Positions 1 through 4,087 of a DNA stretch of 4,087 nucleotides are shown here, one piece after another. The position numbers and the translations under genes were made by a program. The DNA is from a virus (lineage: Duplodnaviria; Heunggongvirae; Uroviricota; Caudoviricetes). The notes below the pieces were generated by a model. The model was not told the origin of the DNA. It saw nothing but the letters and a program-made list of their open reading frames with translations, and made no database searches. The stretch's first letter is position 1. Each line of letters begins with the position of its first letter. The stretch lies in the IMG/VR virus record IMGVR_UViG_2534681764_000006, positions 1 to 4,087 of that record; one strand, 5' to 3'.

Positions 1-162
1 GATAACATCCCACTTCGAACCATAACCGCGCTGATGACGGGATTGTCCTGGCTTGTATTGCTTCCAGCCTTCGCTTTTGTGGCTTTCGCAGTAGCCTGAC
101 GGGTCTGTCGTGGTATTACGGCAGCCGCGAACGCGGCAGGCTTTTGGAGTTCGAGGGGGCAT
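1..162 (-). CDS. HNH endonuclease, N-terminal 54 codons only; the gene continues beyond the left edge of the window
   Basis: Minus-strand ATG at 162..160 preceded by AGGA about 8 nt upstream; open to position 1. Translation MPPRTPKACRVRGCRNTTTDPSGYCESHKSEGWKQYKPGQSRHQRGYGSKWDVI shows the Cys-x2-Cys / GYC-x2-H / RGYG-x2-W pattern typical of phage HNH endonucleases found next to terminase genes. Not in the supplied ORF track because it is truncated by the window edge. Confidence 0.75.
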   Translation of the reverse strand, partial: MPPRTPKACRVRGCRNTTTDPSGYCESHKSEGWKQYKPGQSRHQRGYGSKWDVI

Positions 163-188
163 AAATATATTCCTGTTCTTTATCCGGA

Positions 189-461
189 CTATTTGACTGC
201 TGCCAGCAAAGCGTTACGGCGCATCTCGATACTTCGAATCCCCGCTTTGTCAATATTGCATTGTCCCAACGCCGAAAGCAGGCTCACATTCAGATCCAGA
301 CTGGCCCCATAGGTCAGCGGCTCGGGAATGACTGGCTGGGGAGTTTCAGTAGTCAGGCTTGCTGGCAACGGTACCGCCGGAATCGGTACGTAAACTGTTC
401 GCGTACTTCCGCAACCGGTCAGCAGCGGCAGCAGGCACATGACGTGAAGCACAATCATCAT
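189..461 (-). CDS. o-spanin (Rz1-like outer-membrane lipoprotein), starting inside the Rz gene in the +1 frame and extending past the Rz stop
   Basis: Within track ORF 189..713, Met85/Met86 (ATG at 461..459 and 458..456) begin MMIVLHVMCLLPLLTGC, a signal peptide with lipobox LTGC. The mature part is proline-rich (CGSTRTVYVPIPAVPLPASLTTETPQPVIPEPL...) and has a C-terminal Cys. The ORF part upstream of Met85 overlaps Rz out of frame and is probably not translated. The start codon is uncertain: the SD is weak, and in-frame CTG/TTG codons lie just upstream. Confidence 0.5.
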   Translation of the reverse strand: MMIVLHVMCLLPLLTGCGSTRTVYVPIPAVPLPASLTTETPQPVIPEPLTYGASLDLNVSLLSALGQCNIDKAGIRSIEMRRNALLAAVK

Positions 462-738
462 CCGCAACAGCCACTTTGATATCTTCCTGGGTTCTCTGTG
501 ACTCCAGTGCGATCTGCTGTTTTGCATGCTGGTTAGCCTCCAGAACTGTATTGACGATTTGCAGTGATTGCAGAACGTTACGGGTAATGGCAGTTGCTGA
601 TTCAGCATTTCGTACAGCCTCATCAGCACGCTCCTTTTCGTGCTGATATTTGCTGTAGTAATGCCCGGCAGACCAGATGAAGGAACCAATGACGGTAACA
701 ACGAAGGCAACAATAACCAGCTTATATCTCAGCTTCAT
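346..738 (-). CDS. i-spanin (Rz-like, N-terminal TMD plus coiled-coil periplasmic domain); not the lambda Rz sequence family
   Basis: ATG at 738..736 with GGTGGGG 7 nt upstream; the start overlaps the last 17 nt of the endolysin gene. N-terminus MKLRYKLVIVAFVVTVIGSFIW is a single TMD, followed by a charged Q/E/A-rich helical region and a C-terminal Cys. The position directly after the endolysin, with an embedded +1-frame lipoprotein ORF, fits a spanin. Confidence 0.7.
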   Translation of the reverse strand: MKLRYKLVIVAFVVTVIGSFIWSAGHYYSKYQHEKERADEAVRNAESATAITRNVLQSLQIVNTVLEANQHAKQQIALESQRTQEDIKVAVADDDCASRHVPAAAADRLRKYANSLRTDSGGTVASKPDY

Positions 739-1198
739 TTACTACCCCACCAGCTTTTTTAAATCGGGCAATCAGGTCACCGATTTTATGTTCATACTGA
801 CCGTAACCTGCACCAGGTAACGACGCCCAGATATTGCTGCAACGGTCGATTGCCTGACGAATACTGCCGCGGTCAATCATCGGTAAAGCACCACGCTCTT
901 TAATCTGCTGCAGAGCTACAGCGTCCTGGCTTTCTGGAGAAAAATCTTTCAGGCCAAGCTGTTTACGGTAAGCATCCCACCAGCGTGAAAGAAGCTGGTA
1001 ACGTCCGGCGGCTGTTGATTTGAGTTTGGGGTTTAGCGTGACAAGTTTGCGAGGGTGATCGGAGTAATCAGTGAACAGTTCGCCACCAACAATAACATCA
1101 TAACCGTGGTTTCTGGTTTTCTGCCGTCCGTTATCTGTTCCTTCTGACCATGCCACCATATCAAGGAAAGCTTTACGCTGGGAATTAAGTGTCTGCAT
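722..1198 (-). CDS. R: Endolysin, lambda R-type lytic transglycosylase
   Basis: 158-aa translation MQTLNSQRKAFLDMVAWSEGTDNGRQKTRNHGYDVIVGGELFTDYSDHPRKLVTLNPKLKSTAAGRYQLL... is nearly colinear with phage lambda R as I recall it, including the AWSEGTD segment that holds the catalytic Glu. ATG at 1198..1196 with AAGGAG about 6 nt upstream, embedded in the last holin codons. Identity was not checked by search. Confidence 0.93.
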   Translation of the reverse strand: MQTLNSQRKAFLDMVAWSEGTDNGRQKTRNHGYDVIVGGELFTDYSDHPRKLVTLNPKLKSTAAGRYQLLSRWWDAYRKQLGLKDFSPESQDAVALQQIKERGALPMIDRGSIRQAIDRCSNIWASLPGAGYGQYEHKIGDLIARFKKAGGVVNEAEI

Positions 1199-1201
1199 TA
1201 A

Positions 1202-1561
1202 TTACTCCTTATGGGCACCGAACTTGTTACCGATTACTCGCATTGCCGCCCCACGAATAGCATCAACACCAATCAGCCCCACCCCACCACCAATGGCAAC
1301 AGAAAGCGATTTAGGCCATCCGACATACTCAAGAGCGGATGCAAAGGTCAGCGTCAGAGCGCCACATAGCAAAATCTCGAGCGTTTTTCGCTTCCAGCCA
1401 CCACCACCGCCAAAATAGGCGATGCGCAAACCAGCCATAACGATCGACATAATCACTGCACCCAGCGGAGTGTCTCCACGCCACCAGCTCTGAAACAACT
1501 CCAGCCAGTCCGGCCAAGTATTTGGGTTATGAGGCATTTCATCATCTCTCACCTCGCACAT
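1202..1561 (-). CDS. Holin, three predicted TMDs (class I, lambda S-like topology); possible dual start at Met1 (1561) and Met9 (1537)
   Basis: Three hydrophobic segments (LGAVIMSIVMAGLRIAYF, LEILLCGALTLTFASALEYVGW, LSVAIGGGVGLIGVDAI) and a charged C-terminal tail (RGAAMRVIGNKFGAHKE). Sits immediately upstream of the endolysin with a 3-nt gap (stop TAA at 1204..1202). Two in-frame ATGs lie 8 codons apart; GAGGTGA lies between them, 13 nt upstream of the second. Confidence 0.85.
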   Translation of the reverse strand: MCEVRDDEMPHNPNTWPDWLELFQSWWRGDTPLGAVIMSIVMAGLRIAYFGGGGGWKRKTLEILLCGALTLTFASALEYVGWPKSLSVAIGGGVGLIGVDAIRGAAMRVIGNKFGAHKE

Positions 1562-1582
1562 ATCGCGGGTGCAAATTGAGGG

Positions 1583-1621
1583 AATAAAAAATCCCCGAAT
1601 ATTCCAGGAGCGGAAACGGGG
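1583..1621 (-). terminator. Terminator-like or leader structure about 20 nt upstream of the holin start (two-tier hairpin plus U-tract)
   Basis: Minus-strand RNA CCCCG-U-UUCC-GCUCCU-GGAA-UAUU-CGGGG followed by AUUUUUUAUU. The outer 5-bp GC stem encloses an inner 4-bp stem; the loop is large, so terminator efficiency is uncertain. It could instead be a structure controlling holin translation. Confidence 0.3.
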
Positions 1622-1657
1622 AAAGGCGTTGCACTAATTGGGCCTGTCTGCGGCCTT

Positions 1658-1685
1658 AAATAAAAAACCCCGGCAAATGCCGAGG
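1658..1685 (-). terminator. Rho-independent terminator in the late leader (candidate tR')
   Basis: Minus-strand RNA CCUCGGC-AUUU-GCCGGGG followed by UUUUUUAUUU: a 7-bp stem with one G.U pair, a 4-nt loop and a U6 tract. The G.U pair would be a C/A mismatch on the plus strand, so the structure is specific to the minus strand. Confidence 0.65.
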
Positions 1686-1905
1686 TCAGTTAATCGTTGC
1701 CGCTGTGAGTGCCGCGGCGCACTATCTCTTTATCAGGCCACTTACGCGTTAAACCGGGTGCTAACCGTAACTCAGTGATGCTTTACGCTTCCTCTCCCTC
1801 ACTACGTCGCAATTGGAGCCCGGCCAGATTAACGCTGTCGTCACGTTGCCAATATATGGCATCCAATGCATTCTTTTTATTTAGCTATTTCATTTTTCTA
1901 TCCGT

Positions 1906-1937
1906 CAGAAACAACAAAACCCGCTCAATGGCGGGTT
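1906..1937 (-). terminator. Rho-independent terminator about 85 nt downstream of the Q-like gene stop (candidate tR' or early-transcript terminator)
   Basis: Minus-strand RNA AACCCGC-CAUUGA-GCGGGUU followed by UUGUUGUUUCUG: a 7-bp stem, a 6-nt loop and a U-rich tail. Confidence 0.6.
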
Positions 1938-1939
1938 CT

Positions 1940-2024
1940 GGTAAAGTTCATGCGCTTGATTCGCCTCGCGATACAGCTTTGCGAAGCGTACCGGAATTGA
2001 AGCAGTTTATGCGTAAAAAATCAA
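1940..2024 (-). promoter_or_regulatory. Candidate late promoter (pR'-like) and Q-engagement region immediately downstream of the Q-like gene
   Basis: On the minus strand, TTGATT (2024..2019, overlapping the TGA stop), a 17-nt spacer, then TTCAAT (2001..1996). The -10 hexamer is weak, so this is positional inference from lambdoid architecture (Q, then pR'/qut, then tR', then the lysis genes). Confidence 0.25.
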
Positions 2025-2563
2025 GATATTTTTTGAGCAAATGATTCTCGCATGGGAATATATAGGACATACTCAGCAACAGCCAACCAATTAGCAATTC
2101 GCTTTTCGCATGTGCTAAAACACCACTCAGGATGTGCATCATTTAGCAATTCAGCCATTTTGCGCTTAGTCATCCCCCGCCCCTCATACCGTTGCCGAAG
2201 GATGCTAATCAATCCAGGATGCTCTGCCAACACCTCACTTATGACCCGATCAATACATAACGCCTCTGCATCAGTACAATGCGCCAGCCAGCTCTTTTGC
2301 TTACCGTTAATCATATCCCGCAAAAAAGCCTCAAGTTCAGACTTGTTCAGACCTGCTTTTTTCATCCTCCGGAGCGCCTCGTTAATTGCCGTTTTTGTCA
2401 GCTTTTTAGAGGTCAACATCAGGTTAAACATATTCCCCGTCTTACCGCCACCAATATACGACCAGCGCCCCCACATGCGCAGTTTTCCCTGAATCCAGAC
2501 ACTTTCCAGCGTGGTGAGACTAAGGTGTTCCCCGCTTTTGCCTGTATTTGTTGGGTAAATCAT
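2021..2563 (-). CDS. Putative late-gene antiterminator (Q-family-like), 180 aa; family assignment tentative
   Basis: ATG at 2563..2561 with AGGAAGG about 7 nt upstream, overlapping the upstream stop as ATGA. The track ORF 2021..2683 has a spurious N-terminal extension into the upstream gene. The N-terminal segment LESVWIQGKLRMWGRWS resembles the LERWGAW motif I recall in Q21-type antiterminators. The C-terminal ISILRQRYEGRGMTKRKMAELL looks like a helix-turn-helix. Position between the nin-type genes and a terminator-laden leader before the holin fits Q. Confidence 0.6.
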   Translation of the reverse strand: MIYPTNTGKSGEHLSLTTLESVWIQGKLRMWGRWSYIGGGKTGNMFNLMLTSKKLTKTAINEALRRMKKAGLNKSELEAFLRDMINGKQKSWLAHCTDAEALCIDRVISEVLAEHPGLISILRQRYEGRGMTKRKMAELLNDAHPEWCFSTCEKRIANWLAVAEYVLYIPMRESFAQKIS

Positions 2564-2850
2564 AAATAACCTTCCTTTCTCCAGATTTCTTGTGTGCGAA
2601 AAACACCTTCTGCATGCATCAGGCGTAATTCTTCTTTGGTGTAATCGCTGGTTTTTACCCGCCCGTCGATTAAATCGTGGCATGAGCTACAGGCAATCGC
2701 TGCCTGCATATCGTGTGGTTTTGTCGCTGTTCCGCACGTCCCCGCCAGCCTGTAATGCGCCAGCACAGAAGTTTCGGGATTGTGATTGCAGTAGCCAGGA
2801 ATTCTGACGGTGCACATCTGCCCCCGCGCCGCTTTACGTAAATCCACCAT
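2560..2850 (-). CDS. YbcO-like / DUF1364 Cys-rich putative zinc-binding nuclease (nin-region protein)
   Basis: 96-aa translation MVDLRKAARGQMCTVRIPGYCNHNPETSVLAHYRLAGTCGTATKPHDMQAAIACSSCHDLIDG... matches, in length and in the DLRKAARG / VRIPG.CN.NPETSVLAH / CGT.TKP / IACS.CHD blocks, my recollection of E. coli DLP12 YbcO. ATG at 2850..2848 overlaps the upstream stop as TAATG. Confidence 0.85.
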   Translation of the reverse strand: MVDLRKAARGQMCTVRIPGYCNHNPETSVLAHYRLAGTCGTATKPHDMQAAIACSSCHDLIDGRVKTSDYTKEELRLMHAEGVFRTQEIWRKEGYL

Positions 2851-3449
2851 TACGCAAACTCCAGTAACTGCGCGGCCACATTTTCGACTTCCTCCGGAGA
2901 GGAAAATTTACGGAACAGGATCCAGTTCCACAACACATTCAGTACAGATTTATAAACCTGCTGAAACACGGTTTCGTCCATGTTCGCAAATGCGATAGAT
3001 TTTGCCCTGCGCCCACGACTACCATCAGGATAAATATGCTCGGTGTAAAATCCGGCCTGAATGGTTACCCACTCGCGGAAAGCGTCAAACGACTTTAGCA
3101 ATGCCGTATCCCGGGTTCTGCATGTCGCAACGGTATTAAGGTATTGCTCTGCGGCATCACTCAGGGCTGGAGTGTGTTCCCGACCTACTGATTCGCACAG
3201 GTAATCAACGAAGCCCGATACCAGTTTTCGTTCGCGAGGCGTGATCGCCCCACCGACCGGAGTCCAGTAATCGAATCCCAGTTGCAGGAGTTTGAAAAAA
3301 CGCTTGTGGAATGCGTAGTTACGCACACGCTTAAAGTCTGCGTGTATCCACTCACCTATTTTGATTTGATGCAAAAAATCGCAACTCTCCGGCGTCGCCG
3401 GGAGAAGTAATCCGGAAGAGGTTTGTTTGACCAGTTGTATATGCGCCAT
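2850..3449 (-). CDS. Conserved prophage protein, DUF1367-like, 199 aa, function unknown
   Basis: ATG at 3449..3447 with GGAG 7 nt upstream; uninterrupted 199-codon frame whose stop is coupled to the next gene. The size and position just upstream of a DUF1364 gene match the DUF1367 family as I recall it; this is not verified. Confidence 0.8.
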   Translation of the reverse strand: MAHIQLVKQTSSGLLLPATPESCDFLHQIKIGEWIHADFKRVRNYAFHKRFFKLLQLGFDYWTPVGGAITPRERKLVSGFVDYLCESVGREHTPALSDAAEQYLNTVATCRTRDTALLKSFDAFREWVTIQAGFYTEHIYPDGSRGRRAKSIAFANMDETVFQQVYKSVLNVLWNWILFRKFSSPEEVENVAAQLLEFA

Positions 3450-3496
3450 CGTAGTTCTCCGCTGGCGCAGTAGAATGGGTGTTCAGCCCGTTATGT

Positions 3497-3505
3497 AGTA
3501 TACCA
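3497..3505 (-). promoter_or_regulatory. Candidate extended -10 element (TGgTATACT) about 45 nt upstream of the DUF1367-like start
   Basis: Minus-strand sequence TGGTATACT fits the TGnTATAAT extended -10 pattern. There is no well-spaced -35. Sequence motif only. Confidence 0.2.
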
Positions 3506-3520
3506 GAATTAATGCCAATA

Positions 3521-3733
3521 CTAACAGGATGCTCTGACTCGCAATTCATCCAGCAGTTTATCATTTCCCATAATGTCACTTACCCTCATCGGTAAAAAAA
3601 TTGCCTTTCGACCATTACGATACATCATTGATTTTGGGATTTCAGGGAAGTAATCCATTTCGACTATAACTGACAGGTCATCACGACGTATGACTGCGTA
3701 TTTGCTACTAAATAGTTTCTTTATTTTTTCCAC
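3521..3733 (-). CDS. Small hypothetical protein (about 70 aa) in an AT-rich moron-like insert; probable GTG start
   Basis: The track ORF 3521..3772 begins at a GTG with no SD. An in-frame GTG at 3733..3731 is preceded by CCTGGAGG with a 4-nt spacer, giving (M)EKIKKLFSSKYAVIRRDDLSVIVEMDYFPEIPKSMMYRNGRKAIFLPMRVSDIMGNDKLLDELRVRASC. No TMD and no family that I recognise. The region is visibly more AT-rich than the flanking genes. Confidence 0.45.
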   Translation of the reverse strand: MEKIKKLFSSKYAVIRRDDLSVIVEMDYFPEIPKSMMYRNGRKAIFLPMRVSDIMGNDKLLDELRVRASC

Positions 3734-3813
3734 GATGCCTCCAGGTTTATAAGTACAAAAGGTTATATCCACATAGAGACAAAAATATTAATCTGAAAAA
3801 TATTTATTTCACG

Positions 3814-3886
3814 CCATATATTTGATTATTTAATGTGCAGGTACAATGACTTTTATTTTGTGTTGTGTATATAATCAAATATATGG
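3814..3886. repeat. Perfect 16-bp inverted repeat pair with a 41-bp AT-rich spacer, upstream of the small ORF
   Basis: Plus strand 3814..3829 CCATATATTTGATTAT and 3871..3886 ATAATCAAATATATGG are exact reverse complements. A consensus TATAAT at 3870..3875 on the plus strand lies inside the right arm. Confidence 0.9.
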
Positions 3887-3915
3887 TTATTTTTCACCCT
3901 GCGTATTCAGCGCGC

Positions 3916-3940
3916 AACAAAAAACCCGCCGAAACGGGTT
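3916..3940 (-). terminator. Rho-independent terminator after the upstream gene (nin-region tR-type terminator)
   Basis: Minus-strand RNA AACCCG-UUUCGG-CGGGUU followed by UUUUGUUG: a GC-rich stem with a U-tract, about 70 nt downstream of the stop codon at 4011..4009. Confidence 0.6.
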
Positions 3941-3979
3941 AAGCGCGGGTGCGTTGAGGATGCCTGACTCATCAGAGGT

Positions 3980-4001
3980 GGCGAGGGATTTCTCCCTCGC
4001 C
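3980..4001. other. Stable 9-bp stem-loop (GGCGAGGGA-loop-TCCCTCGCC) with no U-tract, 8 nt downstream of the upstream gene's stop
   Basis: Plus 3980..3988 GGCGAGGGA pairs perfectly with 3993..4001 TCCCTCGCC across a 4-nt loop. It lies in the 3' UTR of the minus-strand gene, upstream of the terminator. Confidence 0.5.
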
Positions 4002-4008
4002 TAGTCTC

Positions 4009-4087
4009 TTACTCCTCAGGTTCGTAAGCTGTGAAGACAGCGACCTCCGTCTGGCCGGTTCGGATTCGTACCTCGCAGAGGTCTTTC
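4009..4087 (-). CDS. 3' end of an upstream minus-strand gene (last 25 codons plus stop); identity unknown, possibly a nin-region gene
   Basis: The frame with codons starting at 4086 reads ...KDLCEVRIRTGQTEVAVFTAYEPEE then TAA at 4011..4009, using common codons. The other two minus frames are rich in rare AGG/AGA/CGA codons. The C-terminal pattern loosely resembles RusA-type resolvase C-termini, but 25 residues are too few to assign. Confidence 0.45.
   Translation of the reverse strand, partial: KDLCEVRIRTGQTEVAVFTAYEPEE

Follow-up and report, generated by a model that had tools for sequence, protein, structure and literature searches.

The overlapped architecture, for which LysB/LysC of phage P2 is the prototype, was the commonest class in the survey of Kongari et al. 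(2018), accounting for 228 of the 528 two-component spanins. In the supplement of that survey, Shigella phage SfV is entered as 'ovl', with the i-spanin at 36089-36482, the o-spanin at 36300-36639, and an overlap of 182 nt. The SfV products are listed there as 130 and 112 aa, with a mature o-spanin of 74 aa assigned to the o-spanin family 'Mu', and the COILS entry for the SfV i-spanin gives one coil at residues 30-61. In P2-like Burkholderia phages, mature LysC-type o-spanins are 72-74 aa long and contain approximately 9.5% proline (PMC3091744). The annotation of P2 LysB/LysC reads 'nonessential; affects timing of lysis'.

We analyzed a stretch of viral DNA of 4,087 nt (the window), in which every gene lies on the minus strand. 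Positions 1-1572 showed 97.5% DNA identity to SfV, where S, R, Rz, and Rz1 are annotated. Approximately half of the E. coli complete genomes matched this region, and 358 of them hold most of it. The window almost certainly comes from an SfV-like lambdoid prophage and contains its lysis cassette, with an overlapped two-component spanin of the Mu/SfV family. The gene pair, its architecture, and its family are already known, as they are annotated in SfV and catalogued by Kongari et al. (2018). The features were as follows.

4087-3900, minus strand: 3' part of hokD and terminator
3772-3521, minus strand: small ORF, function unassigned
3449-2850, minus strand: DUF1367/NinB-like gene
2850-2560, minus strand: YbcO-type nuclease gene
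2563-2021, minus strand: DUF1133 Q-like antiterminator gene
Between the Q-like gene and the lysis cassette: non-coding late-promoter/terminator region
1202..1537, minus strand: holin S of the lambda holin family, 111 aa (Pfam Phage_holin_3_1, E = 3e-27; TIGR01594, E = 1.5e-37)
722..1198, minus strand: endolysin R, lambda-type transglycosylase, 158 aa (phrog_90 endolysin; 88% amino acid identity to lambda R)
346..738, minus strand: Rz-like i-spanin, DUF2570, 130 aa, ATG at 738 (phrog_214, Pfam DUF2570)
537..541, minus strand: GGAGG Shine-Dalgarno sequence within Rz codons L66-E67-A68, 9 nt upstream of ATG 527
189..527, minus strand: o-spanin precursor, LysC-type Rz1, 112 aa from ATG 527 (Pfam PF23793)
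411..422, minus strand: lipobox L-T-G-C (CTG ACC GGT TGC), from reading of the sequence
258..260, minus strand: second, periplasmic Cys of the o-spanin (precursor Cys90, motif GQCN), from conservation
1..162, minus strand: 5' part of an HNH endonuclease gene (SfV orf53), ATG at 162-160, from SfV and E. coli annotations

On the minus strand, the cassette thus runs in the order S holin, R endolysin, i-spanin, and o-spanin, with the holin and endolysin genes immediately upstream of the spanin pair. The 3' end of R overlaps the start of the i-spanin gene by 17 nt, and the o-spanin stop is followed after 26 nt by the start of the HNH endonuclease gene, which is context only. The holin could also be read as 119 aa from an in-frame upstream ATG at 1561, but SfV and PGAP annotate the 111-aa form. 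It shared 25% identity with lambda S and is annotated as S in SfV. An Rfam scan gave no match inside the coordinates of the spanin pair. SfV (NC_003444; Rz at 36090-36482 and Rz1 at 36301-36639), together with SfIV and SfII, carries essentially the same genes. The 97.5% DNA identity to SfV takes in S, R, Rz, Rz1, and the beginning of the HNH gene, with a few point differences, and SfV agrees with the window in the protein lengths (130 and 112 aa), the 182-nt overlap, and the 17-nt R/Rz overlap. Upstream of S the two differ: the window has the DUF1133 Q, YbcO, DUF1367, and hokD genes, whereas SfV has methyltransferase and Q genes.

The i-spanin matched phrog_214 'Rz-like spanin' with an E-value of 1.2e-46, and its match to Pfam PF10828 (DUF2570) was marginal, at 27.7 bits against a cutoff of 26.6; we therefore placed it in DUF2570/PHROG 214. 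An N-terminal transmembrane helix was located at residues 7-25 (window 664-720; Kyte-Doolittle peak 2.29), preceded by K2, R4, and K6. The protein has one cysteine, Cys96 (453-451). The AF2 model, with a mediocre mean pLDDT of 64, consists of a helix at 3-93, a break at DDDC96ASRHVP, and a helix at 103-118. A simple heptad count gave 12 of 18 hydrophobic a/d positions in the best register, and the coiled-coil call leans on the AF2 helices and on the COILS entry for SfV. Neither spanin matched an NCBIfam model. When profiles of the two proteins were searched against PDB sequences, no relative of solved structure emerged; the top hit, with E = 0.21, was spurious.

The second ORF ends at 189, 157 nt beyond the Rz stop at 346. 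Relative to Rz, either candidate start (461 or 527) puts it in the +1 frame, since the distances of 277 nt (738-461) and 211 nt (738-527) are each 3n+1. The overlap with Rz amounts to 182 nt from ATG 527 or 116 nt from 461, and the alternative starts ATG 461/458 would give precursors of 90/89 aa. The o-spanin matched Pfam PF23793 (LysC) with 64.4 bits and E = 9.3e-18 over profile positions 2-66 of 69 (gathering threshold, 27 bits) and phrog_456 with E = 4e-27. NCBI/PGAP names its relatives 'lysC: Rz1-like lysis system protein LysC'. By rule-based reading, the lipobox is LLTG/C, with Cys39 predicted to be the lipidated first mature residue and Gly at +2. Counted from this Cys, the mature o-spanin has 74 aa and 10.8% proline, while lambda Rz1 counted likewise has 41 aa and 24% proline. 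AF2 predicted a helix at 73-111 (pLDDT 85-90), which contains Cys90, behind a disordered proline-containing linker. The secondary structures predicted for the two proteins are consistent with a spanin pair. This second Cys was invariant in an alignment of 22 sequences and is also present in the Mu o-spanin.

These properties bear on an earlier note made from the sequence alone, which had described an overlapped, not embedded, spanin pair with a long o-spanin. This description was confirmed, the coordinates and arithmetic of the note were correct, and its estimate of a mature Rz1 of about 74 aa against about 40 aa in lambda agrees with the counts above. The signal peptidase II site that it proposed to predict was read at 422-411. 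It had placed the beginning of the lipoprotein frame at 461 in the +1 frame; the frame was correct, but the start probably was not, as ATG 527 is favored (see below). Regarding classification, the topology, the lipobox without Asp at +2, the gene overlap, and the position in the cassette all correspond to an overlapped two-component spanin (Summer 2007; Kongari 2018). The extension beyond Rz separates the pair from the embedded architecture of lambda Rz/Rz1, and the presence of two frames in 88/88 loci having both genes separates it from unimolecular or fused spanins. Given the mature lengths listed for SfV and described for the P2-like Burkholderia phages, the 'long' o-spanin is the norm for the LysC/Mu-SfV family and not an oddity.

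The proteins of phage Mu were homologous to both spanins. The Mu i-spanin (gp23) showed 26% identity over 119 aa (E = 9e-11) and the Mu o-spanin 48% over 75 aa (E = 9e-21). Mu shares with the window the overlapped architecture, the LLTGC lipobox, the GQCN Cys, and the i-spanin motif C..R.VPA.AADRLR; it differs in its endolysin, in a shorter conventional signal peptide (MMQKKK...), and in the C-terminal tails. P2 LysB/LysC has the same gene architecture as the window pair. P2 LysC scored 64.9 bits with the same Pfam PF23793 that gave 64.4 bits for the window o-spanin, and the two proteins have similar mature lengths (~72-76 aa) and proline contents (~10-12%). Unlike the window proteins, P2 LysC has several extra Cys residues and P2 LysB has no DUF2570 match. 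Pairwise BLASTP of the window spanins against P2 LysB and LysC was not significant for either, so P2 is linked to the window pair solely through the Pfam LysC model. Lambda Rz/Rz1 resembles the window pair in its position after S and R, in the combination of a type II inner-membrane protein with a predicted outer-membrane lipoprotein, in the +1 frame, and in presumed function. In contrast to the window o-spanin, lambda Rz1 is wholly embedded in Rz and has no predicted helix, and the lambda pair falls into other Pfam families. The lambda models PF03245 (Rz) and PF06085 (Rz1), with which the lambda proteins score 183 and 72 bits, were unmatched by the window proteins. As the earlier note had stated, the Rz here is not lambda Rz: the two showed only a weak similarity, with 28% identity across a 47-aa segment that takes in the transmembrane region. 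The similarity of the o-spanin to lambda Rz1 was confined to the signal peptide and the first mature residues.

To characterize conservation, 93 related loci were collected from IMG/VR contigs and from genomes sampled at one per species, and SfV and an E. coli prophage were added; a scan of genome contigs gave 9 loci, 4 of which were useful as distant relatives. Three loci were left out of the o-spanin scan and the diversity counts, namely a deletion fusion with a NinB-like gene (L011), a lambda-type Rz (L012), and an unrelated protein (L013). One with Rz fused to a different 3' tail (L041) was left out of the diversity counts only. Rz was exactly 130 aa long in 86 of the 93 gathered loci. A +1-frame ORF crossing the Rz stop was present in all 88 loci examined, and each of them kept the lipobox Cys (LLTGC, LLSGC, or QLSGC). 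The second Cys, in a GQCN-type motif, was kept in the o-spanin variants listed from related loci. The two-frame arrangement was conserved in close and distant relatives, extending to Buttiauxella, Pantoea, and other Enterobacterales with only 54-62% Rz identity.

Nucleotide diversity was calculated at Rz codon positions 1/2/3 from 45 unique DNAs. In the Rz-only part it was 0.132/0.080/0.203, with the third position of Rz the most variable. In the overlap, overall variation was lower (0.130/0.093/0.073), and position 3 of Rz, which is position 2 of the o-spanin, became the most constrained. Beyond the Rz stop, the values were 0.409/0.143/0.091, and the most variable position was the third position of the o-spanin (position 1 of Rz). 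Synonymous codon differences at conserved Rz residues among six divergent lineages fell from 49% in codons 1-70 to 11% in codons 71-92, 18% in codons 93-115, and 9% in codons 116-130. Therefore, the Rz and o-spanin frames are both under purifying selection, and the locus is a clean textbook case of dual-frame purifying selection. The checks suggested by the earlier note, namely an alignment showing whether two frames are conserved, coding-type conservation in both, and retention of the lipobox Cys, all came out in favor of two genes.

The earlier note had also offered a frameshifted single spanin gene, with the two frames being halves of an ancestral ORF broken in the window copy. Some observations seem to invite this reading: of the 176 positions of the phrog_214 profile, 7-131 match Rz and 133-175 match the C-terminal part of the o-spanin, a few database proteins of 174-184 aa bear both DUF2570 and LysC domains, and PGAP calls the DUF2570 gene a pseudogene 'missing C-terminus' in some genomes. 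However, the fused proteins P0126, P0225, and P0191 (182, 184, and 174 aa) are singletons, each with an internal signal peptide, and the joint lies after Rz residue 83, 101, or 55, respectively. The different points of fusion indicate independent indels or sequencing errors, and the existence of such proteins explains why the phrog_214 tail resembles the o-spanin C-terminus. The locus flagged by PGAP encodes an intact 130-aa Rz identical to that of the window, and protein clusters of exactly 130 aa number in the hundreds. Set against the 86 loci with a 130-aa Rz, the separate +1 ORF with a lipobox in all 88, and the constraint on both frames in the overlap, a frameshift has practically no chance of being correct. 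From the two-frame conservation, the switch in codon-position diversity, and the singleton fusions, we rejected it. We gave no credence at all to the opposite reading, in which the i-spanin is the sole gene and the +1 frame is open merely by chance. The +1 frame is indeed open over almost the entire Rz in the window (180 codons), which shows that long out-of-frame ORFs can arise at this locus without coding throughout. Nevertheless, a chance ORF is contradicted by the LysC match (E = 9e-18), by the diversity past the Rz stop, which at Rz1 position 3 exceeds that at positions 1 and 2, by the invariant lipobox and second Cys, and by the homology with the Mu o-spanin.

We next considered the start of the o-spanin, on which database annotation is divided between 112-aa and 90/92-aa forms. 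ATG 527 is probably the main start. It is preceded by GGAGG with a spacing of 9 nt, and the arrangement GGAG(G)-N9-ATG was conserved despite variation in the spacer and in codons 2 and 3 of the o-spanin frame. Glu67 of Rz was encoded by GAG in 41 of 41 unique DNAs, although neighboring synonymous sites were variable. His71 was CAT in 40 of them, TAT in the remaining one, and CAC never, so that ATG 527 was always kept. Codon by codon among the six divergent lineages, no synonymous differences occurred at Rz codons 65-67, which contain the Shine-Dalgarno sequence, or at codon 71, which carries the ATG; the spacer codons 68-70 between them showed normal levels. Differences were present at codons 72, 73, and 75 but absent throughout codons 76-87. 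In distant relatives, stop codons close the +1 frame just upstream of ATG 527.

The competing view, that translation starts at ATG 461/458 with a signal peptide of 16-17 aa and that 527-462 is conserved as a very constrained Rz motif or as the translation-initiation region for 461, appears unlikely. It would avoid the 38-aa signal peptide that ATG 527 implies, which is unusually long for a lipoprotein, and some NCBI annotations use the 461 start for 90-aa 'peptidase' or 92-aa hypothetical proteins. The Met-Met at 461/458 was kept in 41 of 41 unique DNAs, with Asp93-95 always GAT and never GAC. Against it, the n-region from 461 (MMIVLH...) has no basic residue and no recognizable Shine-Dalgarno sequence stands before it. 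A conserved Shine-Dalgarno sequence and ATG flanking a variable spacer are what a genuine start would show, suppression of synonymous change in Rz sets in already at codon 71, and the +1 frame of distant relatives is closed just upstream of 527. In the Mu o-spanin, moreover, a normal n-region with KKK is encoded ahead of the position equivalent to 461, and Kongari et al. give the SfV o-spanin as 112 aa. The remaining weight falls on the use of both starts, which may occur. RNA structure was considered as the cause of the low synonymous variation in 527-462 and was rejected, as the fold was no stabler than shuffled controls (z = 0.41).

With ATG 527 as the start, it can be proposed tentatively that SfV-like o-spanins carry a 38-aa signal peptide whose basic, His-rich n-region of 22 residues is under strong selection of its own. 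The n-region has the consensus MxxSRSHWSHREPRxISKxLLR and is encoded where the i-spanin gene is most conserved. If this proposal is true, the extension might delay or gate export of the o-spanin, or might couple o-spanin and i-spanin synthesis; alternatively, two starts (527 and 461) might yield two precursor forms. The comparative evidence for this long conserved signal-peptide extension from ATG 527 is the only mildly new point of the analysis. Overall, the locus has little discovery value, and the practical gains are the argument for ATG 527 and a point of annotation: RefSeq treats this very common E. coli/Shigella prophage module inconsistently, in that an intact i-spanin is sometimes called a pseudogene and the o-spanin is given either of two starts or the names 'hypothetical' or 'peptidase'.

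Here, a mode of action can be proposed by analogy with the lambda Rz/Rz1 work (Berry et al. 2008, to the extent that it is cited in PMC3091744; reviewed in PMC6139136), and it is transferred between proteins with no detectable homology beyond the membrane signals. The i-spanin would be anchored in the inner membrane by residues 7-25, with its helical domain in the periplasm. The o-spanin would be exported, cleaved by signal peptidase II at LLTG/C, lipidated on Cys39, and then sorted to the outer membrane, as would be expected because its +2 residue is Gly and not Asp. The periplasmic ends of the two proteins may bind to each other, giving a periplasm-spanning complex. After release of the endolysin by the holin and degradation of the murein, this complex would fuse or disrupt the outer membrane and complete lysis. 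Rz C96 and o-spanin C90 probably form homodimer disulfides, as in lambda.

The junction between R and the spanin pair was also investigated. The earlier note had described the adjacent R as nearly lambda R and had proposed a mosaic joint inside the lysis cassette. At the protein level, the 88% identity bears out the resemblance, but the wording was somewhat generous, since the DNA identity was 83.8% and confined to 747-1180, ending at both edges of R. For other lambdoid phages, matches to the window were limited to R or to S plus R, and in distant relatives of the spanin pair the preceding endolysin is an unrelated protein of 179 or 204 aa. The end of lambda homology at the edges of R and the other endolysins of distant relatives indicate that the R/spanin module boundary is real. 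In each of the 82 close relatives, defined by an Rz identity of 82% or more, the lambda-type R was likewise 158 aa long and overlapped the beginning of Rz by 17 nt. As judged from these comparisons, the lambda-like R beside a non-lambda spanin is a real but old mosaic; the proposed joint holds at the family level and is not specific to the window copy, because the linkage is common to all 82 close relatives. A more recent joint was observed within the part of the tail that encodes the o-spanin only, where E. coli prophages sharing the Q/nin region of the window at ~95% identity lose homology below positions 256-332. Among the relatives, the C-terminal tail of the o-spanin after CNxDKxxIR varied in both sequence and length.

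The start of the o-spanin was examined through synonymous change in the i-spanin reading frame among six divergent lineages. Synonymous change was reduced from codon 71 of the i-spanin gene onward (window 463-546, minus strand), and fell to zero at codons 76-87 in these lineages. In the same stretch, a GGAG(G)-N9-ATG motif, whose ATG lies at 527, was conserved. Together, the synonymous suppression and the conserved motif imply that the o-spanin would carry a signal peptide of 38 aa, with a conserved, basic, and His-rich n-region (SRSHWSHREPR).

At the other end of the gene, homology to the window ended below positions 256-332 in E. coli prophages with an approximately 95%-identical Q/nin region, the genes upstream of the lysis cassette. 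This loss of homology indicates that a recombination joint lies inside the tail that encodes the o-spanin only (window 189-332, minus strand), in agreement with an o-spanin C-terminal tail that varies from one relative to another. In the related loci L005/L006 (Shigella flexneri CP182557), the i-spanin variant (Rz, 2001-2435) was 144 aa with a differing Ser/Asn-rich C-terminal tail, and the o-spanin had a shorter tail, its mature form being 66 aa and its end 91 nt past the Rz stop. Therefore, the extent of the overlap varies within the spanin family.

The overlapped pair was also inspected in database annotation. The i-spanin of L002, the related locus in E. coli strain 165 (NZ_CP020509), is intact, with 130 aa and a DUF2570 match; where it overlaps lysC, RefSeq/PGAP labels it as a pseudogene, 'incomplete; missing C-terminus':
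L002 4469-4738, equivalent to part of window 346-738: DUF2570 i-spanin flagged as pseudogene
In other genomes, the o-spanin from the 461 start is named 'hypothetical protein' or 'peptidase'. The pseudogene flag and these names are annotation artefacts of overlapped genes.

Outside the spanin pair, the following features were located in the window, those of hokD as annotated in an E. coli prophage of 95% identity:
4009-4087, minus strand: 3' part of the hokD type I toxin gene
within 3900-4087, minus strand: hokD 3' UTR and terminator, after the gene
3521-3772, minus strand: 83-aa ORF matching phrog_1813 (unknown function; E = 2e-34)
1562-2020, minus strand: 460-nt non-coding stretch separating the holin from the Q-like gene
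The sole Rfam match on 3900-4087 was isrK at 3919-4000, which was sub-threshold (26.9 bits; gathering score, 50), and the 83-aa ORF had no Pfam or NCBIfam match. The non-coding stretch presumably comprises the late promoter and the Q-utilisation/terminator region. The hairpin at 1911-1939 was 90% identical over 29 nt to a stretch of Shigella phage SfV that overlaps the putative rho-independent terminator placed downstream of Q in that phage's annotation; the hairpin is one of the terminator-like hairpins seen within 1562-2020. The adjacent holin ORF (1202-1561, minus strand) has an in-frame ATG at 1561, eight codons upstream of the annotated start at 1537.

Follow-up and report, generated by a model that had tools for sequence, protein, structure and literature searches.

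The window (the whole stretch of DNA analyzed, 4,087 nucleotides) carries all of its genes on the minus strand, in the order of the 3' end of a hokD-type locus, a small ORF, DUF1367, YbcO/DUF1364, a Q-like gene, the leader, holin, endolysin and Rz; no tRNA or tmRNA was found in it. The genes around the leader are as follows.

2850-3449, minus strand: DUF1367 gene
2560-2850, minus strand: YbcO/DUF1364 gene
2021-2563, minus strand: Q-like antiterminator gene of the DUF1133 family, 180 aa (Pfam and RefSeq relatives)
1202-1555, minus strand: holin gene of the lambda S family, SD GAGGTGAGAG at 1555-1546 and start at 1537 (Pfam, RefSeq start)
722-1198, minus strand: endolysin gene
346-738, minus strand: Rz gene

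The Q-like protein is assigned by Pfam to DUF1133 (E 1.5e-105) and to PF06530, Phage_antitermQ (27.9 bits vs. a cut-off of 26), with Q21 as a weak match in the PDB (E 0.16), and its gene is named a DUF1133 family protein in RefSeq relatives. The holin belongs to Phage_holin_3_1 (Pfam, E 2.6e-27), and the lysis genes 3' of the leader are intact ORFs. RefSeq relatives start the holin at the ATG at 1537 rather than at 1561; the leader therefore spans 1538-2020 (483 nt), compared to the 460 bp (1562-2020) assigned to it in an earlier note on this DNA. The closest complete genomes to the window are E. coli prophages (~95% identity), and isolated phages have only pieces of it in common.

Hairpins and candidate late promoter of the leader

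Five features of the leader, read in the direction of transcription, frame the analysis.

1985-2024, minus strand: candidate late promoter, read from the sequence
1905-1940, minus strand: T1, strong intrinsic terminator, putative tR' equivalent and 3' end of the Q-linked block (folding and consensus scan)
1656-1687, minus strand: T2, strong intrinsic terminator closing the mobile RNA block (folding and consensus scan)
1575-1667, minus strand: holin-proximal block C, comprising a hairpin GGCCGCAGACAGGCC at 1655-1641 and T3 (sequence comparison)
1583-1622, minus strand: T3, weak terminator-like hairpin in the holin-proximal block (folding)

T1 (stem 1940-1915, tail TTGTTTCTGA to 1905) folds at -16.1 kcal/mol (z -3.06) and T2 (stem 1687-1666, tail TTTTATTTAA to 1656) at -15.4 kcal/mol (z -3.40), with 1 of 200 shuffles as good in either case. 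T3 can adopt two forms, UCCCCG..CGGGGA at 1622-1592 with a 19-nt branched loop or a small hairpin at 1609-1593, and its tail (ATTTTTTATT) runs to 1583; at -13.2 kcal/mol (z -1.56), it is equaled by 16 of 200 shuffles and combines a good U-tract with a poor stem (the 19-nt loop or three G-U pairs). A consensus scan of the whole window returned 10 terminator-like sites vs. 4.2 +/- 2.1 in shuffles; seven of them are on the minus strand, three within the 483-nt leader. T1 and T2 are intrinsic (Rho-independent) terminators by these measures and T3 is marginal. Thus, all three U-tract hairpins that the earlier note had placed on the minus (coding) strand are present, and its description of the first two as convincing terminators is borne out by folding energies and scan alike. 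Its third hairpin is there in a weak form and does not adjoin the holin start, from which the U-tract of T3 is separated by 45 nt; at that distance and with no contact to the SD, the further suggestion of direct control of holin translation by T3 is without support. Six related copies keep the T2 hairpin while lacking its U-tract, so the hairpin may serve a structural purpose as well as termination.

Upstream of T1, we infer a late promoter that overlaps the Q stop codon, with a -35 TTGATT at 2024-2019, a 17-nt spacer and a poor -10, TTCAAT, at 2001-1996; the -10-like TACGCT at 1990-1985 is a possible sigma-dependent pause element. Three alleles share this layout, which reads TTGCAA-17-TTCAAT..TACGCT in locus L002 and TTGCAA-17-TTGAAT..TATGCT in locus L009. 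The consensus scan missed the candidate because its -10 has no A at position 2, and no Q-binding element could be defined at it. T1 lies ~80 nt from the candidate start, and holin, endolysin and Rz then follow. The scan's own alternative (TTGGCT-18-TATATT, 2086-2057) is inside the Q ORF and not conserved; it was set aside because the equivalent codons of other alleles are not promoter-like. The promoter and terminator found after Q in L002 were likewise rejected as a pR'/tR' pair, being part of an ORF6N-gene leader that is also present in the early-left operon of phage PA2.

This organization resembles the lambda late leader (pR', qut, tR' and the 194-nt 6S RNA), which is read through by Q-modified RNA polymerase, in its succession of a Q-family gene, a promoter-like site, a strong terminator, a leader and the lysis genes. 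It differs in the Q protein (DUF1133 with weak PF06530 similarity here, PF03589 in lambda) and in the two additional terminator-like hairpins and the structured RNA that stand between tR' and S; the promoter and the pause element are candidates only here. The proposed contrast with a one-terminator lambda paradigm is not supported: the curated record of phage HK639 (RefSeq NC_016158) annotates four between its Q-like gene and holin, and when a simple finder was applied to five related Q-to-holin leaders, each had 2-4 terminator-like hairpins on the coding strand. Multiple terminators in such leaders are ordinary. The HK639 late leader shares with the present one several consecutive coding-strand terminators from Q to holin, but the two are unrelated in sequence, and HK639 is without the RNA block described below and has its antiterminator RNA at pL.

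Among 5,426 complete E. coli genomes, 1,298 contain a match to the stretch 2100..1906; it mostly breaks off at 1906, just past the T1 U-tract, the content 3' of T1 being unrelated (e.g., a 190-aa gene or tRNA-Met). T1 is found directly 3' of DUF1133 Q in otherwise differing leaders, and its hairpin also follows an ORF6N gene in L002/L003; CD45-type prophages have window positions 2034..1480 preceded by an inserted ORF6N gene in place of Q. The next block is rare (1905..1575 or 1903..1659 in 37-38 of the 5,426 genomes): eight of 38 genomes match 1903..1659 only, ending right after T2 and with a different Q gene upstream, and homology to KC-Dl-1-type prophages stops at 1659. In strain C311, the last block (1667..1575) stands by itself in front of a lambda-family holin; in 22 of the 23 E. 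coli genomes that have it, the preceding block is present as well. Holin-module homology of phages SfV and SfIV starts at 1572 and 1586, respectively. By these boundaries, the leader is a mosaic of blocks A, B and C, in which each hairpin is the 3' end of a separately mobile block.

The structured RNA between T1 and T2

Block B, ~240 nt long (1906-1656), takes up the interval after T1 and is closed by T2. Its features are given below, from the 5' end of the RNA.

1885-1906, minus strand: 5' end of the RNA, with a degenerate SD (GACGGA, 1906-1901) and a mini-ORF (ATG AAA TAG, 1893-1885), from alignments
1848-1860, minus strand: P2 hairpin GCCATATATTGGC (RNAalifold columns 49-66)
1716-1829, minus strand: conserved pseudoknotted core (covariance model R1 and covariation)
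1818-1814 with 1798-1794, minus strand: S1 of the core, CTCCA with GGGAG
1803-1799 with 1778-1774, minus strand: S2 of the core, AGTGA with TCACT
1767-1765 with 1757-1755, minus strand: P6 of the core, CGG with CCG
1699-1723, minus strand: subtype-specific 3' hairpin AGTGCGCCGCGGCACT (1723-1708), recognized by eye

Copies of this RNA are present in ~130 enterobacterial phage or prophage loci. One core pattern recovered 47 viral contigs and four reference genomes (Citrobacter, two Enterobacter, Salmonella), and a looser pattern 104 stretches, only two of which look like chance. The covariance model R1, built from 52 representatives, gave 93 + 36 copies in 129 loci (one copy per locus, 64-124 bits) and none in lambda (33-46.5 kb), HK022 (also with filters off), HK639 or phage PA2; distant copies occur in Serratia phage OS31 and the lytic Salmonella phage 7-11.

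The predicted pairs are respected in 93.8% of cells of the model-guided alignment vs. 32-52% when the partners are slid, with both-side changes in 11 of 19 pairs and 0 of 500 shuffles reaching any of these measures; a plain MAFFT alignment gives the same covariation picture. P2 shows compensatory changes (UA 18, AU 17 and CG 2 at one pair), S1 covaries across the family from TTCCC/GGGAA to CTCCC/GGGAG, and S2 is replaced by lineage (CCAG/CTGG, CUCG/CGAG, UCCU/AGGA, GCGC/GCGC). The core also contains a small hairpin in loop 3, the covarying P6 and a possible third helix (GCG/CGC, replaced by GCA/UGC in phage 7-11), and the unpaired stretches are strongly conserved too. Further 3', the loop GCCGC of the subtype-specific hairpin could base-pair with AGCGGC (1704-1699) to give a second pseudoknot; both 3' pairings are kept in L072/L074 (GGTGCGCCGCGACACC..AGCGGC) and in L005 (GGTACACCGCAACC..AGCGGT), as seen by eye and with no formal count. 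A long-range GCGTTAA/TTAACGC pairing, noted by eye, was dropped because it is broken by GGTGATA variants, and a local hairpin (AGCGT-GACGACG-GCGTT) covaries instead. A candidate GGTCGGG/CCCGGTT pairing competes with the local P6 hairpin, the only one of the two that L054 supports. The position of the reading frame against the core is not constant from copy to copy, and the core itself contains 1-2-nt indels, which led us to reject as coding both a 36-aa ORF (1871-1761) and an antisense ORF (1709-2044; 1856-2044 in the annotation of L001). Block B is a structured non-coding RNA with compensatory base pairs and an H-type pseudoknot core.

Across the family, the RNA consists of an SD and an ATG with 0-3 codons and a stop, hairpins, the pseudoknotted core and a variable 3' end. 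An SD followed by ATG, no more than five codons and a stop is found in 74 of 89 distinct members (1-3 codons in 72 of the 74), compared to 10% of shuffles and 5 of 89 downstream control regions; the stop precedes the core by a median of 65 nt, and the same position is taken in phage 7-11 by the end of an ordinary ORF of 41 aa. The encoded peptides (M, MK, MKQ, MVH and others) have only 1-3 residues and vary in sequence, which makes codon-specific sensing unlikely. As for the 3' end, an intrinsic terminator lies 60-230 nt past the core in 24 of 89 distinct members, and another 24 distinct copies have, with no terminator, a helix (GAGTGG...CCACT) right beside the SD and ATG of the gene that follows. 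At the other end, 31 of the 89 distinct copies, distant ones included, have a terminator directly before the mini-ORF, so that T1 and block B may function as a single unit and not be stacked by accident.

The earlier note had seen room for a short RNA in the ~220 nt between T1 and T2, and a conserved structured RNA does lie there. A separate sRNA gene is an unlikely form for it, as only ~10 nt separate the T1 U-tract from the degenerate SD, leaving no room for a promoter, and the consensus scan detected no promoter-like site between T1 and the mini-ORF. A moron (promoter-gene-terminator cassette) was rejected in the same way, block B being without a promoter of its own.

The genomic contexts of the RNA fall around two kinds of operon. 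Of 91 distinct copies, 46 have a consensus boxA, (C/T)GCTCTTTAACAA, 70-550 nt upstream, and all but two of these 46 (44) are without a terminator just before them; this is the arrangement of early-left (pL) leaders; another 21 of the 91 have a terminator only, just before the mini-ORF, and belong to late leaders after Q proteins, the latter drawn from three Pfam families (PF03589, PF06576 and PF06530). The RNA core is also found downstream of cI-like repressors; by locus, a cI-like repressor lies upstream in 22 and a holin downstream in 18. The next gene is N-like by clustering in five loci, and the one tested (L099) encodes an N-family protein. The hairpin P1, which precedes P2 in relatives, is unlikely to be an N-binding boxB because, in the loci that encode N, a distance of 150-340 nt separates it from the upstream boxA.

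A known RNA family was sought for block B and rejected, with no covariance-model match in Rfam 15 at or near gathering score: the leader gave no match at E <= 1 and only terminator-driven ones (9-20 bits) at E <= 10, and none covered block B in L004, L005, L006, L008 or L099. A full-text search with core sequence strings returned unrelated primers only. The bracketed RNA is a credible new family, having no match among catalogued RNA families, and with its compensatory pairs, conserved mini-gene and ~130 copies it is this RNA, rather than the terminator count itself, that is the notable part of the leader.

Interpretation and alternatives

Overall, we consider it probable, if well short of certain, that the hairpins are real terminator signals ending three blocks stacked by lambdoid mosaic recombination, with block B as a structured leader RNA. 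Block A, comprising the 3' end of Q, the probable late promoter and T1, would be the counterpart of lambda pR'-tR' and in a lysogen would yield a short terminated RNA of ~80 nt, corresponding to 6S RNA or StxS. Unmodified polymerase would stop at T1, with T2, and perhaps T3, intercepting any leak. Once the prophage is induced, Q-modified polymerase most likely reads through all three hairpins (we infer both this Q dependence and the termination efficiencies), and block B would therefore become the 5' leader of the lysis mRNA.

As to what the RNA does, it is quite conceivable, with somewhat less than an even chance, that block B represents an undescribed class of phage leader RNA, defined by a start-stop mini-ORF, an H-type pseudoknot and an interchangeable 3' platform, which heads both kinds of antiterminated operon (pL/boxA and pR'/Q) and acts via a terminating ribosome or a modified transcription complex. 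Such a class could act, e.g., as an attenuator set by the ribosome, as an RNA antiterminator of a new type or as a first-gene insulator that undergoes self-processing. The function that we favor for block B, though with clearly less than an even chance, is that of a cis-acting leader or attenuator, to which the variable 3' platform, the place before first genes and the dependence on ribosome termination point: a ribosome that finishes on the mini-ORF would set the folding of the core, and the core fold would decide the state of the 3' platform, a terminator here or, in the other phages, a helix beside the ribosome-binding site. Leader-peptide attenuators, "start-stop" mini-ORFs and the lambda bar minigenes are the systems to compare. 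They share with block B a strong SD and an ORF of one to few codons before a structure, often a terminator; they differ from it in that ~65 nt of hairpins and a conserved pseudoknot lie between the stop and the core in block B, where an alternative terminator/antiterminator pairing would be hypothetical.

The copy in the window shows signs of wear, and block B together with T3 could be decaying recombination debris in this prophage, T1 alone being of consequence. The SD is GACGGA in place of the GGAGGA of relatives, their P1 hairpin (ACGGAAAGACCGC) is lost (AAATAAAAAGAATGC), S1 has changed from CTCCC to CTCCA with one pair broken, a conserved ATGG has become ATTG, and the R1 score (98.2 bits, E 9e-29) is the lowest of the subtype (others 108-114 bits). 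A relative such as L009, by comparison, has both SD and P1 intact. Many prophages of this kind are defective, and the window copy, which is partly degenerate, may be inert here. Nevertheless, its core and T2 are otherwise intact, as are the lysis ORFs downstream; an identical copy is present in viral contig L016, and three genomes (strains PEC148, PEC178 and PEC422) are identical over 1575-1905. We regard wholesale decay as unlikely.

The hairpins might instead be a purpose-built triple barrier, in which the terminators were selected together for tight Q-dependent expression of the holin, as the earlier note had envisaged. Leakiness of a holin is lethal, which makes a redundancy of terminators plausible; indeed, three same-strand terminator-like hairpins stand within 483 nt, and the whole arrangement recurs at 97-100% identity in ~22 E. 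coli genomes. However, each hairpin ends a block that is found separately elsewhere, T3 is no better than shuffles, it is common for leaders to have 2-4 terminators with other content between them, and T2 follows the same RNA on a plasmid of 49 kb where neither Q nor a holin is close by. With hairpins that end separately mobile blocks, the evidence does not point to a purpose-built triple gate, which we hold to be quite improbable.

About equally doubtful is a block B that makes polymerase terminator-resistant, as an analogue of put RNA or of an rrn-type boxA, and so overrides T2 and T3. The put RNAs of HK022 and HK639 are cis-acting processive antitermination RNAs (PMC9378689). Like them, block B is a structured RNA placed after pL in early-left leaders, often with no N gene and with terminators following, and it has a stop codon shortly upstream, as does putR after cro. 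The 46 boxA-bearing copies sit at the putL/nutL position, after cI and pL and mostly with no N gene seen, while the rest are mostly in Q-controlled late leaders, so that both contexts are antiterminated operons. Against this, the block B core measures at least 116 nt and has an H-type pseudoknot, compared to ~70 nt and two stems in put, and block B carries a conserved mini-ORF, which has no role in put action, and occurs downstream of Q genes as well. Identity with put, suggested by position and by a shared GGTCGGGT.CCC..GGCG stretch, was ruled out, as nhmmer with putL and putR found no match in any locus and R1 found none in HK022 or HK639; the put-like stretch seen by eye (GACGACGGCG..GGTCGGG) is replaced in many family members. 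Moreover, the N-like protein encoded right after the RNA in five loci would make an RNA antiterminator redundant there.

Least likely of all, and very doubtful, is a trans-acting small RNA or decoy of lytic growth released by T2 or by processing, for which terminators on both sides in 20 of 89 distinct copies and unpaired conserved stretches that would suit host-factor binding could be cited, as could the regulatory roles of short pR'-tR' RNAs such as StxS (PMC7547250) and the insertion-tolerant, sRNA-rich late leaders of EHEC prophages (PMC4104026), but which is opposed by the lack of any fitting promoter after T1, by the 24 distinct copies that continue, with no terminator, directly into the start signals (SD and ATG) of the following gene in the manner of a cis leader, and by a conserved SD with start and stop that is unusual for an sRNA. 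Block B also differs from the EHEC late-leader sRNAs and morons in its position after tR', its far greater length (they measure 51-60 nt) and its want of any Rfam match.

Three terminators alone change nothing in the understanding of these phages, since the interval from Q to the lysis genes routinely holds stacked terminators and inserted blocks. The RNA that they bracket sits where phages decide on N-type early genes or on a lethal lysis cassette and, if functional, would add an RNA-level layer to the classic antitermination circuits, in the form of a small portable element whose ribosome dependence would be easy to test via a single start codon.

Start and ORF calls in the late leader

1541-1561 (-): in-frame ATG upstream of the holin start
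1856-2044 (+) (L001 4525-4713): 62-aa 'hypothetical protein' (RefSeq annotation)

The ATG at 1561 lies in frame, eight codons 5' of the supported holin start, and its use would add an acidic N-terminal extension (MCEVRDDE), whereas the extension of lambda S107 is basic. Since this ATG lacks an SD, a lambda-style dual start for the holin is doubtful. The 62-aa ORF runs antisense to the strong intrinsic terminator T1 and the beginning of the mobile structured RNA (block B) directly downstream of it; overlapping as it does a terminator and a non-coding RNA, it is probably a spurious call.

The hok-type locus and its flank

3919-4000 (-): 3' end of a hokD-type mRNA (weak Rfam matches)
3780-3900: A+T-rich stretch with two promoter-like sites on (+)
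3521-3772 (-): 83-aa ORF without annotated function

Two weak Rfam matches, isrK (26.9 bits vs. a gathering score of 50) and rsmX, fall on the 3' end of the hokD-type mRNA and probably arise from the hairpins of this mRNA and the terminator at 3940-3923. The A+T-rich stretch is flanked by the hok-type locus on one side and the 83-aa ORF on the other; its top plus-strand promoter-like site (ATGACT-18-TATAAT, 10/12) is at 3846-3875.

Leaders in related phages and prophages

L002 2860-3129 (-): ORF6N gene leader
L062 (phage PA2) 1835-2108 (+): ORF6N gene leader
L062 1500-1662, L006 2286-2450, and L008: ~165-nt unannotated stretch after pL
L004 3163-3365 and 3469-3544: STnc100 and tRNA-Ile before the holin
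L134 (HK639) 44331-45164: late region, Q-like gene to holin (RefSeq annotation)

The ORF6N antirepressor-like genes of L002 and PA2 share a ~270-nt leader, in which a TTGACT-18-TATATT site is followed by short hairpins, a terminator, and a conserved stretch reaching the start codon. As it occurs in two settings, after a Q gene (L002) and in an early-left operon (PA2), this leader too seems to be a portable, regulated one. The post-pL stretch is common to PA2/TL-2011c-type Stx2 phages and a number of prophages. An rrn-type boxA, TGCTCTTTAACAA, stands at its start, and the annotation shows no N gene in its vicinity.

In the L004 prophage, the leader that bears block B also carries two further RNAs 5' of the holin: a member of the STnc100 sRNA family, scoring 129 bits, and a tRNA-Ile. 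For HK639, RefSeq lists a putL-like RNA, an 'M3-like RNA' and, in the interval from the Q-like gene to the holin, four terminators, a useful precedent for multi-terminator late leaders.

Follow-up and report, generated by a model that had tools for sequence, protein, structure and literature searches.

A DUF1133 protein of a Rac-like lambdoid prophage as a probable divergent late antiterminator of the phage 21 Q superfamily

The question raised by this locus is what kind of late regulator is encoded between the YbcO gene and the lysis genes of a Rac-like lambdoid prophage. The window, i.e., the whole stretch of 4,087 nucleotides of the viral record IMGVR_UViG_2534681764_000006 that was analysed, carries at this place a protein which is named "DUF1133 family protein" in near-identical RefSeq records and "antitermination protein Q" in those of phage depositors. 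The original prediction had left two options, a divergent Q family or another type of late activator. The results presented below make it very probable that the gene encodes the late antiterminator (Q) of the prophage, and that this protein belongs, as a divergent form, to the phage 21 Q superfamily, from which Pfam keeps it apart as DUF1133. The Q protein of phage 21 is the switch with which RNA polymerase passes terminators and enters the lysis genes of a prophage.

The gene and its neighbourhood

The gene is located in a minus-strand open reading frame (2021..2683), in which the ATG at 2563 opens a protein of 180 residues, MIYPTNTGKSGE...AQKIS. This ATG was accepted as the start codon because every full-length homologue begins with MI(Y/N/H)P. 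It is preceded by a GGAAGG Shine-Dalgarno sequence and shares the tetranucleotide ATGA (2563-2560) with the stop codon TGA of the upstream YbcO gene. The DUF1367 and YbcO genes (2560..3449, minus strand) are translationally coupled to the Q gene, and the order DUF1367-YbcO-Q is also found in Rac-type prophages. Downstream, a non-coding leader of 460 nt separates the Q gene from the holin gene, and the lysis genes (346..1561) would be the late genes switched on by the DUF1133 antiterminator. The position expected for Q, which the original prediction had attributed to the protein, is borne out by this gene order (YbcO, the DUF1133 gene, leader, holin, endolysin, Rz/Rz1). All genes of the window lie on the minus strand (Table 1). 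A tRNA search of the window found nothing, and an Rfam search of the window gave nothing above the gathering score of any family.

Many E. coli genomes carry near-identical DNA in Rac-like prophages, and sequenced E. coli phages contain it as well. Defects are frequent in Rac-type prophages, which speaks for a decaying, inactive remnant in a cryptic prophage. Alternatively, the protein could act promiscuously on host transcription in the manner of Gifsy-1 AntQ, since AntQ, the only prophage Q for which an effect on host termination has been demonstrated, is able to act on genes of the host when overproduced (PMC4825925). However, the reading frame is undamaged and recurs with 90-96% identity in 80 viral contigs as well as in records of sequenced phages, the cis elements described below are conserved, the downstream lysis cassette is intact, and AntQ is Q82-like, not a DUF1133 protein; a remnant or a promiscuous regulator is, therefore, extremely improbable. 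AntQ had also been considered as a tested DUF1133 protein because of a weak isrK match and a similar operon length, and was rejected, as Gifsy-1 STM2617 carries a Q82-like annotation and was not recovered by tblastn with the present protein.

Table 1. Coordinates of genes, protein segments and predicted regulatory elements in the window
Feature	Position	Strand	Description
hokD, last codons	4087-4017	minus	
83-aa ORF of unknown function	3772-3521	minus	phrog_1813
DUF1367 gene	3449-2850	minus	PF07105, E 4.8e-97
YbcO gene, nuclease-like	2850-2560	minus	PF07102, E 1.4e-45
Probable Q-type late antiterminator gene	2021..2563	minus	180 aa; Pfam DUF1133; divergent Q21-superfamily member
N-terminal Trp-rich helix H1 (predicted), residues 18-38	2450..2512	minus	W23, W31, G32, W34, Y36; pLDDT ~84
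Expanded basic segment, residues 37-95	2279..2455	minus	between H1 and the conserved C-x-D motif
Sigma-region-4-like helical domain (predicted), residues 96-177	2033..2278	minus	equivalent of Q21 H3-H6
Helix-turn-helix (predicted), residues 132-165	2069..2170	minus	first helix 133-143, short turn, recognition helix 149-165
Predicted -35 of pR', TTGATT	2019..2024	minus	overlaps the Q stop codon TGA (2023-2021)
17-bp spacer TTTTACGCATAAACTGC	2018-2002	minus	
Candidate Q-binding subsite TTTTACGC	2011..2018	minus	first spacer half; position of phage 21 QBE subsite 1
Second spacer half ATAAACTGC	2002..2010	minus	RRAAAsTGC, alike in all classes
Predicted -10, TTCAAT	1996..2001	minus	17 bp from the -35; weak hexamer, no A at -11
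-10-like TACGCT, predicted sigma-dependent pause element	1985..1990	minus	aligns with phage 21 TAAGCTG
Second -10-like AAAGCT	1980-1975	minus	
5' stem-loop of predicted leader RNA	1962..1988	minus	CGCUUCGC / GCGAGGCG
First intrinsic terminator, tR'-like	1905..1940	minus	10-bp GC-rich stem and UUUUGUUGUUU; terminator scan
Second intrinsic terminator	1656..1687	minus	5' of the holin gene; terminator scan
Holin gene, lambda family	1561-1202	minus	TIGR01594, E 1.5e-37; PF05106
Endolysin gene, lambda-R-like	1198-722	minus	phrog_90, E 4e-63
Rz gene with embedded Rz1	738-346	minus	annotations of near-identical records

Homology to Q21 in sequence profile and predicted fold

The protein matches PF06576 (DUF1133) over its full length (E 1.5e-105; 350.6 bits vs a cutoff of 23.1; residues 1-175 on positions 1-175 of the 176 in the profile) and also matches PF06530, the Q21 family (Yin et al.), with 27.9 bits against a gathering score of 26. 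In PHROGs it falls in "anti-termination protein Q-like" families, and NCBIfam has no model matching it. The relation between DUF1133 and Q21 is reciprocal, because Q21 relatives match DUF1133 in turn: on the DUF1133 profile Q21 itself scores 22 bits (cutoff 23.1), and P0192, 84% identical to Q21, scores 33.8 bits, above that cutoff. Both precomputed Pfam matches are present in most Q21 relatives, some of which bear the NCBI name "DUF1133 family protein". In a single-sequence phmmer search of the PDB, Q21 was marginal (E 0.16) and a family profile was needed. The profile of 42 DUF1133 sequences, compared with all PDB sequences, retrieved the Q21 chains with an E value of 4.4e-9, the next match standing at 0.19, and the alignment consists of two collinear stretches (residues 13-40 on Q21 5-32 and residues 95-178 on Q21 57-152). 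The hhalign comparison of DUF1133 with 33 Q21 relatives gave a probability of 98.3% and E 1.3e-14 over 133 columns, spanning residues 13-178 and Q21 5-152. An exhaustive representative search yielded little extra depth, as the family is compact (66 clusters at an identity level of 50%, of which few are full length).

The profile searches suggested together with the original prediction, i.e., those against the Q families and sigma-70 region 4, gave a match to PF06530, and no Pfam match at E<=0.1 to the lambda-Q family PF03589, to the Q82 family PF06323 (PMC9388147), or to the sigma-factor domains Sigma70_r2 and r4. The remark that the protein does not resemble lambda Q agrees with this result. 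Lambda Q has its site inside pR', depends on a sigma-dependent pause and works through a nozzle, for the formation of which NusA is required; it binds as a monomer (PMC9388147). Lambda Q shares with the DUF1133 protein the proposed job and the gene position, but its fold is unrelated and includes a zinc ribbon and a canonical HTH. The Q82 family, including Gifsy-1 AntQ, likewise comprises late antiterminators encoded at the same genome position, and gives no profile match.

The fold was predicted with AF2, with no templates, from a 105-sequence superfamily alignment of DUF1133, Q21-type and QuuD-type proteins, in which the anchor motifs line up. The model (pTM 0.60) has pLDDT values of 84-95 for residues 18-38 and 96-177, and it replaced a first run on the 42 DUF1133 sequences only, which was too poor to be used (pLDDT 55, pTM 0.29). 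The Q21 structures (2019) postdate AF2 training; the model is nevertheless dependent on sequence-level homology, because Q21-family sequences were included in its alignment. A comparison of the predicted structure with solved Q structures had been recommended at the outset, and in Foldseek against the PDB the top 12 matches were all Q21 chains (E 8e-5 to 7e-3, TM 0.64-0.73 on the DUF1133 protein), after which nothing was found below E 1.8. The protein is thus homologous to Q21 in its sequence profile and in its predicted fold, although direct identity to Q21 (PDB 6P18, 6P19, 6P1A-C, 6JNX, 6JNY; PF06530) amounts to about 16-20%.

In the model, the N-terminal Trp-rich helix packs against a helical domain of sigma region 4 type, which contains a helix-turn-helix, and the Q21 counterpart of the Trp-rich helix, H1, packs on the sigma-R4-like domain in the same way and touches the beta' dock. 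The N-terminal W/G/R-rich motif that had been described as reminiscent of Q21 proved to be real, since WIQGKLRMWGRWSYIGG (residues 23-39) aligns with Q21 residues 15-31 (WLNGWLELWGAWVYSG). The C-terminal HTH of sigma region 4 type was confirmed as well: the segment ISILRQRYEGRGMTKRKMAELL (residues 119-140) comprises in the model the helix before the HTH and the first HTH helix, and the recognition helix (149-165) carries S150, T151, C152, E153 and K154. Such an HTH might be taken as a sign of a conventional late-promoter activator, either a sigma-R4-like or LuxR-like DNA-binding protein or a sigma appropriator, which would bind between the -35 and the -10 and raise initiation, leaving elongation unmodified. 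ECF sigma region 4 (sigma-E R4, PDB 2H27) and AlpA of Pseudomonas aeruginosa (7XYB) are indeed similar over 60-100 residues. Their Z values are, however, far below that of Q21, and the protein differs from sigma factors in having no region 2 and no Pfam sigma match. Both Q21 structure papers describe the Q21 fold as similar to that of ECF sigma R4 in complex with an anti-sigma helix. The sigma-R4-like HTH is therefore a hallmark of the Q21 fold and argues for membership in the Q21 superfamily, not against it. From the two options left open at the beginning, a divergent Q is supported by the Q21 homology, and an activator of another type is very unlikely.

The mapping of Q21 contact residues, taken from Shi et al. 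(PMC6606751), onto the divergent Q is consistent with this assignment. The dock contact W26 (PMC6606751) corresponds to the conserved W34, and the phosphate contacts S93, K94 and T125 correspond to T132, K133 and T151, which are also conserved. The base contacts H95, A124, R127 and R128 are changed to R134, S150, E153 and K154, and I121 and M136 take the places of the flap-tip-helix groove residues I83 and I97. The 13-residue minor-groove loop L3 of the Q21 HT[loop]H, which bears R113, is absent, as the HMMER, hhalign and MAFFT alignments all place a 13-residue gap opposite Q21 103-117 and leave a short turn in its place. The C-terminal tail, which in Q21 touches the alpha/beta interface, is also missing, the tail of the DUF1133 protein being shorter by about 10 residues.

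A further difference from Q21 lies in the segment between H1 and the C-x-D motif. It comprises 59 residues with a net charge of +8, in contrast to 29 residues and +3 in the torus segment (H1-H3) of Q21 and 28 residues in QuuD. The model places three short helices in it with pLDDT values of 44-58, and the HMM and MAFFT alignments conflict over which of its helices equals Q21 H2. By its position, this segment would be the counterpart of the Q21 torus segment, which refolds into the torus of the RNA exit channel. The differences from Q21 may include a doubled nozzle segment and a missing minor-groove loop, together with a single subsite in the promoter, as judged from the sequence comparison.

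The QuuD/Q933W types, which make up the core of PF06530, share with the DUF1133 protein the WG-W helix, the C-x-D-D-D motif, Y-x-x-G and the short-turn HTH. Since these QuuD-type members also have no L3, this loop marks the Q21 subfamily and not the superfamily. The QuuD types differ from DUF1133 in their length of 120-145 residues, their richness in Cys (QCCDDDAMIICGCM, HCCSD) and the absence of an insertion, whereas DUF1133 has 4 Cys and a 30-aa insertion. The QuuD sequence used in this comparison has a PF06530 score of 179 bits, and a match of 99% identity bears out that it is QuuD. The absence of a Cys-rich zinc motif had been pointed out as a departure from Q21. The absence itself stands, as Cys occurs at positions 96, 103, 148 and 152 only, with no CxxC pairs and no zinc-ribbon-like pattern. 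The attribution of the motif to Q21 does not, because the zinc ribbon belongs to lambda Q (PMC9388147) and the Cys-rich stretches sit in QuuD-type members of PF06530.

Predicted late promoter, leader and recognition subsite

The region following the Q gene was compared in 31 genome loci from Enterobacterales and in phage records, about 35 loci in all, with protein identities of 30-96%, which were aligned together with the fully annotated late region of phage 21 on the shared TAnGCT. In this alignment the -35 and the -10 with their spacer of 16-18 bp, and likewise the pause-like element, match the annotated pR', QBE and pause positions of phage 21. The common layout comprises a TTGnnn -35 that overlaps the Q stop codon or lies next to it, 34-36 nt 5' of TAnGCT, then a -10 hexamer separated from TAnGCT by about 5 nt, and in nearly all loci an intrinsic terminator 40-90 nt further on. 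The order of gene, predicted promoter with the candidate Q-binding element between -35 and -10, predicted pause element and terminator is, in the sequences of these ~35 loci, the same as in the Q21 types. Where the protein is of the 192-aa Klebsiella/Enterobacter type, the last 12 Q codons contain the -35 and the spacer, and one locus (L016) has no recognisable promoter. TAnGCT stands at the aligned position in 30 of the 34 DUF1133 loci scanned, two Rac-type loci among these being irregular, as their regular-expression match is the TAAGCT of the stop codon and the element at the aligned position is TAAGAT.

In the window, the predicted pR' is formed by TTGATT, a 17-bp spacer and TTCAAT, and transcription is predicted to start near 1989-1991. 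The -35 is invariant in the 80 close viral contigs; at the place of the -10, the other loci have TTCAAT, TTGAAT or TTAAAT. The TG of the second spacer half ATAAACTGC falls at the extended -10 position. In the close loci (80 viral contigs; 85 loci) the -35, the -10 and the bases T, A, G, C and T of TAnGCT are almost fixed; variation is seen at the third base of TAnGCT and in the 5-nt linker. A fixed TA-GCT with a variable third base is the pattern of a -10-like element. The scan of viral contigs returned only relatives of 90-96% identity, and was thus fit for footprinting and gave no new classes.

The cis layout of a Q21-type protein could also have been misread, TAnGCT (1990-1985) being the true -10, AAAGCT (1980-1975) the pause element, and the TTGATT/TTCAAT pair no promoter. 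TACGCT is indeed better than TTCAAT at the three most important -10 positions (T, A and the final T), the Klebsiella-type TAGGCT is preceded by TGn in an extended -10-like arrangement (TGATAGGCT), and a second -10-like AAAGCT/GAAGCT is kept 4-5 nt further on in several classes. In phage 21, however, TAAGCTG is annotated from experiments as the sigma-dependent pause element directly after the start site, and its spacing agrees base for base with that in the present loci. Moreover, the window has no -35-like hexamer 16-18 bp 5' of TACGCT, and the class-specific subsite would then fall at -45 to -38, outside the promoter. A misread layout is for these reasons considered unlikely, and the arrangement with TTGATT as -35 and TACGCT as pause element is used below. 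The sole match of the promoter scan, TTGGCT-18-TATATT at 2086-2057 within the Q coding region, was set aside because it lies on the conserved WLAVAEYVLYIP codons and its frequency is that of chance (1 found, 1.0 expected).

The predicted 87-nt leader RNA folds with -30.4 kcal/mol (z -2.9), and its 5' stem-loop shows two compensatory changes among 85 loci. The first terminator (-16.2 kcal/mol, z -4.1) was equalled by 0 of 200 shuffled sequences, and the second folds with -15.4 kcal/mol (z -4.35). A third terminator-like hairpin (1609-1593) was rejected, as its folding was no better than that of shuffled sequences.

The first 8 bp of the spacer fall into five classes which follow the residues found at the positions of the Q21 base contacts. 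The (I/M)TCRRR helix occurs with the subsite A(A/G)TGAGC(A/C) in 12 loci, RTCE(S/T/N)R with TTGCGCG in 9 loci, and STCEKR with T(T/C)TTACG(C/T), in the window TTTTACGC, in the window, its close relatives and Rac (6 loci and 80 contigs). RT(Y/H)Q(D/N)R is paired with TTACCG in Providencia and Edwardsiella phages, and RTCCSR with CAATCTG/CAATTAC in 3 loci. Q21 has TCRRE with TGAGCA, the same pairing as in the TCRRR class, and no other single observation weighs as much as the recurrence of this pairing in proteins with only about 20% identity to Q21. Every pairing occurs with 2-4 unrelated downstream leaders. The helix codons are located about 100 bp from the site, so that co-inheritance by linkage contributes to the covariation, and one locus does not fit (L019, a TCRRR helix with a CCTGCACC site). 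The second spacer half neither covaries with the recognition helix nor repeats the first half.

In the base-contacting positions, Q21 has R127 and R128 and the window protein has E153 and K154; the predicted subsite is TTTTACGC in place of TGAGCA. The Q21 binding element consists of two directly repeated subsites occupied by two protomers, and it is subsite 1 of phage 21 that binds the nozzle-forming protomer. The predicted promoter studied here, in contrast, shows one evident class-specific subsite and no repeat, and no second copy of this subsite, direct or inverted, was found consistently across the classes in the spacer and leader. It is conceivable, though doubtful, that only one protomer of a DUF1133-type Q loads onto the paused polymerase, at one promoter subsite, its conserved and strongly basic 30-residue insertion replacing the second protomer and L3, or enlarging the nozzle. 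If this were true, the Q21 fold would include a third type of architecture, and helix positions 153/154 together with the 8-bp subsite would form a simple and readable recognition code for the family.

Proposed function and its meaning for DUF1133 proteins

By analogy with the Q21 complexes, the late promoter would sit on the stop codon of the gene itself (TTGATT 2024-2019, TTCAAT 2001-1996). RNA polymerase would start near 1989-1991 and pause when sigma region 2 re-binds TACGCT (1990-1985). The recognition helix (S150-T151-C152-E153-K154) would then bind the subsite TTTTACGC (2018-2011), adjoining the RNA exit channel, H1 would dock on the beta' dock, and the basic segment of residues 37-95 may refold to form a nozzle in or around the exit channel. 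The polymerase modified in this way would pass the two intrinsic terminators at 1940-1915 and 1687-1666 and reach the holin, endolysin and Rz/Rz1 genes and the genes beyond them.

The assignment to Q is already present at the level of annotation. Close homologues are annotated as Q in phage records, and a "Q antiterminator" label based on HHpred has been given (PMC8136144), although the RefSeq name is still "DUF1133 family protein"; the literature searched contained no experimental work on any DUF1133 protein. The new elements are the quantitative evidence of homology to Q21, the predicted coordinates of promoter, pause element and terminators, and the helix-site table along with the three architectural differences. 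The cis elements and the table of pairings should make specificity swaps easier, such as E153K154 to RR and S150 to I/M with the subsite AGTGAGCC, and the probable differences from Q21 may bear on how much variation the nozzle mechanism tolerates.

Summarizing, a divergent relative of Q21 would mean that an ordinary late regulator stands under the label "domain of unknown function". DUF1133 proteins are found in a large share of the prophages of E. coli, Shigella, Salmonella, Klebsiella and Citrobacter, and some DUF1133 phages carry LT-II, pertussis-like or Shiga toxins just 3' of Q. Their placement in the Q21 superfamily would therefore offer a mechanism for the expression of late genes and toxins, and would justify renaming the family.

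Overlap of the Q gene with the predicted binding site

In the 192-aa Klebsiella/Enterobacter-type homologues of the DUF1133 protein Q (loci L005, L015 and L017-L036 of the collected set), the -35 element and the predicted Q-binding subsite are located within the final 12 codons of Q. At the C-terminus, these homologues have one of two peptides, with GTGAGCC coding for ...SEPE... and GTTGCGCG for ...SCAE..., and the switch between them follows the binding-site class, defined by the first 8 bp of the promoter spacer. Therefore, the tail of the Q protein in these homologues appears to be set by the overlapping predicted DNA site. Enterobacterial-type DUF1133 prophage fragments were also detected in a Candidatus Nanosynbacter MAG labelled as Saccharibacteria (L014, 93% identity) and in a Vagococcus sp. 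assembly labelled as Firmicutes (L019, 55% identity), and their occurrence there most likely results from contamination or mis-binning.

Hairpins of the predicted leader RNA

The 5' arm of the stem-loop opening the predicted late leader RNA overlaps the pause-like TACGCT element. Two compensatory changes were found in this stem among the 85 close loci, namely the replacement of C-G by U-A in 2 contigs and, in 5 contigs, the A of TAAGCT accompanied by a G-to-U change at the paired position. The stem-loop might stabilise the 5' end of the transcript, or it might interact either with pausing or with the loading of Q. The stem of the first leader terminator closes the leaders of most DUF1133 loci (L007, L009, L010, L017, L018, L020 and L022-L036), with varying loops, and is kept even where the remaining leader sequence is unrelated. 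Moreover, the terminator hairpin of Edwardsiella phage EPP-1 is identical to that of the window, although its Q protein is only 30% identical.

Features of the window discussed in the text
Feature	Position	Strand	Remarks
hokD, last codons only (...KDLCEVRIRTGQTEVAVFTAYEPEE, then stop)	4017-4087	-	window begins inside the gene, which ends at 4017
isrK match	3919-4000	-	stretch after hokD
83-aa ORF	3521-3772	-	between hokD and DUF1367
Leader stem-loop, CGCUUCGC / GCGAGGCG	1962-1988	-	opens the predicted leader RNA
First leader terminator, stem AACCCGCC...GCGGGTT	1915-1940	-	
Stretch between the two strong leader terminators	1690-1915	-	~225 nt

Neighbouring genes and the slot downstream of Q

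The Rfam match to isrK is weak (26.9 bits, E 0.006; gathering score 50) and probably reflects only the GC-rich terminator AACCCGTTTCGGCGGGTTTTTT closing the hok mRNA; IsrK of Gifsy-1 is situated downstream of the Q82-like antQ and not of a DUF1133 gene. The sole match of the 83-aa ORF, for which Pfam and NCBIfam returned no family, was phrog_1813, and its slot is occupied by 'rem' in the Rac and Qin prophages. The holin ORF contains two in-frame starts on the minus strand, M1 at 1561 (MCEVRDDEM...) and M9 at 1537 (MPHNPNTW...), and the annotation of the RefSeq homologue (111 aa) begins at the latter. By analogy with lambda S, these might constitute a dual start producing holin and antiholin, the extension being unusually long and acidic.

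No ORF, tRNA or Rfam match was found between the two strong leader terminators. In phage 21 and Klebsiella phage KpF5, tRNA genes occupy the corresponding slot, and in phage Rac-SA53 it contains eplBA, which are pertussis-like toxin genes. This stretch resembles the site downstream of Q at which cargo genes are usually inserted, here without any cargo.

Follow-up and report, generated by a model that had tools for sequence, protein, structure and literature searches.

The DUF1367 and YbcO genes that precede the Q-like gene in this lambda-like prophage probably constitute the DNA-recombination part of a nin-like delayed-early operon, combining an Orf-like mediator with a swappable nuclease, and their link to Q appears to be positional. 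We favor this reading because of the synteny of the nuclease slot, the absence of NinB from loci that carry DUF1367, the ERF-YqaJ and RecT neighbors of the family in other phages, and the stop/start overlaps in the lambda nin region. All coordinates refer to the window, the whole 4,087-nt stretch of viral DNA that was analyzed.

The three genes lie on the minus strand. DUF1367 (199 aa; 2850..3449) is followed by YbcO/DUF1364 (96 aa; 2560..2850) and by a predicted Q-like late antiterminator of the DUF1133 type (180 aa; 2021..2563). The DUF1367 stop codon (TAA, 2852-2850) has one base in common with the YbcO ATG (2850-2848), giving the 1-nt overlap TAATG at 2848..2852, and the YbcO stop (TGA, 2562-2560) overlaps the ATG of the Q-like gene (2563-2561) in the 4-nt overlap ATGA at 2560..2563. 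These are the junctions by which the initial annotation had joined the three genes, TAATG at 2850 and ATGA at 2560..2563, and both are confirmed. A Shine-Dalgarno-like GGAG/AGGAAGG is found 6-9 nt 5' of the start of each gene separately. Across different species, the spacing is -1 or -4 in 24 of 30 adjacent DUF1367-YbcO junctions and -4 or -1 in 18 of 18 YbcO-Q junctions, the latter also having been counted in 71 viral loci. As in a lambda-type nin chain, successive stop/start overlaps end at Q in the window; translational coupling itself is predicted. The same 4-nt overlaps occur in lambda at six junctions from ren/ninB to ninI/Q, NinI/Q among them, and such overlaps are thus not peculiar to the DUF1367 and YbcO genes. 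The overlaps had been taken to imply stoichiometric co-expression with Q, an implication that does not stand, given that the lambda nin genes are chained to Q alike and that DUF1367 is found elsewhere without Q. The overlaps with Q would instead follow from the position of Q at the end of a tightly packed, translationally chained operon.

The Q-like protein matches DUF1133 (PF06576, E 1.5e-105) and Phage_antitermQ (PF06530, 27.9 bits versus a cut-off of 26) in Pfam, and phrog_753, 'anti-termination protein Q-like', in PHROGs (E 4e-77). An alternative start at the upstream ATG at 2683, which would yield 220 aa, was set aside for 2563 (180 aa) since position 1 of the DUF1133 model aligns with residue 1 of the 180-aa form; in longer ORF calls of relatives, the alignment begins at residue 41. 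A terminator scan places terminator-like hairpins after the gene, at 1940-1915 and 1687-1666, and a lambda-type holin follows at 1202-1561. With a Q-family match succeeded by a terminator-like region and a holin, antitermination activity is predicted.

The 199-aa protein belongs to PF07105, DUF1367 (E 4.8e-97, 323.9 bits versus a cut-off of 25, residues 1-198 on model positions 1-198), and the 96-aa protein to PF07102, YbcO (E 1.4e-45, 153.6 bits versus a cut-off of 29.9). Both memberships had been proposed in the initial annotation; as judged from sequence, they are unambiguous. NCBIfam contains no model for DUF1367, YbcO, or the Q-like protein. The DUF1367 family comprises approximately 1100 clusters at 50% identity and still carries the label 'DUF' in RefSeq. 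The gene does have a name, irsA (PMC3121763), which the phage Rac record also uses. Deletion of irsA left induction of Gifsy reporter fusions unchanged, and unpublished Tn10 insertions in irsA impaired the growth of Salmonella in host cells (PMC3121763). Neither genetic result points to recombination. Lemire et al. 2011 is the only functional study that a literature search on irsA found. With the irsA name, a PHROGs label of NinB/Orf, and a structure model, the earlier description of the 199-aa protein as having no known function is outdated at the level of prediction.

Orf/NinB, a small dimer with affinity for ssDNA and SSB, assists in the loading of RecA or a phage SSAP. DUF1367 is phrog_319, labeled a 'NinB/Orf' recombination mediator in PHROGs and, with the same label, on public phage records; lambda NinB belongs to a different PHROG, phrog_72. 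With a 95-sequence alignment as AF2 input, the DUF1367 monomer was predicted at a pLDDT of 93.2. A first model, built from a shallow alignment (33 sequences, at least 61% identity), reached a pLDDT of 64 and was dropped. When the accepted monomer was compared with the PDB using Foldseek, the top TM-scores among the matches listed were those of NinB (1pc6_A/B, 0.44 and 0.42), and a search of BFVD returned three matches named NinB (E 0.04-0.1). Sequence methods gave no such match: Pfam reported no PF05772 NinB hit for DUF1367, a PDB profile search did not recover 1PC6, and hhalign against the single lambda NinB or the NinB family alignment was not significant (probability 0.2-1.7%, pairwise E 0.03-0.4).

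Long (~197-200 aa) and short (~150-160 aa) forms of DUF1367 are separated by a two-helix hairpin insertion at residues 66-116 (3102..3254, minus strand), with helices at 71-88 and 90-113 in the model. It is absent from short-form homologs, which align to residues 1-65 and 117-198 only. Once the insertion columns are removed, the collinear hhalign match between DUF1367 and NinB grows from 25 to 81 columns. In the 81-column alignment, the most conserved DUF1367 residues R43, S151, M157, and F162 pair with the conserved NinB residues R41, S100, M104, and F109, which fall in the NinB segments 41-50 and 100-109 where Curtis et al. made mutations. Their mutants, at Q45, K48, W50, R103, and V106, are described as flanking a central channel, and several lost DNA binding (PMC4118853). 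Taken together, the model and these alignments suggest that DUF1367 is most likely a very divergent relative of lambda Orf/NinB at the level of fold, and we infer that it binds ssDNA/SSB.

YbcO also matches phrog_131, 'HNH endonuclease' (E 1.6e-42), and the crystal structure 3G27 (3G27_A, E 3.8e-32 over residues 1-95). It contains five cysteines (13, 21, 39, 54, 57) and five histidines (23, 32, 46, 58, 79). The Cys/His content that had been read as a YbcO pattern is therefore present, except that C39 is not among the invariant residues: in 15 diverse homologs, C13, C21, C54, C57, H32, H58, G40, K44, D47, and D62 are invariant, while C39 varies. Published superposition classes YbcO as a His-Me/HNH finger and a role in recombination has been hypothesized (PMC4999995, PMC5714182). 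The window protein has the features of that finger, namely a hairpin histidine (H32), an H58/D62 metal site, and a Cys quartet (C13/C21/C54/C57), and nuclease activity is predicted. A literature search did not find a biochemical report on YbcO. We infer its nuclease activity and substrate, together with any physical interaction between YbcO and DUF1367. BLASTP detected no similarity of YbcO to NinG or YdfU, and YbcO gave no PF16786 match.

Of 80 closely related viral contigs, 79 keep the gene order DUF1367-YbcO-Q, and 1651 of 5426 complete E. coli genomes contain the DNA of this block, in agreement with its earlier description as a conserved module. Among 80 species-level DUF1367 loci, 76 carry an HNH-type nuclease within 3 kb downstream of DUF1367: the slot is filled by YbcO in 43, by a RecA_dep_nuc/Ref-like nuclease in 28, and by NinG/Rap in 5. 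The proposed linkage of DUF1367 with DUF1364 thus holds in 43 of 80 loci but is not that of a fixed unit, since 33 have a Ref-like nuclease or NinG in place of YbcO and DLP12 YbcO accompanies YbcN. The Ref-like profile matches P1 Ref (3PLW) with an E of 0.005. A nuclease near DUF1367 occurs in either gene order, short-form DUF1367 followed by YbcO is also found outside lambdoid phages, and some loci have a Dam, PAPS-reductase-like, or methylase gene between DUF1367 and the nuclease. Two apparent natural fusions of DUF1367 and YbcO, P0029 and P0003, are deletion products and not real fusions. The next gene belongs to a Q family in 57 of the 71 species-level loci examined. Co-occurrence with Q is therefore borne out, but not with a single Q type; at least three unrelated families follow the module (PF06530/DUF1133, PF06323, and PF03589).

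NinB is absent from all 160 DUF1367 loci surveyed, and the RusA resolvase appears in 2 of the 160. DUF1367 is situated where NinB/Orf would be, as the sole Orf-type gene of a nin-type region flanked by replication genes and Q. Pseudomonas phage PMG1 has the arrangement O, DnaB, ..., DUF1367, ..., NinG. Other phages carry the gene without Q: a non-lambdoid phage has ERF, YqaJ, a Ref-like nuclease, and DUF1367 with 4-nt overlaps, and a Polaribacter phage has RecT, an MBL-fold protein, and DUF1367. Vibrio phage D155 has DUF1367 between two HNH genes. Some distant members of the family sit on short contigs whose unannotated neighbors are uninformative. These counts are direct observations of linkage, and synteny is not mechanism.

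A close parallel in layout is lambda ninR. There too the genes lie between replication or cargo genes and Q, Orf (NinB) and then Rap (NinG) give the sequence of a small Orf-fold protein and an HNH-type structure-specific nuclease, and stop/start overlaps continue into Q. Lambda-type NinG itself replaces YbcO after DUF1367 in 5 of the 80 loci. However, DUF1367 lacks a Pfam NinB match and has the 50-residue helical hairpin, YbcO at 96 aa is far smaller than Rap (204 aa) and without sequence similarity to it, and two genes precede Q in the window block versus approximately nine in lambda. In the nin region of DLP12 and phage 82 (ybcN of the Orf family, ninE, ybcO, rusA, ylcG, quuD), a true YbcO (PF07102) that shares 61% identity with the window protein comes after an Orf-family gene and before Q, and the phage-82 copy is the one solved as 3G27. 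This region differs in that the mediator is YbcN, with a weak NinB match, rather than DUF1367, that RusA is present, and that the Q gene is another member of its family.

DUF968 proteins, such as Qin YdfU and phiETA Orf20, are described as an Orf-like DNA-binding domain fused to a His-Me/HNH nuclease domain (PMC4118853), and DUF968 and DUF1364 cluster together in His-Me group 7 (PMC5714182). YdfU fills the slot just before Q in Qin. The window pair resembles a two-gene version of this Orf-HNH fusion but is made as two separate polypeptides, neither of which matches PF06147 (DUF968) in Pfam, and hhalign and BLASTP showed no significant sequence similarity of DUF1367 or YbcO to YdfU. P1 Ref (3PLW), a RecA-dependent HNH nuclease, shares with YbcO a His-Me finger and a Cys-rich zinc site, and Ref-like genes fill the slot after DUF1367 in 28 of 80 loci. 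The kinship of Ref and YbcO rests on published FFAS (PMC4999995) and structure comparison; our hhalign of YbcO against the Ref-like profile was in register but not significant. The Gifsy dinI-antirepressor-irsA operon can be likened by the irsA gene name and its published description. Gifsy genes upstream of antQ are reported to be co-transcribed with it (PMC3121763, PMC4825925), and the Gifsy-1 'antQ operon' consists of SL2582, SL2581, SL2580, and antQ (SL2579) (PMC4825925). In contrast to the Gifsy irsA operon, the window has no dinI, no antirepressor, and no LexA box with one mismatch allowed.

The region upstream of DUF1367 differs widely among loci. In the window it holds an 83-aa ORF with a GTG start (3521..3772, minus strand) that matches phrog_1813, of unknown function (E 2.3e-34), and no Pfam or NCBIfam entry. 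Its identity as Rem was ruled out by a lack of similarity and a different PHROG. The ORF occupies a variable cargo slot outside the conserved block; in the survey of DUF1367 loci, cargo just upstream includes defense-like genes (PIN_8, AbiTii, toxins, and methylases). Further upstream of the block, a hairpin and terminator-like element lies at 3919..4000 (minus strand; terminator stem 3940-3923 in the terminator scan), with a weak, sub-threshold resemblance to the Gifsy-1 sRNA IsrK (Rfam isrK, 26.9 bits versus a gathering threshold of 50).

How might the two proteins act? As an Orf-like protein, as the model suggests, DUF1367 would bind ssDNA/SSB and help load a strand-exchange or annealing protein, either RecA or a phage SSAP. 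YbcO would be a minimal His-Me/HNH finger nuclease in which a structural zinc is bound by C13, C21, C54, and C57, H32 on the beta-hairpin serves as general base, and H58 and D62 lie at the catalytic metal site. It would most likely nick or cut intermediates of recombination or replication, in the manner of lambda Rap/NinG or P1 Ref. Jointly, the two would favor recombination-dependent replication and the repair of phage DNA ahead of packaging, with a modular nuclease slot that would accept YbcO, a Ref-like nuclease, or NinG.

A more specific arrangement, which we hold tentatively and regard as rather unlikely, is that DUF1367 and the adjoining His-Me nuclease are the two components of a nuclease directed to its substrate, in effect an Orf-HNH fusion split in two. 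An Orf-like DUF1367 ring would settle on SSB-coated gaps of ssDNA or on D-loops and recruit or activate the otherwise weak mini-nuclease, as RecA filaments activate P1 Ref, leading to recombinogenic cuts, with the helical hairpin 66-116 as a possible docking surface. An unlikely reading in the opposite direction is that DUF1367 is a generic small alpha/beta fold with another DNA role, for instance recognizing damage or mismatches or restarting replication, and that YbcO is an unpartnered neighbor. The DUF1367/NinB sequence comparison is not significant, base flipping was once reported for the NinB-like YbcN (discussed in PMC4118853), and the nuclease is swappable, with other genes sometimes intervening. 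Yet NinB is the top PDB fold match of the model among the matches listed, DUF1367 occupies NinB's genomic slot and is mutually exclusive with it, and a nuclease is nearby in 76 of 80 loci in either order.

Two further readings would move the pair away from recombination. As an accessory of Q, it would be produced in constant proportion to Q and would assist the early-to-late switch or set its timing, for instance through an action on DNA or RNA polymerase at the late promoter. In its favor, 18 of 18 YbcO-Q junctions keep the overlap, DUF1367, nuclease, and Q form a conserved block downstream of variable cargo, and the Gifsy-1 antQ operon has four genes (PMC4825925), a likeness taken from the operon report. 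However, the Q genes after the module come from at least three unrelated families, DUF1367 is present in 212 phage records while this Q type is in only 32, the gene accompanies recombination genes without Q in other phages, and unrelated lambda nin genes are likewise chained to Q. A role at the early-to-late transition, presumed in the initial annotation, also fits poorly with the unchanged Gifsy reporter-fusion induction after irsA deletion (PMC3121763), and we consider this reading very improbable. That the pair is a conflict module, with YbcO degrading host or competing phage DNA and DUF1367 as its targeting, inhibitor, or immunity partner, is quite unlikely. It would accord with the Ref-like RecA-dependent nucleases among the partner families, the hotspot of defense-like cargo just upstream, and weak PADLOC matches of YbcO to HNH effector models (E 0.0015-0.005). 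Those matches, however, cover only ~30 residues of generic HNH core, and PADLOC has no match for DUF1367. The block is conserved while the adjoining cargo varies, ERF/YqaJ and RecT are neighbors, and DUF1367 pairs with three nuclease families, where co-variation with a single one would be expected of an immunity protein.

Placement in a recombination module would explain why the block accompanies Q yet is not bound to one Q type, and our understanding of lambdoid late regulation is unchanged by it. The placement would extend the Orf family and the recurring pairing of Orf-type proteins with HNH nucleases. The module is very common in E. coli, yet remains a 'DUF' in RefSeq; with IrsA/DUF1367 read as an Orf-like mediator and YbcO as its swappable His-Me nuclease, both would gain a concrete, testable function.

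Every gene of the window is encoded on the minus strand, and together they make up the right-hand part of a lambda-like prophage. In order of transcription, these are an 83-aa ORF of unknown function (3521-3772, GTG start; phrog_1813), the DUF1367 gene (199 aa, 2850-3449), the YbcO gene (96 aa, 2560-2850) and the Q-like gene (180 aa, 2021-2563). A gap of ~460 nt containing two terminator-like hairpins separates Q from a lambda-type holin (1202-1561), which is followed by an ORF of 158 aa at the endolysin position (722-1198) and by an Rz-like gene (346-738). The lysis cassette (1-1572) has 97.5% identity to Shigella phage SfV, and the Q-YbcO-DUF1367 side (1906-4087) matches Rac-like and other E. 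coli prophages at 84-97%. Because an SfV-like lysis end meets a Rac-type DUF1367-YbcO-Q part, the window is, on these matches, a mosaic with its breakpoint in the Q-to-holin intergenic region. Among 5426 complete E. coli genomes, 1651 carry a 1.75-kb core, rightly described in the initial annotation as not a new sequence; its only annotation in them is DUF1367, DUF1364 and DUF1133. The record PP818812.1, "Actinobacillus phage vB_Apl-pPE4", matches window 1906-4087 with 96.6% DNA identity, and its DUF1367 protein is 99.5% identical to the window copy. The matching window region is of E. coli/Shigella type; either the record has been given a doubtful host, or a recent transfer or a contamination took place.

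The overlapping stop and start codons reported earlier are exact: TAATG at 2852-2848 joins DUF1367 to YbcO and ATGA at 2563-2560 joins YbcO to Q, both on the minus strand. Each downstream start has a Shine-Dalgarno-like sequence within the preceding gene, and the Q start at 2563 is supported because the Pfam DUF1133 alignment opens at residue 1 of the 180-aa form. The overlaps are kept in other species, with -1 or -4 at 24 of 30 DUF1367-to-YbcO and at 18 of 18 YbcO-to-Q junctions. Such coupling would ensure coordinated expression; the fixed stoichiometry that had also been proposed is not shown by it.

Upstream of DUF1367 the cargo is highly variable and includes PIN_8, AbiTii, Hok, toxins, methylases, Pol III theta and an STb enterotoxin gene, and the conserved block therefore starts at DUF1367. 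In the fetched DUF1367 loci L083-L162, this hotspot, which spans the ~2.5 kb just before DUF1367 (locus coordinates ~1400-4000), differs between species and also holds Hok/Gef, HigB-like and YdaT toxins, C5 DNA methylases, a DNA Pol III theta homologue and DinI; the heat-stable enterotoxin B gene was seen in one case. The 83-aa ORF of the window had no match in Pfam, NCBIfam or PADLOC. It occupies the slot of rem in phage Rac, yet is unrelated to Rem. Upstream of this ORF and the block lies a two-hairpin element (3919-4000, minus strand) with a terminator at its end (stem 3940-3923), which covers the full model length of Rfam IsrK, a Gifsy-1 sRNA, at a sub-threshold 26.9 bits (gathering score 50). 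In Gifsy-1, IsrK controls an antirepressor, which turns on antQ.

Gene neighbourhoods were compared in two sets, 80 viral contigs of close relatives and 80 loci of different species (DUF1367 identity 37-99%). The linkage of DUF1367, YbcO and Q held in that order in 79 of the 80 close loci and loosened at the species level, where the first nuclease within 3 kb downstream of DUF1367 is YbcO at 43 loci, a Ref-like nuclease of ~100 aa (PF16786, RecA_dep_nuc/DUF968; profile against P1 Ref, E 0.005) at 28 and NinG/Rap at 5. Four loci have no nuclease in this range; of these, two or more lie at contig ends. Genes for a Dam methylase, a PAPS-reductase-like (NinC-like) protein, a cytosine methylase or a homing endonuclease are at times inserted between DUF1367 and the nuclease. 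None of the 160 DUF1367 loci has NinB, and 2 have RusA. In Pantoea, Erwinia and Serratia loci, a Cys-rich protein of ~130 aa (MKK..C.FCG.P.TLLCDG...) with no Pfam match recurs between DUF1367 (or Dam) and YbcO or NinG (L088:5247-5639, L101:1067-1537, L124:5145-5543, plus strand). Two homologues resembling DUF1367 fusions, P0029 and P0003, were rejected as true domain fusions; one joins DUF1367 residues 1-169 to YbcO from C54, the other DUF1367 to a portal-like fragment, and both are in-frame deletion products of decaying prophages.

Membership of both proteins in DUF1367 and DUF1364 stands, as the Pfam assignments are unambiguous. YbcO has five Cys, as first counted, and its "several" His are five. 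Across 15 diverse homologues C13, C21, C54, C57, H32, H58, D62, G40, K44 and D47 are invariant, and C39 varies. The protein matches the phage-82/DLP12 YbcO crystal structure 3G27 (E 3.8e-32) and PHROG 131, "HNH endonuclease". Two published classifications assign DUF1364 to the His-Me (HNH) finger nucleases (PMC4999995, PMC5714182), with which the invariant residues agree. Kaur and Subramanian related 3G27 to P1 Ref (3PLW), with the catalytic His on a beta-hairpin (PMC4999995). Jablonska et al. grouped DUF1364 with DUF968, listed RusA, Q and antirepressor genes as its neighbours and proposed that it acts in recombination much as NinG and Ref do (PMC5714182). A literature search found no biochemical test of YbcO.

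The DUF1367 gene is named irsA in a phage Rac record and in Salmonella Gifsy prophages, after unpublished Tn10 insertions impairing growth in host cells; a non-polar irsA deletion left Gifsy induction unaffected (PMC3121763). A scan of 1.84 billion representative proteins gave 1094 homologous clusters at E <= 0.001, in a long form (~197-200 aa, as in the window) and a short form (~150-160 aa) lacking residues 66-116, which are a two-helix hairpin in a confident AlphaFold model from a diverse alignment (pLDDT 93.2). The statement that this protein has no known function has been overtaken at the level of prediction, since PHROGs independently labels its family (phrog_319) NinB/Orf; lambda NinB itself is phrog_72, and deposited Vibrio phage genomes already carry the NinB/Orf label. 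Sequence profiles alone did not establish homology to NinB, and DUF1367 is outside Pfam NinB. Foldseek of the model against PDB was not significant, with 1pc6 (NinB) giving the best TM-scores in the list, and three NinB-named proteins in a viral structure library scored E 0.04-0.1. With the hairpin columns removed, hhalign gave a collinear alignment to NinB over 81 columns (pairwise E 0.028, probability 1.7%), pairing DUF1367 R43, S151, M157 and F162 with NinB R41, S100, M104 and F109. The latter lie within NinB segments 41-50 and 100-109, the segments in which Curtis et al. mutated the central-channel residues Q45, K48, W50, R103 and V106, several of the mutants losing DNA binding (PMC4118853). 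DUF1367 is probably related to NinB at the fold level. Residues 12-64 of the DUF1367 profile also match, weakly (E 0.035), the uncharacterised 119-residue NMR structure 2mqd_A over the strand and an "RN..K" helix-start motif, and 2mqd_A is perhaps a further remote relative of this fold.

The functions of Orf/RecFOR, Rap and Ref are established. They have been reviewed (PMC4118853, PMC5714182). DUF1367 most likely acts Orf-like; it would bind ssDNA and SSB and help load RecA or a phage annealing protein. The neighbouring His-Me nuclease would, in the manner of Rap or Ref, act on intermediates that are branched or bound by RecA. We regard this pairing of an Orf-like protein with a nuclease on recombination intermediates as moderately likely. 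In DUF968 proteins, as described in the literature (PMC4118853, PMC5714182), one polypeptide joins an Orf-like domain to an HNH domain of DUF1364-related type, and on that view the window pair is the two-gene counterpart; sequence comparison gave no confirmation of the link. That the two proteins form a split Orf-HNH targeted nuclease is possible, with odds clearly against it.

Outside Enterobacterales, one short-form DUF1367 comes after ERF, YqaJ and a Ref-like nuclease, joined by 4-nt overlaps, another has YbcO directly next, a Polaribacter phage has RecT and an MBL-fold protein before it, Vibrio phage D155 flanks it with two HNH genes, and Pseudomonas phage PMG1 has O and DnaB before it and NinG downstream. 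Conversely, DLP12 has YbcO without DUF1367, in the order ybcN (Orf family), ninE, ybcO, rusA, ylcG, quuD. On a metagenomic contig (L175:1058-1357, plus strand), the gene next after a short-form DUF1367 encodes a 99-aa protein ending in FNDDVPF, resembling the acidic SSB C-terminal tail (DDDIPF); because Orf-family proteins bind SSB, it may be a small SSB-like or tail-mimic partner. Of the rival readings, a different DNA role for DUF1367 and no functional partnership with the nuclease is unlikely. A nuclease for conflict or host DNA, with DUF1367 as its partner protein, is still less probable, and a role accessory to Q is highly improbable. In lambda, 4-nt overlaps link the chain of nin genes from ren to Q at six junctions, NinI/Q among them, and ninR was reportedly described by Kroger and Hobom in 1982 as a chain of interlinked genes. 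Given these lambda overlaps, we take the overlap with Q to be a property of the operon, not of DUF1367 and YbcO. Such a positional reading agrees with the at least three unrelated Q families found after the nuclease (PF06530/DUF1133 at 43 loci, PF06323 at 8, PF03589 at 6), with this Q type being far less widespread (32 phage records, where DUF1367 has 212) and with Q-less contexts.

Taken together, the observation behind the initial annotation is confirmed and its interpretation is supported in part. DUF1367 and YbcO are known, very common families for which predictions from structure and from databases already exist. As far as we found, the literature nowhere spells out the apparent pairing of DUF1367 with interchangeable nucleases, and the window pair belongs to a known kind, the nin-region recombination module.

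Follow-up and report, generated by a model that had tools for sequence, protein, structure and literature searches.

Organization of the locus

The DNA analysed here (the window) is a stretch of 4,087 nucleotides, corresponding to positions 1 to 4,087 of the IMG/VR record IMGVR_UViG_2534681764_000006. It covers the late-regulatory part of a lambdoid, Rac-like Escherichia coli prophage, and all of its genes are located on the minus strand, in the order hokD (3′ end), terminator, AT-rich gap, small open reading frame (ORF), DUF1367, YbcO/DUF1364, Q-like DUF1133, holin, lysozyme and Rz-like gene (Table 1). The hokD gene is annotated as such in a locus 99.9% identical to the window (L001), and its translation, read directly from the sequence, ends in GQTEVAVFTAYEPEE followed by the stop codon. 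The Rho-independent terminator of hokD constitutes the upstream edge of a variable cassette, since identity with other prophages ends directly past its T-run. The cassette itself comprises the AT-rich leader and the ORF.

Table 1. Features of the variable cassette and its neighbours in the window (strand: –, minus; +, plus; a dot for the inverted repeat)
Feature	Position	Strand	Remarks
hokD, 3′ part (Hok/Gef toxin)	4087-4009	–	Stop codon 4011-4009; variable upstream neighbour of the cassette
Rho-independent hokD terminator	3917-3940	–	Stem 3940-3923, 7 pairs, then T-run TTTTGTTG; terminator scan
AT-rich leader, 30% G+C	3734-3916	–	Accompanies the ORF; without LexA box
Inverted repeat, 19-nt arms	3814-3832 and 3868-3886	.	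95% complementary, 35 nt between arms
Outward promoter-like site	3846-3875	+	Promoter scan; 10/12
Candidate sigma-70 promoter of the ORF	3784-3812	–	Putative; weak match, 8/12
Shine-Dalgarno sequence GGAGG	3738-3742	–	4 nt ahead of the GTG start
GfoA-family small antirepressor homolog, 70 aa (phrog_1813)	3521-3733	–	GTG at 3733-3731, stop at 3521
DUF1367 gene, homolog of Gifsy irsA/STM1020	2850-3449	–	Pfam DUF1367, E 5e-97
YbcO/DUF1364 gene	2850-2560	–	Between DUF1367 and the Q-like DUF1133 gene

A preliminary description of this DNA, made from the sequence alone, had presented the segment as an AT-rich, moron-like insert carrying one orphan gene. Its compositional part is borne out: the G+C content is 0.34 over the whole cassette (3521-3915), with 0.38 in the ORF (3521-3733) and 0.30 in the leader (3734-3915), versus 0.50 in positions 1-3449 of the window and 0.56 at the hokD/terminator end (3916-4087). 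The terminator placed at the edge of the segment is indeed there, as the minus-strand terminator of hokD, and so are the inverted repeats in the leader. At the other end of the cassette, the terminator scan found none between the stop codon of the ORF (3521) and the start of DUF1367 (3449), and transcription should therefore run on into the DUF1367-YbcO-Q genes.

The window has three further elements. A 13-nt inverted repeat, 85% complementary (UGCGCCA...UGGCGCA), at 3442-3469 spans the ribosome-binding site and start codon of the DUF1367 gene and could modulate translation of this irsA homolog. On the minus strand, 3′ of the Q-like gene, the region 1593-2086 contains a promoter-like site (2086-2057) and three terminator-like hairpins (1940-1915, 1687-1666 and 1609-1593); this arrangement is reminiscent of a late-promoter leader whose terminators Q would override. 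A full-length match to the IsrK small RNA (RF01394) was obtained at 3919-4000 on the minus strand, with 26.9 bits against a gathering score of 50. It covers the hairpin of the hokD 3′ untranslated region and the terminator and, because the true isrK lies 3′ of the Q gene (antQ), it was read as the likeness of two generic hairpins and rejected.

The small ORF is a conserved gene

Direct reading of the sequence places GGAGG at 3742-3738, ahead of the GTG at 3733-3731, in agreement with the strong Shine-Dalgarno sequence and the product of about 70 residues first proposed, and PGAP annotates the same 70-aa coding sequence in near-identical genomes. The GGAGGCAT-GTG arrangement is unchanged across copies down to 72% DNA identity. 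A longer version of 83 residues, starting at the GTG at 3772, was rejected: the upstream GTG is absent from the ZYB62 copy, which has a 16-nt insertion between the two GTG codons, and the alignments with homologs begin at residues 11-17.

Comparison with the ZYB62 copy reveals no indels, with 17, 9 and 39 differences at the first, second and third codon positions, respectively, a pN of 0.19 and a pS of 0.79, which is saturated. The frame is under purifying selection. Among near-identical copies the few substitutions present are almost all non-synonymous (residues 10, 32-33 and 50) and are concentrated at residue 32, which is I, T, N or S, and at residue 33, which is P or Q, within an FPE-x-x-K loop; the number of substitutions is small, and these two residues could be a specificity hot-spot.

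The conservation of the gene bears on the view of the AT-rich block as a decaying, silenced relic whose ORF is no longer expressed. In E. coli, AT-rich DNA of this type is usually silenced, many of the carriers are cryptic prophages, and the promoter match on the gene strand is weak. Against this, the frame, the Shine-Dalgarno sequence and the start codon are all kept, the substitutions are biased towards the third position without indels even at 72% DNA identity, and members of the family occur in the viable isolated phages SPN3UB, Chris1 and pAEv1818. A non-functional remnant is, in our judgement, highly improbable.

A profile search retrieved 339 clusters of relatives in Enterobacterales, all with "hypothetical" as source name among the matches listed. 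The label "bacteriocin" was discarded as an artefact; this NCBI name is carried by two 45-aa truncations (P0015 and P0016, starting with MDYFP) and is unsupported by any NCBIfam model. An AF2 model built from a 65-sequence alignment (pLDDT 86.9) consists of a short N-terminal helix, four β-strands and a C-terminal helix. Searching PDB and BFVD with this fold returned nothing significant (best E 4.5 and 0.086), and neither did a sequence search of PDB return a match.

Relationship to the GfoA antirepressor

Profile comparison assigns the ORF to phrog_1813 (E 3.1e-32), with residues 2-70 aligned to positions 13-81 of the 91 in the profile. The same profile matches GfoA (E 3.5e-11) over nearly its full length. 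GfoA is the experimentally proven antirepressor of the Salmonella prophage Gifsy-1, which it awakens by inactivating the phage repressor (PMC3121763). Its sequence was obtained by searching IMG/VR with the published primer pp866, and the identity of its Gifsy-2 counterpart, GftA, was confirmed from the published cloning primers pp864 and pp865; in the Gifsy-2 record, gftA is the 73-aa gene between dinI and STM1020.

The relationship with GfoA is also found by other routes. An HMM built from 139 members of the ORF family scores GfoA with 40.8 bits (E 7e-10, Z = 1e5), and hhalign aligns the window family with the GfoA family over 71 columns (98.3%, E 1.5e-14). SPN3UB gp59, likewise in phrog_1813, is 38% identical to GfoA (E 2e-15), and the signature residues R-R-x-D, F-P and Y-R-x-x-G are common to the ORF and GfoA families. 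By direct BLASTP the ORF has a weak match to GfoA (E 2e-4, 39 aa), and direct comparison gives no match between the ORF and GftA or Rem, so that function is carried over across some 20-30% identity. Searches of Pfam, NCBIfam and PADLOC with the ORF matched no model; in the local copy, GfoA, GftA and Rem had no Pfam or NCBIfam match either. The statement that the product belongs to no recognizable family does not hold. On homology and synteny, the ORF is best placed, so far without annotation, among the small prophage antirepressors of the GfoA family, with a predicted function.

The two proteins are homologous across the whole domain, similar in size (82 aa for GfoA and 70 aa for the ORF) and translated from a non-ATG start (TTG or GTG in gfoA, GUG in gftA and GTG in the window). 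They differ in that the ORF lacks the C-terminal tail of GfoA (which ends in YRVTPPSDNMKSTA) and terminates in RASC, and in that the activity of the ORF is predicted, at an identity of about 20-30%.

The position of the ORF corresponds to an antirepressor slot

In Gifsy prophages, the induction operon is arranged as terminator, LexA box, dinI, antirepressor and irsA, and the terminator stands ahead of the antirepressor operon (PMC3121763). The window reproduces part of this layout. Like gfoA, the ORF follows a terminator, lies directly 5′ of irsA/DUF1367 and stands at the head of the nin/Q region; the DUF1367 product is 54% identical to STM1020, the irsA homolog of Gifsy-2. Small antirepressors of the Gifsy type (GfoA/GfhA) have about 70-85 aa and are encoded between homologs of dinI and irsA, after a terminator. 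The ORF agrees with them in size, terminator and irsA/DUF1367 neighbour, whereas the dinI side of the slot is taken by hokD: upstream of the ORF there is neither dinI nor a LexA box, and hokD with its terminator is found instead, followed by the 30% G+C leader.

Every family member examined, whether in prophages of E. coli and Salmonella or in phages SPN3UB and pAEv1818, is followed directly by DUF1367. In distant phages, the phrog_1813 member is located directly 3′ of a dinI homolog, in SPN3UB and pAEv1818 also directly 5′ of DUF1367; in Chris1 and a Klebsiella phage it precedes a nin block containing a DUF968 gene. GftA of Gifsy-2 (phrog_4847), with 73 residues and a GUG start, occupies the same slot, after dinI and ahead of the irsA homolog, but it is LexA-controlled and has no detectable sequence similarity to the ORF.

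A second known occupant of this kind of position is Rem of the K-12 prophage Qin (Pfam PF27490, phrog_340), which has been demonstrated to antagonize DicA (Ragunathan and Vanderpool 2023; PMC10448788). Rem resembles the ORF in being small, in lying directly 3′ of hokD and its terminator and in having no LexA box upstream; unlike the ORF, it is followed in Qin by a small ORF and DUF968 instead of DUF1367. Rem was considered as a homolog of the ORF, being of the same length and in the same slot, and was rejected: BLASTP produced no alignment, hhalign gave 0.6%, and the ORF has no match to phrog_340. The links between both are indirect: GfoA matches both PHROGs, the comparison of GfoA with Rem gives 45%, and for P0115, a member of the family, a PF27490 match is among the precomputed ones.

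Judged from gene order and distant homology, the ORF stands where Gifsy and Qin prophages have their conserved antirepressor slot. Homology and position together point to a core regulator of the lysis-lysogeny decision rather than to an accessory moron.

The repressor of matching prophages

The window stops short of the immunity region, and the repressor was read from matching prophages. An identical 139-aa repressor (WP_000410105.1) is present in LWY24, which is 99.9% identical over 3400-4087, in APEC-O117H42, the best match to the whole window, and in O157:H7 G5295 and ZYB62, despite their different cargo. This protein contains an HTH_3 domain and is 32% identical to GfoR over the full length (E 7e-19), and the domain search found no Peptidase_S24 autocleavage domain in it. 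Being short, GfoR-like and devoid of S24, it belongs to the class of repressors that needs an antirepressor. The window-type prophages resemble in this respect those with Gifsy-type antirepressors, whose short, GfoR/GtgR/DicA-like repressors also lack a RecA-dependent autocleavage domain.

The same repressor (97-100% identical) goes with antirepressors that are 65-100% identical. In EC15, a 96%-identical antirepressor is found with a repressor only 21% identical, which is still GfoR-like (E 7e-9). Strict covariation between repressor and antirepressor was not observed. The loose covariation weakens the picture of strictly cognate pairs and fits the trans-acting behaviour described for Gifsy and Fels prophages, in which non-cognate repressors are also targets of Gifsy antirepressors and Fels-1 can be induced without FsoA (PMC3121763).

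An FsoA-like role, in which the product would contribute little to the induction of its own prophage and would target the repressors of other co-resident prophages, or be kept in cryptic prophages to the benefit of the host, has some attraction: covariation is not tight, with an unrelated-looking repressor in EC15, and many of the E. coli hosts are polylysogens, in which as many as 11 hokD-type places were found in one genome. Nevertheless, seven of the eight compared loci, as well as APEC-O117H42, pair the ORF gene with one repressor family, and we regard such a decoupled antirepressor as unlikely.

The leader lacks a LexA box

The upstream region was scanned for LexA boxes with the motif CTG-N10-CAG. 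None was found in window positions 3450-4087, in the 400 nt upstream of the ORF in ten window-type copies (the window and nine others), or upstream of rem in K-12. The same scan located perfect boxes upstream of dinI in Gifsy-2, SPN3UB, Chris1 and pAEv1818, and at position -44 in the related loci L080-L082 described below. The window-type leaders therefore define a branch without the SOS input that characterizes the family.

The promoter scan detected no strong promoter on the ORF strand. The best candidate, GTGAAA (3812-3807) and AATATT (3789-3784) separated by 17 nt, is a weak match (8/12), although its form, (G/A)TGAAA-17-(A/T)ATATT, is kept in position in all seven LexA-less E. coli copies (7/7), with TATATT as the -10 element in ZYB62, L077 and L078. 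A better-scoring site points outwards on the plus strand (ATGACT, 18 nt, TATAAT). It is conserved in six of nine copies, coincides with the parts of the leader that are most conserved among the window, EC15, ZC-S1 and L077, and is weakened or lost in ZYB62, L078 and L075. A leaderless ORF of 19 codons on the plus strand (3883-3942), whose ATG at 3883 lies almost exactly at the predicted start of outward transcription, is probably not a gene, its start and length being unconserved in EC15, ZYB62 and ZC-S1.

The long inverted repeat carries the same A-to-G change in both arms in L077 (GATTGT in both), is degraded in EC15 and ZYB62, and its upstream arm is absent from L078. Three explanations for it were discarded. 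An operator common to the immunity region is disfavoured by the absence from the leader of AACACA-N3-TGTGTT and ATCACG-N2-CGTGAT; the arm has no significant copy elsewhere in the prophage, and neither the promoter sites nor the repeat have a motif in common with the immunity-region operators. As an essential RNA hairpin it is at odds with an unexceptional folding energy of the leader (z score of -1.2) and with its degradation in EC15 and ZYB62 and half absence in L078. A repeated mobile element does not agree with one copy per genome.

The leader and the 5′ part of the gene form an exchangeable cassette

The distribution of the segment was determined in 5,426 complete E. coli genomes. Some part of the interval 3400-4087 was matched in 4,792 of them, and in nearly all the matches listed this part is the hokD/terminator end, from about 3916. 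The whole interval is present in only 154 genomes, whereas 3521-3915 occurs as a unit in 175 (about 3%), with 92-100% identity and one copy per genome; the carriers listed include O157:H7, O145, O111 and O103 strains. Between the same flanks, other prophages harbour different occupants, namely rem in K-12 Qin, a 57-aa Rem-like gene in O45 and a sister cassette in L080-L082, and A17 has AT-rich DNA with no recognizable homolog. Presence or absence as a unit, with insertion boundaries, is accordingly a property of this segment. In EC15, leader and ORF occur without hokD or its terminator, which assigns the leader to the ORF rather than to hokD.

The sister cassette of L080-L082 (protein P0012) shares with the window the flanks formed by hok with its terminator and by DUF1367. 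The C-terminal 27 residues of P0012 are identical to those of the ORF, and the DNA is identical from about codon 46 on, where a recombination breakpoint is located. The leader and the N-terminal two-thirds of the protein differ, and a perfect LexA box, CTGTATATAATTACAG, is found 44 nt before the annotated start (L080:9957-9972; also in L081 and L082). Seen from the window, identity with L080 stops after the T-run of the terminator (around 3918) and restarts within the ORF near codon 46 (around 3600), so that what is exchanged, as a cassette, is the leader together with the 5′ two-thirds of the gene, which encode the N-terminal two-thirds of the protein. In the same loci, genes of a pertussis-like toxin (Pertussis_S1/Scabin-like and Pertussis_S2S3) are found 3′ of the Q-like gene (L080:13662-14805 and the equivalent stretches of L081 and L082).

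The stretch that separates the replication genes from hok (or from the antirepressor slot) carries a different cargo in each prophage examined (L011:754-3108, L072:12101-15116, L073:11866-16362, L074:11824-13582, L083:15391-17026, L075:9078-9751 and L003:3069-4563). The cargo types comprise an ATPase with a STAS-like protein, an ATPase with a Dcm methylase, an AAA ATPase with an S8 peptidase, a "beta family" protein with sce7726, a PIN/PhD toxin-antitoxin pair, and a Ser/Thr kinase with a PP2C phosphatase. This stretch looks like a defence-island hot-spot adjoining the cassette. The E. coli-type module of hok, ORF and DUF1367 is also present in L005 (PP818812.1, "Actinobacillus phage vB_Apl-pPE4"), with an ORF protein 94% identical, and the stated Actinobacillus host looks doubtful.

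These properties can be compared with those of lambdoid morons of the Hendrix type, and with the proposal that the segment is such a moron, whose orphan accessory gene would serve host interaction, superinfection exclusion or anti-defence apart from phage regulation. There are resemblances: the segment stands out in base composition, can be exchanged, may be there or missing between neighbours that are conserved, and is carried by a small minority of genomes, with a terminator ahead, a promoter-like region in its own leader, defence-like cargo nearby and no Pfam, NCBIfam or PADLOC model matching its gene. It is a one-gene unit with a leader of about 180 nt, placed after a terminator at the nin/Q head and moving independently of hokD; the unit has no terminator of its own downstream. 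Moreover, the gene is homologous to a validated antirepressor with a core phage function and sits in a conserved regulatory slot that is tied to the irsA homolog across genera, and the alternative occupants of the slot that were checked (rem, the Rem-like gene and the sister cassette with its LexA box) are also of antirepressor type. In view of the homology with GfoA and of the slot, an accessory role in host interaction or defence is not supported, and we consider an orphan moron very unlikely.

In a more far-reaching reading, the AT-rich, LexA-less leader would be a distinct sensory module through which Rac-like E. coli prophages, among them those of O157:H7, O145, O111 and O103 strains, are induced by a signal other than SOS. 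Candidate signals include temperature or stress, a regulator supplied by another prophage, and a lifting of xenogeneic silencing. The conserved outward promoter and the inverted repeat would insulate or gate the ORF gene, and the co-swapped N-terminal two-thirds would retarget repressor specificity. Taken with all these parts, such a module is conceivable, and we put it forward only as a tentative and rather doubtful proposal.

Discussion

We consider it likely that the ORF encodes a small antirepressor of the Gifsy GfoA type, belonging to a Rac-like lambdoid prophage and preceded by a LexA-less leader of its own. The GfoA antirepressor family itself is already known; what differs here is hokD in the place of dinI and the leader without a LexA box. 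By analogy with GfoA and GftA, the ORF protein would bind the short, non-cleavable HTH repressor (139 aa, WP_000410105.1), and this binding would lift the repressor from its operators and derepress the early operons of the prophage. The ORF is the first gene past the hokD terminator and would head the DUF1367(irsA)-YbcO-Q transcription unit, driven from its own AT-rich leader of about 180 nt, in which the candidate promoter is weak and conserved in position. With no LexA box in this leader, the gene, like rem in the K-12 prophage Qin, is probably not under direct SOS control, and the product is probably an SOS-independent antirepressor.

The protein and its about 340 clusters of relatives are annotated as "hypothetical" among the matches listed, or wrongly as "bacteriocin". 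The assignment to the GfoA family provides a testable candidate for the induction of a common class of Rac-like E. coli prophages with non-cleavable repressors. The missing LexA box, compared with its presence in the sister cassette, suggests that signals other than DNA damage trigger induction. Should the leader be a sensory module for a non-SOS signal, the sister cassettes with and without a LexA box, identical in their flanks and C-termini, would offer a natural experiment on how prophages rewire the trigger.

Follow-up and report, generated by a model that had tools for sequence, protein, structure and literature searches.

Is a perfect inverted repeat in the AT-rich noncoding DNA of a prophage a functional element, such as an operator, an RNA hairpin or the footprint of a mobile element, or only one allele of a spacer whose conservation has another cause? 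The question is raised by the 4,087-nt stretch of viral DNA analyzed here in full (the window), in which a sequence-only reading had claimed a perfect 16-bp inverted pair with a 41-bp spacer at positions 3814 to 3886. Direct reading and a repeat finder verified this complementarity: the core of the left arm (3814 to 3829, CCATATATTTGATTAT) and that of the right arm (3871 to 3886, ATAATCAAATATATGG) are exact reverse complements with 41 bp between them. Pairing can be extended to 18 of 19 positions with one mismatch (3814 to 3832 with 3868 to 3886), which leaves an inter-arm segment of 35 nt (3833 to 3867) with a nucleotide diversity (pi) of 0.030 that holds the −35-like hexamer of a plus-strand promoter-like site. 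Neither the arms nor the segment between them has a strand assigned.

The surrounding DNA is poor in G+C (23% at 3773 to 3900, with a window average of 48%). In 60 dinucleotide-preserving shuffles of the whole window (loops of up to 100 nt), the longest perfect inverted repeat was 8 to 14 nt, and it was 12 nt or less in 3,000 shuffles of 3773 to 3900. With a mismatch-tolerant score, none of 4,000 shuffles of 3773 to 3915 reached the repeat of the window, so the earlier view that it is improbable by chance even in AT-rich DNA was borne out. By the same score, the majority allele among the relatives (G at 3816) was reached by 4 of the 4,000 shuffles and the second most common haplotype by 45. 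The repeat exceeds local chance, and its perfect form is particular to the lineage of the window.

The window is part of a Rac-like lambdoid prophage, and its real genes all have the minus-strand orientation. The assignment follows from the near-identical strain LWY24, whose prophage has ydaT, ydaV, kilR, recE, recT, and ralR. Along the minus strand, the 3′ end of hokD (annotated at 4009 to 4087, with the stop codon at 4011 to 4009 and the coding sequence leaving the window) is followed by the hok terminator, the AT-rich spacer with the repeat, a phrog_1813 open reading frame (ORF), and the genes for a DUF1367 protein (2850 to 3449), a YbcO-type nuclease (2560 to 2850), a DUF1133/Q-like antiterminator (2021 to 2563), a holin, a lysozyme, and Rz. 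A terminator scan placed the intrinsic terminator of the hokD transcript at 3916 to 3940 on the minus strand, with a stem at 3940 to 3923 and then a T-run; it was the only terminator detected in the window, with none at the repeat. The phrog_1813 ORF (3521 to 3733, minus strand; WP_000411311.1), which opens the DUF1367-YbcO-Q-like-lysis block, most likely starts at GTG 3733 and would then encode 70 amino acids, as annotated by PGAP, with a GGAGG (3742 to 3738) 5 nt upstream of the start codon. An 83-amino-acid reading from GTG 3772 is probably wrong, as three loci have a 1-nt indel at 3745, and the stretch from 3734 to 3772 has 11 segregating sites in 39 nt. Searches of the ORF against Pfam gave no family match, and a low-confidence structure model (pLDDT of 56) has four strands and one helix, with no helix-turn-helix. 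Rem of K-12, which has 83 amino acids and the same position after hokD, is unrelated, and the K-12 hokD-rem spacer has no homology to that of the window.

Among 5,426 complete Escherichia coli genomes, the hokD part of the query was found in 4,697 and the spacer in 173, always on the chromosome and once per genome except for one genome with two places (174 places in total). The spacer was also found without hokD, in the Rac prophage beside trkG of strain F344, and therefore the module consists of spacer plus ORF rather than hok plus spacer.

To follow the repeat among relatives, we gathered viral-contig loci with the ORF as an anchor (overlapping sets of 80, 63, and 63 loci, about 140 related loci altogether), which fall into four groups. 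Arm diversity was measured on 61 loci of the main group, and pairs were counted on 19 distinct haplotypes. In the main E. coli group the spacers are 95 to 100% identical, and the perfect pair is found in only 3 of the 61 loci (three among the roughly 68 viral contigs with the repeat). In the majority, the left arm has one to three mismatches, its most common forms being ATAATCAAATATACGG, ACAATC..., and ...ACGAC/...ACAGC. The two arms are far from equally variable: the left one (3814 to 3832) has five segregating sites (3814, 3815, 3816, 3828, and 3829) and a pi of 0.061, the highest of any segment between terminator and ORF, versus a pi of 0.008 and a single segregating site (3877) in the right one (3868 to 3886). 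The base of the window at 3816 (A on the plus strand) is the rare allele, present in the same proportion of 3/61, and this one transition turns the 13-bp perfect core of the majority into 16 bp. No change in one arm was matched by a change in its partner among the 61 loci; over the 19 haplotypes, 1 of the 19 pairs showed a double change and nine departed only by unpaired cells.

Farther from the window, the pairing fades. The Rac-type group, with about 86% identity, keeps 11 of the 19 Watson-Crick pairs. In the Salmonella-type group, which is linked to a Salmonella prophage and has an ORF 55% identical, the spacer aligns over its whole length and only 5 to 9 of the 19 positions pair. The most divergent group has two loci only (L387 and L388), with a partly homologous spacer. 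In the main group and in the Salmonella-type group alike, variable sites cluster in the segment equivalent to the left arm of the window. By these alignments, the repeat is not maintained as a repeat, and the two arms evolve independently. The full-length Salmonella-type spacer, for its part, looks like a degenerate tandem duplication.

Our preferred reading, to which we give a probability of roughly 60%, is that the repeat is a quasi-palindrome of recent origin, its perfect form being a private allele; the conserved half would be explained by an overlapping promoter-like element, and the other half would be drifting. The repeat lies in an AT-rich regulatory spacer, after the hokD terminator and before the late-regulatory block, and its two arms are differently constrained. 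The right one holds the −10 hexamer, together with the start region, of a sigma-70-type promoter-like site that faces outward on the plus strand, which would explain why the arms are so unequal. The left one falls in the least constrained segment, upstream of the GTGAAA of a candidate sense promoter. Perfection over 16 bp comes from the single transition at 3816 in an already imperfect repeat, and the palindrome itself might have originated by local mutation or template switching. The repeat is probably not a functional unit, and readings as an operator, a conserved RNA hairpin or a miniature inverted-repeat transposable element (MITE) are not supported. Against the preferred reading, the majority form is still above local chance, which leaves room for a lineage-specific role of the repeat, and a plus-strand RNA hairpin of −19 to −24 kcal/mol persists within the main group with G·U pairing kept.

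The concept of quasi-palindromes perfected by point or template-switch mutation reportedly comes from Ripley and the Lovett laboratory. The repeat of the window resembles them in being an imperfect inverted repeat in noncoding DNA, with alleles that differ by single bases changing complementarity and with no sign of selection on pairing. It differs in that its 35- to 41-nt loop is long for hairpin-templated correction, and the case described here is known from sequence alone. A central spacer of 35 to 41 bp also makes cruciform extrusion unlikely.

Further copies of the 16-mer, which might have revealed a regulon or a MITE-like spread, were sought at several scales. The 49-kb LWY24 prophage, immunity region included, has no further copy of the arm; it gave one match with three mismatches versus 0.45 expected, and the 13-mer core was absent beyond the two arms. 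Scanning all viral contigs for the arm returned 43 loci with the same spacer and 76 matches elsewhere, all of the latter with flanks that are unrelated and without an inverted partner inside 170 nt, and a scan of 185,579 species genomes (596 Gb) gave scattered single matches of the 16-mer, as chance predicts. No related copy was thus found in the prophage, the E. coli genomes or the viral contigs, which excludes a dispersed miniature element as well as an operator regulon. The sequence-only reading had held that a repeat degenerate in near-identical relatives, with no other copies, would favor a chance or structural oddity over a functional site, and this is the situation encountered.

These scans bear most directly on the idea of a small mobile element, in which the repeat would be the footprint of a 73-bp unit that ends in inverted repeats of 16 to 19 bp and has duplicated its target, TTATTT(TT)CAC. 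Inverted repeats of the right size are there (16 to 19 nt, 3814 to 3832 and 3868 to 3886), and they are directly flanked on both sides by an imperfect direct repeat resembling a target-site duplication: TTATTTCAC, read from the sequence at 3804 to 3812, adjoins the left arm, and TTATTTTTCAC (3887 to 3897) lies within a block, TGGTTATTTTT, conserved in all groups (both copies without strand). The spacer is also a target of transposition, since an IS1 has inserted nearby in five related loci. However, the 173 E. coli genomes hold their 174 places always in the same context, with a single copy per genome apart from the one exception noted above, and where the arm matches in other contexts, the flanks are unrelated and a partner is missing. 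The homologous interior is retained in relatives that lack the repeat, and the sole presence/absence polymorphism is a 63-nt deletion between other direct repeats, not at the arm boundaries. Neither a target-site duplication with precise empty sites nor dispersed copies were found, and for this reason TTATTTCAC and TTATTTTTCAC were judged to be no real target-site duplication; a better reading is that they belong to the spacer's degenerate A/T-rich repetition. The left copy (3804 to 3812) is itself the −35-like GTGAAA of the candidate sense promoter. The MITE reading is effectively refuted, and we regard it as the least probable of all. The IS1 (IS1A-like, 98% identity) lies between the −10 of the candidate sense promoter and the ORF, at the equivalent of 3782 to 3786, in five viral-contig loci that include L052, L053, L055, and L060, and in these loci it separates the ORF from the entire spacer.

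What appears to be kept in this spacer is a promoter-like site rather than the repeat. The sequence-only reading had pointed to a plus-strand TATAAT in the right arm, and this hexamer turned out to be part of the best promoter-like site of the spacer on either strand by position weight matrix (PWM), ATGACT (3846 to 3851) and TATAAT (3870 to 3875) separated by 18 nt (3846 to 3875, plus strand; 10/12 matches, PWM score of 9.2). Near-consensus hexamers and a spacing within 16 to 18 nt are those of a sigma-70 promoter. The TATAAT overlaps the first 5 nt of the right-arm core, and transcription is predicted to start at about 3881 to 3883. As that reading had anticipated, the site points away from the small ORF and toward the 3′ end of hokD; its transcript would enter the hokD terminator from behind. 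This site is the top PWM match in the main, Rac-type, and Salmonella-type groups, with the same position and spacing, the Salmonella-type version (ATGACA-18-TATAAT) being embedded in a much more diverged spacer. Hexamer positions were variable at 1 of 24, versus 104 of 367 elsewhere in the spacer (main plus Salmonella-type groups; one-sided Fisher p of 0.004, in a test chosen post hoc, after the data had been seen). Comparable matches occurred in 427 of 2,000 composition-matched shuffles, and the promoter scan returned 2 sites versus 1.8 expected, so that by its sequence alone the site is not unusual for AT-rich DNA. It is deleted in 6 of the 63 Salmonella-type loci and is not kept in L387/L388. 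We would put the chance that the plus-strand site is an active promoter at slightly under even.

The deletion in those six loci (L074, L076, L081, L210, L216, and L219) spans 63 nt and is bounded by the direct repeats GTCAAAAAATAACC and GTCAAAAAATAGCC; it takes away the outward promoter-like block, which is thus dispensable in some prophages. Downstream of the plus-strand site, the hok-less Rac context showed no conserved ORF, RNA family or terminator. Two small coding candidates at this end of the spacer, a leaderless 19-codon ORF from ATG 3883 and a minus-strand peptide from GTG at about 3897, were discarded, as neither is conserved between groups.

On the strand of the genes, the most conserved block of the spacer (3773 to 3813; pi of 0.007) contains a candidate sense promoter at 3785 to 3812 (minus strand), GTGAAA (3812 to 3807) and TAATAT (3790 to 3785) separated by 16 nt, with a weak PWM score of 5.2. 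At the homologous place, L388 has GTGAAA-17-TATATT. The best sites on the opposite strands face apart, their −35 elements about 34 bp from each other, and together the conserved plus-strand site and the conserved sense candidate make the spacer look like a divergent promoter region. Within the same block, a small dyad TGAAA-N8-TTTCA at 3793 to 3812 (minus strand, TGAAATAAATATTTTTCA) overlaps the −35 of the sense candidate; as an operator candidate, this dyad is more plausible than the long repeat.

Such a setting would suit a pair of inverted sites through which a DNA-binding protein of phage or host regulates the divergent promoters; the candidates are a repressor that binds two sites with DNA bending, or IHF-like sites. 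Relative to the plus-strand site, the right arm takes in the −10 and the start; relative to the sense candidate, the left arm occupies about −37 to −55, just upstream of its GTGAAA. The repeat exceeds local chance and occupies a regulatory slot that in L387/L388 has a perfect LexA-box-like palindrome; and each arm of the window contains AATCAAATATATG, one mismatch from the IHF core WATCAANNNNTTR. However, the arms are 57 bp apart center to center, or about 5.4 helical turns, which puts them on opposite faces of the helix, whereas the half-sites of a dimeric repressor lie within about one to two turns. The conservation of the arms is unequal as well, with a nearly invariant right arm and a left arm that is the most variable part of the spacer, and the repeat is lost in the Rac-type and Salmonella-type spacers. 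The left arm of the majority departs more from the IHF core, and this motif is not conserved between groups. Copies with up to two or three mismatches are not above chance in the 49-kb prophage, which has no other copy even in its immunity region, and the neighboring ORF has neither a helix-turn-helix (in the low-confidence model) nor a Pfam match. Resemblances to CRP and Fur sites are only partial. The proposal of paired operator half-sites is not supported, given the independent evolution of the arms, their distance, and their uniqueness in the prophage, and the broader protein-binding version seems to us quite improbable.

A LexA box (CTGT-N8-ACAG) had no match in the window with up to one mismatch allowed. 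The palindrome of the divergent pair (CTGTATATGCATACAG and CTGTATATCCATACAG, within L387:930-1000 and L388:930-1000) comes just after a hok-type terminator, about 215 to 235 nt upstream of the ORF start (1201), and overlaps a TTGAAC/TTGATC-16-TACTGT promoter-like site. This arrangement suggests that in L387/L388 the small ORF and the late-regulatory block may be under SOS control. Compared with LexA-controlled promoters of accessory or regulatory prophage genes, the likeness is that this homologous slot holds such a palindrome; the window differs in having no LexA box and in having distant arms instead of a compact dyad.

RNA folding gave a divided answer. In the window, hairpins form on both strands, at −24.1 kcal/mol (z of −4.5) on the plus strand and −15.7 kcal/mol (z of −3.6) on the minus strand, but they are not kept across groups, and the long RNA stem-loop that had been proposed finds no compensatory changes and is lost in the Rac-type and Salmonella-type relatives. 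Fold energies decay across haplotypes and groups, without the covariation by which a structured RNA maintains its pairing, and no Rfam family matched at the repeat. The stem is AU-rich with a loop of 35 to 41 nt, and only on the plus strand does a U-rich tract come after it; this is not the build of an intrinsic terminator.

On the sense strand, the hairpin could form when transcription passes the hokD terminator and continues into the ORF, for instance as an RNase III processing site or a 5′-UTR structure. Read-through transcripts would carry both arms, and the z-score in the window favors folding. Against this, the common left-arm polymorphisms create A·C mismatches on the minus-strand RNA, the energies fall to −11.3, −9.5, and −6.0 kcal/mol in the common haplotypes (z of −2.1 to −0.5), the hairpin is absent in the Rac-type and Salmonella-type relatives, and the candidate sense promoter is located downstream of the repeat. 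We consider this explanation very unlikely.

The plus strand makes a better case for an antisense hairpin confined to the E. coli lineage, in which an AU-rich stem followed by UUAUUUUU could terminate or stabilize antisense transcripts coming from the ORF side. Energies in the common main-group haplotypes are −24.0, −22.5, and −19.2 kcal/mol, and they remain stable because each of the four common left-arm changes is a transition that leaves a G·U pair; the Rac type folds to a similar shape (−17.5 kcal/mol), and a U-rich tract (3887 to 3894) comes after the stem. Nevertheless, four of four wobble-compatible transitions have a probability of about 0.06 for one prenamed strand, which is suggestive only, the Rac-type fold has five mismatches and a z of −1.65, the hairpin is gone in the Salmonella type, and there is no covariation. 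The U-tract is conserved even where the hairpin is missing. Moreover, of the two predicted plus-strand starts (about 3829 and about 3882), neither precedes the left arm, and a transcript with both arms would thus have no identified promoter. An antisense hairpin appears as improbable as the protein-binding sites, and we regard it as a minor rival.

A broader proposal would give the plus-strand site a function and the repeat a secondary one: the site might be an antisense or insulator promoter of Rac-like E. coli and Salmonella prophages, to which the inverted copy of its −10 in E. coli adds a structural or protein-binding layer. If true, transcription from the outward promoter would run backward across the upstream terminator into hok or other cargo genes and shield the Q/lysis block from read-through, and in the E. 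coli lineage the inverted −10 copy would couple it to the divergent promoter of the 70-amino-acid ORF. As a whole, we find this combination unlikely, if a little less so than the operator and antisense-hairpin readings.

Leftward antisense promoters are known in the rightward early operons of lambdoid phages, such as lambda pO with its oop RNA, lambda paQ, and P22 sar. The predicted sigma-70-type site of the window is similar in opposing early/late-regulatory transcription upstream of a Q-like gene and in facing the 3′ end of the upstream gene. It differs from them in that the window has no defined short RNA, no terminator in the plus direction, and no recognized site for a CII-type activator, nor is there a conserved downstream product, as the sequence beyond it differs between hok-bearing and hok-less contexts. 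The other obvious comparison is with the divergent promoter spacers of AT-rich acquired DNA, with which this spacer shares its 23% GC and several promoter-like hexamers on both strands; unlike them, it has one site conserved in three groups, rather than lineage-specific noise.

Taken alone, the repeat has little weight. It is an example of how a striking perfect repeat in AT-rich prophage DNA can be the private allele of a decaying quasi-palindrome, and scans should give such inverted repeats a high rank only with comparative support. Of modest use is the finding that the spacer following the hok terminator is a regulatory slot, which starts the late-regulatory block in Rac-like and Gifsy-like prophages. 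Its contents (an outward promoter-like site and a candidate sense promoter, both conserved, and in one divergent group a LexA-box-like palindrome) suggest that this block, which is carried by pathogenic E. coli lysogens, has its own control. In the literature, the arm sequences appeared in no paper found, and nothing was found on the locus with regard to hokD, prophage, antisense or transcription start sites.

Some minor observations concern the rest of the window. Rfam gave a sub-threshold isrK match (26.9 bits versus a gathering score of 50) at 3919 to 4000 on the minus strand, over the 3′ UTR of hokD and its terminator. The match was not reproduced in relatives, and true isrK is located downstream of the Q-like gene in Gifsy-1 (PMC4825925), so the assignment was rejected. 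Between the Q-like gene and the holin, positions 1561 to 2020 differ from LWY24, which has there an ORF6N domain protein and a hypothetical protein. Terminator-like hairpins with T-runs were seen, by eye only, on the minus strand near 1690 to 1655, 1620 to 1580, and 1940 to 1905.

In the phage GenBank collection, a single record has the spacer, with 97.5% identity and nothing annotated in it. The segment of PP818812.1 (9650 to 18044; L267), a 47.5-kb record labeled as Actinobacillus phage vB_Apl-pPE4, is 97.5% identical to this E. coli prophage segment and keeps the hok-spacer-ORF-DUF1367-YbcO-Q-like order. Its host label looks doubtful, and the record suggests that the module resides in a complete phage genome.
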